In this document: in pieces, positions 1 through 64,000 of the stretch
Numbering within the stretch: the first letter of the stretch is position 1
How the letters are laid out: each line of letters starts with the position of its first letter
From: Bdellovibrionota bacterium
GTDB lineage: Bacteria > Bdellovibrionota_C > UBA2361 > JAAYZI01
Assembly: GCA_050950765.1 (NCBI GenBank)
Contig: JBMNIF010000002.1
Location: 128,001 to 192,000 of the forward strand
Direction of reading: 5' to 3'
DNA length: 64,000 nucleotides
Program-made: the position numbers and the translations under genes
Notes under the pieces: generated by a model
Databases searched by the model: none
The model's input: only the letters and a program-made list of their open reading frames with translations
Told to the model about the DNA's origin: nothing

Positions 1-101
1 TTTTTAAAGCTTCGCTTTTAAAAAACTTCCCCACTACACAATAAATAAAAACCGATATCCCAACACTCTTAGGGTCGACAGACTTCGGAAGTCAGACGCT
101 A

Positions 102-2123
102 CTATTTCTTTTCTATAATATCAGCCAGCTCGAGTCGCGCCTTTTCCCAAACATCAGGATCAGTGGACCAACTGATATCTGTAACGACCCAAGTGGGGTC
201 TTGCGGATCTGAGACACCGTATTCCCAGAGTGTTTTCGGAACCACTCTTGAAACAATCTCTTGTACCTTTTTAGGGTTTTTAGCAGCAGCCAATGTTAAA
301 TAATCAACATCCTGCAAACCGCGCCGCCAATGTTTTAGGCGTAAGCTGGCGATAGGTCCCTCTATATTATAAGAGCTTGCTGGAAAGACTCGGTCTGTTC
401 CAGGATAAAAAAGCACCCCATCTCCGTTACCGTAATTCCAACCGGTCTCACCTATGACAGGATCCACCTTTGTTTTACCGCCGAAAGTGTGTGCCTCTTT
501 AAAAACATCACTCTCACCTGTTCCGCCTTGAAAGTTATTGTAATAAGTGGACTCCCAGTAAAACCATCTTTCGATACCGTGCTTATACTGAGCCCACGCC
601 AACTCTCTCAAAGCCACACCATCATCCTCAATCATAAAGGAACCACTTAGCGGACGACTCCCGTTATAGAACCACAACTTACCATTTTTTTTGTTCCGAT
701 AATATTTCTGAGTTTTTTCCCACTCTGCTGGAATACCGAGACCTCCAGTTGTGCAAGCGATATCCAGAGATGGCATCTTTTTAGCGGCTTCAATAGCAGG
801 TGCTGTGGCAAAGGTTAATAAATTACGTCCGATACCGGAGTGCTCTTTAAAGGAACGCGCCAACTCCTCTATTTTAGGATAATCAATTGATTCATCTATC
901 AGATAGAGAAAATATTCAGTTTGTGGAGAATTTTTAGCAAACCACTTTGCCCAATTATCTGCACGTTTCATACGATGAGATTTTTCTCCCCAATCCCATT
1001 TGCCATAAGTTCCGATTGAAAAGACACCATTTCCAACACCGATCCCAGGACCGTTATAACCGGCTTCATTTTTAAAGAGCGATCCGTTTAGGCGCGGAAT
1101 CCAAACGTCAATAGGGGCGTCCTCTTTATGCACCCCTTCATTATCATCAATCATAGAGATCTTATGACGATGCGCCATCTGAAAATGGCGATCGCGAATT
1201 TTCTCAAGTTTAGTGAGGTTAGCAGCACCTTCGTGCCAAGTCTTCCCTAAATACCTCTTAGCGATATCTGAATATCCGAGATACAACATAGTCTTAGCTG
1301 ACGGGGTATCTGGCAGGGTAAAGTTTCTAACACTTAACGCAACAGGGATCTCTTTTATTACACTATTATTTTGTAAAATCTTAAAACTACCGTTATAGGT
1401 ATCTGCTGGAGTATTTTTCGGGATGAAGATATCAACCCAGACGCTTTGACTATTTCCTTTTTTAATATTTAGTGTTCCAAAAACCTCTTGTGGCACTGCG
1501 ATATCGGGATAAGCCTTGTCGTGATCGGGTCTACTTTTCCAGTCCCCCGTCCCTTTTTTCCCTTCATGTGGTCTACGGAATCTTTCCGGCACATGTCTTT
1601 CATCATAATAGTTTTCATAAGCGATTAAACTTAAACCTTTTATCGGAAGGTAGCGCACTATAAATATCTCGATATTTCTTCCGTTATAATCGAAGATATC
1701 AGCAGCGCTCTGTGTTTTTTTAACACTATCAGAAAATTTAGATTTTGTTGCTAGTGGTGATGCATTCGAGATCCTAAGACCCGCTTTATTACTAAGCGTA
1801 TCAAATTGAAATGTTAAACCGTTTAGATCAGTAGTAGGTGCTTCGATTATTAAGTTAAATGAGATAACTTCATTTTTCCCACCGAAAAGACTCACCTTCT
1901 TCCCATCCCAGAGGAAGTTTAAGATCTTTTCTTCACCTTTTTGAGATAACGGCAGGTCTTGTTGCGGAACTTTTTTCTCTCCGTTATTAACCCAGACCTT
2001 CAGTGGTGTAGCTTCTTTTGCTAACGCCTCTTTTACGGATACCTGTTCCGGAACACCATTTTCCATAATATAGCAGATCCCTATAAGAGCACCTACTATA
2101 AAGAGCGTTAAAGATTTCTTCAT
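102..2123 (-). CDS. Secreted or membrane-anchored DUF4091 / GH123-like glycoside hydrolase-family protein
   Basis: 673-aa ORF with N-terminal hydrophobic segment; C-terminal GDGVLFYPG...SLRLKHWRRGLQDVDYL motif typical of DUF4091 proteins. Confidence 0.6.
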   Translation of the reverse strand: MKKSLTLFIVGALIGICYIMENGVPEQVSVKEALAKEATPLKVWVNNGEKKVPQQDLPLSQKGEEKILNFLWDGKKVSLFGGKNEVISFNLIIEAPTTDLNGLTFQFDTLSNKAGLRISNASPLATKSKFSDSVKKTQSAADIFDYNGRNIEIFIVRYLPIKGLSLIAYENYYDERHVPERFRRPHEGKKGTGDWKSRPDHDKAYPDIAVPQEVFGTLNIKKGNSQSVWVDIFIPKNTPADTYNGSFKILQNNSVIKEIPVALSVRNFTLPDTPSAKTMLYLGYSDIAKRYLGKTWHEGAANLTKLEKIRDRHFQMAHRHKISMIDDNEGVHKEDAPIDVWIPRLNGSLFKNEAGYNGPGIGVGNGVFSIGTYGKWDWGEKSHRMKRADNWAKWFAKNSPQTEYFLYLIDESIDYPKIEELARSFKEHSGIGRNLLTFATAPAIEAAKKMPSLDIACTTGGLGIPAEWEKTQKYYRNKKNGKLWFYNGSRPLSGSFMIEDDGVALRELAWAQYKHGIERWFYWESTYYNNFQGGTGESDVFKEAHTFGGKTKVDPVIGETGWNYGNGDGVLFYPGTDRVFPASSYNIEGPIASLRLKHWRRGLQDVDYLTLAAAKNPKKVQEIVSRVVPKTLWEYGVSDPQDPTWVVTDISWSTDPDVWEKARLELADIIEKK

Positions 2124-2537
2124 ACTACTCCCCTTTTTTTAGTCTTATCATGCTGCACGGAAAATATTTCGCTCGGTCGCACCTCACGCAGCACCTGCAA
2201 CCGAAGCAAAACCTATCACTTCACTTAACCTCTAAGTGTAGGTACTTTTTTCTTTTTAGAACACCCACTTTTAGCTAAATTTTTAGTTTCCGCTAACATT
2301 TTGATGTTATTAAACTATTACAAGGTTAAATTCCACCCGCCTCATTACAAAGCGCTCGATAAAGATGGGCGGGGCCTTATTTACTATACTTTCTCTCACC
2401 ATTCTTATTTTTACGGGCGCATTTTCACAACACCTTTTTCAAGCTTGAAACTTTTAAAGAGATAGGGCGCACAACCTTTTTTTGCACTTTTTCTCTAAAT
2501 AGCTGCTGAAGTGAAATACTTATGCACAAACATAATA

Positions 2538-3875
2538 TTATAAATATCCTAAGCTTTTTAATTCTCTTATCTGTTTTTTATTAAACTCAATCTGTGGCTT
2601 ATCGTTATCAGTTTGTAATTCTACTTTATTGGAAAAATCCATCATCTCTTTTTTCAGAAGTTCTATCCTAGTTTGGTAACTTCCCTCATTTATAAGATCA
2701 TTTTCTTCTAAAGGATCTAAACTAAGATCATAAAACTCATAAGTATTAGTCTTTCTATCTAAAATCAATTTATCTAATTTTTTAATTATGGCAATTTTAT
2801 CTACATTTCTAATTTTTTGCGCAGATTTAAACGAGACCTCTGCAAAAACAGAACGTGAGGCAGGGATCTCTTTTGTTTTTATTAAATCGATCCCCAAAAG
2901 TGGGGAGCTTTCGTTGAAGAGACCTAAAATAGTGGGAAGGATATCTATCTGAGAAACATTACCGCGAATAACTTTATGACTTAAATTTTTTGCCCTGATT
3001 AATAATGGAACATGCATTAGTTCGTTATAAAGAGAACGGGTGTGTCCTATCCAACCTCTATCTAAAAGCTCCTCTCCGTGGTCTGCCGTAAAAATAATAA
3101 TGGTATTATCCAGCAATTTTGAGTCTTCAAGATATCTGTATAGACGCAACAAAGCACGTTCTGTAAAAGTTATTTCTTCGTGATAGAGGGCGTTTAATTG
3201 AATTTTATCAGTTTGAGTAAAGGTAGAAGATTTTCTAACAGCAACTATATCTACATCGCCTGAAAAAACGCCTTTATAGTTTGGGTCTGTATAGTAGATA
3301 TCAGAATGATCCTTGTAATTTATATGTGGATCAAAATAATGAGCGAACATAAAAAAAGGCTTTTTTGGATCTCTTGCTTTTAAAAATGAAATGACCTCAT
3401 CTGTAACAAGGTCACCAACTATAGTATTGTGCTGATCTTTTTTATTGACGTTTTTACAAATTTGAAAATCTTTCGTTATTCCACTGGATCTATTAATAAT
3501 CGAACTCGAGATTACAGACATACTTTGGTATCCCTTTGTCTGTAAATAGTTAGGAATCGTCTTGATATTATCTGCTAGGACACTACTCATCTTTGTTACA
3601 CCATGATCCCTTGGATATAACCCCGTTAAAATGGTTGCTACGCTAGGTTTTGTCCATGAAGAAGCAGCATAACTATCACGAAAAATCCAACTATTTGGTG
3701 AGATTGTCTTTAAAAATTCGCTTTCGATTGTAATTTCTGAGTTATACAAAGGCAGATGCTTTGCAGCTAAAGTATCTACAACTATCAAAAGAATATTAGG
3801 ATCTTGTTGAGCCTTTTTTGTGCAAGAAGTAAACGCAAATAACAAAACTACTGCCGCAACAAAGAATTTACGCAT
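2538..3875 (-). CDS. Sulfatase-like hydrolase (alkaline phosphatase superfamily), probable lipoprotein
   Basis: PNILLIVVDTL, SWTKPSVATILTGLYPRDHG, HYFDPH, ADHGE, GH motifs and LKSLGY C-terminus; lipobox-like FTSC; lacks the canonical CxPxR. Confidence 0.85.
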   Translation of the reverse strand: MRKFFVAAVVLLFAFTSCTKKAQQDPNILLIVVDTLAAKHLPLYNSEITIESEFLKTISPNSWIFRDSYAASSWTKPSVATILTGLYPRDHGVTKMSSVLADNIKTIPNYLQTKGYQSMSVISSSIINRSSGITKDFQICKNVNKKDQHNTIVGDLVTDEVISFLKARDPKKPFFMFAHYFDPHINYKDHSDIYYTDPNYKGVFSGDVDIVAVRKSSTFTQTDKIQLNALYHEEITFTERALLRLYRYLEDSKLLDNTIIIFTADHGEELLDRGWIGHTRSLYNELMHVPLLIRAKNLSHKVIRGNVSQIDILPTILGLFNESSPLLGIDLIKTKEIPASRSVFAEVSFKSAQKIRNVDKIAIIKKLDKLILDRKTNTYEFYDLSLDPLEENDLINEGSYQTRIELLKKEMMDFSNKVELQTDNDKPQIEFNKKQIRELKSLGYL

Positions 3876-3908
3876 AAATATACCCTTTATGATAAATCTA
3901 AAAGGTAA

Positions 3909-3936
3909 ATAATATGCCGAGATTATATTCTGTCAA
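3909..3936 (-). promoter_or_regulatory. Putative sigma70 promoter of the sulfatase-like gene
   Basis: Minus strand TTGACA (3936-3931), 16 nt, TATTAT (3914-3909), about 33 nt upstream of the ATG at 3875. Confidence 0.5.
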
Positions 3937-3940
3937 ATTC

Positions 3941-3973
3941 ATTTCAATCCACGCGCTTCGTAAGAAGCGCGAC
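3941..3973 (-). CRISPR. Solitary type I-C-like CRISPR repeat
   Basis: Minus strand GTCGCGCTTCTTACGAAGCGCGTGGATTGAAAT (33 nt): GTCGC start, GCGCTTC/GAAGCGC hairpin, GTGGATTGAAAT end; no second intact copy and no type I cas genes in the window. Confidence 0.8.
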
Positions 3974-4463
3974 AGTAAAATCATTAGATAAAAAGCATTT
4001 TACTTTTTTTATCCTTAATGATTTTTATTACATCTTCTAGACTATAATATTTCAGGCTTCCCAGTTCAATATCCATTATTCCTTCAATCTGATGCCTCAA
4101 AGTGGCGAACTCTGCTGTAATAATCACGCACTAAAAATATAGATTAAGTTAATCTATAATTACATTCCCCCTTTTTCATTTTTAATAAGGAGCATATCTA
4201 CAATAGTAGAAATTTAAATAAGACCTTAAACTCGCACCTCGCGTGAGGTGCGTGGATTATCTACAATAGTAGAAATTTAAATAAGGTCTTAAACTAACAT
4301 AGCGCTATCTAGCCCACTGATATCTACAATAGTAGAAATTTAAATAAGGTCTTAAACAGATATAAATATCTGGAACTGTGCTGGTTCAGCGTGAAATGGA
4401 CATTTGAGGTGCTGAAAAAAGCTACTATAATAGCCTGAGTGATATTAACTAATGGGGTGAATA

Positions 4464-4769
4464 ATGGGAAAACATTTTAGTGCAGAAGATAAGGTTAAGA
4501 TACTGAAGGAGCATTTATTAGGAAATAAGCCGTTATCGAGTTTATGCGATAAATACGGCGTACACATTAGTACATTTTATGAATGGCAGAAGCTATTATT
4601 TGAGGGAGCTATCCAAATTTTTGAGCGGAATAAAAATGGTAGGAAAGAAGAAAAGAAGCAAGCTGAACGGATAGATATTTTGGAGAAGAAGCTAACGAAG
4701 AAGGATTCTGCGCTAGCGGAGCTTTTGGGGCTTCATATAGATTTAAAAAAAAAGCTTGGGGAGCTTTAA
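4464..4769 (+). CDS. IS3-family transposase OrfA (HTH)
   Basis: 101 aa, FSAEDKVKIL...LSSLCDKYGVHISTFYEW HTH followed by a coiled coil; ends in an A9G slippery run. Confidence 0.92.
   Translation: MGKHFSAEDKVKILKEHLLGNKPLSSLCDKYGVHISTFYEWQKLLFEGAIQIFERNKNGRKEEKKQAERIDILEKKLTKKDSALAELLGLHIDLKKKLGEL
4745..4768 (+). other. Programmed -1 ribosomal frameshift signal joining OrfA and OrfB
   Basis: AAAAAAAAAG at 4745-4754 overlapping an AAAGCT/AGCTTT inverted repeat; the -1 frame is open from here (KKKAWGALTKRWVEPQIRDEV) into OrfB. Confidence 0.8.
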
Positions 4770-4804
4770 CGAAGCGTTGGGTTGAGCCACAAATACGAGA
4801 TGAG

Positions 4805-5767
4805 GTGATAGATTTTGTACATGAATGGCAAGAGAAATCAGAAATGAAGCGGGAGATGTTTATAAAGAGGTTAGGGATAACACGGAGCAAGTACTATGCT
4901 TGGGAAAAACATTACGGTAAAGAGAACTTTCATAACGGGCTAATTCCGAGAGATTACTGGCTATTACCCAGTGAAAGGGAGGCTATTATTAAGTATTATT
5001 TAGAGCACTCAAGAGTAGGTTATCGAGCATTAACATACATGATGCTTGACGCAGATGTTGTGGCAGTATCCCCTGCGACGACCTATAGAGTATTGAAAAG
5101 TGCTGGCTTAATGCGTTGCTGGAATGGTTTAAAAAGCAAGAAAGGGACAGGATTTGAACAACCACTTAACCCGCATGAACATTGGCATACGGATGTTTCA
5201 TATATCAATATTTGTGGCACATTTTACTATTTTATTGGAGTTTTGGATGGATGTAGTCGGTATTTAGTTGCATGGGACATTAGAGAATCGATGAAAGAAA
5301 TAGATATTGAAGTAGTATTACAAAAGGCTAGAGAAAGTTTTCCAGACGCAAGACCGCGAATTATTTCAGATAACGGTTCAGCCTATATTTCAAAAGAGTT
5401 TAAGAATTTTATAAAGATATCTGGTATGACTCACGTCAAGACATCACCGTTCTATCCACAATCGAACGGTAAGATGGAGAGATTTAATGGGACATTAAAA
5501 GTAGAAGCGATACGACCTAACACTCCAGTATCACTTGATGATGCGAAAACTATAGTGAGTAAGTTTGTCGAAGAATATAACAATCAGCGGTTACATTGTG
5601 CGCTAGGTTATATAACACCAAATGATAGATTGAATAACAAGCAAGAGGAGATATTTAGAGCTCGAGACAGCAAATTGGAAGCTGCTAGAGCACATCGCAA
5701 GTTAGTAAGAGAGGGGTACCCCTCTCTTACTAACTACAACATTGAACAACAAGCTCAGGTGTGTTAA
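4805..5767 (+). CDS. IS3-family transposase OrfB (DDE/rve integrase core)
   Basis: WHTDVSYI, ISDNGSAY, SNGKMERFNGTLK and YNNQRLHCALGYITP motifs. Confidence 0.95.
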   Translation: MIDFVHEWQEKSEMKREMFIKRLGITRSKYYAWEKHYGKENFHNGLIPRDYWLLPSEREAIIKYYLEHSRVGYRALTYMMLDADVVAVSPATTYRVLKSAGLMRCWNGLKSKKGTGFEQPLNPHEHWHTDVSYINICGTFYYFIGVLDGCSRYLVAWDIRESMKEIDIEVVLQKARESFPDARPRIISDNGSAYISKEFKNFIKISGMTHVKTSPFYPQSNGKMERFNGTLKVEAIRPNTPVSLDDAKTIVSKFVEEYNNQRLHCALGYITPNDRLNNKQEEIFRARDSKLEAARAHRKLVREGYPSLTNYNIEQQAQVC

Positions 5768-6209
5768 CTAGGGTTTTGTGGCATGACAAAAGTCCATTTC
5801 CATCAGAGGCAGAACAGAACCACGATATATCTACAATAGTAGAAATTTAAATAAGGTCTTAAACATTCCGAAAAGTACTCCCACAACCTTATCTACAATA
5901 GTAGAAATTTAAATAAGGTCTTAAACACCTATGAGGACGGATCTTATAGTTTTATCTACAATAGTAGAAATTTAAATAAGGTCTTAAACGTTAGTTATTA
6001 TTCGAGGCAAAGGTAAAATCTACAATAGTAGAAATTTAAATAAGGTCTTAAACTAGTTATTCTAATAATAATTTAATCTTATCTACAATAGTAGAAATTT
6101 AAATAAGGTCTTAAACGATAAATCGCAGAGTTAAAACAGCCCGATCTACAATAGTAGAAATTTAAATAAGGTGATCTACAATAGTAGAAATTTAAATAAG
6201 GTCTTAAAC

Positions 6210-6334
6210 CCTTACGGTTAATAACCTTATCTTTTTTGTATGATTTTTACCAGAAAAACCACTTTTTTTGCCAAATTTAGTCAATTTAAGACCTTATTTT
6301 TCACATTTCCAAAATTAAGACTGAGGTTTGCATC
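6210..6334 (-). promoter_or_regulatory. CRISPR leader
   Basis: AT-rich non-coding segment between the cas2 stop and the first repeat; the degenerate repeat is at the opposite end of the array. Confidence 0.8.
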
Positions 6335-6610
6335 TCAATCTACGACCAGTATGTCAGCATTTTCATTTTCTGCATAGCCCCAACGTGTGATTTTACAATT
6401 TTGACTAGTTTCTATTATTATTACACTATCTGTTTGGCTAAATCGTTTTTCAAAATTATTCGTTATTTCATTCATTATATTATCAAGCAAACGTTTGCTA
6501 TTCTTTATTTTAAATACTGAATATTGCAGTCGATAACCAAATTTTTTTAGATACTTTGAAAAATGAGTTCGCAATTTATTATCTTGTATGTCATAACTAA
6601 TTATTATCAT
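6335..6610 (-). CDS. cas2: CRISPR-associated endonuclease Cas2
   Basis: IISYDI...RLQYSVF motifs; 91 aa; last gene before the array. Confidence 0.97.
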   Translation of the reverse strand: MIIISYDIQDNKLRTHFSKYLKKFGYRLQYSVFKIKNSKRLLDNIMNEITNNFEKRFSQTDSVIIIETSQNCKITRWGYAENENADILVVD

Positions 6611-7574
6611 AAGAAATCACCGCTTTTGGAAATGTATCTATATCCTTCCCCTTCATAAACCATCTGTAATATTGCTGAATATAATCAAATATAATTGTCC
6701 TGTTTTTTACTATTTCTTCTAAGATTAAAATTATAAATTTTCTACTATCCTCCCAGCTTAAATTATATTGATAGTTATTAATAATAAACTTATAATTTTT
6801 TGCCTGCCCAAGATTTATAATTTTTCTTATTTTATAATCAATAATCGGTCTAAATGGCTCTATTATATCACACACTAAAGACTTTCTCTTATAAAACTCT
6901 TTGTGCAGGTTCCCTTTATAAACATCAAATCCGTAGATATTTAATATTGCTTCCAAATAATTAAACAAAACAGTATAGCCGATATCTAATAATAAATTTA
7001 TCTTATCCCTTTTTATCCTCGGCTGTCTGCCATGCCACTCAAAGTCTTTAAATAAACGATTAAAATATACCTTAGCCCCAACTCCCTCATATCCCATTAT
7101 CTCATAAGAAGTAATTTTAGCATTATTTTTGATTTCTTTAATCAGTTCTTCTAAATTTTTTATTCCATCAAAAACACTCTTATCTCTTAATTTTTTTAAT
7201 ATAAATACCTGATTTTCAATCTTATTTATTATAATTTGTTTTGCAATTTCAGTTTCATTTATATTTGTATATTGCTTCTTTCTTAATAGAGTATTGCCTT
7301 CAAGCGAAAAATTAATTGTTGAATACACTTTAAAACTTGCTGAAAATAAAACAATTGAAAAACCAAATTTTTTACTTCGTAGTATTATTCCTGAAGTAAG
7401 AGTTATTCCCCCCACAACAAACACAGCAAATAGCCTATAACAACTAAGTTGTACTTTTATCTTTTTATCTGAATCCGTTATTACTATATTATCATTCTTA
7501 AATGATATTTTATCACCATCTTGAGGAAAAACTAAAATAACCTTCTTTTCTATAAAATCAGGCTTTGTTAACAC
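6597..7574 (-). CDS. cas1: CRISPR-associated integrase Cas1 (type V-A)
   Basis: MGYEGVGAKVYF, INLLLDIGYTVL and SLVCDIIEPFRP motifs; overlaps cas4 and cas2. Confidence 0.97.
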   Translation of the reverse strand: MLTKPDFIEKKVILVFPQDGDKISFKNDNIVITDSDKKIKVQLSCYRLFAVFVVGGITLTSGIILRSKKFGFSIVLFSASFKVYSTINFSLEGNTLLRKKQYTNINETEIAKQIIINKIENQVFILKKLRDKSVFDGIKNLEELIKEIKNNAKITSYEIMGYEGVGAKVYFNRLFKDFEWHGRQPRIKRDKINLLLDIGYTVLFNYLEAILNIYGFDVYKGNLHKEFYKRKSLVCDIIEPFRPIIDYKIRKIINLGQAKNYKFIINNYQYNLSWEDSRKFIILILEEIVKNRTIIFDYIQQYYRWFMKGKDIDTFPKAVISYDNN

Positions 7575-8128
7575 ATCAAACTCCTGTCACAAGCAGGTTC
7601 ATATATACATTTTTTACATTTTTCCACATTTGTTTGCTGAAAATTTTCCATATTAAATTCATGTATTTCTTTAATGAGCGCCTTAAAACGATTATCCATA
7701 ATAAGATCATCTCTAGGTAATAAAATGTCGTAATTTTTATTATCTTTCAAACTATGGAATCTGATTTTTTTAACATCATAGCCCATTTCTGAAAGTGCAT
7801 AATATTGTGCATAAACTTGAAAAATATATCCGTCATATATGGTAGTAATTTTATTTTTCCTCTCCGTTAAAATGCCTTTGTCTATATCAAAAACATCTAT
7901 TTTCCCCCGTATCCCAAAAGTTTGAGAATAAACATCAATCCCTTGCAATATATTTTTTTTATCTGAATAAGAGCTCTTATCAATTGTTTTATGTGCATTC
8001 ATGCCGTCAATTTGGCAAGTTGATTGATAAAGATTTTTATCTAATGCCCCGTATAATTTATGAAAATAGATTGATACAGGACAAAAGATAAAATCATTTA
8101 AATAAGAGATAAGGATAATTTCTTCCAT
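7568..8128 (-). CDS. cas4: CRISPR-associated Cas4 (type V-A)
   Basis: ISYLNDFIFCPVSIYFH, GKIDVFD, ERK, QVYAQ and the C-terminal CxxCxxxxxC Fe-S motif. Confidence 0.96.
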   Translation of the reverse strand: MEEIILISYLNDFIFCPVSIYFHKLYGALDKNLYQSTCQIDGMNAHKTIDKSSYSDKKNILQGIDVYSQTFGIRGKIDVFDIDKGILTERKNKITTIYDGYIFQVYAQYYALSEMGYDVKKIRFHSLKDNKNYDILLPRDDLIMDNRFKALIKEIHEFNMENFQQTNVEKCKKCIYEPACDRSLMC

Positions 8129-8130
8129 TT

Positions 8131-11100
8131 TTAGGCTTTATCTAATCCTTGTACATAAGAAAGCCACTCTTGTTTATTTATGGCAAAATTAACTTTCCTT
8201 CCAGTTGATTCTCTAATTCTTTCTAATATCATCAATCCTTTTCGTGCAATATTATAAGCGCCATTTGCATCCGCATCTAACGGTAAGTTTTTATCTTGTT
8301 TCCTTGAATCATAAAATTCTCCAGACTTATTTTTCACAGGAGACAAAATATAATCTTCTCTTGAATTTGTTATACTATTTCTTAACTGTAATAGTAACTT
8401 AAATAAAGAATAAAATCCTAAGTAACCATCCTTTTCTTTTGTCGCACTAAAAAATTTCGCTTTTTCATTTTGGAGTATACCTTCTTTTATACGGCTTAAG
8501 TCTATCTCATATCTTTTAAATAATTCTTTAAACTCATCTGTTAAATTTATTTCTTCATTATCCCAATTACTATTTTTTTCTGGATTCCTAAAAGAACGGA
8601 CTCTTTCTCCATAAGAACAAAGAGTCCACTCATCTCTTATTCCATAGCTTCCGCCTGTAAAATTAGAATATTTGAATATAAATTCAAAATAATTTTCTTC
8701 TTCGTTATATCTTATATCATCAAATTTTTCGATAAAACTTTTATCAACTTTTTTTAAATCAAATAAATTTACAAAGCCTGTTGTCGGGTCAATCTTGCTT
8801 GTGCACCAAGCAGGAATATAAAAAATGACTCCATTTTGTGCACCTTTAGAATCAGGCTTTGCAAGTTGATAAGCATTTAGTATACCGCCTTGATCTTTTT
8901 TATTAGCAACATCCTTACTTATAAGATAAGATAATTTATTTACAAGCATTGTTTCAAATTTATCATAAACCTGTTTTTCAACTTTTTTTCGAGAATTTTT
9001 AAATCCTCCACTTAAGTCTTCAAGCACAATTATTGCATTATATTTAAGCATAAGCTTAACAATCTTATGAACAACTTGGCTCATATAACCTTCTTTGAGC
9101 TCTTTTATTGTTTCAATTTGATCCCAGCTTTTCCTTGCCTCATCCCTATCTTTTTCTTTTTTATTAAGCGCTGCACGATAATCTGTTTCATATGTAACTC
9201 CATTATATTCATTAACTATATTATTAAGGGAGCACTGTTCAACAATTTCACCTTCTGAATTAATAACAGATAAATAAATTAAATGTCTTTCCCCTCTGTC
9301 TATCCCTATAAGATAAATATCTTTGTTTGCTTTTAAACTATCGTTAACAATTTCATTAATATTATTAAATCCTTTACATTTAAAATTCATCGCCACAGGA
9401 ACATGAAATAAAAATTTATCTACTGAATAGCGCCTATCTTTTATTAAATCATATTCAAACTTACTTTCTTTTTTTGGATTTTTTTCATTTTTGTTTGGAA
9501 TAGGTTCATTAGCTGGATGTGTAATTTTTGCCTCTATACTTTTTTTCCGATAAAAAATTTCTGCTTGACCATTTAATTTATAGACGACATCTTTTAAATT
9601 ATCTTCATCAAATAAGGCTTTCCAATACATTGTATGCAAATTAGGTTTTCCCTTACTGTATTCTGAAAAATCCTTATTGTAGATTTTAAATAGATACAAT
9701 TTCCCATCATTAACTAATTGATCTATATAACCTGCAGAGATGTTTTTAAAATTTATTTTATACCCTTGTTGCTCAACTTCTTTATAAAATTGGCTTATAT
9801 CTTCATATGAAGATGTTTCACTAAATCTAAAATTAAATTTTTTCCAATCATCATGTTTTTCAATAGATCTTTTAAAAAAATCTATTAATTCATGACAAAA
9901 ATCTATATCAAATTTCTCCCCCTTTTTATGACACCCGTCTTGATATTTCTCTAATAATTCAACAGATGGATTAAAATTTTCTCTTCCCTTCTCAGATGAA
10001 ATAAAAACTTTCGGCAACATTTTATTAGCACCAGGTAATAGTTTATACTCCATCTTTTTATAGCTGTTTTTTTGATCTAGTTCTTCCCCTATTTCACTAA
10101 AAATTCCCCTATCCCTACTATCTATAATGCCCAAATAATAAATTCCGTTTCTTTCAAATATCGTGCATGAATTGTCTTTTTCTTTATTTAAATCCCATCC
10201 ATCTAAAAGAGTAGGGTTTTTAAAGTTAAGCTTCATCTTCTCAGTCGAATACGGTTTTTGAGTTAAATAATTTCTCACCTTATTATAAAGAGGAATTATT
10301 TCTTTCAAATCGTCGTATCTCAATAATTCATAAAAATTATTATCAGTTTCTATCTCTTCAACTTTCGGGACTAAAAGTTTTACAAAGTCGTGAAGCTCTT
10401 TTAAATTATCAAGAAAATTTTTAATTATATTTTTTTTAGCTCCATCTTTAACTAAATTTTTTAATCCTTCTCCATAATCTTCATTTTGAATTTCATCAAA
10501 CTTTTTATAAGCCTCCTCTATTCCTGATTTAATGCTTTTTATAACTGACCCATTTGGTTCAGTTTCACAAACCATATCGCTAGTTAAATGCTCTTCAAAA
10601 TATTTTATAAGCTTCTCTTTATTTTCTTTATCATATCTCAAGACGAGGCTTTCAAGGTATTCAACAGATAATACTTTATCTTTCTTTAAGCACTTTCCTC
10701 GCTCTGCAATATATTTTTCAGAATCGATATTTTTATTTTTCCCTGTATAATTTTCATTATATTCCCTTTCTCTTAGACTATTGAGATAGCTCCAATCGTT
10801 ATAAATCTTCTTTGATATATTTGTTAAGGACTCAGCATTAATATAAATTTTACTTAACTCAAAATCTCTTATATTTTTAAATGCATAAACAAGTCCTTTG
10901 TTCTCATTACTAAAAAGTAGATCATTAATTTTGATATAGTAATCTTGGATCTCTTTTATCAACTGTTCATCATCTTCAATCTTATCAATTTTAAATGAAG
11001 CTGTATTTGTATCACTTAGTATCTGTTTATATAAAAGTTTTAATTTAGGGAGTTTTTTACTTTTATCTTCTTGTTGATTTTGATTATGTAAATTTACAAG

Positions 11101-11907
11101 CTCATTTATTCCTTGAATTTTCTTATTCCCTTCTTCAGTTTTTCCAGAAATCGCAAGATTATAATTTTCTATCTGATCTTGTGTAAGGATATCTTTATAT
11201 TTTTCTACAACACTAAATAATTCATCTGTATTTAAGCTTAAATTTCTTTCTATTTTATCCTTAATTTCTGGAATTGCTTCTTTTATTTTTTCAAAATATT
11301 TTATATTTTTTATAAAAGTTGGTAAATTTTGATCGATCAATCTAAATGATATGGCTGTAGATTTATCTTCTTTTGAATAAAAATTTTCTCTATTCTTATT
11401 ATAACCTGTAAAATATGTTGTGAATTTATTAAATATTTCTATATCACTTAATACTTCTTTATCCTCGGCGTAAAAAACTTTTAGATAAGAATTGATGATC
11501 TCTTTACCAAACAGCCCTTTATATTCATCATCCTCTGTAAAACTTTCAGAAATCATTGTGCGTAACTTTTCTTTAACTTTATTAAGAGGCGAATCTTCTT
11601 TATTACTTTTATTTTTACTCTGTGTATCTGTTTTTAAAGTTTCTATATATTCTTTTTCATATTCTTTTAATAAACCAGCAAAAGCATCGTTGCTATTTAA
11701 TTTTTTCAAACATCTATCTATAAAAATTTTATGATACTCATCACAATATTTTTTAACGACTTTAAACTTTTCTGCTTTTAGCTCATCTTCTTCTAGAATA
11801 TTTTTCTCAAAATATTCTTTCGTTCTGCCTTGCGGCTGCAATTCAAATCTCAATGTTTTTGAAACTTGGTATAAATTGTGCATTTCATCAAATAATTTTT
11901 TACTCAT
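8131..11907 (-). CDS. cas12a: Type V-A effector Cas12a (Cpf1)
   Basis: 1258 aa; LYQVSKTLRFEL, YNKVRNYLTQKPY, YKLLPGANKMLPKVF; RuvC motifs IGIDRGERHL, VLEDL and DADANGAYNIARKG intact. Confidence 0.99.
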   Translation of the reverse strand: MSKKLFDEMHNLYQVSKTLRFELQPQGRTKEYFEKNILEEDELKAEKFKVVKKYCDEYHKIFIDRCLKKLNSNDAFAGLLKEYEKEYIETLKTDTQSKNKSNKEDSPLNKVKEKLRTMISESFTEDDEYKGLFGKEIINSYLKVFYAEDKEVLSDIEIFNKFTTYFTGYNKNRENFYSKEDKSTAISFRLIDQNLPTFIKNIKYFEKIKEAIPEIKDKIERNLSLNTDELFSVVEKYKDILTQDQIENYNLAISGKTEEGNKKIQGINELVNLHNQNQQEDKSKKLPKLKLLYKQILSDTNTASFKIDKIEDDEQLIKEIQDYYIKINDLLFSNENKGLVYAFKNIRDFELSKIYINAESLTNISKKIYNDWSYLNSLREREYNENYTGKNKNIDSEKYIAERGKCLKKDKVLSVEYLESLVLRYDKENKEKLIKYFEEHLTSDMVCETEPNGSVIKSIKSGIEEAYKKFDEIQNEDYGEGLKNLVKDGAKKNIIKNFLDNLKELHDFVKLLVPKVEEIETDNNFYELLRYDDLKEIIPLYNKVRNYLTQKPYSTEKMKLNFKNPTLLDGWDLNKEKDNSCTIFERNGIYYLGIIDSRDRGIFSEIGEELDQKNSYKKMEYKLLPGANKMLPKVFISSEKGRENFNPSVELLEKYQDGCHKKGEKFDIDFCHELIDFFKRSIEKHDDWKKFNFRFSETSSYEDISQFYKEVEQQGYKINFKNISAGYIDQLVNDGKLYLFKIYNKDFSEYSKGKPNLHTMYWKALFDEDNLKDVVYKLNGQAEIFYRKKSIEAKITHPANEPIPNKNEKNPKKESKFEYDLIKDRRYSVDKFLFHVPVAMNFKCKGFNNINEIVNDSLKANKDIYLIGIDRGERHLIYLSVINSEGEIVEQCSLNNIVNEYNGVTYETDYRAALNKKEKDRDEARKSWDQIETIKELKEGYMSQVVHKIVKLMLKYNAIIVLEDLSGGFKNSRKKVEKQVYDKFETMLVNKLSYLISKDVANKKDQGGILNAYQLAKPDSKGAQNGVIFYIPAWCTSKIDPTTGFVNLFDLKKVDKSFIEKFDDIRYNEEENYFEFIFKYSNFTGGSYGIRDEWTLCSYGERVRSFRNPEKNSNWDNEEINLTDEFKELFKRYEIDLSRIKEGILQNEKAKFFSATKEKDGYLGFYSLFKLLLQLRNSITNSREDYILSPVKNKSGEFYDSRKQDKNLPLDADANGAYNIARKGLMILERIRESTGRKVNFAINKQEWLSYVQGLDKA

Positions 11908-12105
11908 ATCTTTACCTCTTTTAAATTCTTGCCATTAAGAAGCTTGTTTTTTAAGATTATATTGGCACCTTTTATAAGACATGAAAACCTAATAAATTCG
12001 CTTTATCTAAGGTAGTATAGAGGAGAATATCAGCCTTGCAAAAGTTTGCTTCTCTTTCCCACCGTCTGTGCTATCTTAACTCCCTAACCTCTTAAGGATC
12101 GGTTT

Positions 12106-12693
12106 ATGCAAAATATCTTGGAGCTTTCAAAACAAAATCAGCGCCGTGCTTATGAAGTGATAGAAGAAAGCGGCGTTTTTAGTGCTTGGCAAAGTATCGG
12201 TGCAGAAGTGCAGATAGTTGGTTCTTTGCGAATGGGACTCTTAATGAAACATAGAGATATCGATCTTCAGATCTATACAGACCCACTGATAATTTCAGAA
12301 AGCTTCTCCGTTATAAGTAAATTGGCTGAAAATCCCGCCTTCAAAGAAGTAATATACAGAAATATGATTAGCCCCACAGAAGACTACCTTGAATGGCACG
12401 CTTATTACTTGGATAAAAATAACGCCCTCTGGCAACTAGATATGATCCACTTTTTAAAAGGCTCTAAATATTACGGCTATTTTGAAAATGTTGCAGACAG
12501 AATAAAAGCCGTCCTCACAGAAGAAACAAAAAATACCATCTTACGCTTAAAATACGAAACTCCCGAAAATGAAAAGATCTTGGGGCTCGAATACTATCAA
12601 GCCGTTATCAAAGATAACGTGCAAACTTATCAGGATTTTACAGAGTGGCGGAAGAATCACAATATAGATGAGATCGCAACTTGGGTGCCGTAA
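12106..12693 (+). CDS. Putative nucleotidyltransferase (Pol-beta superfamily)
   Basis: VGSLRMGLLMKHRDIDL fits the GS...DxD signature; later WQLD carboxylate. Confidence 0.55.
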   Translation: MQNILELSKQNQRRAYEVIEESGVFSAWQSIGAEVQIVGSLRMGLLMKHRDIDLQIYTDPLIISESFSVISKLAENPAFKEVIYRNMISPTEDYLEWHAYYLDKNNALWQLDMIHFLKGSKYYGYFENVADRIKAVLTEETKNTILRLKYETPENEKILGLEYYQAVIKDNVQTYQDFTEWRKNHNIDEIATWVP

Positions 12694-12780
12694 GCCACTC
12701 CACCTAAAAAACAACTCCAAAAAATTATACCTACACTTTAACCAATCTAGTAACTACCTCATCTCCTAACTCTTAAGCCC

Positions 12781-12985
12781 AAACACCTTTTTCCTAAACT
12801 ACAAAACACCCCTCCATTAGTTGAAACACTTTTTTCCTTAACTACAAAACACTTCTCCATCAGTTAAGACACTTTTCCCCTAAACTACAAAACACCCCTC
12901 CATCAGTTGAGAAACTTTTTTCCTAAAAAGCTTCTAGCTAAGAGATAACACCATTAAACATTTTTTTCCTAAAAAGCTTCTAGCA
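12781..12985. repeat. Three tandem 43-bp repeats followed by two related shorter repeats
   Basis: Units at 12781, 12824 and 12867 (AAACACYTTTTTCCTAAACTACAAAACACCCCTCCATYAGTTG-like), then TTTTTTCCTAAAAAGCTTCTAGC twice. Confidence 0.85.
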
Positions 12986-13118
12986 GAAGGGACAACACAA
13001 AATTCCGCCGCTCACACACAGTGCTACCTATCTCTCTTAATGTCGTGTTACTAAAAAAGGTCTTAAAACTTACTTACAAAGGTCTTCTTAAAAAACCGCC
13101 TCAAAGGGGCGACACAGA

Positions 13119-15737
13119 TCACTTATAACAATCCTCATAAGCCTTACACATCCTCTCCACACTATACAAAGTAGCGCCCCACTCCGCATTCTCTGCAGCA
13201 CTTTGTAATAGCTTTGGATAAGAAGCTTCTAAAGATTTAACAATACTCTCAACACACTCCGCCCCTTGCTGCGGATCTTCAAGGCTATAAAGGGAAGCAT
13301 GCGATCTTAAAAACTCATGCCCGACTATCTCGGATAAAACAACAGGTAAGCCTGCTGCTACCGCCTCTAACGGCCCAAGTGGATGCCCTTCAAAAGTTGA
13401 GCTTGAAACAAAGATATCTGCAGCTTGACACCACTTTTGCGGCACCAATGTCTTACCGGAAAAGAAAACGTGCTCAGAAGAAAGACCCGCTTGCGCCTGT
13501 TTTTTTACATCAGCGGCAAAGTCAGTCCAGTTATCAGGGCCAACAAAGATTAAAGCCGTTTTTTGTCTAACCTCTTCTGATAAACTCCACCATAATTTCA
13601 AAGTCTCATGCTGCCCTTTTTCCGAACTAATTCTAGCTACATTTATAATCCACAACAGATCTTGAACAGTACGCAGTTTTTCTGCCACGTCAGGCTTGAG
13701 CGTATCCAAAAGAGCCGCTCTGATCTCTCTTTTTTCATTTAAGTCCTGCGGCAACGGATAAAAATCAATACCGTTCTCTATAATTTTTATCTTTTTAGTA
13801 GGCACCCCTATTTTTTCATAATATTTCTTAGTGCCTTCAGAAACAACGACCAGTTCATCAACAAAAAGACTAAAAATCCTACTATACAACCTGTGCTTTC
13901 TATCTTTATCAAAACCAACGAAGCTGTGTTGCGTATGAACAACCTTAACACGTCTCGGACAAAACAGCTTTGCCAATGTTGCATAGATCATGGCGTTCAG
14001 ATCATGCGAGTGCAAAACGTTAATCCTTTCACGCAAAATTTTTCGAACCAATCTAAAAACAGTTCTACAAGAGAAACCTTCCCTCTTTTGTAGCAGATCA
14101 AGCTTAATTCCTGCTGCTTCAAATTCAGGAACTAACCCAACTTCATTGCCATTTAACTTATCATAAGCGAAAACAGAGACTTCAAAACCGTTTTTACCAT
14201 TAATATTCTTTGCCAGTGCCAAGACAACTCGCTCTAAACCGCCGATCCATAAATTTTGGCAGACCATTACAACACGTTTTGTTTCATCTAAATGCTTCAT
14301 CGGAAGCTTCCATATAACTAAAGACACAAAATAAAATAATGCAAACAAAGGACCGCAGACAATACCCCAAACAACAGAGGCAGGAAAAGTTTTCCCAAAT
14401 AAAACAATGTCTGTAAAAAACTCCTTCAGATACACCACTATCACAGATAAAACGATGCAAATTATTATGTTATGCGCTAACGGACGAAGTGAACAATATT
14501 CCCGCACCTTCCAACCTGTACTTTTCCCCGCATACCATAAACCATAGAGACGCATTAAGGCACGCACAACTAAAGACGCTATCAAGGCACCATAAGCCGC
14601 CCAGCCCCAAGCAAAAAATGAGCACAACAGTAAGGATAAGCCAGAGAAAAAGACAAAGTTCCACAAGATCCAACGTCCTTGTCCACGTGCTCTCGGTATT
14701 AAGTCATTCGGAAAGATTAGGAGGAAATAACCGATTGCAGAAAATCTAAGATAGCCGACAGCGGCGTGATACTGCGCAGGAAACAGAAGATCGATGATGC
14801 TATCCGCAAAAACAGATATCCCAAAAAAAGCAGGAACTAAAATTATCGCCAACTGCTCCATCGTGGCATAATGTATCGCCGCAGCTGCTGGATAATTTTT
14901 CAGAGCCATTGCTTTTGAGATCTCAGGCAACATCACTCTAGCTACCGAATATTCATACATAAAGAGCGGCGCAATCGCTAACGATCCGACAGCATAAATG
15001 GCGAAATCACTTTTTGTAAGAAACTGAGAGAGTATAAATTGATCAGCATAATTGATTAAAATAGATAAAAGCCCTGCAACAGAAACGGGAAAGGCGTAAC
15101 GATAGATCGCTTTGAAAGTTTTTTTATTCCAGATAAGTCGTGATAGGTGTAATTTATAAGCAGAACAGTAACCGATAACTGTTTTTACTGAAACAGTCGT
15201 AACCTGTGCAATAAAAACTGCAGTAACTGTTTTATAATTCCACGCTGCAAAAACGATCGTTGCCGTTCTAAGCACTTCAAACAACGCATAGAAGATACCG
15301 CCACGCCACCCCCTGCCAACACTAATAGCACCTTCTTCAAAAAACCTACCTGCTGTTTCTCCTAAAACTGCAACACCCAGCAACATTACATGCTCGACCT
15401 TCAGATCAAGCCACGTAGCTATCGGAACGGCAAAAACCGATACAAGCACCATTAAAAATAGTCCCTGTAAAAGGATTAGCCATGAGGTCATCTGAATCGA
15501 TCGGCGACCCTCTTGCCCCTGCCCCGCCCAATACGACAATCCGTTTATCAGTCCAGTTGTCATAGACACACCTGGAACTAACAATAGATAAAGGAAGAAA
15601 ATTTTATATACTCCGAAGCTGTCAGGATCTAAAACTCGCGCCAGAACGATGGGCAGCAACACATTAAATAATGAGGCGCAACTCGATAGAATTGAGACCG
15701 GCCAATGATTGCGTATTTTCGGTGCATCTTCTGACAT
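13119..15737 (-). CDS. Fusion of a Wzx/MOP-type polysaccharide flippase and a GT4 glycosyltransferase
   Basis: N-terminal ~480 aa multi-pass membrane region (LARVLDPDSFGVYK, YADQFILS); C-terminal GT-B domain (GGLERVV, HSHD, SEKG, EGHPLGPLEA). Confidence 0.85.
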   Translation of the reverse strand: MSEDAPKIRNHWPVSILSSCASLFNVLLPIVLARVLDPDSFGVYKIFFLYLLLVPGVSMTTGLINGLSYWAGQGQEGRRSIQMTSWLILLQGLFLMVLVSVFAVPIATWLDLKVEHVMLLGVAVLGETAGRFFEEGAISVGRGWRGGIFYALFEVLRTATIVFAAWNYKTVTAVFIAQVTTVSVKTVIGYCSAYKLHLSRLIWNKKTFKAIYRYAFPVSVAGLLSILINYADQFILSQFLTKSDFAIYAVGSLAIAPLFMYEYSVARVMLPEISKAMALKNYPAAAAIHYATMEQLAIILVPAFFGISVFADSIIDLLFPAQYHAAVGYLRFSAIGYFLLIFPNDLIPRARGQGRWILWNFVFFSGLSLLLCSFFAWGWAAYGALIASLVVRALMRLYGLWYAGKSTGWKVREYCSLRPLAHNIIICIVLSVIVVYLKEFFTDIVLFGKTFPASVVWGIVCGPLFALFYFVSLVIWKLPMKHLDETKRVVMVCQNLWIGGLERVVLALAKNINGKNGFEVSVFAYDKLNGNEVGLVPEFEAAGIKLDLLQKREGFSCRTVFRLVRKILRERINVLHSHDLNAMIYATLAKLFCPRRVKVVHTQHSFVGFDKDRKHRLYSRIFSLFVDELVVVSEGTKKYYEKIGVPTKKIKIIENGIDFYPLPQDLNEKREIRAALLDTLKPDVAEKLRTVQDLLWIINVARISSEKGQHETLKLWWSLSEEVRQKTALIFVGPDNWTDFAADVKKQAQAGLSSEHVFFSGKTLVPQKWCQAADIFVSSSTFEGHPLGPLEAVAAGLPVVLSEIVGHEFLRSHASLYSLEDPQQGAECVESIVKSLEASYPKLLQSAAENAEWGATLYSVERMCKAYEDCYK

Positions 15738-15744
15738 AAAATAC

Positions 15745-16527
15745 TTACAATAATTTTTTTAAATCAATCTCTGTAAAGGCGATATATCCCGCACGAACGA
15801 TCTGACCATCTGTTTGCGGATCCGTGTCTTCAAAATATCTACTAAGTTGATGTTTAAAACCGTTATCTACCTTCTTGAAACACCGTCCTAAAACCGACTT
15901 CCCTATCTTGGCTTGTACTATTTTTAATTCAGAAGCAGCCTGATCTGGAATATTAAAGCTCCACGTGCGTGACACCACACCGTCAAAATGTGGGAAATCC
16001 TCCCTACTTTTAAGAAACTCCCAGATCTTATCTAACGCTTTTGGCACTTCTGAAAAAAGATGATCCCGCTCCTGTCTTGATAAATTAGCGCTCTTTACCC
16101 GTCTATATTTATCCGAATCAAAAAAACATTGAGAGATAGCAACTCCTGTAATTGAAGGGTTCATCAAATTAGCGTGCAACGCCGCCCCAACTGTGCCGGA
16201 GCTTGCTACGAAACCTAGCCCCGTATTCTCTCCACAATTTACACCAGAGATTACAAAATCAGGTTTATCCTGAAAAAGGTTATGCACACCCCAATCCACA
16301 CAATCAGCAGGAGTTCCATCAATCAAGATAGCCTTACAACCGGAGACCTCCCCCTCTTGCAGATGAATCACGCCGTGCCCACTCATAGAAGTCCCTCGCC
16401 AACTCTGCTCTTTGGCAGGAACTGCAATCTGCAGATCGCTAATCCAAGTCTGTTCTTTCAGATTAGCAACTAAGATCTGAAATAATAACGCATTATACCC
16501 ATCATCATTGGTCAGTAAAATTTTCAT
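15745..16527 (-). CDS. surE: SurE-family 5'/3'-nucleotidase
   Basis: MKILLTNDDG, GTPADCV, VISGVNCGEN and SGTVGAA motifs. Confidence 0.92.
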   Translation of the reverse strand: MKILLTNDDGYNALLFQILVANLKEQTWISDLQIAVPAKEQSWRGTSMSGHGVIHLQEGEVSGCKAILIDGTPADCVDWGVHNLFQDKPDFVISGVNCGENTGLGFVASSGTVGAALHANLMNPSITGVAISQCFFDSDKYRRVKSANLSRQERDHLFSEVPKALDKIWEFLKSREDFPHFDGVVSRTWSFNIPDQAASELKIVQAKIGKSVLGRCFKKVDNGFKHQLSRYFEDTDPQTDGQIVRAGYIAFTEIDLKKLL

Positions 16528-16677
16528 AAATAAACAAACTCACAAATCTATTTAAAAAATAATATTATTCCGATGATATTACTTTTTTATGCACTTTTAA
16601 AAGTGCTTAACTTTTTTCATGATTTTTACACGGATCTTAAGTGGTTTTAAGTAGATTAGAGGATCAAACGAGCCGAC

Positions 16678-18063
16678 TTAAATAGATTCAATCTCAAGTT
16701 TTAAGACCTCACCTTCTGAATGAGTTTCACTATCATGAGATCTTTTATCTCCCAAAATAGCCACAAGAAACGTCTTCACAAGGATAACGATATCTAGATA
16801 CGGTGTCATCCGTTTAATATAGTAGAGGTCAAACTCCAATTTTGTCTTTGATTGCTCCACCGTTGAAGCGTAACCAGAACAAACTTGTGCCCACCCTGAA
16901 ATTCCAGGACGCACCAGTGTGCGCATCTTAAAGAGCGGAATATCATTTTTTAGTTTAGCATACATCTCCGGTCTTTCAGGACGTGGTCCGAAAAAACTCA
17001 TTTCACAACGGATTACGTTAATCAGTTGCGGCAGCTCATCCAATTTATTTCTCCGCAAAATCGCCCCTATGCGTGTTACCCTAGCGTCATCATTACCGAG
17101 ACTCCACTGCGGACCATTAGCTTCAGCATCTGTTCGCATTGAACGAAATTTTATTAACGTAAAAGGTTTCCCTAAATATCCTGTTCTAAGTTGTTTATAA
17201 AAAACAGGACCGGGGCTAGACTTCTTTATCAAAAAAGCGATCACTAAAAACACGGGGGAAAGAAGTAGCAACATTATCACAGCAATAATCGGCTCTAATA
17301 ATATCTTAGCTCTTCTGTACCCTTTCAGTAATGTTGTCTGTTTTGTTGCTTCCAATATAAACGCCCACTGATCGGTATGATCCAAACGCACGCGTCCCGT
17401 AATGTCAGCTTCAAGATTTTGAAAGTCAACCACGGGGATACCTTCAAGATGAGCTCGCACTAAAACTCCATCAACATCAAAATTACCAACGGCAGTACGC
17501 GAAATAACAATTAAGCTGATCTCATGGGCAGTGCCGTTTAAAAAGGCTCTACGTAGATCATTACACGTTAAAAACTCTAAATTCTTTGCATAATTATTTT
17601 CAGTAATATCCGCTATAATCTGTTCTCTTTCCGCAGGTAAAACATCTAGAACGATCTTACGTTTTTTAAGATTTTTAAAGGTACTTCCGTAACAGAAATC
17701 GGCTGCATAAGATATTATTCCGATCACAAAGGAAGCGAGTACAATGCGCACCTCTGAACAGATGCTGAAATCAAAGACGTAATCAAATAATTCATACAAT
17801 GCAAACGTTGCAAGAGAGGAAACTAAAGCAACTATTGTAATATCGCCTTTTCGCGGACGCGGACGTAAAGAGTGAAAATATCCTAATTCTCTTAAAAAAA
17901 AGATTGTGGTTAAGGCAGCTATCAAAGAAAAGGTAACACGAACCTGTACCGCAACATCCGTGCAGACAGGTCCTGCAATGGCAAACAACAACCACGACGA
18001 GAGCAACACTGTTGAAAAGCAATGACTCGAACGTAAATCAGATTTAAAACCACTAAGCTTCAT
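16678..18063 (-). CDS. Priming sugar transferase (polyprenyl-phosphate hexose-1-P transferase, WcaJ/WbaP-like)
   Basis: N-terminal TM helices; KFRSM, LDELPQLINV, GPRPERP, RPGISGWAQV and DLYYI motifs. Confidence 0.92.
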   Translation of the reverse strand: MKLSGFKSDLRSSHCFSTVLLSSWLLFAIAGPVCTDVAVQVRVTFSLIAALTTIFFLRELGYFHSLRPRPRKGDITIVALVSSLATFALYELFDYVFDFSICSEVRIVLASFVIGIISYAADFCYGSTFKNLKKRKIVLDVLPAEREQIIADITENNYAKNLEFLTCNDLRRAFLNGTAHEISLIVISRTAVGNFDVDGVLVRAHLEGIPVVDFQNLEADITGRVRLDHTDQWAFILEATKQTTLLKGYRRAKILLEPIIAVIMLLLLSPVFLVIAFLIKKSSPGPVFYKQLRTGYLGKPFTLIKFRSMRTDAEANGPQWSLGNDDARVTRIGAILRRNKLDELPQLINVIRCEMSFFGPRPERPEMYAKLKNDIPLFKMRTLVRPGISGWAQVCSGYASTVEQSKTKLEFDLYYIKRMTPYLDIVILVKTFLVAILGDKRSHDSETHSEGEVLKLEIESI

Positions 18064-19214
18064 TACCAGCTCCCTTTTTCCTTGCTTACTAGGAAATATG
18101 GCACAAGCAGAGAGGCTATAAACGCCTCAAAGACCCCTTTTAGCGGTCTGAGTTGTAATGCTAATATCGTGGAAACCACCGTTATAATTACTAAATACAT
18201 CGGAGGAATCCCCCATTCACAAAACAACAGAAATAAAATCAAAAGCGCCACCAAAATCCCGTACCCCCAAAAGAGGCGTATAACACGACGCATCATTAGG
18301 GAAAGGACGACGCTATTACCACCTTCTGCACAAACGTATCGTAAGAAGAAGCGTAACCACTCCACATTTCCGCGAACTAATCTTAACCTTCGTGCAAATT
18401 CCCGTTTGAGAGGCGGTTGCCGAGTATCATCATAAACTATCAAATTCGCACAATATTTCAATCTAAATTGAGGATTCTGGCACCTAACCGCCATAGGTAA
18501 AACAACATCATCATTCAGCCAGTCTTGATCAGAAAGCAACCTAAACGCCTCTTTTAACACATCTTTTCGATACGCTACGGTGGCACCGTGTGAAGAAACA
18601 GGACCGCCTGCATAATTTTCTAAATTCTTCAGCGACCTTTCTAACTTCCAAGAGATTTTTTCAGCGATTCCAGCATAAGTCTTACAATATGTAGGAAAAA
18701 TTCCTACAAGATCCGGCTCTGCTACGGCGGTTTTTAACAGATTGCTAAGTAGGTCTTCCTGCCAACGCACACCGACATCTGCAAAAACGATCCAATCTGC
18801 CTCTTCTGCCTTTTGCACTAACTCTTTAAGAGTCTTCCATTTTCCATGTCTCGTTTTTAATTCGAGCACTTCAACCTCAAACCCCTTAACAATGGTAAGG
18901 GTATTATCCGTACAATTATCAGTAGCTACACAAACAGAGAATGTAGTGTCTTTAAAAACCGACTTAGCTACTTTAACACTACTAAGGATACTCTCTAACG
19001 TCCCTGCGATACCCTGTTCCTCGTTATGGGCAGGGATTAAAATAGAAACATTACGTAATACAACGTTGCTATTCTTTATTTCTCTATTTTTAATCTCCCC
19101 TTTTTTTATTCTGTAAAGAAACGTCGCTACTAACGGAAAGCAGGCAGTTGAAAGAAAAATAAAAAAAATCCCGTAAAGCAAAAACAGTATGATAAAGAAA
19201 TTTAAGTGCCCCAC
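18063..19214 (-). CDS. Glycosyltransferase family 2
   Basis: LIPAHNEE, DNCTDNT, FAD, NDD and RRLRLVRG motifs with flanking TM segments. Confidence 0.9.
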   Translation of the reverse strand: MGHLNFFIILFLLYGIFFIFLSTACFPLVATFLYRIKKGEIKNREIKNSNVVLRNVSILIPAHNEEQGIAGTLESILSSVKVAKSVFKDTTFSVCVATDNCTDNTLTIVKGFEVEVLELKTRHGKWKTLKELVQKAEEADWIVFADVGVRWQEDLLSNLLKTAVAEPDLVGIFPTYCKTYAGIAEKISWKLERSLKNLENYAGGPVSSHGATVAYRKDVLKEAFRLLSDQDWLNDDVVLPMAVRCQNPQFRLKYCANLIVYDDTRQPPLKREFARRLRLVRGNVEWLRFFLRYVCAEGGNSVVLSLMMRRVIRLFWGYGILVALLILFLLFCEWGIPPMYLVIITVVSTILALQLRPLKGVFEAFIASLLVPYFLVSKEKGSW

Positions 19215-19494
19215 TTCAACACCACTCCGCTAAAAGACCAAATAAGATCTCTTATTTTTATCTCGTAACATTATTCATAATATATTCGGCTAATAGCACC
19301 ACCTTCGACTCTAAATAAAAAAAATCATTTATAAAACAGGAATTTAAGCCATAGCTATATCCTGCTAATTTTATTGATATTTAAACAAAGAAAAGCAGAA
19401 CACAAATTATCTACTAAAGGAAAAGTGTAAAATATACCGATTTAGCACTCACGGAAGCAACAAAACCTAAATCTTTAGATGGGGGGATGAACTC

Positions 19495-21231
19495 ATGCAA
19501 GAAGTAGTAAAAGAATCGAACTACAAACCACGTCAGGAACATTTTATCGGAAGTGTTTTTCAAGTTGGGCTATCATCAATTCAATTTTCTTTCAGTAGCC
19601 TTTCCAACAGTAATAAAAATTCTGAAAACAGAGAAACTCCTTTGACAATACCGACTGATGTCGGTGTTGGTGATTACGTGGTTATTGCCTGCCTAAACCA
19701 CTCCACTTTGGGCCAGATCACAGATATGCAGATCAAGGCTACCTCCACTTCAAACGGAAAGCAGGCTTTACCTATCGCAACCGTCGAACTTTTTGCGAGT
19801 ATGAGTTACGCCGATGGTATGATATCATCCGGAATTAAGGGATCTCCAAAATTATCCGCTCGTGTTTATGTAGCACCTCCGGAACTAATTCAAAGAATCA
19901 CAACAAGTAACTATCAACGCCCCGATGAGGTACAAGATGTTTTGCTAGAAGTCGGTGCTTTGCCCAACCAAGAAGAGACACCCCTCTTCTTCTCTCCCGA
20001 CAGCCTCTTTGGTCGTCATCTCGCCATCGTCGGCACCACAGGTTCCGGTAAAAGCTGGTCCATTGCACGTATTCTGCAAGAAACAGCGAAATTTAACTCT
20101 AAAGTTATTCTGTTTGATGCTAGTGGAGAGTTTTCAGATATGCCTAAAGGAACGATCCACGTCTCAATCGGTTTAGATCCAGATCCACCGAAACACGTCT
20201 ATCAGGTCTCCGTCCCCTATACAGAACTACGCGAAAGTGACCTTTTTGCGATATTTAAACCTACCGGACGAAGTCAATTTCCGAAGTTAAGACAAGCTAT
20301 AAAAAGTTTAAAGTTGGCAAAGCTTGCACCACACATCGCCATCGATGGTCTCATTATAAAAGCACACCGCACAAAACTTGATTACGAAGAGGAGTACCGT
20401 CGCTTTGCTGCTGAACTTGAATCACCTACGGCTAATTTTAACATTCACTGTTTGTCAGAGCAGATTGAAAATGAATGTGTCAATCCGCAACGGAGTCAGT
20501 TGGAAACAGGTACTTGGGGAGGACCCAACAGCGAAGATTTCTCCGATTGTGTACCACTCATCAACCGCATTAACGATATTATACACTCTCCCAACCTATC
20601 CCCCATCTTTAATCCAGGTAAGAAACATTCCCTCTTCACAGTCATCAAGCACTTTTTAACTGATGATTCTCAACGTATTTTACGAATCTCCCTGCAATAC
20701 CTCTCTTTTGATCATAATGCACGTGAGATTATCGCTAATGCTATCGGAAGACACCTTTTGGAGATCGCTCGTAGCGGTTTCTTTAGGCAGCAACCTTTAC
20801 TCGTTGTAGTTGATGAAGCACATCAATTCTTAAATGATAATATCTTAACGGGTGGACATTTCCCCCTTGATTCATTCGGTTTTATTGCAAAAGAAGGGCG
20901 TAAATACGCTATCAATATCTGCTTAGCAACTCAACGTCCTCGCGATATTCCAGAAGGGGTAATAAGTCAGATGGGCACCTTAATAGTCCATAGACTAATC
21001 AATGACCACGATAGACAACTGATAGAACGCGCCTCTGCTTCTATGGATCACAACACGGCAGAGAGTATCCCTGTGCTCGCTCCAGGTGATGCTATTATTC
21101 TAGGTGTTAACTTCCCCATCCCACTTTTAATGAAGATTACACCACCACAAAATAGACCAAACTCCAGAGGCCCTGAATATCAAAAGTTCTGGAGAAAAAC
21201 TAAACCCGAAGTAAAAACAGAGTTGGAGTAG
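19495..21231 (+). CDS. HerA-like ATPase (HAS barrel plus FtsK/HerA P-loop)
   Basis: RHLAIVGTTGSGKS Walker A, VVVDEAHQF Walker B, AKEGRKY, ATQRP and HRLINDHD motifs. Confidence 0.9.
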   Translation: MQEVVKESNYKPRQEHFIGSVFQVGLSSIQFSFSSLSNSNKNSENRETPLTIPTDVGVGDYVVIACLNHSTLGQITDMQIKATSTSNGKQALPIATVELFASMSYADGMISSGIKGSPKLSARVYVAPPELIQRITTSNYQRPDEVQDVLLEVGALPNQEETPLFFSPDSLFGRHLAIVGTTGSGKSWSIARILQETAKFNSKVILFDASGEFSDMPKGTIHVSIGLDPDPPKHVYQVSVPYTELRESDLFAIFKPTGRSQFPKLRQAIKSLKLAKLAPHIAIDGLIIKAHRTKLDYEEEYRRFAAELESPTANFNIHCLSEQIENECVNPQRSQLETGTWGGPNSEDFSDCVPLINRINDIIHSPNLSPIFNPGKKHSLFTVIKHFLTDDSQRILRISLQYLSFDHNAREIIANAIGRHLLEIARSGFFRQQPLLVVVDEAHQFLNDNILTGGHFPLDSFGFIAKEGRKYAINICLATQRPRDIPEGVISQMGTLIVHRLINDHDRQLIERASASMDHNTAESIPVLAPGDAIILGVNFPIPLLMKITPPQNRPNSRGPEYQKFWRKTKPEVKTELE

Positions 21232-21237
21232 CCTGCT

Positions 21238-21765
21238 TTTTTACCTCCGTAAAGATCTAGCTAGTTTTGTCTTCAGTTACAGCCCGTCCTAGCGGCACTG
21301 GTGGGTGGCACCAAATTCGCCAAACCGTCAAAGCGGCAAAAAAGAAGGGTGGCACCAAATTCGCCAAATGCCAAGCTTTTGCTAACATCTTAATATTATT
21401 GACTATTGTAAATTTAGAGTCTTGTAGCACTGAAGGGTGGCACCAGCGTCTAGCAATTAGGACACCCCCCTTTAACTGAAGGGTGGCACCAAATTCATCC
21501 AGTCGCCCAAGCCGTCAAAGCGGCAAAAAAGAAGGGTGGCACCAAATTCGCCAAATGCTAAACTTTTGCTAACATCTTGATATTATTGACTATCCTAATT
21601 TTAGAGTCTTGTAGCACTGAAGGGTGGCACCAAATTCGCCAAATTCGCCAAATCCAAAATCTGCCCAAACTGGTGGGTGGCACCAATTTTTTAACCTCCG
21701 TAAAGATCTAGCTGGCTCTGTCTTCAGTCGCAGCCCGCTCAACCGTTACTGGTGGGTGGCGCCAG
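21238..21765 (+). repeat. Mosaic GGGTGGCACC-core repeat array A
   Basis: Core at 21303, 21347, 21435, 21481, 21534, 21622, 21675 and variant GGGTGGCGCC at 21754, separated by recurring modules. Confidence 0.95.
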
Positions 21766-24700
21766 AACTGCCACTTTTTTTACCTTTCAACTTTTCAATA
21801 ATATAAAAAGAGCACGGGATAACAAAGATAGCGATAAATGATGCTGCTAACATACCTGCAATAACCGTAGTTCCCAAGATCTGCCTTGAAATAGCACCCG
21901 CTCCAGAAGCTATCGCTAGCGGTACACACCCCAATATAAAAGCAAAAGATGTCATTAGAATAGGTCTTAAGCGTAACGATGCTGCTGTTAAGGCTGCATC
22001 CAAAATTGATTTACCGGATTCCTTCTCTGCTTTGGCATATTCAACGATCAAAATGGCGTTCTTAGCAGCTAAACCGATTAAAACCACCATCCCGATCTGA
22101 GCATAAAGATTATTTTCCATTGCACGCAACCACAAGCCGAAGAACGCTCCGAAGATCGCAATAGGGATCCCTAACAAAACGCTAAACGGCAGAGACCAAC
22201 TTTCATACAAAGCCGCTAGTAGTAGAAAAACAAAGAAGAATGAGAAGGCGTAAATCATCACAGGTGAAATACCTTCTTGAGCTTCTTTTTCCTGGAATGA
22301 CATACCTGAATAATCAAAACCCATTCCATCATTAGGATCTATTGCCTCTTTAAAAACCTCCTCAAGCGCTTGCATAACTTGAGTTGAAGTATATCCCGCA
22401 TTCGGCATAGCATTAATTTGCGCGCTTCTGTAAAGATTGTGTCTTAATGTAAACTCAGGTCCATACTTCATTTCAGATTTACTAATAGCAGAGAGTGGCA
22501 CCGCCTCGCCCGCACCATTACGCACATAAAAGTGGTTAAGGTGTTTTATATCAGTACGGTACTCACCTGCCGCTTGCAGATAAACCTGCCACTGTCGACC
22601 GAACTCATTATAATAGTTAATCATTGAACCGCCCATAAAGACCTGCAACGTTTGATAGACCTGCGTTAGATCTATCCCCTGTTTAAGGACTTTATCTCTA
22701 TCAATAGTTGTAAAGATCTGCGGAACTTTGGCAGCTAACGTTGTGCTGATATGTTTAATTTCCGGACGTTTTTCAGCAGCTGCTAAAAACTTAGCCGTCC
22801 TATCAGCAAGAAAGTCTATATCTTTACCGGCGCGGTCTTCTAACAACATAGTAACACCACTGGAAGAACCGATCCCTGGGATAGCAGGTGGCGAAAACGC
22901 CAGCGCACTGCTTAGATGCCACTTTTTCTGAAATTTCAACAAGCCGCTATTAACCGTTTTAAGGATAGCATTATATTTTTCCTCACGATCCTTGCGCTCC
23001 CCCCATTCTTTCAGAGATATAAAATAAAATCCGGCGTATGTACTACTAACGCCACTAAGCATGCTGAAACCTCTAACGGCAGTGACATACTCAACACCTG
23101 GAACATTAACCAAAAACTCTTCAACCTCTTTTGAAACCTCTTCCGTCCTCTGTAATGATGATGCTGGTGGTAGCATCATATTAACAAAGAAATAACCTTG
23201 ATCTTCTTCAGGTAAAAATCCAGGAGATAAACGAGAATTTAAAAATCCAGCACCACCCCCTAATAATGCTATCAATAAGAGCGCCAGAACACTCCTTCTA
23301 ATCAAGATATGACAAACATTAACGTAGCCGTTTGTCACCACACCAAAACACCTATTAAACCAAGCAAAAAACTTCGCTAACACCCCGTGATCTTCTTTTT
23401 TAGGACGAAGTAGGAGCACTGCTAAAGCGGGGCTAAGTGTCAACGCATTAAAAGCAGACAAGAGGGTGGAAACAGAGATCGTCACAGCAAATTGCTGATA
23501 AAGCCTTCCTGTAATGCCTGGAATAAAAATAGTTGGAACAAATACAGATACAAGAATCAAAGCGATAGCGACAACTGGCCCTGAAACCGCATTCATCGCT
23601 TTAAGAGTCGCATCCTTAGGCGAAAGCCCTTCTTCGATATTCTTCTCAACAGCTTCAACCACCACAATAGCATCATCAACAACAATACCGATGGCTAACA
23701 CCAACCCAAAAAGAGAGAGGGTATTTACTGAAAATCCAAACAATGGAAACACAGCAAAGGTACCAATTAACGAGACGGGCACCGCTAGCAACGGAATCAG
23801 TGTAGCTCTAAAACTTTGCAGAAAGATAAATACCACAAAGATGACCAAGAGGATCGCTTCAAAGAGGGTGGTCTTTATCTCTTTTAAACCTTCAGTAATT
23901 GCTAAGGTCGTATCAAGTGGAATGTAATATTTAACGCCATCAGGAAATTTGTAATTTTTAAGAAACTCTCTGATCTTTTTTGCAGATTCTACCGCATTAG
24001 TTCCAGGGAGTTGATAGAGAGCAATAGTTGCTGCCGTCTCTCCATTTAGATTGCTTGAGATATTATACGCTTGAGCACCACGCTCTATGGATGCCACATC
24101 TTTAAGCCGTACAACGGAACCGTCCTCTTTGGCTCTGATAATAATATCCTCAAACTCTGCACTACTAACTAAACGCCCCTGTGTGCGTAACGTATAAGTA
24201 TTCTGCTGTCCTTCAGGAACAGGTTCCGCACCAACCGACCCAACAGGATTAACTTTATTTTGAGATTTTACCGCCGACATCACTTCAGAAACAGTTATAT
24301 TATAACGTGCCAAATCATTCGGTCTTAACCAGATACGCATGGCGTATTGCCCTGCTCCGAAAACAGAGATCTGCCCTACCCCAGGTATACGTAACAAGGC
24401 ATCGTTTAAGAAAATAAAGGCGTGGTTGGCTAAAAAATTACTATCAATCTGCTTATTATTTTTATCGGCAGACACTAATGAAATAAGCATCAACGGCGAT
24501 GAGGTCGACTTAACTACTGAGACACCGTAATTCGTAACGTCTGACGGCAACATTGAAGTAGCTTGTCCTTGTCGCATCTGAGTAAGAAGCTGGTCAGTAT
24601 TAGGATCACTCCCGATAGCAAAATTAACCTTCATGCTCATTCTGCCATCATTTGAATTTAACGATTCCACATAATTCATGTGGTCAACACCACTAATCTG

Positions 24701-24901
24701 CTGCTCAATCGGAGTTGCAACAGATTGCTCAACCGTTAAAGCATCAGCTCCAACGTAAAATGTTGAAACATTAATCTCCGGCGGCACAATATCAGGATAC
24801 TGCGCAACAGGCAGCTGCACATAAGAAACAATACCCGCTAGAACCACGATAATTGAAATAACCATGGCGACGATCGGGCGATTGATAAAAAATTTAGACA
24901 T
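21746..24901 (-). CDS. RND efflux permease (AcrB/BepE-like, HAE1 family)
   Basis: [38 protein letters not shown] and RLRPILMTS motifs; 1051 aa. Confidence 0.97.
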
Positions 24902-24927
24902 ACCTTAATTCCACGCTAACTAAATCT

Positions 24928-25058
24928 AAAAATTTTTTTCCTCTACTACTACTAAAAACAGATCGGTAAAAAACCTCCTTTCCTCTATTACTGTTAAAAA
25001 TTAAACGACAAAAAACTCTCTTTTCCCTCTACTACTGTTAAAAACAGAGTGATTAAAA
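24928..25058. repeat. Three imperfect 42-44-bp tandem repeats
   Basis: CCTCTAYTACTRYTAAAAA at 24940, 24982 and 25026 between the RND adaptor and permease genes. Confidence 0.7.
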
Positions 25059-25072
25059 AAGAGGCGCTGCTT

Positions 25073-26242
25073 CTATTGTGCCTTAGCACCTTCGGTATCT
25101 TCTACAACCTCCACCTTCATACCGGCTGCAATATTTCTAACACCGTCAACAATTACCCTATCCTCCGGCTGCAACCCCTCTTTTATGATCTGCATATCTT
25201 CAAAGGTATCCCCCTTTACCACCGTTTTTACAGAAACTGTGCCATCAGATTCGACCACAGGAATTTGAAAGATCCCTTGCACCTCTGAGATAACTTTTTT
25301 TGGAACGAGCATGGAGTTCTTCTCAGTTTTCACAACGGCGTGCACCCGTGCATACATTCCAGGACGCAATATATGATCCTTATTGGGGAAAAGTGCCGCT
25401 ACCTTCAACGTGCCTGTATTAGGATCGATCTGTCTATCTGCGAAAGCGAATAAACCTGTTTCGGGATACTCAACATCTCCTGCCAAGATAAGTTTTAACT
25501 TAATCCTTTCTTTATTAGGTTTCCCCGTAGCAGCCTCTTTATCCAAAACTGTTTTAAGGTATTGCTGTTCAGTAATAGGAATATAAACCCTGACCGGATC
25601 CATCGAAGAGACAGTTGTTAATTCTGCACTAGCGATACTTCCAACCAGATCTCCGATCTGTGCCTTTGCAACTCCCGCTAAACCATCAATGGGCGCGACA
25701 ACTTTAGTAAAATCTAGATTAAGTTGTGCTGCATCAACAGCTGCCTTAGCCGCTGTTACCTGTGCTGAGCTACTCTGCTCTGCTCCTTTAGCATTATCAA
25801 GATCCCTTTTACTAACGGCGTTAATTTCAGCTAAGGGAGTGATCTTTTCCAGATCAGCTTTAGCAGCCATCCAAACAGCTTCTGCTTTTTTATACTCGCT
25901 TTGCGCTTTTTCAAGAGCAGCTTGAAAAGGACGTGGATCAATCTCAAAGAGCACCTCCCCTTTTTTTACGAAGCTGCCCTCCTTATAATTTTGCTTAATC
26001 AGATACCCCTCAACCTGCGCTCGAATCGTGGCGTTAGTATTACCCTCAATAGTTGCCATCCACTCCGCCTCAATCGGCACATCTTTAACGATAACTTTTT
26101 GTACTTTTACCTTAGGAAGTTCCAGCGATACCTCTTTATCTTCTGAACACGATACTAAAGAAAATAAGGCAGCACTAAAAAATACCACCTTTACACACCC
26201 TAAGTAACTATCACCCAACATAGTTTCCCCCCGATAGATCAA
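25073..26242 (-). CDS. RND efflux periplasmic adaptor (membrane fusion protein)
   Basis: IRAQVEGYL, EGSFVKKGEVLFEIDP, APIDG and LRPGMYARV motifs; lipobox-like LVSC; true start may be a few codons downstream. Confidence 0.95.
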   Translation of the reverse strand: MIYRGETMLGDSYLGCVKVVFFSAALFSLVSCSEDKEVSLELPKVKVQKVIVKDVPIEAEWMATIEGNTNATIRAQVEGYLIKQNYKEGSFVKKGEVLFEIDPRPFQAALEKAQSEYKKAEAVWMAAKADLEKITPLAEINAVSKRDLDNAKGAEQSSSAQVTAAKAAVDAAQLNLDFTKVVAPIDGLAGVAKAQIGDLVGSIASAELTTVSSMDPVRVYIPITEQQYLKTVLDKEAATGKPNKERIKLKLILAGDVEYPETGLFAFADRQIDPNTGTLKVAALFPNKDHILRPGMYARVHAVVKTEKNSMLVPKKVISEVQGIFQIPVVESDGTVSVKTVVKGDTFEDMQIIKEGLQPEDRVIVDGVRNIAAGMKVEVVEDTEGAKAQ

Positions 26243-26477
26243 AACAAGGTAGAGATCCTCACAACTTTTGACGGTTTATAACAACATCTCAACTTTCGGG
26301 ATAGTAAAAAAATCGTGTTTCGATGAGAAGTTACAATTGTCGAGGAGGAAAATAGTATATTGCCGAAAGTGGCGCTGCATGCTACTCATGCTGCTAAGCA
26401 GCAAGGTGTTTATCTTATCGAATTTCGTCTATTACTTAGCTTTGCTTTTTCTTTTTTGTTTTTTAAAGAGGTTCATC

Positions 26478-28352
26478 ATGCGTAGTCGTATTTATTTATC
26501 TATCCCAAAGAATCTTTTATTAATCGGCGCTGTCTCTCTTTTTTCACTCTCCTCAGCTAACGCTATTACCCTTGAAAAGTGGGAGACACCTTACAATATA
26601 AACCCACTTGAAATTCAGGATAAGGTTAGCGGTTCCCCCATTGAGAGGCAACAAGGAATCGCAAGTAGTACCTCAATAGGAAACGCCAGACGCACCTATA
26701 TAAAGAAAACAGCAGGTGAAGCTGGCGATTCTTTAAAGGTAAATATCCAACAAGGTCAATTTAGTCACAGTTTAGATTCCAACGTAACAGGTACTTCACA
26801 AACGATCTGGGACGGCACCTCTGCACCAAACGGTACGGTCGTAGACCATACCGGTTTTAATGGAATTGACTTCACTTTAGACGGTGGTAACGCTATTATT
26901 TTAAATATTACGAACACTGATCTTATCCTAAATACTGGTAAAATCGTTTTAAGTGTTTATACCACTACTGGAGATAGGTTTGATTATACCTTTTCTACGG
27001 TTGATGCCCAAAATTATGTTGATAATGATAATAACAATAAAACGTTTTTCTTGACCATACCGTTTACTGAATTCGCGTTAACATCCGGAACAAATGCAAC
27101 AGCAGCTGATTTTAAAAAGGTAGGTGCTATATCTCTTACAGTTGACGGAGAAAGCTCAGATCTTGATGTAACACTTACCTCTTTAACAACTAACGGCAGT
27201 TGCACAAATTTTGTTCCAACAGCGCCGTACGTTATGGGTCACGCTTCAGAAGAGGCAAAAAATAAAGGTGAGGCGATGATCTGTTGCTTAGAAACAGATC
27301 TCGATCAATGTGGTATCTGTGGTGGAGATGACAGCAGTTGTTCAGATTGTCGTGGCATACCGAATGGTGACTGGACACTGGATGCTTGCAGAAAGTGTTT
27401 AGCGCCAGATGATCCAACAAGAGATACTAACTGCACTGATTGTGCTGGGATCCCTAACGGTTTCACGAAAAAAGACCTTTGTGGCGAATGTGAACTTAAT
27501 CCTGATGGCTCCCCCAATCCGAACTATAATACGATGAATTGCTGGACTAAGGATTGCAAAGGAGTACCAGGGGGAGGTGCTTGGATTGATGCCTGCGGAG
27601 TTTGTAACGGAGACGGCTGGTCTTGTAGGGATTGCGCTGGAACGATTGCAGGAACAGCAAAAGTTGATGATTGTGGTGTTTGTGATGGAGGAAATAAGGC
27701 AAAAGATAAGTGCGGTGTCTGTTTCGGTGATAATAAATCTTGTGCAGATTGTGCCGGTCAGCCTTATGGTAAATTTAAATTAGATGATTGCGGTGTCTGC
27801 CTTGACCCGTATTCTCCAGAGTGGAACACGGGAGCAAGCGTTTTTGGTTGTTCAGTTCAAACGAATGCTGCTCAGTTGGATGATGTAGATAAATGGATCA
27901 CTCAACAGAGAAAGCAATTAAGTAAGATGTTAAGAAATAAGAGCGACTGCCGAACGGATAAAAGGAAAAGACGACTTAATTCAAAAGCCCTCTCTGTCTT
28001 AAGGAGTGCTAGAGCAACTATCAAAAATTATCCCATAACTGTTACCTCTTGCTCAAATGCCTCTGATGAGTATTGTGTAACGTCTTCACTGGCGGCAGAT
28101 AATTCCTCACTAACAGATGCCTCAGAAGACCTCTTAAAACAGACCAGAGCAGCTATTAGGGCGAGGAAGAGGTGTATTGCGAATAGTAAAACTCCGTGCG
28201 AAAGAGTGGAGGGTTGTTTAGATCGTTTGAAAAAACGGCTGGCGCTACTAAGGCGTGATAGAAGGGATTCTAGAGAGCTGCGCGACAACTCTTTAGTCAG
28301 TATCAGTAACTTACCTTATGAGAACCACTATTGTTCTTGTATTAAAAAATAA
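26478..28352 (+). CDS. Secreted cysteine-rich repeat protein (DxCGVCxG repeats)
   Basis: ATG at 26478 with GAGG RBS and signal peptide; repeated DQCGICGGD / DACGVCNGD / DDCGVCDGG / DKCGVCFGD units; basic helical C-terminus. Confidence 0.8.
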   Translation: MRSRIYLSIPKNLLLIGAVSLFSLSSANAITLEKWETPYNINPLEIQDKVSGSPIERQQGIASSTSIGNARRTYIKKTAGEAGDSLKVNIQQGQFSHSLDSNVTGTSQTIWDGTSAPNGTVVDHTGFNGIDFTLDGGNAIILNITNTDLILNTGKIVLSVYTTTGDRFDYTFSTVDAQNYVDNDNNNKTFFLTIPFTEFALTSGTNATAADFKKVGAISLTVDGESSDLDVTLTSLTTNGSCTNFVPTAPYVMGHASEEAKNKGEAMICCLETDLDQCGICGGDDSSCSDCRGIPNGDWTLDACRKCLAPDDPTRDTNCTDCAGIPNGFTKKDLCGECELNPDGSPNPNYNTMNCWTKDCKGVPGGGAWIDACGVCNGDGWSCRDCAGTIAGTAKVDDCGVCDGGNKAKDKCGVCFGDNKSCADCAGQPYGKFKLDDCGVCLDPYSPEWNTGASVFGCSVQTNAAQLDDVDKWITQQRKQLSKMLRNKSDCRTDKRKRRLNSKALSVLRSARATIKNYPITVTSCSNASDEYCVTSSLAADNSSLTDASEDLLKQTRAAIRARKRCIANSKTPCERVEGCLDRLKKRLALLRRDRRDSRELRDNSLVSISNLPYENHYCSCIKK

Positions 28353-28380
28353 CTCTTTATTCCTTATAAATATTTTTCTA

Positions 28381-28409
28381 AAGGAGCTTCTTAGGAAGCT
28401 CCTTTTTTT
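28381..28409. terminator. Intrinsic terminator between convergent genes
   Basis: AAGGAGCTTC-TTAG-GAAGCTCCTT followed by a T-run. Confidence 0.85.
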
Positions 28410-28499
28410 ACCATTCTTTTACCAATAGTAAGGTGTATAGTTTAAAAACTTAAGAGAGGCTAGTGAGGTAGAGAGCTTCTTTTAGCAACTTATATTATT

Positions 28500-31400
28500 T
28501 TAAAACTCAAGCCAGTATCCAAGATCTTCATATATTTTTATACGATCAGGTTGCTGCAAAGCATTAAAGAACCTTACTCCCAAAGCTGGATTAATTCCTC
28601 GCGGTTTATTGAGATAACGAGAGATCGCGCCGTTTATCTGCGCAACAAAACAAGAACTATCTTCTATATTACTGATATAATCGGTAGCAACGTCAGCCAA
28701 AAACCTGATAGGGATCTCCAACGTTTTACAGGTAATAGACGTATGCAATATATTAAGTCTATCGATCCGCTCCTGAACGGAGGCTTCCGAAAAGGTTGGA
28801 TCGTTATTAATTGTCGCATAAGCATAATCAACCCCGTGCTCTTTAGCTAGCCAGATAGAATCAAGTAAATAGATAGCCTCTCTAAAAAGTTTTCTCTGAT
28901 CGGTACGTGCAGCGACATTACTTATAAGGGTATTAAAAAAGCCTTCGGCTTTAGCAGCCTCTCTTTCAATATCTGCAACAAGGAGCTTTACACCTACCCT
29001 TTTAATTCCATCCAGAGATCCTTCTGCACACCTTCTAAAATCATAGTTTTCATTGATAGCCTCTGTAAGTTGATATTCAGAATAGATCGGCTTTAAAAAT
29101 TGTTGCCTCTTAGATTCGACTTTTCTCTTAATAGCATTAAAATTTTCTTCAAAAGACGTTAAAAACCAAGCCTCAACCTCCTTTGCCTTTTCTGTACCCA
29201 GCATAAGCTCCGTTTTTTTTACTAACGCGGCTAGATGTACCCCATATAAAGGAGCATCAAAGTTCAAAGGTAAACTAACACGTTCCAGAGAAAAGGCTGA
29301 AGTCGGATAGGTAAAACAGGCATCAATAGGATTGCCGTCGCTATCGAATTTATCTACTATCTCATCAAGAGTTTCAAAGAATTTCCTTCTTGCCGCTATA
29401 TTTGTAGCTGCAAGCTTTCCTAACATAATAGCGTAACTAGAAAAGAATTCTTCAGAAGGTGCAACATCAGAGAGTAGCTGCATCCTACCTAGCGCCTTGC
29501 CGTTTACATAATTTCTTAATATAAACGGCACCTCTTCTATTTTCGCATCACCGATCGGAAGGTTTTCAAAGATACTTTCTGAACAACGCGCCCCAAGTTC
29601 ACTCATAAACCACTTCTGCCATTTAAAAAAAGTTTTACACAACTCCTCTTGGCGTTCTGCAGAGCCAGAAGACATATCGCGATACTTTTTAAAAGAAGCT
29701 CCAGATTGTGAAAATTGTCTACCCCACAATGCTTTAGGTTGCGCACTCCCCGTCCCATACTGCACAACGAATGACATCCTTTCAGGATACCAATATTTTT
29801 TCACAAATTCAGGATCAGGGTCTCTTAAGGAATAACGTTCTGGGAAAGTAGCAACAAACGACCAATCTAGATCAGGATGTCTTTCAAGAACCATATTTTG
29901 CAAGCGCTCTACCTTCGGATTGATATCTTCTGGAAAGATATATTCTCGCTGATACCACTCCTTTGTATTTTTATCTTTCCAATAAATTGTGGTGTCCTCA
30001 GAACCGTCTCCGACCTCATGGCGCACAAGGTAGTACCTATGCCCATTATACATAATAAGCTCTGCTTTATTTAGATCGGAAGGCTTCTCGAACCCTAAGG
30101 GGCGCATCCCCAGATGTACTTTACCATTATCATCTCGCCAGCCGATAAAACCGCACTTCTCTACTTTATGTCTTCCTGTCAACTCTGACGGCAGGCTACT
30201 TAACGCCGTTTCTCTATTAAGCCCACGGTTAATAGCATATTGGATAGTTACCCATTGTTCATTTTGCGGATCATTTTCCCAAAATATTTCAGCTGTATTT
30301 TTACGATAGGTTTCAATAAAACCTTTCAGGGCGGTAAAGACTTTATCTTTTTTCTCGCTCCATTCATTTTCCGCGATACTTTGCGCAAGGTTATTGACCT
30401 GCACTAATTTTTCAAAGAGGCTTTTTAAAACACTTTCATTAGTTTCTCTGAAATATTGCCCATCTTTATCTTTTGCAACTACCAACAACTCAAAGTTTGA
30501 AGTTCCTACTGTATTCTTTTTTCTACCACAAGCTAACTCTTCAAGCCTTTTCAGGAAGAGCTCTCTATCATCACTAACTTCCTGTAACTTCGCAAAGGTA
30601 GTCAACGTCATCAAACGCTCATGTGTGGCAGCAACATAAAAGACTTCATTTCCACCTTCCGTAATAAAAAGATCTTTTTCAAGCGCCCTGCGAGCAGCAT
30701 CAATATCTTCTACAAAAAAGTTGGGGGCTTTATCCAACATTCCAATCTTACGCAGCTCTTTAAGATTTTCCGGACTTCCTTCAAAAGCCACGTCCACGTC
30801 GTTAATCCCCATAGACTGCACTAATTCAACAGCTGCTACTAATTTCTCCAAAGTTTTTTTCTGGTGCTTGGGGTCTCTTCCCATAACAGCGCTAAGCACT
30901 AATTTTCCGCCGACGATCCAAGCTCGCACACGACTTTCAATAATATCGTTTTTAAACTCTTCGGATAACTCGATACTGGAAATTCTTTTTGACAGTTCAG
31001 TAAGATCGCCATCGTAGGAAGGCTTTAATCGCTCCATCAATCTTTCATGTAGCTCATCTGTTAGATGTTTAATCCTTTCAAGTAATAGTAGATCATGAAT
31101 CGCTGGCGGTTGAAGATCTATACCTCGACAAGCGTTCTGGTCGACATAGATATTAACCAAGCGCCGCTCCTCGAGGCTACCTTCCAAGCACCGCTCCTCG
31201 GGGCTACCTTCTTGATTCGAAGTAAATCCGTAAGATCTCTGCCCGTTACGCAATTCGTTCTCAACTTCTTTAACACACTTAGCTAAGATTTTTTCAAATG
31301 CTTCGTTTTGTGAAGCGGTATATTTTTTAGGATCGGGGTTTTGAGTTTTGTTTAGTCGAAAGCTTGTATTCAGATTTATTGAACCTTGATCTACTACTGG

Positions 31401-31568
31401 AGGTTTGAGCACCTCTTGAGATAGGGACACTGTGCTGCCAGAGCTTGGATTCTGATTTACTGGAGGTACTGGTACCCCTTGAAATGAGGGATCTTCGCCT
31501 CTAGAGCTTAGATTCGGATCTGAGATAGCCGCCCTCATTTTTAGACACTCCATAGAAAAGCACCGCAA
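28500..31568 (-). CDS. Large hypothetical protein (about 1010-1020 aa)
   Basis: Long uninterrupted ORF; low-complexity N-terminus; no family recognised; start uncertain. Confidence 0.8.
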   Translation of the reverse strand: MRCFSMECLKMRAAISDPNLSSRGEDPSFQGVPVPPVNQNPSSGSTVSLSQEVLKPPVVDQGSINLNTSFRLNKTQNPDPKKYTASQNEAFEKILAKCVKEVENELRNGQRSYGFTSNQEGSPEERCLEGSLEERRLVNIYVDQNACRGIDLQPPAIHDLLLLERIKHLTDELHERLMERLKPSYDGDLTELSKRISSIELSEEFKNDIIESRVRAWIVGGKLVLSAVMGRDPKHQKKTLEKLVAAVELVQSMGINDVDVAFEGSPENLKELRKIGMLDKAPNFFVEDIDAARRALEKDLFITEGGNEVFYVAATHERLMTLTTFAKLQEVSDDRELFLKRLEELACGRKKNTVGTSNFELLVVAKDKDGQYFRETNESVLKSLFEKLVQVNNLAQSIAENEWSEKKDKVFTALKGFIETYRKNTAEIFWENDPQNEQWVTIQYAINRGLNRETALSSLPSELTGRHKVEKCGFIGWRDDNGKVHLGMRPLGFEKPSDLNKAELIMYNGHRYYLVRHEVGDGSEDTTIYWKDKNTKEWYQREYIFPEDINPKVERLQNMVLERHPDLDWSFVATFPERYSLRDPDPEFVKKYWYPERMSFVVQYGTGSAQPKALWGRQFSQSGASFKKYRDMSSGSAERQEELCKTFFKWQKWFMSELGARCSESIFENLPIGDAKIEEVPFILRNYVNGKALGRMQLLSDVAPSEEFFSSYAIMLGKLAATNIAARRKFFETLDEIVDKFDSDGNPIDACFTYPTSAFSLERVSLPLNFDAPLYGVHLAALVKKTELMLGTEKAKEVEAWFLTSFEENFNAIKRKVESKRQQFLKPIYSEYQLTEAINENYDFRRCAEGSLDGIKRVGVKLLVADIEREAAKAEGFFNTLISNVAARTDQRKLFREAIYLLDSIWLAKEHGVDYAYATINNDPTFSEASVQERIDRLNILHTSITCKTLEIPIRFLADVATDYISNIEDSSCFVAQINGAISRYLNKPRGINPALGVRFFNALQQPDRIKIYEDLGYWLEF

Positions 31569-31764
31569 GCACGGTGTACTACAAACTTACATCGCTGCAA
31601 GAAGCGACGATATAATACACTATTTTCTAATCTTTAGACCAGTTTTAGCACGGATAATCTTATGATATCGAATAAACTCTCCATTATCTGTTATCTATTT
31701 TTAAAGAAATGATAGTTATTGATTGTTTCTTTAATGTTGCAACAACGTTAGGTATTTACTTAGT

Positions 31765-32154
31765 TTATTTGGACGCACTCCATTTGCGTTGCAATCTTTC
31801 CAAAGCGCCGCCATAAGTCTGCTCAACTTGGTCTATAATTTGAGCTAATGTAAATTGTCCATCTTCGTCAAGGGTATTAGGGTGTGGCAGATACGCCAAG
31901 ATGCTAAAGGTGATCTCTTTTTCATTAACGAGGTACTTAGCAGCCTTCGACATCTTTTTAGCGAGCGCTATTATGTCAAAGGGGTAATAGTTCTCAACGG
32001 CTAATTTTAAACTTATTGATAATTCCTTAATAAGAGCGTGAACAAGTCCTGGAAAAATTTCACCTGGGTATTTTTCGATCCCATAGCACATGCCATCCAT
32101 CTCGATATCAAATACCTCATTAAAGCGATTTTTTACCTGCGAGTTCTGCTCCAT
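31765..32154 (-). CDS. Hypothetical protein
   Basis: 129-aa ORF co-oriented with its neighbours. Confidence 0.75.
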   Translation of the reverse strand: MEQNSQVKNRFNEVFDIEMDGMCYGIEKYPGEIFPGLVHALIKELSISLKLAVENYYPFDIIALAKKMSKAAKYLVNEKEITFSILAYLPHPNTLDEDGQFTLAQIIDQVEQTYGGALERLQRKWSASK

Positions 32155-32177
32155 TTTCGCATCGCCCTTAAAAAGAT

Positions 32178-33053
32178 CTATCCTGCATTAACCGCATAAG
32201 AAGGAGCTGATGTAGCACCACCTAGTTCACGATTAGCAATTGCTTTTGCTACATAATTTTCTCCTACACTGACAATTCCTCCAAGTGCTCCTGCAACTAA
32301 AGGTGAGCATGAGTACGACAAACCTTTGTTCATCAATTCTTTAAACACACGAGGCACAACAACTTTTAAACAAAGATCTTTTGCTTCTCTATTTAAAATA
32401 CCCGTATTACACACACATTGATACGCCTCTACAAGATCAGCTCCGAAAAAGTTTTTTGCTAATTCTTGAGAGATATAAAGTCCTGCGTCTTTTAAAATTG
32501 TGTTTACTTGGAAATCATTAATTTCTTTTCTAATATCATTTAAAACCCGATCGTGCCCTTCCAAAGAATCTACTGAGAGATTAACGTCATTATAGTTACC
32601 AGTAACAAATTCCAGTATTTCAGCAGTTGCTTCATTTGCTCCATTATCATCAGTAGATAGATTGAAAAAGCTCGCCCCCTCTAAAGCTAAAGGATTCTCC
32701 TTCTCTGCGCCTAGAGCTAGAGAAGGATCGGTACTTGCGATGGATATATTGGTAGGGTTCACCTCTTCAAGCTCTGCGTCTCCTTTTGCTGAAATATTTT
32801 TATCGTACTTTTTACCCTCTAAAGGATCTGCAAATCTATAAGCCCATTTTTCCCTTTCTTCCGCAGTCACAGGTGATGCGCTAACGGTCGCATTAGCGCC
32901 GAGCTTTGCCATCTTCATCAAGGACTGCTCTACCCTTTCAGCTGCCGTTTCAGCTGCTGCAGCTCCTCGATCTGCTCGCCGCATTCCATCTGCCGTTATA
33001 GTTCCTGCCGTTTCAGCCCTTGCTTGCTTACGATCATTTAGTTGCCCACCCAT
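32178..33053 (-). CDS. Hypothetical protein
   Basis: 291-aa ORF with a strong AAGAGGAG RBS upstream. Confidence 0.8.
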   Translation of the reverse strand: MGGQLNDRKQARAETAGTITADGMRRADRGAAAAETAAERVEQSLMKMAKLGANATVSASPVTAEEREKWAYRFADPLEGKKYDKNISAKGDAELEEVNPTNISIASTDPSLALGAEKENPLALEGASFFNLSTDDNGANEATAEILEFVTGNYNDVNLSVDSLEGHDRVLNDIRKEINDFQVNTILKDAGLYISQELAKNFFGADLVEAYQCVCNTGILNREAKDLCLKVVVPRVFKELMNKGLSYSCSPLVAGALGGIVSVGENYVAKAIANRELGGATSAPSYAVNAG

Positions 33054-33674
33054 AAGGCTCCTCTTATTTTTACAACTTTACAACTTACTACGTTACTGCG
33101 TTGCAACTTATCTCGTTACAACTTATTAACTGCAATTAGTATCGCATTAGTCATTAGCACTGCGTTAGCTTTTACACCAACGACACTACATCTTTATCTT
33201 TTATCTTTACCCTATGCTGATACCATATTCTAATACCGTATTCTAATACCATCTCGTTTCTTAGTACAGAGTCAGCATAAAATAAAAAATATTATGAAAA
33301 TATCATGACCTTTATCGTACTTTGAACGAATTATGCTTCAGGTAAAAAAGAGATAATACTACTATTATCACAGTATTATTCGGTATCTAGATCTATTATC
33401 TTAATATTTAAGATAAAAATAGCTGCCTTAGGCTCAACATATTATGTATAAAAGTAAAATATTACTCCTTTTACAATGTTTTAGGTGAAATTTTTCAAGG
33501 CTTTAGCATCCCTCTTAAAGAAAAAAGCATCTGGAGATACTGGAAATAAGACACTCAAGAGAGACAGAGGTGTTTTTCCCGTTAATAGGGCAAGATTTAG
33601 GATGTTCCTTTCTCTAAAAGTATGTAAATACTTAAAATGTTGTAACTTTTATTTTATTGTACGGCGTTATAACT

Positions 33675-36107
33675 ATGCGGATACTTAAATTTGGTGGTTC
33701 TTCACTTGCAACCCCTGAAAAAATCAAAAATGTAATTAGTATTATTCAGGAAGCTCGCAGAGAGCGTGAGGCGCTCGGCGTTGTTTTTTCTGCCTTTAGT
33801 GGAGTTACCGATGCTCTGATTGCAATTGGGGCACAGGCCATAACCCCTTCAGAAGATTACAAAACAAGTCTACAAGCCTTAGAAGATCGACACACTACCA
33901 TTTTAAAACAGTTAATTCCGACACCCGATCAAAGCCCCGCACTATTAACATTAAAGATGTGGTTCAACGACTTGGAGGATATCTTACAAGGCATTCACCT
34001 TATTGGGGAGCTCTCCCCTCGGTGTCTTGATAGAATTATGAGTTTTGGAGAGAGGCTTTCTGCCTACATTATTAGCCAAGCCATAGCAGGCGCCGAGTTC
34101 TTGGATAGCCGCGAAATTATAAGATCTGACGACTCCTACGGTTGTGGTCGTGTTTTGCCTATCAGCAATGATCTCATTAGAGAATATTTTTCCACTCATA
34201 AAGCGCTGCAGATTATAACGGGCTTTATCGCCTCCACCGTTGATAATAATACTACCACTCTCGGTCGGGGTGGTTCAGATTACACCGCTGCCATCATCGC
34301 AGCAGCTCTTAACTGTAAAGAGATTGAGATCTGGACGGATGTTGACGGCTTAATGACAGCCGACCCGAATAAAGTTCCAAAGGCGTTCTCCATTACGGAT
34401 CTAAGTTATGAAGAAGCTATGGAGCTTTCGCATTTCGGTGCAAAGGTTATCTATCCGCCGACTATGCAGCCTGCCCTTGATAATGGGCTCTCCATCAGAA
34501 TTTTAAACTCATTCAATCCGTCGTATCAAGGCACGGTGATTTCGAAAGAGCCATCAAAAGACCGTCCAGTTGTAACGGGGATATCCTCTATCTCACACAT
34601 TGCGCTAATCCGTGTTGAAGGTAGTGGCATGGTTGGAGTAACAGGTATCTCGAAACGTTTGTTTGGAGCGTTAGCAGAAAATAATATCAGTGTGATCTTA
34701 ATTACACAGGCATCTTCTGAACACACGATCTGTTTTGCAGTGCAACCTGAACACGCCGAGGAGGCTTGTAGCGCTATTACAAAAGAATTTAAACTTGAGA
34801 TCGATGCTAAAATCCTTGCTAACGTCATCATCGAAAAGGATCTCTCCATTGTCTCCGTTGTTGGCGAACATATGCGGAACTCACCAGGCTTAGCAGGCAG
34901 AACGTTTTACGCTCTCGGTAAAAACGGTATTAATATTTCGGCGATAGCACAAGGCTCATCAGAATTAAATATCTCAGCTGTTATTCCGTACTGCGACGAG
35001 ACTAAAGCTCTTAACGCTTTACACGATGAGTTCTTCTTCCCAGATAAAAAATCCATCAACGTTTTTTTAATAGGTACGGGGTTGATCGGCGGAGAGCTTT
35101 TAAGACAGATCGCAGCACAGCAACAGTTTTTAGATACGGAGCTAGCTCACGAAATAAAAGTTATCGCTATCGCCAACTCCAGAAAGATGTTCTTTGCACC
35201 GCACGGTGTTGACTTAAAAAAATATACGGAGCTGCTTGAAACAACCTCAACAGCTAGCGACCTCTCTCAATTTATAAAACAGATGCAGGAGTTGAACCTT
35301 CCTAACAGTGTGCTGGTTGATTGCACGGCAAGCTCGGAAGTGCCCGCCATCTATGAAGCTGTTTTAAAATCGAGTATCTCTATTGTAACACCGAACAAGA
35401 GGTCTCAAACCGCCGATCTGGATCTATATCTATCTCTAAAAAAAGCGGCAAGACGTCGCGGTGTGTCGTTCTTATATGAAACGAGTGTCGGAGCAGGGCT
35501 ACCTATTTTAAGCACACTGAATGACCTCTTAAAGAGCGGAGATGAGATTATAAAGATTGAAGCTGTCCTTTCAGGAACTCTTAGTTATATCTTTAATTCA
35601 TTCACAGCAGGCTCAAAATTTAGTGACATCGTTCTACAAGCGAAAGAGGCGGGCTATACGGAACCAGACCCACGAGATGATCTGAACGGCTTAGATGTAG
35701 CTCGTAAGATCTTAATCTTAGCTAGAGAATCAGGTTTAGAACTTGAGTTGCAAGACGTAGATATTCAAAACCTTGTTCCGGAAGAGTGTAGGAATTCTTC
35801 TTCAGTTCATGATTTTTTTGAGTGCTTAAAACGGTATGATCCGTATTTTGAAGACCTCAGAGCCAAAGCAGAGGCTTGCGGAAAAAAGATGGCTTATATA
35901 GCATCTCTTTCGGAAGGACGTGCTGTTGTAAGTTTGCAAAGTATTGATGAGACCCATCCCTTCTACAATTTGTCTGGAAGTGATAACATCATCTCTTTCA
36001 CGACGAGTCGTTATAAAGAACGTCCTTTAGTTGTAAAAGGTCCCGGTGCTGGATCGGCGGTAACTGCAGCCGGTGTCTTTGCGGATATTATACGCATTGC
36101 TAATTAA
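33675..36107 (+). CDS. thrA: Bifunctional aspartate kinase / homoserine dehydrogenase I
   Basis: MRILKFGGSS, TLGRGGSDY, WTDVDG, two ACT domains, GYTEPDPRDDL and GPGAG motifs. Confidence 0.97.
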   Translation: MRILKFGGSSLATPEKIKNVISIIQEARREREALGVVFSAFSGVTDALIAIGAQAITPSEDYKTSLQALEDRHTTILKQLIPTPDQSPALLTLKMWFNDLEDILQGIHLIGELSPRCLDRIMSFGERLSAYIISQAIAGAEFLDSREIIRSDDSYGCGRVLPISNDLIREYFSTHKALQIITGFIASTVDNNTTTLGRGGSDYTAAIIAAALNCKEIEIWTDVDGLMTADPNKVPKAFSITDLSYEEAMELSHFGAKVIYPPTMQPALDNGLSIRILNSFNPSYQGTVISKEPSKDRPVVTGISSISHIALIRVEGSGMVGVTGISKRLFGALAENNISVILITQASSEHTICFAVQPEHAEEACSAITKEFKLEIDAKILANVIIEKDLSIVSVVGEHMRNSPGLAGRTFYALGKNGINISAIAQGSSELNISAVIPYCDETKALNALHDEFFFPDKKSINVFLIGTGLIGGELLRQIAAQQQFLDTELAHEIKVIAIANSRKMFFAPHGVDLKKYTELLETTSTASDLSQFIKQMQELNLPNSVLVDCTASSEVPAIYEAVLKSSISIVTPNKRSQTADLDLYLSLKKAARRRGVSFLYETSVGAGLPILSTLNDLLKSGDEIIKIEAVLSGTLSYIFNSFTAGSKFSDIVLQAKEAGYTEPDPRDDLNGLDVARKILILARESGLELELQDVDIQNLVPEECRNSSSVHDFFECLKRYDPYFEDLRAKAEACGKKMAYIASLSEGRAVVSLQSIDETHPFYNLSGSDNIISFTTSRYKERPLVVKGPGAGSAVTAAGVFADIIRIAN

Positions 36108-36265
36108 TTTTAGCTGCAAATTAGTGCTGTACATTATTAAAAGTTGTTAAACGTCGTCATAAGACGGGGCGAGAAAAACCGTTTTGTATGGTGTTTAGCA
36201 ATTTTGTTAATCGTCTGCGGTAACAATTTATAAGACGATTAAAAACGTTGTCATTAGGGACTGTA

Positions 36266-37747
36266 ATGGTTTTCAATCCTTCTCTTTATGAGATAAACAC
36301 GCGTGTTTGGCTACGACAGTTTGATACGCCTGATAAACGAGCTACTTTCAAAGATATCCCCGACACTTATTGGATTAAGCTTGCCGAAAAAGGTATCGAC
36401 TATGTTTGGTTGATGGGGATCTGGAAGACTACACCATCTACCGTTGAAAAATATTGCTTTGAAAGTAATTTAGTTGAAGCGTATAAAAAAGCGTTGCCGG
36501 ACTGGAAGAAAGAAGATGTGATAGGCTCACCCTATGCTATCGACTGCTATCAGATAAATCCGCAACTCGGCACAGAAGCTGAATTAGCAGAGCTACGTGA
36601 ACAACTAAAAAAACACGGCATAAAACTTATTTTGGATTTTGTCTCAAATCATTTTAGTGCAGACACTTCACTACTACACACTAATCCTAATATATTTCTC
36701 TCCGCATACTTTGAATCGTATAAGAGTGAATGGAGTACGTTTTATAAACCGTTAGCAACAGAGAAAGACCTCTATTTTGCACACGGTAGAGATCCGTATT
36801 TTCCTGCATGGAAAGATACCGTTCAGGTTAACTATTTTAATGAAGAAGCTCGTACCTTCATGATCGACTCTCTACTAAACATCGCTAAGATCTGTGATGG
36901 TGTCAGGTGTGATATGGCGATGCTAAATATCAATGATGTTTTTGAAAAAACATGGGGAGGAGTTCTCTCATCGCAAGGTTTTAAAAGGGCTAAAGATGAG
37001 TTTTGGAAAGTTGCTATCAGCACTTTAAAGAGGCGTTTCCCTGATTGCGTTATGATTGCTGAAGTGTATTGGGATATGGAGTGGATTCTTCAACAACAGG
37101 GCTTCGATTATACCTATGACAAAAAATTAACCGCCAGATTAGAAACAGGTAATCAATTTAAGATCCGCGGACACTTAAATGCCGAACATGATTATCAGAT
37201 GAAATCTGTCCGCTTTATTGAAAATCATGATGAGCAACGTGCTGCTGTGACCTTTAATTCAGAGAAGGGTAAAGCTGCTGCTATTATTATGAGCACCTTG
37301 CAAGGTATGCGCTTCTATCATGACGGTCAATGGGAGGGCTTTAAAACTCACCTTCCGATGCAGCTAGGGCGTGCGCCGTTTGAAGTTATTGATCAGGATA
37401 TTAAGGCGTTTTACGATCACTTACTTCAAATTATAAAGGAACCTGTTTTTAAAAATGGCTCTTGGGAATTTTTGGAATCGCTTCCTTCATGGACAGCTAA
37501 CGACACCTTTAACAATATCTTTGCTTGGGAATGGCGACTTGGCAAGGAGCGTCGACTGGTTACCGTTAATTATGCCGATGTTATGTCGAGTTGCAGATTA
37601 GCTCTTGATGTAAAAGGGTACGGTGAAAAGATCTTGTTTAAGGATATCTTAAACAATGAGACCTATCCACGTTCTACTGTTGAGGTGAATGAGGAGGGTT
37701 TATATATTCAACTGGATAAATACAGAAGCCATATCTTTTCATTTTAA
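36266..37747 (+). CDS. Alpha-amylase family (GH13) glycosidase
   Basis: YEINTR, GSPYAI, LDFVSNH, DGVRCDMAM, AEVYW and FIENHDE motifs; ATG start chosen at 36266. Confidence 0.9.
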   Translation: MVFNPSLYEINTRVWLRQFDTPDKRATFKDIPDTYWIKLAEKGIDYVWLMGIWKTTPSTVEKYCFESNLVEAYKKALPDWKKEDVIGSPYAIDCYQINPQLGTEAELAELREQLKKHGIKLILDFVSNHFSADTSLLHTNPNIFLSAYFESYKSEWSTFYKPLATEKDLYFAHGRDPYFPAWKDTVQVNYFNEEARTFMIDSLLNIAKICDGVRCDMAMLNINDVFEKTWGGVLSSQGFKRAKDEFWKVAISTLKRRFPDCVMIAEVYWDMEWILQQQGFDYTYDKKLTARLETGNQFKIRGHLNAEHDYQMKSVRFIENHDEQRAAVTFNSEKGKAAAIIMSTLQGMRFYHDGQWEGFKTHLPMQLGRAPFEVIDQDIKAFYDHLLQIIKEPVFKNGSWEFLESLPSWTANDTFNNIFAWEWRLGKERRLVTVNYADVMSSCRLALDVKGYGEKILFKDILNNETYPRSTVEVNEEGLYIQLDKYRSHIFSF

Positions 37748-37761
37748 AGGGAGGTGGAAAA

Positions 37762-38838
37762 ATGACTTCCGCCCCTACCCCACGTAAGATTATCCATATT
37801 GATATGGATGCTTTTTTTGCCGCTGTGGAGCAGCGCGATAATGAGTCGTATCGAGGCAAGCCTGTTATCGTGGGGGGAAGCCCTGAACAACGTGGCGTTG
37901 TTTCTACGGCGAGTTATGAAGCCAGAAAGTTTGGAGTTCATTCTGCGATGGCAACTGCTATCGCTATAAAACTTTGTCCGCAAGCGATCTTGTTACCACC
38001 ACGTTTTAAAATCTATAAGCACATTTCGCAGCATATCATGGGGATTTTACGACGTTACACCCCTCAAGTAGAGGTGATGGGGCTTGATGAAGCTTACTTA
38101 GATGTCACCGCCTATGCCCGTGGTAGTAGGTACGCTAGAGAGATCGCTAAAAATATCTTGACTGACATCTACAAAGAGACAGCGCTTACCGCTTCTGCGG
38201 GAGTTGCGCCCAATAAATTTTTAGCAAAAATCGCTTCAGATTATAGGAAGCCTCACGGCTTGACCGTTATCTCACCGGAACGTGTTGCTTCGTTTTTAGC
38301 TGATCTCCCTGTAAAAAAGCTCCCTGGTGTTGGCAGATCGACAGAAAAGAAGATGGCGTTGCATAATATCTACACCATTACAGACCTGCACAAACACTCT
38401 CAAGAAAAGTTGCAGGCGCTATTTGGAAAGTACGGGCAGATCTTTTATGATATGGCGCGTGGTGAAGACCAGCGCGAAGTAATAACCTCTCGTGAAATAA
38501 AATCTATCGGATGTGAAGAGACATTTCCGAAAGATATTATCTCTACTCATGAGATCCTCTCCCATTTAAGAGAGATCTCTTTAGAGCTTGAGCGTCGTAT
38601 CGCTAAAAAGTGCACGGGTGCAAAAACAGTCACTTTAAAGGTAACGTATTCTGATTTTAGAAAGATCACTAGAAGTATCACGCAAAGAGAGAGAGTTTCA
38701 AAAAGCGCAGACCTCTTCAACATCTCTCGCAAGCTACTAGAGAAGACGGAGGCGGGAAAGGTTCCGATCCGCCTCCTCGGCATTTCAGTTTCAGGACTAG
38801 ACCCTGATGAAAGCCAGCAGCTACTACTCCCCTTTTAA
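37762..38838 (+). CDS. dinB: DNA polymerase IV
   Basis: IIHIDMDAFFAAVEQRD, SYEARKFGVHSAM, LDEAYLD and NKFLAKIASD motifs. Confidence 0.97.
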   Translation: MTSAPTPRKIIHIDMDAFFAAVEQRDNESYRGKPVIVGGSPEQRGVVSTASYEARKFGVHSAMATAIAIKLCPQAILLPPRFKIYKHISQHIMGILRRYTPQVEVMGLDEAYLDVTAYARGSRYAREIAKNILTDIYKETALTASAGVAPNKFLAKIASDYRKPHGLTVISPERVASFLADLPVKKLPGVGRSTEKKMALHNIYTITDLHKHSQEKLQALFGKYGQIFYDMARGEDQREVITSREIKSIGCEETFPKDIISTHEILSHLREISLELERRIAKKCTGAKTVTLKVTYSDFRKITRSITQRERVSKSADLFNISRKLLEKTEAGKVPIRLLGISVSGLDPDESQQLLLPF

Positions 38839-39126
38839 TTGAACGGGGTGATATTAAAAAATGAAGTAGCTAGATCTGTACGGCGCAAAAAGTGTCACCC
38901 TCTAGGGACGGTTGAACGGGGTGATATAGAAAAACGAAGTAGCTAGATTTTAACGAAGGTAAAAAATTTCACCCTCTAGTGACGATTGAACAGGCGGCGA
39001 TCGCAGAACGAATCGGCTAGGTTTCTACGAAGGTCAAAAAAGTCACCCACCAGTGACGGTGGAACGGGGTGATATAGAAAAACGAAGTAGCTAGATCTGT
39101 ACGGCGCAAAAAGTGTCACCCTTTAG
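38839..39126 (-). repeat. Tandem array B: four 73-74-bp copies of module M1 of the mosaic family
   Basis: Units start at about 38839, 38912, 38986 and 39059 (TTGAACGGG...AGCTAGATCT...TCACCC). Confidence 0.92.
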
Positions 39127-39144
39127 CTTTGTTGTTTATTTAAC

Positions 39145-39900
39145 TTACAAACTAAAGATATTTCCCTTCTGCCTTAATCTCTTAAAGCTGTATCTGTAAA
39201 AGCAGAATGAAACAAGCAACAGTAGGCAAGAGAGTAAAGCTGATGTATATAAAAGATTTAGATCGCCGTGTCTTATATATTCAAAGATCATTCCCAATGG
39301 AGAGGCGCTGGCGATCTTTTGTAGTACGACTGGCAACTTCTCAACTGGCACATATGGAGATGACAGCATCACAATAAAGGTTAATAAATTAAAGGCGATG
39401 AAGCCGTAAGTTTGATTTAATCTGATGATAATTGCTGCTGCAAAAACAGCTAACCCCAATGCAAAGAGCAAAAAGCATGGGAATGATATAAATAACGGCA
39501 ATAGATCCTGCACTGAAAGTCCAAAGAAGAGGAGACTTAGAAACGAAAACAGTACCGTACCGATAATTCCCATAACTATCCCGAAGGTTAGCATTGCAAT
39601 TAAATAGCTTGTTGTATCGATTCCAGATCTAAATAGCTCGGGGAATTCTCTCGACCACAAATCGTGCATCATTACGTTATTAGCTTGGACTTGGATCATC
39701 GTCATCACTCCCCAAACCATATTTATTAAAAACAGATCCCTTGCAACATCGGTTGCAACGATATCAGCGTACAAAAAAAGACCCCAAATCATCAAACTCG
39801 CCACAGGGTAGAGCAACATTTCAATAATTCGTCCCTTTTCCGCAAATAAACCTCTAAAAGCCCTGTAACAAAGTGCCTTAACTACATTCTTACAACGCAT
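39145..39900 (-). CDS. ABC-2 type transporter permease
   Basis: About 6 TM segments, SSPYVPVEKLP motif, downstream of an ABC ATPase. Confidence 0.85.
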   Translation of the reverse strand: MRCKNVVKALCYRAFRGLFAEKGRIIEMLLYPVASLMIWGLFLYADIVATDVARDLFLINMVWGVMTMIQVQANNVMMHDLWSREFPELFRSGIDTTSYLIAMLTFGIVMGIIGTVLFSFLSLLFFGLSVQDLLPLFISFPCFLLFALGLAVFAAAIIIRLNQTYGFIAFNLLTFIVMLSSPYVPVEKLPVVLQKIASASPLGMIFEYIRHGDLNLLYTSALLSCLLLLVSFCFYRYSFKRLRQKGNIFSL

Positions 39901-39937
39901 AACGTCACCTTTTCAAAATCGTATCTAAAATTGTCAA

Positions 39938-40804
39938 CTACTTTGACTCTCTTACTAAACTAATAAAAAGCGACTCAAGGTCATTAGTTATCGTATTAAC
40001 CTCTTTCACTTCCCCAAGAGATAGCACCTGCGGTAAATATGGAGTTGCTACCCGAATAGAATCTTCAGCCTTCTGTTCAAAATCGAAGTCCAATGTATCT
40101 CCCTTTACAGGATTGCAAAAAACGACTTCAACCTTCGGCTTAAAATATTCCTCTCCTAAAACACCCGAGAAAACTATTTCACCATTTTTTATAAAACACA
40201 TCCTATCAGCTAAGATTTCAATATCGAGCATCAGATGTGAGGTTAAAATGATACACATCCCTTGATCCTTTAAGCTTTTGAGGTAAAAACGAAGCTTGTC
40301 TGCGATATCAGGATCGAGACCAACAGTAGGCTCATCCAAGAACAAAACCTTTGGCGAAGTTAAGAGTCCCTTTGCAATCCGAAGTCGCATCTTTTCGCCG
40401 CTCGACATTTGATGCCATTTTCTATCAAGTTTATCTTTAAGCTTTAATTCATCTAAAACTTTTAGAACGATCTCATCCTTCACACCAAAGAGAGTTTGAT
40501 AAAACTTTATGATTTGGGCAGCACTTAAAGTCCACAAAAATTGTGTCTCTGATGAGACGAATGAAATACCGTCATAATAACGTTTATCAGTCGGGGCTAG
40601 TCCCAGTACAGAAATGCTACCACTATCAAGCGAAGTTAAATTTGCAAAGATATTAAAGAGCGTTGTTTTTCCAGCTCCATTAGCGCCGAGTATTGCCAAG
40701 ACCTCCCCCGCCACTGCTGAAAAAGAAACACCATTTAAGGCTTTTATTTCACGTTCTTTTAACTTGAACACTTTAGACACACCGTCTGCAAAAACCTCTG
40801 GCAT
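39938..40804 (-). CDS. ABC transporter ATP-binding protein
   Basis: GANGAGKTT, MSSGE, LFLDEPTVGLD and SH motifs. Confidence 0.95.
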   Translation of the reverse strand: MPEVFADGVSKVFKLKEREIKALNGVSFSAVAGEVLAILGANGAGKTTLFNIFANLTSLDSGSISVLGLAPTDKRYYDGISFVSSETQFLWTLSAAQIIKFYQTLFGVKDEIVLKVLDELKLKDKLDRKWHQMSSGEKMRLRIAKGLLTSPKVLFLDEPTVGLDPDIADKLRFYLKSLKDQGMCIILTSHLMLDIEILADRMCFIKNGEIVFSGVLGEEYFKPKVEVVFCNPVKGDTLDFDFEQKAEDSIRVATPYLPQVLSLGEVKEVNTITNDLESLFISLVRESK

Positions 40805-41175
40805 AACTAAACTCCTTTCTTAAAATAAAATCATCTATCAGGATCGATATGAAAAACTTTAAGGATTCCTTTTAAGAAAAACAAAATAATAATAACTGGC
40901 ACTCTTGCCTTTAACATAAGATACAAACAAACTAGCAGAACTTCTCGTTTTCAACTACAAATCAGATACTATTTAAATGAAGTATTTTAATACTTTTCGT
41001 TTTTAAAATACTACCATGTATTACGACCCTCGTCTGATAGTTGTATACCTTTATTAAAGAAGTAGACAAATTATTTTTTTAATATTCATAAATTTATTAA
41101 CGTTCAATCTGTTCATAGCACTTTATCTCGATATCTACTTAACGAATTTAGTGTTACTTCCTAGTGATGATCCTT

Positions 41176-41550
41176 CCACCCTTTAGGGACAGTGGAACGG
41201 GGTGATACTGCAGAACGAATCGGTTAGGTTTCTACGAAGGTCAAAAAAAGCCACCCTCGAGGGACGGTTGAACGGGCGGCAACTGCAAATAGAACTAGCT
41301 AGATCTATACGAAGGTAAAAAATGCCAGCCAGCAGTGACGATTGAACGGGCTGATACTAAAAAACGAATTAGCTAGATCTATACGTAAGGTCAAAAAAAG
41401 CCACCCTTTAGGGACGGTTGAACGGGCTGCAACTGCAAATAGAACTAGTTAGATCTATACGAAGGTCAAAAATGCCAGCCAGCAGTGACGATTGAACGGG
41501 CTGCAACTGCAGATAGAACTAGCTAGATTTTAACGAAGGTCAAAAATTTG
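41176..41550 (-). repeat. Tandem array C: five 74-76-bp copies of module M1
   Basis: CCACCC/CCAGCC junctions at 41176, 41251, 41325, 41401 and 41475; 150-bp higher-order dimer. Confidence 0.92.
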
Positions 41551-41710
41551 AAGTTTCTTAAATGTAGAGGGAGGTAGGTTTTTTTATTTTTCTGAAGTAG
41601 ATATCTAAAAACAGGAAGAGGGGAAAATTGAGCCCTTTTGTATAAAAAACCTTTTCCCCCTCTCCTTTTTGGCGCGATTTTGCAGATTCTTGGCACCGGT
41701 TCTTATGTTT

Positions 41711-42667
41711 TTATATAAGAACCACCATAACTGCTAGAAAGAACAGACCCCAAAAGCGTAGTGAAGCCGCGCTATGGAGTCCCAAATCTATGGGACATAC
41801 TTGAACAATTACACCTTTCACCTCAGGGCGCTCTGGATCCTCTAAAAGCGATCGAGCAATTTTAAGTCCAATACAGAGTTCATCTTCTTCTAACTCTTCC
41901 CCAAGCCATTCCTTTAGCATTTCAATAGCTTTTGGGTTAGGCTCTTTACCGTGTTTGCTTGCGTTAATACAATCCATAATCGCTTGCGTCACTTCTGGGG
42001 GAACCTCTTCAATCAGCAAGCCTTGTGAGTCAATCCACCCCTTAAGCGCCTGAATAGTTTCAAACGCATTAAAGACCACAAATATAGTCAGATACAGTGT
42101 GGGGAAAAACGACGACGCACCTTCATTATAGAAGCCGGTCAATATTACCCAACTAATTGCAACGATGTATGCGGCTATCAACACAACGGCACTTTTAACT
42201 TTGAGCAGTTGCAGAGCTACTGCAACAAGGACACAAGTAATAAAGAGCAGCGCCCCTAATCGGGAGATAGCTCCAGGATAACGACTCTCAAAAGCCATTA
42301 AAGCAATCCCAAAAGCAACTCCCTCCACAAGTGCGGACAACTTTTCGAAGAACAAGACTCTTTGGAGTTCTTTTTCTTTCATTCTGAAAGGGTTGATGAA
42401 TTTGAAAAGCAAAGCCACAGTGGCGATGCTTGCAAACAACACAGGGAGATACTCTCCGAGCGCTTCACGATCGGAGATCTGCACTTCTTTAACACCAGCT
42501 TTGAAAACTTCCCAAGAGAGCTCCACGAACTTGAATCGGTTAATGTCGAATTCCCAATACAAAAAAACGACATAAACAGCGGCACAGAAAAGTGCCAACA
42601 GAACACAAACGTTGCGAAACAGTTGGTTGTTTCGTTCACGACGTACCGAAATGTCGGTTTTATACAT
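41711..42667 (-). CDS. Hypothetical membrane protein
   Basis: 318 aa with about 7 hydrophobic segments. Confidence 0.75.
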   Translation of the reverse strand: MYKTDISVRRERNNQLFRNVCVLLALFCAAVYVVFLYWEFDINRFKFVELSWEVFKAGVKEVQISDREALGEYLPVLFASIATVALLFKFINPFRMKEKELQRVLFFEKLSALVEGVAFGIALMAFESRYPGAISRLGALLFITCVLVAVALQLLKVKSAVVLIAAYIVAISWVILTGFYNEGASSFFPTLYLTIFVVFNAFETIQALKGWIDSQGLLIEEVPPEVTQAIMDCINASKHGKEPNPKAIEMLKEWLGEELEEDELCIGLKIARSLLEDPERPEVKGVIVQVCPIDLGLHSAASLRFWGLFFLAVMVVLI

Positions 42668-42849
42668 CTCTACTTCGCTACCTTTCCTAATTGTTAATGA
42701 ACACGGACAAAAGAGGAACCTCTTACAAAAACCTTCTATAAAGGCTCAATTTCCTCTCATACGGTCTAAGTTATACCAAAAAATATAATTTAGTGCTGTT
42801 ATAAGGGTAATGTATTTATAATATTGTAGAATTTTAAACCTTATGAGGT

Positions 42850-43965
42850 TTATTTTAAGGTCTGATCTTCGATTATGCCTGAACCGACAACAAGGTCTTC
42901 TTTATATAAAACAGCCACCTGACCTGGAGTCACTGCCAACTGCGGCTCTTTAAAATGTACCTTAGCTATTGTTTCACCCCTTTCAAGGTAAACAGTCGCT
43001 GCTGCCGGTTTCGCTGTTTGTCTGATTTTTACAGAGACCTCCAACGGTTCCGTCGGCAGATCATCTAACCCAATCCAATTTAAATCCGAGATATAACACC
43101 CTTCAGCGAAGAGCTCTTCCTTAGATCCAACAGTAAGCACATTATTTTTAATATCGATCCCCGTGACATATAAGGGCTTACCACCTCCTCCTAATCCGAC
43201 CCCTCTCCGTTGTCCGATAGTATAATTGATCAATCCCTTATGTTCACCGATAACCTCTCCCACTGAATTTTTAATCTTCCCTGCAACACCATCTTCCGGA
43301 TTAAATAAGATGGAATAGCTATCAGCCGCAATAAAGTCCTGACTCTCACGTTGAGTGACCAGCTCTTGCCACCCTATCTCGAGAGCTATCTTTTTCACCT
43401 CTTGTTTTGTTAATTCACCTAACGGAAATAAGAGATCTTTTAATTGATCTTGTTTTAAGCGCGAAAGAAAATACGATTGATCTTTTGTGGTATCAGTAGC
43501 CTTCATTAAAGAGATACGTCCTGTCGCTCTCTTCAGCAAGCGATTGTAATGCCCCGTTGCAAAGAGATCAAAAGAGATTCCGAACTCTCTCGCCTTACTT
43601 AACATAAAGCCAAACTTTAAAATCTGATTACAACGCACACAAGGATTAGGAGTTCTTCCTTTTAAATATTCACTTTTAAAATAATCCAAAACTTCACGCC
43701 GATATTCATCAACTAACGGAATAACGTGATGCTCAATCTTTAATTGTTGCGCTATGCGGCGTGCAGCAGCAATCCCTTCAAAAGCAGCAGGGCCGTAACA
43801 TCCTGTCTTTTTTTCAGAAAGTCCAACACCGTCTCCATTATAGATCTGCATCGTAGCGCCAATGACATGATAACCTTGCCGCTGCAAGATATACGCTGCA
43901 ACAGAAGAATCAACGCCGCCACTCATCCCTAGTAAGACTCTCTCCTTATTAACCATAACGCTCAA
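42850..43965 (-). CDS. mnmA: tRNA 2-thiouridine(34) synthase
   Basis: MSGGVDSSV, GRTPNPCVRCN, ATGHY, KDQSYFL, ESQD and TPGQ motifs. Confidence 0.97.
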   Translation of the reverse strand: MSVMVNKERVLLGMSGGVDSSVAAYILQRQGYHVIGATMQIYNGDGVGLSEKKTGCYGPAAFEGIAAARRIAQQLKIEHHVIPLVDEYRREVLDYFKSEYLKGRTPNPCVRCNQILKFGFMLSKAREFGISFDLFATGHYNRLLKRATGRISLMKATDTTKDQSYFLSRLKQDQLKDLLFPLGELTKQEVKKIALEIGWQELVTQRESQDFIAADSYSILFNPEDGVAGKIKNSVGEVIGEHKGLINYTIGQRRGVGLGGGGKPLYVTGIDIKNNVLTVGSKEELFAEGCYISDLNWIGLDDLPTEPLEVSVKIRQTAKPAAATVYLERGETIAKVHFKEPQLAVTPGQVAVLYKEDLVVGSGIIEDQTLK

Positions 43966-44261
43966 ATTAACACCCTTTATTAGGAAAAAACAGACGGGAA
44001 AGATCGAATCAAGGCGGTGAGTGTTATTAAAAACACTTCCCTCTTTTAAAAACTTAAGTATTTGCCCTTAAAGCACTTTTTTCTTGTCATTCCCCGTTTT
44101 AAAGGCGTTGTAACCCTTATAATAGTAGTCAGCAACAGCAGCACAAACCGTTATCTACTAATTTTCAATTTTCTCATTTTTTAGATCAGTAAGTAGGAAA
44201 CTTTTTTAAAAAGATAGCGACCTCTATAAATCAGAGCAGGCACACCTCTGAATAATTTTTT

Positions 44262-44828
44262 ATGACTATATTTTTATCCGGAGTTTTTATGAATATTGAT
44301 GATTGTATAAACATGGCGAAGATCTTCTTAAAGTTTCAAAAAGATCCTTTTAAGGTGGGAGTTGATCAACTTAATTTTGTTGATGATCTGGTTGATATGG
44401 GAGAATCGCCTGATGAGATCTCATTTGATGTAAAGAGAGCGATCGCCTTTAATTCCTTCCTCTTTTTTGGATGGTTACTAGATCACGGACACGGGGAGGC
44501 TACGGAAACTTTTACCCAGTTGTTAGATGCCTTTTTTAATTATGTTTATCTAAACAACACTGAAGAACATAAACGCCTTAAGGTCAGCAACGTAACAAAA
44601 AAACAGTTAGAAAAATTCTTCAACTTGGTCGAATTCGGGGTTTCTCAAGAGTTATGGGATAAGGGCATCAACCCTTTTGATGGAATGTTATTACTTTATC
44701 AATATCTGGAAGAATCAGGTTACAAAAACGCCAACTTAGAACGACGTCGGCGCGCCATCACAGAATTGCGCAAATCTGCGACAAAAAAACCGCTCCCTCT
44801 TAATGTCGGCTACACTATGATTCACTAA
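44262..44828 (+). CDS. Hypothetical protein
   Basis: 188-aa ORF; an alternative start at MNIDD has a GGAG RBS. Confidence 0.7.
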   Translation: MTIFLSGVFMNIDDCINMAKIFLKFQKDPFKVGVDQLNFVDDLVDMGESPDEISFDVKRAIAFNSFLFFGWLLDHGHGEATETFTQLLDAFFNYVYLNNTEEHKRLKVSNVTKKQLEKFFNLVEFGVSQELWDKGINPFDGMLLLYQYLEESGYKNANLERRRRAITELRKSATKKPLPLNVGYTMIH

Positions 44829-44889
44829 AGAGGTGTTTTGTTCGTTTTGTATCACAACACGATACAAAACGAACATTTTTAGAAGGTTT

Positions 44890-45255
44890 TTAGTTTCTCC
44901 AAAAGCCGTGCAGGTTGCAATAAGCGTAAACTGCCTCAACCTCATCTCCGTCACACAACATAAACTCCGCTTTCGGCACACCATTCTTCAATTCTTTTCT
45001 CTGTCTGCCTTCTTTTGTTTCAATAGCGATCCACCCTATATAGTGATCGGCAGTCATCGGATGATCTTCAGAACCCACAACTACGCTGACTTTATTTCCT
45101 GAAACAGACAAAACAGGCACGTGTTTTTCCGTAGAAGCATCTTCTGTATTTACCGTAAGCTCCTGCATCTTTTCTCCACAACAAACGACAGGTACGCCCT
45201 TGTTTTCAATATAAACAATCATGTTACCGCAGTGGCGGCACTTAAAAATTTTCAT
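44890..45255 (-). CDS. Desulfoferrodoxin / superoxide reductase
   Basis: CRHCGN...CCGEKM desulforedoxin site plus EKHVP, HPM, HYI and CNLHG ligands; start MKIFKC after AGGAG. Confidence 0.93.
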   Translation of the reverse strand: MKIFKCRHCGNMIVYIENKGVPVVCCGEKMQELTVNTEDASTEKHVPVLSVSGNKVSVVVGSEDHPMTADHYIGWIAIETKEGRQRKELKNGVPKAEFMLCDGDEVEAVYAYCNLHGFWRN

Positions 45256-45419
45256 AATACGTCTCCTTAACTGATTAAGATAAAGATTCTCATCCACTCC
45301 ATTAGAGTGTTGCAGTATCAGTTATTTTTTTAAGATTCACAAGTAGGAGAGCGTATTTCCAAGAAAAGGTTATTTATAGGGATTTCTTACCCTAAAATCT
45401 TTTGACACACACCACTAAC

Positions 45420-45608
45420 TTAAGAAACTGTCGGTGCTATTAACCAGAGAAGCCCTAAAACTAGAGCTAGCGCAAGGGATAGCAGTAAAATATTTTTCAA
45501 TTCGAGATACAAAGCCGTGTTATCTCCTCCAAGGTGAGACTGTTCTAAGGACACGCTCTCTCCTTCGGTATCATCTCTCCACTCTATAAAATCTCTCTTT
45601 GCTAACAT
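45420..45608 (-). CDS. Small hypothetical membrane protein
   Basis: 62 aa with a GAGG RBS and one C-terminal TM helix. Confidence 0.45.
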   Translation of the reverse strand: MLAKRDFIEWRDDTEGESVSLEQSHLGGDNTALYLELKNILLLSLALALVLGLLWLIAPTVS

Positions 45609-45966
45609 AGCGAAACCTCATTACTACAGGAGTCTCGGCTATCTCTACACCCCTCTTCAATTATCTATATGCATTAGTCATGCCAAACCAAATTTTGTTA
45701 TTAAATAACTTTGTTACCAAAAAAATACTCACTTTTTTCTAAGAAAAATTCGTAGTACGCTCTCTAAATACAAGAACGGGGTTAAAGACAGGCTTAACTA
45801 AGTTTCTAAAAAAGTATGTTTTAACCTCAAAGGATATTTTTAAACACTATCTTTCAGTAACATAACGGTGAGTTTCATTAAGAAATTACTTAAAAATGCC
45901 GACTATTCAAACATCTGTTCAGTTCTCCATTGATTTTTAAATCTTACTTAAAGGTGCGACATTGAT

Positions 45967-47301
45967 ATGACTACAAAACAGAAAAAGATCTTCGTTCTGG
46001 ATACTTCAGTTATTATTTATGATCATGAAGCCATTCAACACTTCGAAGATAGTGATGTTGCTATCCCATTAACAGTTTTAGAAGAGCTGGATAACTTTAA
46101 AAAAGGCAATGACACCAAAAACTTCAGTGCTAGAGAGTTTATTCGATATATCGACGAGATATCTCAAGAGCATATGCTTCAAGACTGGGTGCCGATTAAT
46201 GGCAAATCAAAAGGAAAGTTTAAAGTACTTCATAAAATACACGTCAAGAATCAACTTAATGCTGATATGTTTTTTGAAGAGAACAAGCCTGATCATAGGA
46301 TCTTAAATTCGGCTTTGGCTCTACAAGCAGAAGAGCCAAACAAAAAAGTTATTCTAGTTAGTAAAGACGTGGCGCTAAGGCTAAAGGCAAAAGCTCTAAA
46401 TCTTCATGCAGAAGATTACGAAGTCGGAAAGATCCCTGATATCAACCTCCTTTACACTGGGAAATCTATAATTGAAGAGTTCTCAAGTGAAACCATAGAT
46501 CAGTTGTACGAACAGGGCTTCGTCTCCGCTTCTGAAATACCGCCGGAGTATAGGATTGCTAATCACTACCTCCTTTTGCGTAACGGTAAAAAATCGGCGC
46601 TGGCGTTTTTCAATAGTGATGAAGGGATTGTAGAGCGGGTAAAAAAACAACCTGTCTGCCGCATTGAAGCGCGCAATGCGGAACAGATCTTTGCTATTCA
46701 CGCCTTATTAAGACCGGAGATTAAATTAGTCACCCTGCAGGGCATGGCAGGCACCGGCAAAACTTTAATTGCCCTAGCTGGTGCTTTGGAGCAACGCAGT
46801 AATTTTAAGCAAGTTTTTGTAGCGCGTCCGATTGTGCCGCTAAGTAACAAAGACTTAGGCTTTTTACCAGGTGATGTAAATTCAAAATTAAACCCGTATA
46901 TGGAACCGCTTTGGGATAATTTAAAATTCATAAAGAGTCAATACGGTGATAATGAAAAAGAGCAGCGCAAACTTAGTGAATTGGTGGACAATGAAAAGAT
47001 CGCTATTGCACCGCTAGCGTATATCAGGGGACGGAGTTTATCTAACCTGATATTTATCATTGACGAAGCGCAAAATCTCTCTCCGCATGAAGTGAGAACT
47101 GTTATTACTCGTGCCGGTGAAAACACCAAACTAATCTTCACCGGTGATATAAAGCAGATCGACACGCCGTATCTTGATGCACAAAGTAACGGTCTCTCTT
47201 ACTTAATTGACAGGTTAAAAGGGAACAAACTTTTCGCCCATATAACATTAGAAAAAGGAGAACGCTCGGAGTTAGCAAACTTAGCAAATGAATTGCTATA
47301 A
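45967..47301 (+). CDS. PhoH-family ATPase with an N-terminal PIN domain
   Basis: FVLDTSV PIN motif, GMAGTGKT, LGFLPG, YIRGRSL, IDEAQN and GDIKQID motifs. Confidence 0.95.
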   Translation: MTTKQKKIFVLDTSVIIYDHEAIQHFEDSDVAIPLTVLEELDNFKKGNDTKNFSAREFIRYIDEISQEHMLQDWVPINGKSKGKFKVLHKIHVKNQLNADMFFEENKPDHRILNSALALQAEEPNKKVILVSKDVALRLKAKALNLHAEDYEVGKIPDINLLYTGKSIIEEFSSETIDQLYEQGFVSASEIPPEYRIANHYLLLRNGKKSALAFFNSDEGIVERVKKQPVCRIEARNAEQIFAIHALLRPEIKLVTLQGMAGTGKTLIALAGALEQRSNFKQVFVARPIVPLSNKDLGFLPGDVNSKLNPYMEPLWDNLKFIKSQYGDNEKEQRKLSELVDNEKIAIAPLAYIRGRSLSNLIFIIDEAQNLSPHEVRTVITRAGENTKLIFTGDIKQIDTPYLDAQSNGLSYLIDRLKGNKLFAHITLEKGERSELANLANELL

Positions 47302-47498
47302 ACGTTCCTTTTTTGCGTTTGCCTTCTCTCTGATCTGGATGCGCTTATCCTCTCTCTGACATGGGGAAAGTGTGCTTTTAAAAAAGCTTCTCCCACCCTT
47401 TAGGAACGAAAGTCGGCGAAGTCTAAAGAGCTCCTTTATCCCTGTATTTTTTTAAAAACATCAAAACAGTGTGCGCATAGCTACCTCTAAAACTCCTT

Positions 47499-47634
47499 TT
47501 ATCTTCGTATTTTTTGAAAAGCTTTTAGTGCAGTATTCAGATTATTTATTATCTCTTTCTGTCAATACTTCTGGTTTAGGCAAGTTATCTAAATCTGCCA
47601 AGCTTTCATCTTTAATCCAAGTTATATCGAATTG
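47499..47634 (-). pseudogene. Frameshifted C-terminal fragment of a type I restriction-modification methyltransferase (HsdM-like)
   Basis: Manual translation QFDITWIKDESLADLDNLPKPEVLTE, one extra base, then EIINNLNTALKAFQKIRR*; resembles the HsdM C-terminal tail as recalled. Confidence 0.6.
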
Positions 47635-47648
47635 CAAAACAATATATG

Positions 47649-48077
47649 GAAAAAGGCTTAAAAAGATCTCTTCTCACTGTGATAAAAAAGAACCTTAGGA
47701 AAGCTTAAGAAAAAACCAGTTGTACCTAAGGATGAAATATTAACGGTATGCAGGCGCGCCTTAGATCAATTTAAATTAGGGGCGGTACATTGTGATGCCG
47801 TTGAGTTTTTTAGTTAGAAGTGACATAAAAATATTCTGAAAAAAAAGCTCCTTTATTTTGAGAAAAAGGCTTAAAAAGATCTCTTCTCACTGTGATAAAA
47901 AAGAACCTTAGGAAAGCTTAAGGAAAAGCTAGTTATACCCAAGAATGAAATATTAACGGTATGCAGGCGCGCCTTAGATCAATTTAAATTAGGGGCGGTG
48001 CATTGTGATGCCGTTGAGTTTTTTAGTTAGAAGTGACATAAAAATATCTTGGAAAAAAGCTTCTTTATTTTGAGAAA
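47649..48077. repeat. Near-perfect 213-bp tandem duplication
   Basis: GAAAAAGGCTTAAAAAGATCTCTTCTCACTGTG...CTTTATTTTGA starts at 47649 and again at 47862 with few differences. Confidence 0.95.
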
Positions 48078-48124
48078 TTGTATCTCTCTAACTTAAGATA
48101 GGTAAACACAAAGATTAGTTTTAT

Positions 48125-49264
48125 ATGGGATTTCTTGCTGATAATTCACTATCATTAAATGCTATTGAAATAGCTCGCCGCAAAAGGCGATCTGCTGGAT
48201 TGCCACTTTTAGATTTAACCGAAAGTAATCCGACAAAGTGCGGATTGTTTTTCCCGCCTGAGATATTACGTTCGGCAGCAGATCATTACATTGATTCTCG
48301 TGTATATTGTCCAGATCCTAAAGGGCTTGAGACTACTAGAAGTGCGATCGCTACTTATTATGCAAGTAGAACCCCTCCCTTAAATATCTCTGCAGATCAC
48401 ATCATAGTTACTGCCAGCACTTCAGAAGCCTATCGTTTTTTATTTTCCGTTCTGTGCGAACCGTATGATAATTTATTAGCACCTGATATAACCTACCCTC
48501 TCTTTGAATTTTTTGCGGAAGATCAACGTATTGATCTACACAATTACAGACTTATTGAGGCACGCAACTGGGAAATTGAAGTGACATCTATTGATATTGC
48601 TCTCGATAAACGTTCTCGCGCTATTTTATTAGTTTCTCCGCACAACCCGACGGGCAAGATTCAACGTCGTCGCTTATCAGTTTTGGCAGAAACAGAGTTG
48701 CCCATTATAGTGGATGAAGTTTTTGCTGACTTCGTGCATGATGAAGAACCTTGCCCTCCTCTCGGAACGCTATATCAAGACACCCCTGTCTTTCATCTAA
48801 ATGGGATCTCAAAAATGTTTGCTCTGCCAGATTTTAAGATCGGTTGGATCGCCATGGATGATAAAGCCTATCAGATGTTCGGAGAGAAGTTAGAGTTTTT
48901 AAATGACACCTACCTAAACGCCTCTTCTTTGAGTCAAAGCGTTATCCCGAGACTTTTTCAAGAGGGGCATACCTTTCAAAAAGAGATGTTGGCACGTATT
49001 AAAGAGAACGTATCTTTTGTAAAAGGATCATTAGAACGTTTAGGCTTCCCTCCGATAAATAGTAACGGCGGAGGAACATTTTTATTGGTATCTCTACCTG
49101 ATGGACTTGATGAGGAAGAGTTTGTCATAAGATTGATAAATGCAGGGGTATTTCTTCATCCAGGATATTTTTACAATGTAACGGGGAATCATTTAATGAT
49201 CTCTTGCTTACCACCCAAAGAGAAGTTGGAAGAAGGGCTTAGTATTATCAAAAACCATATCTAA
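48125..49264 (+). CDS. PLP-dependent aminotransferase class I/II
   Basis: SPHNPTG, IIVDEVF and NGISKMFALP (PLP lysine) motifs. Confidence 0.92.
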   Translation: MGFLADNSLSLNAIEIARRKRRSAGLPLLDLTESNPTKCGLFFPPEILRSAADHYIDSRVYCPDPKGLETTRSAIATYYASRTPPLNISADHIIVTASTSEAYRFLFSVLCEPYDNLLAPDITYPLFEFFAEDQRIDLHNYRLIEARNWEIEVTSIDIALDKRSRAILLVSPHNPTGKIQRRRLSVLAETELPIIVDEVFADFVHDEEPCPPLGTLYQDTPVFHLNGISKMFALPDFKIGWIAMDDKAYQMFGEKLEFLNDTYLNASSLSQSVIPRLFQEGHTFQKEMLARIKENVSFVKGSLERLGFPPINSNGGGTFLLVSLPDGLDEEEFVIRLINAGVFLHPGYFYNVTGNHLMISCLPPKEKLEEGLSIIKNHI

Positions 49265-49274
49265 TACTGCAAGA

Positions 49275-50100
49275 AGGTCAATAATATTAGGATATTAGCA
49301 AAAGTTTAGGATTCAACGAATTTGGTGCCACCCTTCAGGGACGTTAAATTTTGGTGCCACCCACCAGTAGATCTTGACGGGGGTTAAAAATTTGGTGCCA
49401 CCCTTCAGGGACGGCAGGACGGGCTGCAACTGCAAAACGAGTCAGCTAGATTTCTGCGAAGGTTAAAAATTTGGTGCCACCCTTCTTTTTTGCCACTTTG
49501 ACGGCTTGAGTGGGCTTGGATCTGGTGCCACCCTTCTTTTTTGCCGCTTTGACGGCTCAAAAATTTGGTGCCACCCTTCAGGGACGGTTCTGGATCTGGT
49601 GCCACCCACCAGTAAAAAGGGCTTGGATCTGGTGCCACCCTTCAGGGACGGCAGGACGGGCTGCAACTGCAAAACGAGTCAGCTAGATTTCTGCGAAGGT
49701 TAAAAATTTGGTGCCACCCTTCTTTTTTGCCACTTTGACGGCTTGGGCGACTGGTGAATTTGGTGCCACCCTTCAGGGACGGTTGTGGATCTGGTGCCAC
49801 CCACCAGTAAAAAGTGGGTGTCCTAATTGCTATTCTAATAAAATCAGGATGTTAATAAAAGCCTAGTATTTGGCAGTTTTGGTGCCACCCGCTAGGGACG
49901 ATCGAACGGGCTGTAACTGAAAATAGAATCGGTTAGATCTGTACGGGGGTCAAAAATTTGGTGCCACCCACCAGTAAGACGGGATCTGGCAGATTTGGCT
50001 GGGCTTGGATCTGGTGCCACCCTTCTGGGACAACAGGACGGGCTGATACTAAAAAACAGGTCTGCTAGATCTCTATGGAGGTAAAAAGTGGGTGTCCTAA
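49275..50100 (-). repeat. Mosaic GGGTGGCACC-core repeat array D
   Basis: 14 copies of GGTGCCACCC on + at 49324, 49353, 49394, 49473, 49524, 49567, 49598, 49631, 49710, 49762, 49793, 49881, 49960 and 50013. Confidence 0.95.
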
Positions 50101-50254
50101 ATACGGCTCCACTCGCTAGAAAGACAGAGTGAAGGAATTGGGATATGGTAGAAACTGGCTTGCAGTGTTGCATCCTAATCGAATAGGCTGACTGTTCTGG
50201 AGTAGCAAAACACACAAAATTATTTACAGAGCCTTATTTACAGAGCCAATTGAA

Positions 50255-52318
50255 ATGAATTTTTCCAAAAAATCAATCGCTATTTTATGTATTATCTTCT
50301 CTTTATTTATCGCTACTCTAACGACATTAAATGGCTTAAATCAATTAGTATTATTTGCCGGACTAGTATTATTACCTGCAAGTTTTTTCTTTCCATATCA
50401 GAGCTTAATTGTTCTCTTTGTTTGCCTACCTATTTTCGGCAACAGACCAGCCTCGCTGCAAGCCTTGAGTTTAATGTATATTAGCACCATTTTCTTAGCT
50501 GGAAGTATCTCTAATTTATCGTTTATTAAGCGTCCCGCCTCTGATGCAAATGGAGATTCACTATACCTAAAAAAAGCATCTAATTTTAGCACCAATAAAG
50601 TGATCTTTCTTATGTTTCTTTTCTTTTTAGCCAGTGTTTTATCTATTTCTGGCTTGCCAATAGTTGACTGTGTTAGAAATCTTCCAAATTACATTGTCTT
50701 AAATAGTTGGAGTGAATTCATTCAATCACTCTCAAAGTTGTTAGTTGTTGATGAGCTACAGGTGTTTTATCCATTTGTAGCAGTTATCAATACATTGCTA
50801 GCTTTGTTGATCGCAAATGTCACTTATCAATTGGTTTTGTTTTCAAAGGATAAAGGGCTTTTTCTTTTGATTGCCCTTTTTATTGGGCTACTTTCTTCCT
50901 TTGTCTTCGGGCTTTTAGATTATTACAATGTCATTGATTTAAGATTTTTAAGAGACCTTGATCCTGTTGTAAATGCTGGAAACCATCAGTTTAGAATCCA
51001 ATCTTTCTTTGCCCATTCTGGATGGTATGCAGAATATATTACGACTCTGATCCCACTGGTGATACTTCTTTTGTTGTTGCCGATTAGATATGCACTTAAA
51101 GTTGGGCTTTCGTTAATCGTGATGGTTTTAGGGGAGTTCATCTTAATTCTAACTTATCAAAGGGGAGGCTGGCTTTCATATCCGTTAACACTATTTAGCG
51201 TCTGGACAGCGATTTATCTTTTTAGAATTTACGAGACGGGCAATAAAGCTGATTTCTTAAAATTATTTAGAAGCTCTTTTTTTAAAATTGTTCTTTCAAT
51301 TCCGATCACAATAATTTTAAGTATCTCTTTAATCAATATTATGTCTGGCGAAGAACACTTAATTTCTAAATATACACAACGTTTTTCCGATATTTCACGT
51401 ACCAATGATAGAACTGAATTTATAAAAGCTGGCATTCAGATTGGCTTGTTACATCCATTTATCGGCGGAGGAGCTGAATCTTTTGGCTATCAATATGAGA
51501 GGGAGATTGCCGCTGAAAGTGGAAGGTTGTATGGGCAATATGATTTACCTTTACATGGATCTGCACACAATTTTTATGTGCAAACTTTTTCTGGTAAAGG
51601 ACTACTTGGATTGTTTTTACTTTTAGCTTTAATTTTTTCAAGTATCAAGGATTCTGTAAAGCTTTTACAATCACAACAGATCACTAACAATTCTTCACGT
51701 GCAATTTTATTGATTAACATCTCTTTTCTAATCGCTGTTTTGATCTACTCGAATGTTCAGGAGTTTTTCTACATTCAAATACTTCAGATAATATTTTTTA
51801 GTATGCTGGCTATTTATGGAGCAAATTTCCAAGATATATTGCCCAAACCAAACTATAAATTTTATAAAACAATCTTTTGCTTATGTGTGTTAGCTCATAT
51901 AACGTGGGAATATATCTATCCAGCTAATAACAGTAACTTTATAAATCCAGAATATGGCTGTTTTAATGCTGAAGTTTCTCCAACAGGAACGCCGTTTAAG
52001 TGGTGTTCTAGAAATTCATCCATTCACTTACCAGTGCAATATGAAGATGGAGAGCCTTATGTAAATTTGAATATTAAAACGATGTACTTTAACTCAAAGT
52101 CAGCCACGCTAAGTCTAATAGTAAATGGGGAGGTCGTACGACAGCAGGAGCTGAAGGAAGCTGCAACGTATCAAGAGAAAATTGCAATACCAAATTCAAT
52201 GGTTCGTGCTGAAAAACACCTTTTAGTTACGCTAAAAACAGATGGCTATTTTATCCCGTCGCAAGTTTTTCCTAACAGCAACGATAACCGTATCTTAGCA
52301 ATTCAGGTTATGCTTTAA
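50255..52318 (+). CDS. O-antigen ligase-family membrane protein with a C-terminal soluble domain
   Basis: Many TM helices; RIQSFFAHSGWYAEY, LTYQRGGW, HPFIGGG and SAHNFYVQ motifs. Confidence 0.85.
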   Translation: MNFSKKSIAILCIIFSLFIATLTTLNGLNQLVLFAGLVLLPASFFFPYQSLIVLFVCLPIFGNRPASLQALSLMYISTIFLAGSISNLSFIKRPASDANGDSLYLKKASNFSTNKVIFLMFLFFLASVLSISGLPIVDCVRNLPNYIVLNSWSEFIQSLSKLLVVDELQVFYPFVAVINTLLALLIANVTYQLVLFSKDKGLFLLIALFIGLLSSFVFGLLDYYNVIDLRFLRDLDPVVNAGNHQFRIQSFFAHSGWYAEYITTLIPLVILLLLLPIRYALKVGLSLIVMVLGEFILILTYQRGGWLSYPLTLFSVWTAIYLFRIYETGNKADFLKLFRSSFFKIVLSIPITIILSISLINIMSGEEHLISKYTQRFSDISRTNDRTEFIKAGIQIGLLHPFIGGGAESFGYQYEREIAAESGRLYGQYDLPLHGSAHNFYVQTFSGKGLLGLFLLLALIFSSIKDSVKLLQSQQITNNSSRAILLINISFLIAVLIYSNVQEFFYIQILQIIFFSMLAIYGANFQDILPKPNYKFYKTIFCLCVLAHITWEYIYPANNSNFINPEYGCFNAEVSPTGTPFKWCSRNSSIHLPVQYEDGEPYVNLNIKTMYFNSKSATLSLIVNGEVVRQQELKEAATYQEKIAIPNSMVRAEKHLLVTLKTDGYFIPSQVFPNSNDNRILAIQVML

Positions 52319-52547
52319 TAAATGATAAAAAGTTATCTAAGATACCTCCTCGTGATATCTTAAAAAAGCTGCTCTGTATATCAGGATTAAAGCTGAATTT
52401 AATACCCCCCCCCTCCAGCTAGAAATCATTCTAAAAGAAACACAAGTATCGACTTTAACGCAGCTACTGACTTCACCTTATATCTTTTTAGCAGCGCTTG
52501 TGTTGTATGCTTCGAAGCTACGCTCGGCAAGCAGCGATCGTCTATCT

Positions 52548-53270
52548 TTATTTTTTACGCATATCGTTGATATCTGTGCCCTTCGGGAAATCAGGCTTAA
52601 AGATATCATCTGAAATTTTCGGTTGGAGTTCTATATTTTCTAAAAGGATCGAGGTTCTATTTCCACCAACATGACTAATCTCAGCGCCACGCGGAAAATC
52701 CAACGCTGTATCAATCAGCAAAGAGAAACCCGCCAACTCCTCTTTCGCTTCATGACCCGCAACCTGTTTTAATTTTAGAACAACACCATTTGAGCTACGA
52801 CAAGACGCTTGTAAAGTAAAATCTTTTCTTAAGTCCCCCACTCCAACAAGAAAGGCAACGGGAAGGTCTGTCAAAACGACCTCCTCAAAGTTTTGAATAA
52901 GCACCTGTTGATCCAAAGGTTGATAATACCACAACGTCTTATCATTCATTAAGAAAGATTGCTCCTCAGGCACCTCATATTGCCACTTCATTTTAGCGGG
53001 TTTTGCCAACCAAACCTGCCCCGAACTACCCTCAGAGGTATCAACCGCTGCAAGGTAAGAAGACTGTATAAAATTGGCGTGCAATGCAGTTATGTTACTG
53101 TATTTCTTTTGCACCCGATCTATTAACTCCTGCGCTTCTTTATTAGAGACCTGCTCCGTGCACTCAAAAGAACGCATCTGTTGTTGTGCAGAAGCGATCT
53201 CTGTTACTAAAAAAGTGCCTAAGATAGATCCGAACACTAAAAACTTTATGATTATATTATTTCTCTGCAT
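52548..53270 (-). CDS. lolA: Outer-membrane lipoprotein carrier LolA-family protein
   Basis: Signal peptide; ANFIQ, KPAKMKWQY, LWYYQP and IFKPDFPKG pattern. Confidence 0.8.
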   Translation of the reverse strand: MQRNNIIIKFLVFGSILGTFLVTEIASAQQQMRSFECTEQVSNKEAQELIDRVQKKYSNITALHANFIQSSYLAAVDTSEGSSGQVWLAKPAKMKWQYEVPEEQSFLMNDKTLWYYQPLDQQVLIQNFEEVVLTDLPVAFLVGVGDLRKDFTLQASCRSSNGVVLKLKQVAGHEAKEELAGFSLLIDTALDFPRGAEISHVGGNRTSILLENIELQPKISDDIFKPDFPKGTDINDMRKK

Positions 53271-53610
53271 AAGGGGCAGAATAAGATAAAACTATATTAA
53301 GCGCAAATTATAAAACTACTGGATTAGGAGCGTAACTCGGACGCAGAGGAGAGAAAGCAAAGAGCTTCAAAACTTACTTAAAAGATAATAAAAAGGTAGG
53401 TGATTCAGTCTACTAAGGGGGGGAAAGATTTTAGTGCCACCAACAAAAAAAGCGCTAAAATTTTACCGAATTCTTAATAAGTACCTAATTGAGAGGCTGC
53501 CTCTTAGTTGCCTAAAATCCACCTTTTTTGTAGCGTACGGTTAGGGTGGTGCGTTTTATCGTTTTATAATAAGTCGCACGAAAAAACTCCCCCTTCGCAA
53601 CGTACTTACT

Positions 53611-54954
53611 ATGAACTTTAATCCAAACACATTTTCTGAATTTAGATTTATTTCAGCAACCTTTGACGATGTCACGAGAACGGCTAAATTACTTTATGCT
53701 TTAGACGATAAGTTTACCTTTTCTGAAACATACACCTTTCCAGAGCCATTTAATCCGACTTGGAAGATCGATCACGAAGCTCTGCAGATAGCTTTAAACC
53801 TTCTACACCTAGCTGCCGGTGTTAGTTATTTTAAAAGTGCTCTTCCTCCCCAAATAGTCCTAGAAAATCAAACCCTCTCTCAAGAGAGCGCTGCCTTCTT
53901 TAACACCCTTTATCTAAACGGGCTCGGCGAGTTTGCTTACCGAAACTCCATCTCATTAAAAGATCGCATCTCCTTTCCGTTTTCTAATGAAGTGACAGAC
54001 CCACGTACAGACTTACAACTACCCGTACTTACCGCTGTGCCGTTAGGCGGCGGAAAAGACTCCTTAGTAACTTTGGAAGCTTTGCTTGCAGCCTCTGAAA
54101 AGATTACCCCCATTGCAATAGGCGACTACCTTCCGATCAATGCCGTAGCCAAGTGTCGTAATTTAGACCTGCCTCTCATACACCGTCAGATCGATCCGTT
54201 ACTTATTGAACTGAACAAAGCGGGCGCTTACAACGGTCACGTTCCGATCTCAGCTATTATCGTCTTCACCCTTACCGCAGCTGCTATCATCTGCGGATAT
54301 AACACTATTGCGATCTCTCAAGAAAGATCAGCAAACGAACCGAATCTTCAGATAAGCGGTGTAGATATTAATCACCAATACAGTAAAAGTTTCGACTTTG
54401 AGCTATCTTTACAAACCTTACTTAAACGACAGATCCCGAATCTAAACTATTTCTCCTTCCTGCGTCCCTTATCAGAACTTGGGATCTGCAAACTTTTTGC
54501 AGAAAAGTGTCAGGTCTACTTTGATTCATTTAGTAGCTGCAATCGTTCCTTTAGTAGCACCAACCCGCTAGACGGTACTCGCTGGTGTTGTAACTGTCCA
54601 AAGTGTAGATTTATCTTTTTAGCGCTCGCTCCATTTTTAGATAAAGAGCGTATAATCTCTATCTTCGGGAAAAATCTTTTAAATGATGCCGCACAAGAGA
54701 CAGGGTATCGTGAACTATTGGGGCTTACAGGTAATAAACCTTTTGAATGCGTGGGAGAGATTAAAGAATCTCGTGCAGCTTTTTCATTACTCGCCGCACA
54801 ACGTGCTTGGCAAAACGATGCGTTGATACAGATCTTTTCCACTGAATATGCTGATCAACTTTCGCAGTGGCACGCTGCAACGGAAAGCATCTTAACGCCT
54901 TCTACAATTCACGCCATGCCACCCCATTTTAAGGATATTTTAGATGCATTTTAA
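53611..54954 (+). CDS. murL: UDP-MurNAc-L-Ala-L-Glu epimerase
   Basis: GVSYFK, GGGKDS, NGHVP, NHQYSKS, FSSCNR, WCxxCPKC and KPFECVG motifs; overlaps a downstream murD. Confidence 0.88.
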   Translation: MNFNPNTFSEFRFISATFDDVTRTAKLLYALDDKFTFSETYTFPEPFNPTWKIDHEALQIALNLLHLAAGVSYFKSALPPQIVLENQTLSQESAAFFNTLYLNGLGEFAYRNSISLKDRISFPFSNEVTDPRTDLQLPVLTAVPLGGGKDSLVTLEALLAASEKITPIAIGDYLPINAVAKCRNLDLPLIHRQIDPLLIELNKAGAYNGHVPISAIIVFTLTAAAIICGYNTIAISQERSANEPNLQISGVDINHQYSKSFDFELSLQTLLKRQIPNLNYFSFLRPLSELGICKLFAEKCQVYFDSFSSCNRSFSSTNPLDGTRWCCNCPKCRFIFLALAPFLDKERIISIFGKNLLNDAAQETGYRELLGLTGNKPFECVGEIKESRAAFSLLAAQRAWQNDALIQIFSTEYADQLSQWHAATESILTPSTIHAMPPHFKDILDAF

Positions 54955-56287
54955 AGATTTAATCGGTAAGAAAGTAGCAGTGTGGGGAGTTGGAAGAGAA
55001 GGTAGCGCTTTTATCAACCTATGGAGAGCACGTTGCCCTCACATGACGCTTAGTGTCTTAGACGAAAAGCCATCAGATCAAAGTCGCCTCTTAGCAACAC
55101 AAGAAGATCTCTGTTACTTTTCAGAAGCAGGTGCTTTAAATGCCATAAAAACGTTTGATGTTGTGGTACGCTCTCCTGGAATAAGTCGTTATAGAGAGGA
55201 AATTTTAGAAGCAAAACGTTTAGGAGTACAATTTACTTCATTGGCAGACCTCTGGTTTTCAGAGAACACTACGACAGATATCGTCGCCATTACCGGTACA
55301 AAAGGGAAAAGCACAACATCATCCTTAACGGCACACCTATTAAAATCGTTAGGAGTAAATACAACTCTAGCTGGTAATATCGGCACCCCCCTCTTTGAAG
55401 ATCCTGAACAGGTCACCACACAATCAACTTGGGTGATAGAGCTCTCCAGTTATCAAGCATCTGATATAGAGACAAGCATCCCTTTAGCAACTCTTTTAAA
55501 TCTCTATCCTGAACATTGTGATTGGCATGGTAGCGTTGAACAATATTACCAAGATAAGTTAAATATCTTTAAACACCAATCTGATAACTCTCGTTCCATT
55601 ATCAACGGTCAAGATCCGAACACGCTTCGTTATCTTAACTTTTTTAAAAACAGAAGATACTTCAATACAAAAGAAACTATTCACTGCCAAGACGATTATA
55701 TTTATAACGGAGATCAGCTCTTATTTCCACGCACCATCTCACCACTCTTAGGTACGCATAACTCCCTTAACATCTGCGCCGCCCTAACGATCTTATCCGC
55801 ACTCGGTCACGAACCAAGCACGGCAGCTGACGGTTTAAAAAACTTTAACGGCTTAATGCACCGTTTACAGATGATCGGATCTGATAAAAAACTAACTTAC
55901 ATCGATGATAGCATCTCAACAATTCCACAAACTGCCTTAGCTGCTTTAGCCGCGCTTTCATCTCAACGGGTAACGATCTTACTCGGTGGTCAAAAGCGTG
56001 CTCAAGATTGGGAGCTTTTTGCGAAGTCCCTTCATAAGACCCCCCCCTTTGCTGCTATTACAATGCCGGACAACGGCTCTGAAATAGCGGCTGCACTCAG
56101 GCAATACGCCCCCCAAAATATACTCATAAAAGAAGTTGCGGATCTTAAAGAGGGGGTACAGACAGCACAAAAAATAACCCCCTCCGGCGGTATCGTATTA
56201 TTATCTCCTGCCTCCCCCAGTTACGGACACTTTAAAAACTTTGAAGAGCGCGGCGATCTATTTAAACAATTTGCCGGATTAAAATAA
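54944..56287 (+). CDS. murD: MurD-family ligase, probably the L-Glu-adding MurD2
   Basis: RSPGIS, ITGTKGKSTT, ELSSYQ, YIDDSIST and LLSPASPSYGHFKNFEERG motifs; coupled to murL. Confidence 0.9.
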   Translation: MHFKDLIGKKVAVWGVGREGSAFINLWRARCPHMTLSVLDEKPSDQSRLLATQEDLCYFSEAGALNAIKTFDVVVRSPGISRYREEILEAKRLGVQFTSLADLWFSENTTTDIVAITGTKGKSTTSSLTAHLLKSLGVNTTLAGNIGTPLFEDPEQVTTQSTWVIELSSYQASDIETSIPLATLLNLYPEHCDWHGSVEQYYQDKLNIFKHQSDNSRSIINGQDPNTLRYLNFFKNRRYFNTKETIHCQDDYIYNGDQLLFPRTISPLLGTHNSLNICAALTILSALGHEPSTAADGLKNFNGLMHRLQMIGSDKKLTYIDDSISTIPQTALAALAALSSQRVTILLGGQKRAQDWELFAKSLHKTPPFAAITMPDNGSEIAAALRQYAPQNILIKEVADLKEGVQTAQKITPSGGIVLLSPASPSYGHFKNFEERGDLFKQFAGLK

Positions 56288-56297
56288 TTGCCACACC

Positions 56298-57318
56298 CAA
56301 ATTTTTTACCCCCGTCCAGATCTAGCTGACTCGTTTTTCAGTTGCAGCCCGTTCGATCGTCCCTAGAGGGTGGCTAAGCCACCAAAGCGGCAAAACTGGT
56401 GGGTGGCACCAGATCCATCCAGTCGCTTAAGCCGTCAAAGCGGCAAAACTGAAGGGTGGCACCAAAATTTAACCCTCGTGAAAACCTAACCAACTTGCTT
56501 TTTAATATCAGCCCGCTCAAGCGTCCCTAGCGGGTGGTGGTAAATTCACCCCGTACAGATCTAACCGATTCTATTTTCAGTTGCAGCCCGTTCGATCGTC
56601 CCTGGTGGGCGGCACCAAATTCGCCGACCCAAATCCGCCAGATCTCGTCTTACTGGCGGGTGGCACCAAATTCATCCAGTCGCCTAAGCCGCCAAAGCGG
56701 CAAAAAAGAAGGGTGGCACCAAATTCGCCGAATCCTAACTTTTGCTAACATCCTGATTTTATTAAAAGAGCAATTAGGACACCCACTTTTTACTGAAGGG
56801 TGGCACCAGATCCAAAGCCTAGCCAAATCCAACAGATCCCGTCTTGCTGGTGGGTGGCACCAAATTCATCCAGTCGCCTAAGCCGTCAAAGCGGCAAAAA
56901 AGAAGGGTGGCACCAAATTCGCCGAATCCTAACTTTTGCTAACATCCTGATTTTATTAAAAGAGCAATTAGGACACCCACTTTTTACTGAAGGGTGGCAC
57001 CAGATCCAAAGCCTAGCCAAATCCGCCAGATCTCGTCTTACTGCTGGGTGGCACCAAATTCATCCAGTCGCCCAAGCCGTCAAAGCGGCAAAAAAAGAAG
57101 GGTGGCACCAAATTTTTAACCTCCGTAGAAACCTAACCGATTCGCTTTGTAGTTGCAGCCCGTTCGATCGTCCCTGAAGGGTGGCACCAAAATTTAACCC
57201 TCGTGAAAACCTAACCAACTTGCTTTTTAATATCAGCCCGCTCAAGCGTCCCTAGCGGGTGGTGGTAAATTCACCCCGTCCAGATCTAGCTGACTTGTTT
57301 TGCAGTTGCAGCCCGTTC
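56298..57318 (+). repeat. Mosaic GGGTGGCACC-core repeat array E
   Basis: 11 exact cores (56401, 56454, 56658, 56711, 56798, 56852, 56905, 56992, 57046, 57100, 57179) plus variants; 194-bp higher-order duplication 56658-56851 / 56852-57045. Confidence 0.95.
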
Positions 57319-57360
57319 TGATCTCCCTGTCAGCACTACGCTTAATACCGTAATATTATA

Positions 57361-59940
57361 TTATGCAAGGTCTCTGGATGTGATTAATATCTCTCGCGGC
57401 TTTCCGCCATCCATAGGTCCGACTACACCTTCCCTCTCCATTGTATCAATAATGCGTGCAGCTCTGTTGTACCCCACGCGAAAAGCTCTTTGCAGCATTG
57501 AGGCTGAGGCCTGCCCTTTTTCTATCACAAGTTGCACAGCACGGTCGTATAACGGATCAAACTCTGAATCTTCTTCCTCATTAGAATCTTTATTGTTGTC
57601 TTCTTCTAAAGCTTTTTTACACAACTCCAAGATCTCAGGATCGTATTGCGGCCTTAACGTCTTACTAACCTCAGCCACTACCCGCTGCACCTCCATATCA
57701 TCAACATAAGCACCATGAACACGCTTAATATGATCCCAACCTGGTAGTTGCACCAACATATCACCACGCCCAAGTAAACGTTCAGCACCACCTGTTGTTA
57801 AAATAGTACGTGAATCGATGGCACTTGAAACTCTAAAAGAAAGACGTGCGGGGAAATTAGCCTTAATCAATCCAGTGATAACATCAACGGAGGGACGTTG
57901 CGTTGCTACAATTAAATGAATTCCAGCAGCTCTAGCTTTTTGTGCCAAACGCGTTATCAGATCTTCAATATCTCGCCCCACAGTCAACATTAAATCTGCC
58001 AACTCATCAATCACGATAACGATCTTAGGTAACGGTGTAATCTTTTCCGGAGCAAAAGCCGTTGTTTCCTCATCTTCAGAAAGAGGAACATTCCCCTCAT
58101 CTATCAACTGATCTTCACTCAACATCACGACAGGCCCCTTAGTGCTCTCATCTTCAAAGATGACACTCTCCTCCCCTTTAGCGATCTTATTATAACCGTC
58201 AATACTCCTAACCTTAAAACGACGCATTAAACGGTAGCGGCGATTCATCTCATCTACCGCCCACTCCAAAACAGCCTTAGCCTGTTTTGGGACAGTCACA
58301 ACAGGCACCATTAAGTGTGGAATGCCCTCATAAACACTCAACTCTAAGATCTTCGGATCGATCAAGATCAACCCTAACTCCGCTGGACTAGCACGATATA
58401 AAAAGCTAACTAAAAAAGAGTTTATGCAAACAGATTTACCAGTACCAGTAGCACCCGCCACCAAGAGGTGCGGCATCTTCGCTATATCTGCCACAACAGG
58501 TTGCCCGTAAGTATCCTCTCCAAGAGGAACAGTCAGTATTGAATCAGCGTTAATGAAAGCATCGCTTTCCAGAACATCACGCAACATTACCAACTCTCTG
58601 TGTCGATTCGGAACCTCAATTCCGACCGTGCCTTTCTTTGGAATCGGCGCCACAATCCTTATCGAACTAGCCTTTAAACTCATCGCCAGATCATCTTGCA
58701 GATTAGTAATGCGACTAACCTTAACACCGGCAGCAGGCTCAAATTCAAAAAGGGTAATAACTGGTCCTGGATGAACCTCTGTAACATTTCCTTCAATCCC
58801 GAAATCTTGAAGCTTCTCCTCAATTAAACGAGATTTCGCTATTAGCTCTTCACTATTTTCAGCCTCAGGTGAAGGCTTAGCTTCTGCTAATAAAGATAGC
58901 GCAGGTGGCGTATAATGAAACAACCCGTGCGCCACATTCTCATCTTTTGCAAAACGTTGTCGGATCCGTTTTTCAGGAACGGTAGGTCTTTGCCGTCTAT
59001 TAACAAGCACATCTCGCCTGCCCCGCTCTTTCCCCTCAACCACTACTTCATCTTCTTCACTAGATCTTCTGCGCTTATTTTTTGAAAGGGGAGTCACTTT
59101 TTTGGGAAAATCTCCCATCACAAATTTACCGTTAGCAACCTCCTCCACATCATCATACTCTTCGTAATACTCATCATCATCATCGTTCGAATAATATCTA
59201 TCTGATGGAGCTGTAATAAAATTAGAAACCCAACCACCAACGGCGCTTCCTCCTTTAGCTACAACGTGTGCAGATTTAGTAGTTCCCCAGAACAACCCTT
59301 TTATCCCTTCTCTAGCACCTTTAAACCCACCGATACAGATCGCCTTTAAAAGGTGATAGACACTCATCTGACACGCTAAAGAAAGGAAAAGAATCAATAG
59401 ACAGATAGAAAGCATGGCGGTGCCCACTGTTCCGAAATAACGGGTTAAAACAGTGGCGATCCCTGCTCCGATACGCCCCCCTGCTGCCGCCCCTCCAAAA
59501 AGAGCTACCGTTACACAAGCAGAAACACACGTTCCGATTACGCCCACGATACGGGTCGTCTTATAAATTCCAACAGCATCCTCCGTATCTTTACGAAATA
59601 AATAGATAGCGATTAGAAACCAGATCGGGATAGTTAAAGAGCACCACCCCATAAAATCGAGCAAAACAGAACCGACAACATTACCAACGGGGCCCATCAC
59701 ATTGATGGCATCATCTCCCGTGATCTTAAATTTTTCAGAGAGGATACTACAACAAACAAAGAGCGCAGAGATCGCACAAAGCACCACACCTAATTCTCTA
59801 AACCAACTTCCCCCGATAGATACCTTATCAGAGTCAGAACGGGGACGTGGAAGTTCACGAATCTCACCTTTTTTCGATCTTTTTCGGGGTTCTGCCCGGC
59901 GTTTTTTCTTACTTGCTCCCGCCATACAACTTACAACCAA
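57361..59940 (-). CDS. ftsK: DNA translocase FtsK
   Basis: N-terminal TM domain, PHLLVAGATGTGKS, IDELADLM, ATQRPSVDVITG and gamma domain GYNRAARI. Confidence 0.97.
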   Translation of the reverse strand: MVVSCMAGASKKKRRAEPRKRSKKGEIRELPRPRSDSDKVSIGGSWFRELGVVLCAISALFVCCSILSEKFKITGDDAINVMGPVGNVVGSVLLDFMGWCSLTIPIWFLIAIYLFRKDTEDAVGIYKTTRIVGVIGTCVSACVTVALFGGAAAGGRIGAGIATVLTRYFGTVGTAMLSICLLILFLSLACQMSVYHLLKAICIGGFKGAREGIKGLFWGTTKSAHVVAKGGSAVGGWVSNFITAPSDRYYSNDDDDEYYEEYDDVEEVANGKFVMGDFPKKVTPLSKNKRRRSSEEDEVVVEGKERGRRDVLVNRRQRPTVPEKRIRQRFAKDENVAHGLFHYTPPALSLLAEAKPSPEAENSEELIAKSRLIEEKLQDFGIEGNVTEVHPGPVITLFEFEPAAGVKVSRITNLQDDLAMSLKASSIRIVAPIPKKGTVGIEVPNRHRELVMLRDVLESDAFINADSILTVPLGEDTYGQPVVADIAKMPHLLVAGATGTGKSVCINSFLVSFLYRASPAELGLILIDPKILELSVYEGIPHLMVPVVTVPKQAKAVLEWAVDEMNRRYRLMRRFKVRSIDGYNKIAKGEESVIFEDESTKGPVVMLSEDQLIDEGNVPLSEDEETTAFAPEKITPLPKIVIVIDELADLMLTVGRDIEDLITRLAQKARAAGIHLIVATQRPSVDVITGLIKANFPARLSFRVSSAIDSRTILTTGGAERLLGRGDMLVQLPGWDHIKRVHGAYVDDMEVQRVVAEVSKTLRPQYDPEILELCKKALEEDNNKDSNEEEDSEFDPLYDRAVQLVIEKGQASASMLQRAFRVGYNRAARIIDTMEREGVVGPMDGGKPREILITSRDLA

Positions 59941-60608
59941 ATAACCAGATGGAATATCACTGGCACAAAATCTCCAAGATCGCTCGCACTATATTTAATA
60001 CTTAAAATACAGGAAAACTCATCCAGCATTAAAGACCATCTGTTAGGATAGCTTCAATATACAGCGAGCGTATCCAAGCTTATCACCCTCCATAAAGAGC
60101 ATAAGCAACCTAAAATTTTAAGAACAACCTTAATTAATAACAGAAATCATCATAAACAAGCCCCACGGATTAGGGAACTGTGAAAATATAAATTGGATAA
60201 AATAAAACGCTTTTTTACAAACACCGCAAGGATAAGGGTCTTACTTATCAATACGATAGCCGATTAGCGCGCTCTACATCCTAGCCCAGACCTCCCCCCT
60301 CCTTTACGTATGTTAAGAGGTAATATCTTTCATGCAATGAGACGTAACTCCTTTCTCCTTCTTTCTTTTCTCTCGATATTTTATTGTCCAATCAGGGGGG
60401 CTTTTGTTTTCTTTTTTATACCTAAATACGTATGCCAAGACACCGAGAAAGCCAGCCCCTTTTATCGTTAATTTTTAAAAAATTTCTATCGGTTATAACA
60501 ATATTGCTACTTTATAGTTACGTAAATCACAGAAGAGTTTGAGTTCTAAAATCCATCAGCTATTCATCAGCTACTTTTACTTTTCGACTCTTTTAAGTTT
60601 CTTTTCAG

Positions 60609-61367
60609 TTACTTCCCAGAGAACGCCTCAACCCTTTTAAGTGCAAAATCACGAACAGCGAGTTGCAGACCTTGTTCAAAAAGCGTTTCTGCGCTAACCC
60701 ACCCCTTTTCTCCGGAACGGCTCAACCTAAAAATATTTTCAGACAACGCTTTATCTTGAAAGTAATAATTTCCACGCCAAAGCTCTTTACCATCAGCCAC
60801 ACGGTAAACTGACATTAGAAATCCAACGCTAGCCCCTTCATCAGCCCCCACAGCGGAGCCTTTTCTTAAGTTATAATTATGCAGTCGTAGCACCAACATA
60901 CCATCAAGCTCCATCCTTGCGGATTCAGCTAGCCATTTAGCGTGCGGATACATACCGCTTTCAGCAATAATCTTTTTTGTATCCCTTACGGGAATAGCTT
61001 CGATACTCATCTCCGTCTTGATGGCATTAACCAACTTATCATACATCGCATCTTCGGAACCACTAATAGCCTCAGCAGCACCCTGCTCAACCACGAGAGG
61101 AGAAACAGACAACGAGTTAATCTCTCTCAACCCTTCCGCATTAAATACAGAGCTCTCGAAGCGTGGACGAATCGTTTTGCCAGGACCTCCCGTAACAGAA
61201 TATCCGCTACACCCGACACAAACTAATATAGGTAACAATATCCCGTATTTCAAAGCCCCCTCCTCGATATCAATCACAAAAGCGCATTTCCTTACACCGT
61301 AAAAAGACACTCTTTTTATCAAAACACGCAACTTTATTCTTTTCAAGCATATAAATAGTACACCCAC
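60609..61367 (-). CDS. Hypothetical lipoprotein
   Basis: Lipobox-like VCVGC; true start probably about 40 codons downstream of the listed start. Confidence 0.65.
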   Translation of the reverse strand: MGVLFICLKRIKLRVLIKRVSFYGVRKCAFVIDIEEGALKYGILLPILVCVGCSGYSVTGGPGKTIRPRFESSVFNAEGLREINSLSVSPLVVEQGAAEAISGSEDAMYDKLVNAIKTEMSIEAIPVRDTKKIIAESGMYPHAKWLAESARMELDGMLVLRLHNYNLRKGSAVGADEGASVGFLMSVYRVADGKELWRGNYYFQDKALSENIFRLSRSGEKGWVSAETLFEQGLQLAVRDFALKRVEAFSGK

Positions 61368-61565
61368 GAGATATTTATAGATAAAAGTATTATTTTTTCT
61401 CTTGCTTTTAATTGCATAACTCGCTTAAGTTTCACCTGCAAACTCTTTCAAGTGACATATAAAAAAATTATGTCGCTAGGGCTTGCTAACACACGAAAAT
61501 ATAGCTACCGTTATCAAAGTCTAATAATTAGATTGTGATTATATATAGCGAGGTTAAAGGTATTT

Positions 61566-62006
61566 ATGACTAACAGAGCTTCTGAAAAAATTATTGATGC
61601 GTTAACGCAGTTGATTGAAGGATACAATGAACTTCAAGAGTCCTTAGGGTATGATTTTGAAGGGCATGATGACGATGAAGATGGTGATATGGGTGATGAG
61701 AACATCAATCCAGAGTTAGAAGCCAGCATCGTTTCCGAGATGCATTCTGCTTTGGATGCTGTCATCGATTCCGAAGATGTTTCTGCTGAAGAAATTGCAA
61801 TGTTACTTTCTTCATTAACCGAAGCGTTGGAAGAGATCGATCCTTCCGTATTCGAACCTGATGAGGAAGATGACGAAGTTCACGCTTCTTATGATGAAGA
61901 TGATGATATGGATTACTTCGACGATGACGATGAAGAGCTTGATGATGATTTCGACGATGACGACGACGATTATGATGATGACGACGACGATGAAGAAGAA
62001 GATTAA
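61566..62006 (+). CDS. Extremely acidic hypothetical protein
   Basis: 146 aa with an almost pure D/E C-terminal third; RBS upstream and terminator downstream. Confidence 0.85.
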   Translation: MTNRASEKIIDALTQLIEGYNELQESLGYDFEGHDDDEDGDMGDENINPELEASIVSEMHSALDAVIDSEDVSAEEIAMLLSSLTEALEEIDPSVFEPDEEDDEVHASYDEDDDMDYFDDDDEELDDDFDDDDDDYDDDDDDEEED

Positions 62007-62037
62007 GTAATTAGTTTTCGTCGTGCATTAGCTCACT

Positions 62038-62070
62038 AAAAAAGGGAGATCTTTTCAGTCTCCCTTTTTT
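62038..62070. terminator. Bidirectional intrinsic terminator
   Basis: AAAAAAGGGAGA...TCTCCCTTTTTT hairpin flanked by A and T runs between convergent genes. Confidence 0.85.
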
Positions 62071-62265
62071 ATTCCGCTTGTTTTCTTCTCCACCTCATTA
62101 TCAGAAATAGGTGCTATTATATTTTTTATTTGGATCGTTTCTTCCCTAGACTTAACGATCTACCTCACATCAAGTCGTAGCCATCTACTACTTTTAGGGC
62201 AGTCTTTTCCTGCACTGTCAATTACTGACATCAAGATGGCTTTTATACACTCACCTTAAAATATC

Positions 62266-63483
62266 TTATTCAGCTGTTAATTTAAATTCAGACCAAGTGC
62301 CGAAACCGAATTTGGTGATAGCTTTTTCGATATCATCACGCGTTACAGATCTGATCTTTTTTATCGTTTCAGCCAAAGAATAAACTTTCTTTCTCGCTAA
62401 ATATGCCCTTCCCAGAGCATTCATCCTAGACATCGGCAACTCTCCGCCAAGTGCGGTCTTGGCTGCAAGTTTTGTTTTTGCACGTTGCAACTCATCATCT
62501 GAAAAATCTAACGGCTTTTCGAGAATGTTTTTTGCGATAGCTCCCACTCTATCAATATCTGAAGCAGCCATCGAACAATAAGCGTTAAACGTACCGACAT
62601 CATCTCGTTCATCCGTTTCACAACAAGCTGTCTCCGCTAGACCAGAATCAATTAACGCCCAATAAAATTTAGAACCGACACTATCCCCGAGAATCATTGA
62701 TAATATTGAGAGTGGATAGCGCTCTTCATCAGAAGCCGCTGCGCTACCCGTCATCAATAAAAGATGCGCCTGTGTAAGATCTTTCTTCTTATATTCAAAC
62801 GAAAGGGTTTGAGGGTGATGTGGTGCGCACTCTCTTGTGATATTAAACGGTTTCCACATTCCACAATATTTTTCAGCATCTGCAACAAGGTTATCCCAAT
62901 CAAAGGCACCAGCAGCAACCAGCACCATATTGTTCGGCGCATAACGTCTCTCGAAATAAGCTTGCATCTCATCACGCTGAATTGCAGAAATAGATTCAAC
63001 ACCGCCAAGAACTGAGTTACCTGCTGGGTGGTTGCCGAAATAATCTTTATTAGCACGCTCAAAAAGATAGAATTGCGGACGATCAAGATAAAGAGCTATC
63101 TCTTCTAAGATCACATTCTTCTCGGTATCAAACTCATGTTGATCCAGCGCAGGACGTAACATATCAGATAAGATCTCTTGAATCTGCGGAACGTACTCCG
63201 TAACAGCAGCTGCATAATACGCTGTGCACTCCTCTGAAGTGAAAGCATTCGATTTTGCCCCGACGTTACCCATAGCATAGGTAATATCTAAAGCTGAACG
63301 TTTCGCCGTCCCTTTAAACATCATATGCTCAAGAAAGTGCGAAATACCGGCTTCTTTAGGTGTTTCATCTCTAGCACCTGTTTTTACAAAAAACCCAATA
63401 GCGGCGCTTTTGTTGCCGGAGTTAACCTCTCCCAAGATCTGAAGTCCATTTGCTAGCTGCGTTTGTTTTATCTCATTACTCAC
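62266..63483 (-). CDS. M16 (pitrilysin-family) zinc peptidase, catalytic subunit
   Basis: GISHFLEHMMFKGT (HxxEH), NAFTS and EKNVILEE motifs. Confidence 0.95.
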   Translation of the reverse strand: MSNEIKQTQLANGLQILGEVNSGNKSAAIGFFVKTGARDETPKEAGISHFLEHMMFKGTAKRSALDITYAMGNVGAKSNAFTSEECTAYYAAAVTEYVPQIQEILSDMLRPALDQHEFDTEKNVILEEIALYLDRPQFYLFERANKDYFGNHPAGNSVLGGVESISAIQRDEMQAYFERRYAPNNMVLVAAGAFDWDNLVADAEKYCGMWKPFNITRECAPHHPQTLSFEYKKKDLTQAHLLLMTGSAAASDEERYPLSILSMILGDSVGSKFYWALIDSGLAETACCETDERDDVGTFNAYCSMAASDIDRVGAIAKNILEKPLDFSDDELQRAKTKLAAKTALGGELPMSRMNALGRAYLARKKVYSLAETIKKIRSVTRDDIEKAITKFGFGTWSEFKLTAE

Positions 63484-63506
63484 TTTTTATCTTTCCTCTT
63501 CTGATA

Positions 63507-64000
63507 TTAAAAAATATGATCAAGGCGACGAGACCCTAGCGTCAACACACTATAATCAGCTATCGGAAATCTCTCACAGTAATTATCAATATCGGCTAAG
63601 GTAACCTGATTATACGCTTGCGTTATCTCTTCTCGCGATCGAACTCGCTTAATAATCCACCAATCAGAAGCGTATGAAGAAGCTCTAGCAGGAATGGATT
63701 CTTCTCCAATCACATAACCCGCTAAGATATTAGCTTTCGCTCTATCAAGCTCCTCCTGTGTAACAGTGCCTTTTAAACCTTTCATCTCACGCAACATCAC
63801 CTCTAAAGTTTTATCCGCACGCTCCGGCACCGTTCCGGCATAAGCTGAAAGGGTTCCGTACTCTTTTGTTGCTGAATGTCCCGCATAGACGCTATAACAC
63901 AAACCTAACTTCTCTCTGACCTCTACAAATAATCTTCCAAACATTCCGCCTGATAAAATTCCTGAAGCGACCTTTGCGGCATAATAATTCTCATCACAAA
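63507..64000 (-). CDS. M16 peptidase partner subunit (5'-partial, runs off the window)
   Basis: Frame open to the window edge; ILSGGMFGRLFVEVREKLGLCYSV motif. Confidence 0.9.
   Translation of the reverse strand, partial: CDENYYAAKVASGILSGGMFGRLFVEVREKLGLCYSVYAGHSATKEYGTLSAYAGTVPERADKTLEVMLREMKGLKGTVTQEELDRAKANILAGYVIGEESIPARASSYASDWWIIKRVRSREEITQAYNQVTLADIDNYCERFPIADYSVLTLGSRRLDHIF

Follow-up and report, generated by a model that had tools for sequence, protein, structure and literature searches.

Why does the oldest spacer of a Cas12a array look like the repeat of a different type of CRISPR array? The question is raised by a locus in a 64,000-nucleotide stretch of DNA (the window in what follows) from a metagenome-assembled genome in five contigs that is 94% complete. 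The locus lies at the left end of the window, on the minus strand, with its components in the order cas12a–cas4–cas1–cas2–leader–array (genes assigned with Pfam). It is complete and intact-looking, and consists of the following parts.

8131..11907, minus strand: cas12a, 1258 amino acids (Pfam REC1, REC2, PI, RuvC_1 and NUC; 1247 bits to the solved Cas12a 8qwd in the PDB)
7568..8128, minus strand: cas4 (Pfam Cas_Cas4; 34–54% identity to cas4 of other V-A loci)
6597..7574, minus strand: cas1 of the V-A type (Pfam Cas_Cas1)
6335..6610, minus strand: cas2 (Pfam CRISPR_Cas2)
6210..6334, minus strand: probable leader of the V-A array, judged by its location after cas2 and before the first repeat
5829..6209, minus strand: leader-proximal part of the V-A array, with six full repeats, five spacers and one 30-nt truncated repeat (6144–6173)
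about 4377..5816, plus strand: insertion sequence of the IS3 family within spacer 3, ends approximate (Pfam HTH_Tnp_1 and rve)
4464..4769 and 4805..5767, plus strand: orfA and orfB of the IS3-family element
4259..4376, minus strand: two intact V-A repeats, spacer 2 and the first 19 nt of spacer 3
4232..4258, minus strand: oldest V-A spacer, antisense of the inner 27 nt of a type I-C repeat (sequence comparison, contig check and folding)
4196..4231, minus strand: degenerate terminal V-A repeat with two changes (GACC for GGTC) and an intact 3′ handle

The assignment to type V-A follows from the effector, a Cas12a with a single RuvC nuclease domain, and from the 36-nt repeats, which end in a TCTAC-loop-GTAGAT handle and point in the same direction as cas12a–cas4–cas1–cas2. 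The array extends from 6209 down to 4196, and its minus-strand repeat reads GTTTAAGACCTTATTTAAATTTCTACTATTGTAGAT, with the Cas12a handle at the 3′ end. All three RuvC motifs of Cas12a are present (IDRGE, LEDL and DADANGAY), and judged from its sequence the enzyme looks nuclease-competent. It also carries an NKMLPK motif, which we take to be the PAM-reading motif; a 5′-TTTV PAM is assumed for it, as for the Cas12a family. The Cas1 protein is 35–48% identical to the Cas1 of 13 other V-A loci, compared with 23–27% for I-C Cas1. Inheritance of cas4–cas1–cas2 from an I-C locus is thus ruled out, as this Cas1 is of the V-A type. A search of phages and plasmids gave no convincing protospacers for the other V-A spacers of the locus. 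The locus is flanked by sulfatase/GH123 and glycosyltransferase genes.

The IS3-family element has related inverted ends at its flanks and splits spacer 3 into halves of 19 and 8 nt, which together give 27 nt. It separates the leader from the two oldest V-A spacers. Contigs of other sequencing runs stop or branch at 4376/4377, and one of them (X4 record 9) spans this IS junction. The stretch was found in 20 runs of 12 studies, all of them bioreactor, digester or landfill metagenomes, and none of the listed runs that carry it is an RNA dataset. The only other CRISPR–Cas locus of the genome is of type II, with a Cas9 of 1072 amino acids, cas1 and an array. Among 91 genomes of the order, Cas12a occurs in this one only (1/91), and so do I-C-type repeats, apart from one lone match with one mismatch elsewhere. 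Since both are nearly absent from the other 90 genomes, the whole island looks imported.

The spacer at 4232–4258 reads TCGCACCTCGCGTGAGGTGCGTGGATT in the window, and in the orientation of the crRNA it starts with AATCCACGC. As cas12a, cas4, cas1, cas2, leader and array follow each other on the minus strand, this spacer is the leader-distal and hence the oldest unit. It lies between the degenerate terminal repeat (4196–4231) and a perfect 36-nt repeat (4259–4294), and its length of 27 nt falls among the 26–28 nt of the other spacers of the array; it thus has the two flanking repeats and the array's own spacer length of a spacer acquired by Cas1–Cas2. Two of its segments, GCACCTC and GAGGTGC, were predicted to pair, and the RNA indeed folds into an 8-bp hairpin of −14.9 kcal/mol, a value reached by none of 200 shuffled sequences. 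The hairpin takes in guide nucleotides 7–26, and the handle hairpin of Cas12a is still predicted in the crRNA. Cas12a guides that pair with themselves should be less active.

The original prediction recognized in this spacer a type I-C repeat that lacks its first base and its final GAAAN, and natural repeats bear this out. With the loop left free and one genome taken per species, we found 47 loci with I-C repeats of the form G+TCGCACCTC-NNNN-GAGGTGCGTGGATT+GAAAT/C, most of them long arrays; they belong to 28 assemblies, as counted by accession prefix. The family form derived from these 47 loci is a repeat of 33 nt that begins with GTCGC, continues with a 7–8-bp G+C stem and a 4-nt loop, and ends in GTGGATTGAAAT/C. 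The spacer follows this form over positions 2–28, that is without the first base and the last five. The closest natural repeats match it at 26/27 positions, with loops GCAT or GCGA in place of GCGT. The GCAT group includes Enterococcus, Marasmitruncus, Akkermansia and Egerieisoma assemblies together with a Cloacimonadota MAG (locus L044, 40 copies, 26/27), and the GCGA group consists of two loci of one Acidaminococcaceae MAG. The likeness is far beyond chance. In all 47 loci, moreover, the flanks G...GAAAT/C put TTTC immediately upstream of AATCCACGC on the strand that has the sequence of the guide, so that the predicted PAM geometry holds for every natural copy.

The exact source of the spacer did not turn up. 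The 27-mer has no further copy in its own genome, none in the viral contigs of IMG/VR and none in the metagenome collection, and the GCGT loop is absent from the 47 loci of the species genomes. The claim of a real PAM-directed acquisition is supported as regards spacer length, flanking repeats and the TTTC geometry, but the match to a source is 26/27 at best and never 27/27. An array of such repeats beside I-C cas genes, which had been named as a check, does exist on a Bacillus cereus plasmid: cas3–cas5c–cas8c–cas7c accompany I-C arrays of mixed repeat variants, one repeat of which resembles the spacer at 26/28. This location means that I-C arrays do travel on mobile DNA, and the mixture of variants that mosaic I-C arrays do occur in nature. 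A phage-borne I-C decoy or mini-array was also considered as the source and rejected, with 0 matches in IMG/VR for the spacer's stem family or for that of the lone repeat described below; GenBank phages likewise gave no good match for a phage-borne I-C source.

A second I-C element lies 258 bp beyond the V-A spacer. The features of this region are the following.

3941..3973, minus strand: residual I-C array with one complete 33-nt repeat, GTCGCGCTTCTTACGAAGCGCGTGGATTGAAAT, of a stem variant other than that of the spacer
3942..3972, plus strand: TTTC PAM (3942–3945) and partial target of the guide (3946–3972), with nine contiguous PAM-proximal matches and 19/27 overall
3909..3936, minus strand: best sigma-70-like promoter match of the region, TTGACA-16-TATTAT, 11/12 (consensus match only)
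2538..3875, minus strand: sulfatase gene, left neighbour of the CRISPR island (Pfam Sulfatase, 5e-42)

The repeat at 3941–3973 is the sole I-C-type repeat of the genome. It has the whole I-C repeat form and folds with −13.5 kcal/mol. Compared with the repeat implied by the spacer it differs at 8 of 33 positions, in a compensatory manner in the stem (GCGCTTC/GAAGCGC as against GCACCTC/GAGGTGC), which marks it as a natural variant in its own right and not as a product of decay. In a contig of run X7, positions 3803–3974 are followed by 33 other letters and then by 3941–4242, which amounts to a repeat, a 33-nt spacer and a repeat; the V-A spacers here, for comparison, measure 26–28 nt. A true I-C array thus once stood here, with the lone repeat as its stump. 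Both X7 copies are of the same variant as 3941–3973. Given this and the eight differences, the spacer probably does not derive from the surviving repeats, and the sequences point to another or a mosaic I-C array as its probable source.

The cas3–cas5c–cas8c–cas7 genes of an I-C system are not found in the same genome as the stump. Searches of this genome (94% complete) gave no match for Cas8c, Cas7 or Cas5d; the Cas8c search was silent in control genomes too and so carries little weight alone. Between the stump and the V-A array, positions 3975–4195 have no homology, beyond the repeats themselves, to the flanks of the I-C or V-A arrays that were compared. The site at 3942–3954 is the only PAM-flanked seed match of the guide in the 64-kb window, and with a population variant, G to A at 3955, the contiguous match grows to 11 nt. 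Judged by pairing, the guide should not be able to cut the stump with its match of 9 nt and 19/27.

Do other V-A arrays hold such a unit? In the metagenome collection we looked for AATCCACGC immediately after a Cas12a handle, a search that fixes the first nine nucleotides of the units. It returned ten metagenome contigs, which represent at least five V-A repeat families besides that of the window. What is independent of the search is the further likeness to I-C repeats, the I-B units described below and the positions of the units. All ten contigs continue AATCCACGC with [A/G]CCC, as I-C repeats do. An array is present in seven of them, and there the unit is last or second-to-last and is followed by the family's own degenerate terminal repeat; the other three hold an orphan handle-plus-unit. 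One of these contigs, L059, is the array-less counterpart of L054 and shares its downstream genes. The idea that only the seed of these units is I-C-like was ruled out in part by the unit of L050 and L052, which agrees with a natural Bacteroidales I-C repeat (L099) at 24/27 positions along its entire length. In the L051 family, all eight differences from the nearest natural I-C repeat fall within nucleotides 14–27. The degenerate or orphan copies of L054 and L057–L059 keep a 19–20-nt Cas12a handle intact, and the rest of the repeat has decayed. Genes of the VapE/DUF3874 type, known from mobile elements, adjoin the L051 array.

Two of the families carry a second trailer unit, AATTCCATAAAGGT[G/A]CGAT..., which matches a type I-B repeat, GTTTC followed by AATTCCATATAGGTACGATTAAGAC. 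This I-B repeat is present in 41 copies in one genome (G450), with variants in three other genomes, and adjoins cas6, cas3, cas7, cas4 and cas1b. The unit derived from it likewise has TTTC immediately before its first base and corresponds to the other strand from that of the I-B crRNA; indeed every repeat-derived unit begins directly after the TTTC of its source repeat type. When 421 V-A units (handle plus 27 nt) were scored against 34 foreign repeats, a score of 19/27 or higher was reached by 17, every one of them an orphan or in last or second-to-last position, and no score above 16 occurred among the remaining 404.

The trait is rare. In Bacteroidales, where 15 of 401 genomes have Cas12a, none of the 11 V-A arrays with a visible trailer carries the unit, and none of 401 sampled Lachnospirales genomes does, the five pattern matches there being chance matches outside V-A arrays. 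A trailer unit universal to V-A arrays is ruled out by these two samples. The Cas1 of the window locus is only 35–36% identical to that of L051, and among the V-A loci sampled, those closest in Cas1 whose trailer end is visible have no such unit. For these two reasons the sequences make separate captures more likely than a single inherited relic, with the exception of L050 and L051, whose I-C units look related.

We propose that the spacer at 4232–4258 is a genuine early capture of a rival I-C repeat and is by now mostly a fossil, and we give this reading a probability of about 0.65. Type I-C and I-B repeats end in ...ATTGAAAC/T, and their opposite strand reads GTTTC or ATTTC and then AAT..., which supplies a TTTC PAM once per repeat and therefore makes a rival array a multi-copy protospacer. 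A V-A adaptation module that newly shares a cell or island with such an array would be likely to draw its first spacers from it. The V-A Cas4–Cas1–Cas2 proteins would have taken the spacer from a type I-C array, probably while that array adjoined the V-A locus. The trailer-end position would then be explained by a capture early in the history of the array. A loaded guide would direct Cas12a to every matching repeat of the rival array, which would then have been lost, perhaps together with its cas genes. After this loss no more such spacers could be obtained, and the units would remain the oldest of their arrays. It is our inference that the rival array was cut and erased by Cas12a and that the events took this order. 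The surviving repeats are probably not the source, and for this reason the account of an erased neighbour needs a mosaic or a second array. Most likely the unit is now a fossil, or a weak guide at most: its present activity is doubtful because the IS element splits the array from its leader and because the guide is paired with itself in a strong hairpin. With the insertion in spacer 3, transcription from the leader may no longer reach the unit. More generally, Cas12a systems that enter a genome or island with type I arrays might take their first spacers from those repeats, with guides that cut or blanket the array until it collapses and a frozen trailer unit left as the footprint. We offer this extension tentatively and would rather bet against it.

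It could also be that the unit is a selected, pre-armed weapon, kept by mobile V-A cassettes as a guide against the commonest repeats of host arrays, I-C and I-B, so that the CRISPR memory of a recipient is wrecked or silenced or rival elements that carry type I systems are excluded. The recurrence of the units in V-A loci whose Cas1 is merely 35–36% identical, the pairing of I-C and I-B units in two families and the foreignness of the V-A locus to its host order would all be expected of such a device. The mobile-element genes next to the L051 array and the plasmid-borne I-C arrays would fit as well, and there is a precedent in the conserved residual arrays of E. coli with spacers against the cas genes of an absent system (PMC2886076). 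The window V-A locus, however, has sulfatase/GH123 and glycosyltransferase genes as its neighbours and no sign of a mobile element. Several units have drifted from any hairpin-forming repeat, a pattern more easily reconciled with neutral decay than with the upkeep of a cutting guide, and the trait is rare among V-A loci. We regard a maintained weapon as unlikely.

A function in regulation has also to be weighed. The unit might work today as a guide of the CreR/CreA/crlRNA type, with which Cas12a binds I-C repeat DNA through partial PAM-proximal pairing and does not cut it. Its target here would be the lone I-C repeat, which lies 4 bp above the −35 box of the promoter match that faces the sulfatase gene; elsewhere the targets would be the repeats of a co-resident I-C array, whose transcription would be damped. 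The site at 3942–3954, with TTTC and nine contiguous PAM-proximal matches, is of the kind required, and the 9–10 PAM-proximal pairs are at the level reported for V-A regulatory guides in the Cracr study (10.1101/2024.10.29.618823). The region's best promoter match is directly adjacent to the site, in a geometry that resembles that of the M. bovoculi CreR (10.1101/2023.03.10.532045). The handle is kept while the repeat decays in L054 and L057–L059, the differences of the L051 family are confined to nucleotides 14–27, and the variant at 3955 lengthens the contiguous match. Shared I-C ancestry, though, also predicts this partial, PAM-flanked match: a seed match comes automatically when both sequences are I-C repeats, and selection is not needed to explain it. 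Nor is the guide–target pair conserved, with a PAM-flanked seed target within 3 kb of the unit in 0 of the 10 other contigs; the first nine nucleotides of the other units were fixed by the search. The unit does not lie beside a regulated cas or toxin gene; there is no rationale for a link between Cas12a and the sulfatase gene, and the known V-A CreR elements are placed upstream of cas12a and not at the trailer end. The IS element and the hairpin speak against expression and activity. On balance we find a regulatory role quite improbable.

Last, an artefact or a coincidence, in which the spacer is a V-A/I-C assembly chimera (a possibility that the original prediction had itself raised) or a palindromic non-CRISPR element resembling an I-C repeat, is refuted as far as contigs can show and can practically be dismissed: repeat arrays are prone to mis-assembly and the genome is a metagenome assembly, but the contigs of two other studies (X4 record 6, 3908–4286, and X5 record 12, 3700–4288) agree with 0 differences, so that the spacer is not a chimera, the stretch recurs in the 20 runs mentioned above, all fixed I-C positions and the stem complementarity fit, and the 47 natural loci match at all but the loop.

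The early capture of a rival repeat would have consequences for how CRISPR systems are viewed. The common view is that they are directed against phages and plasmids and that co-resident systems either cooperate or take no notice of one another. With a spacer that matches a repeat, every repeat of the rival array becomes a target for a single guide. The presence of repeat units at the oldest position of several unrelated arrays, together with a stump in a genome that has no I-C cas genes, suggests that conflict between CRISPR systems helps to decide which systems a genome keeps. Such a conflict, if true, would also account for some orphan arrays and lost systems.

How does the unit compare with known systems? 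Self-targeting spacers, reportedly treated by Stern et al. in 2010, have their target in the same genome, and survival is said to require loss or mutation of that target. Their likeness to our case, and that of CRISPR-driven genome remodelling, is that the target lies or once lay in the same genome. The target here differs in being another CRISPR array, which is tandem, dispensable and easily collapsed, and the units stand at the start of their arrays in several lineages.

Comparable too are the V-A CreR (10.1101/2023.03.10.532045) and the viral Cracr (10.1101/2024.10.29.618823), described as a handle plus a guide that pairs over 9–10 PAM-proximal nucleotides beside a promoter. The unit of the window likewise combines a handle with a guide that has a 9-nt PAM-proximal match beside a promoter match. 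CreR and Cracr, however, lie upstream of cas12a and target its own promoter, whereas the window unit is the last spacer of an array and corresponds to a whole foreign repeat. Among the V-A solitary repeat units (Shmakov et al., 2023; PMC10120712), a remnant in F. hispaniensis after loss of the locus is resembled by the remnants L057 and L059. In the available parts of the CreR, Cracr and solitary-repeat-unit papers there is no mention of guides that resemble the repeats of other CRISPR types, and a full-text search of the literature outside subscription journals and supplements turned up no paper in which spacers are said to match repeats from a CRISPR type other than their own.

The Racr RNA anti-CRISPRs are solitary repeat units of phages, according to Camara-Wilpert et al. 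(2023; PMC10651486), and the I-C repeat at 3941–3973 resembles them in being a lone repeat outside its own system. It differs in that it is chromosomal, forms a two-repeat mini-array in run X7 and, like the spacer, belongs to a stem family without IMG/VR matches. The phage or plasmid carriage that marks Racr and viral solitary repeats is not seen here, and the repeat looks like an array stump, not a decoy of the Racr type.

The nearest precedent is given by the E. coli spacers against cas genes described in 2010 (Touchon and Rocha, 2010; PMC2886076). In the residual I-F arrays of E. coli, conserved spacers match I-F cas genes that are absent from the genome; as here, old conserved spacers are directed at CRISPR–Cas components that the genome lacks, and these ‘anti-CRISPR’ arrays were read as a guard or a scar. 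The two cases differ in their targets: in E. coli they are cas genes of the array's own subtype, I-F, whereas here a class 2 V-A array is directed at the repeat of another type, I-C, and I-B in relatives. What is new in the present case is the I-C stump beside a V-A array, the recurrence of I-C and I-B trailer units in other families and the rarity of the trait.

At the leader end of the V-A array, the full repeat at window positions 6174-6209 is directly adjoined, with no intervening spacer, by a truncated 30-nt repeat (6144-6173) that retains the Cas12a handle; the newest V-A spacer is therefore preceded by a shortened repeat. Within the leader, part of the V-A repeat's 5′ portion recurs in inverted orientation (6283-6298, reading TTTAAGACCTTATTT on the plus strand). 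Two further features lie within the array or just beyond its trailer:

Window 4377-5816, IS3-family element inside spacer 3, dividing the spacer into 19 and 8 nt
Window 3984-4076, minus strand, candidate 30-codon ORF (MDIELGSLKYYSLEDVIKIIKDKKSKMLFI) in the interval separating the V-A trailer from the I-C stump (the lone type I-C repeat at 3941-3973)

The sequence GAAC is present on both sides of the IS3-family element, and the junction between array and element is also found in metagenome run X4. Contigs from other runs branch at 4376/4377, and the element therefore has further copies elsewhere. The candidate ORF is accompanied by GAAGGA, a motif resembling a ribosome site. In the neighbouring I-C stump, a G-to-A population variant at position 3955 was seen in metagenome run X12; this change disrupts a stem pair of the I-C repeat and lengthens its contiguous match with the guide of spacer 1, the oldest V-A spacer, from 9 to 11 nt.

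Two metagenome contigs that harbour I-C-like V-A units were also considered. The first (L058) contains, at 281-3083, an orphan V-A handle with I-C-like and I-B-like units, 1.5 kb downstream of a cas1–cas2 pair that is not of V-A type (25% identity to V-A Cas1); it seems to be a V-A remnant lying beside another CRISPR system. On the second (L054), the second-to-last unit (2547-2571, AATCCCCTATAAGCGGGTTAAAAAT) starts with AATCC as well; its source may be the repeat of a third family, with the end ...GGGGATTGAAAC.

Outside the V-A locus, its own genome and an archaeal virus each provided one feature:

C2:1221201-1226114 of the same genome, outside the window, the genome's second CRISPR–Cas locus, of type II, with Cas9, cas1 and an array
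Methanosarcina virus MetMV, MK170447.1 near 14855-14886 (about 380-445 of locus L107), intergenic, solitary Cas12a handle AAATTTCTACTATTGTAGAT

The Cas9 of the type II locus is a protein of 1072 amino acids with HNH and RuvC_III domains, and the array comprises at least eight repeats spaced by about 66 nt.

Two type I-C loci in other organisms were also noted. At the plasmid-borne locus of B. cereus (NZ_CP117422.1, 64.4-66.2 kb), no adaptation genes are annotated in the stretch examined; the 3′ end of cas7 is duplicated together with the leader, and the repeats of two arrays are unusually heterogeneous. In a Bacteroidales MAG (about 1150-1330 of locus L015), one good repeat between two degenerate ones forms a type I-C mini-array, which looks like a regulatory mini-CRISPR of the CreR/CreA type belonging to a type I-C system.

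Among the viruses, the crAss-like phages cr55_1 and cr1_1 contain a 30-nt stretch that is 89% like the V-A repeat (about 1501-1530 of locus L080); it has a broken handle stem, overlaps a gene end and is probably no functional repeat unit. The MetMV handle is identical to that of the V-A locus in the window; after it come a spacer-like stretch and a hairpin with a T-run, the layout described for viral Cracr/crlRNA elements and present here in an archaeal virus.
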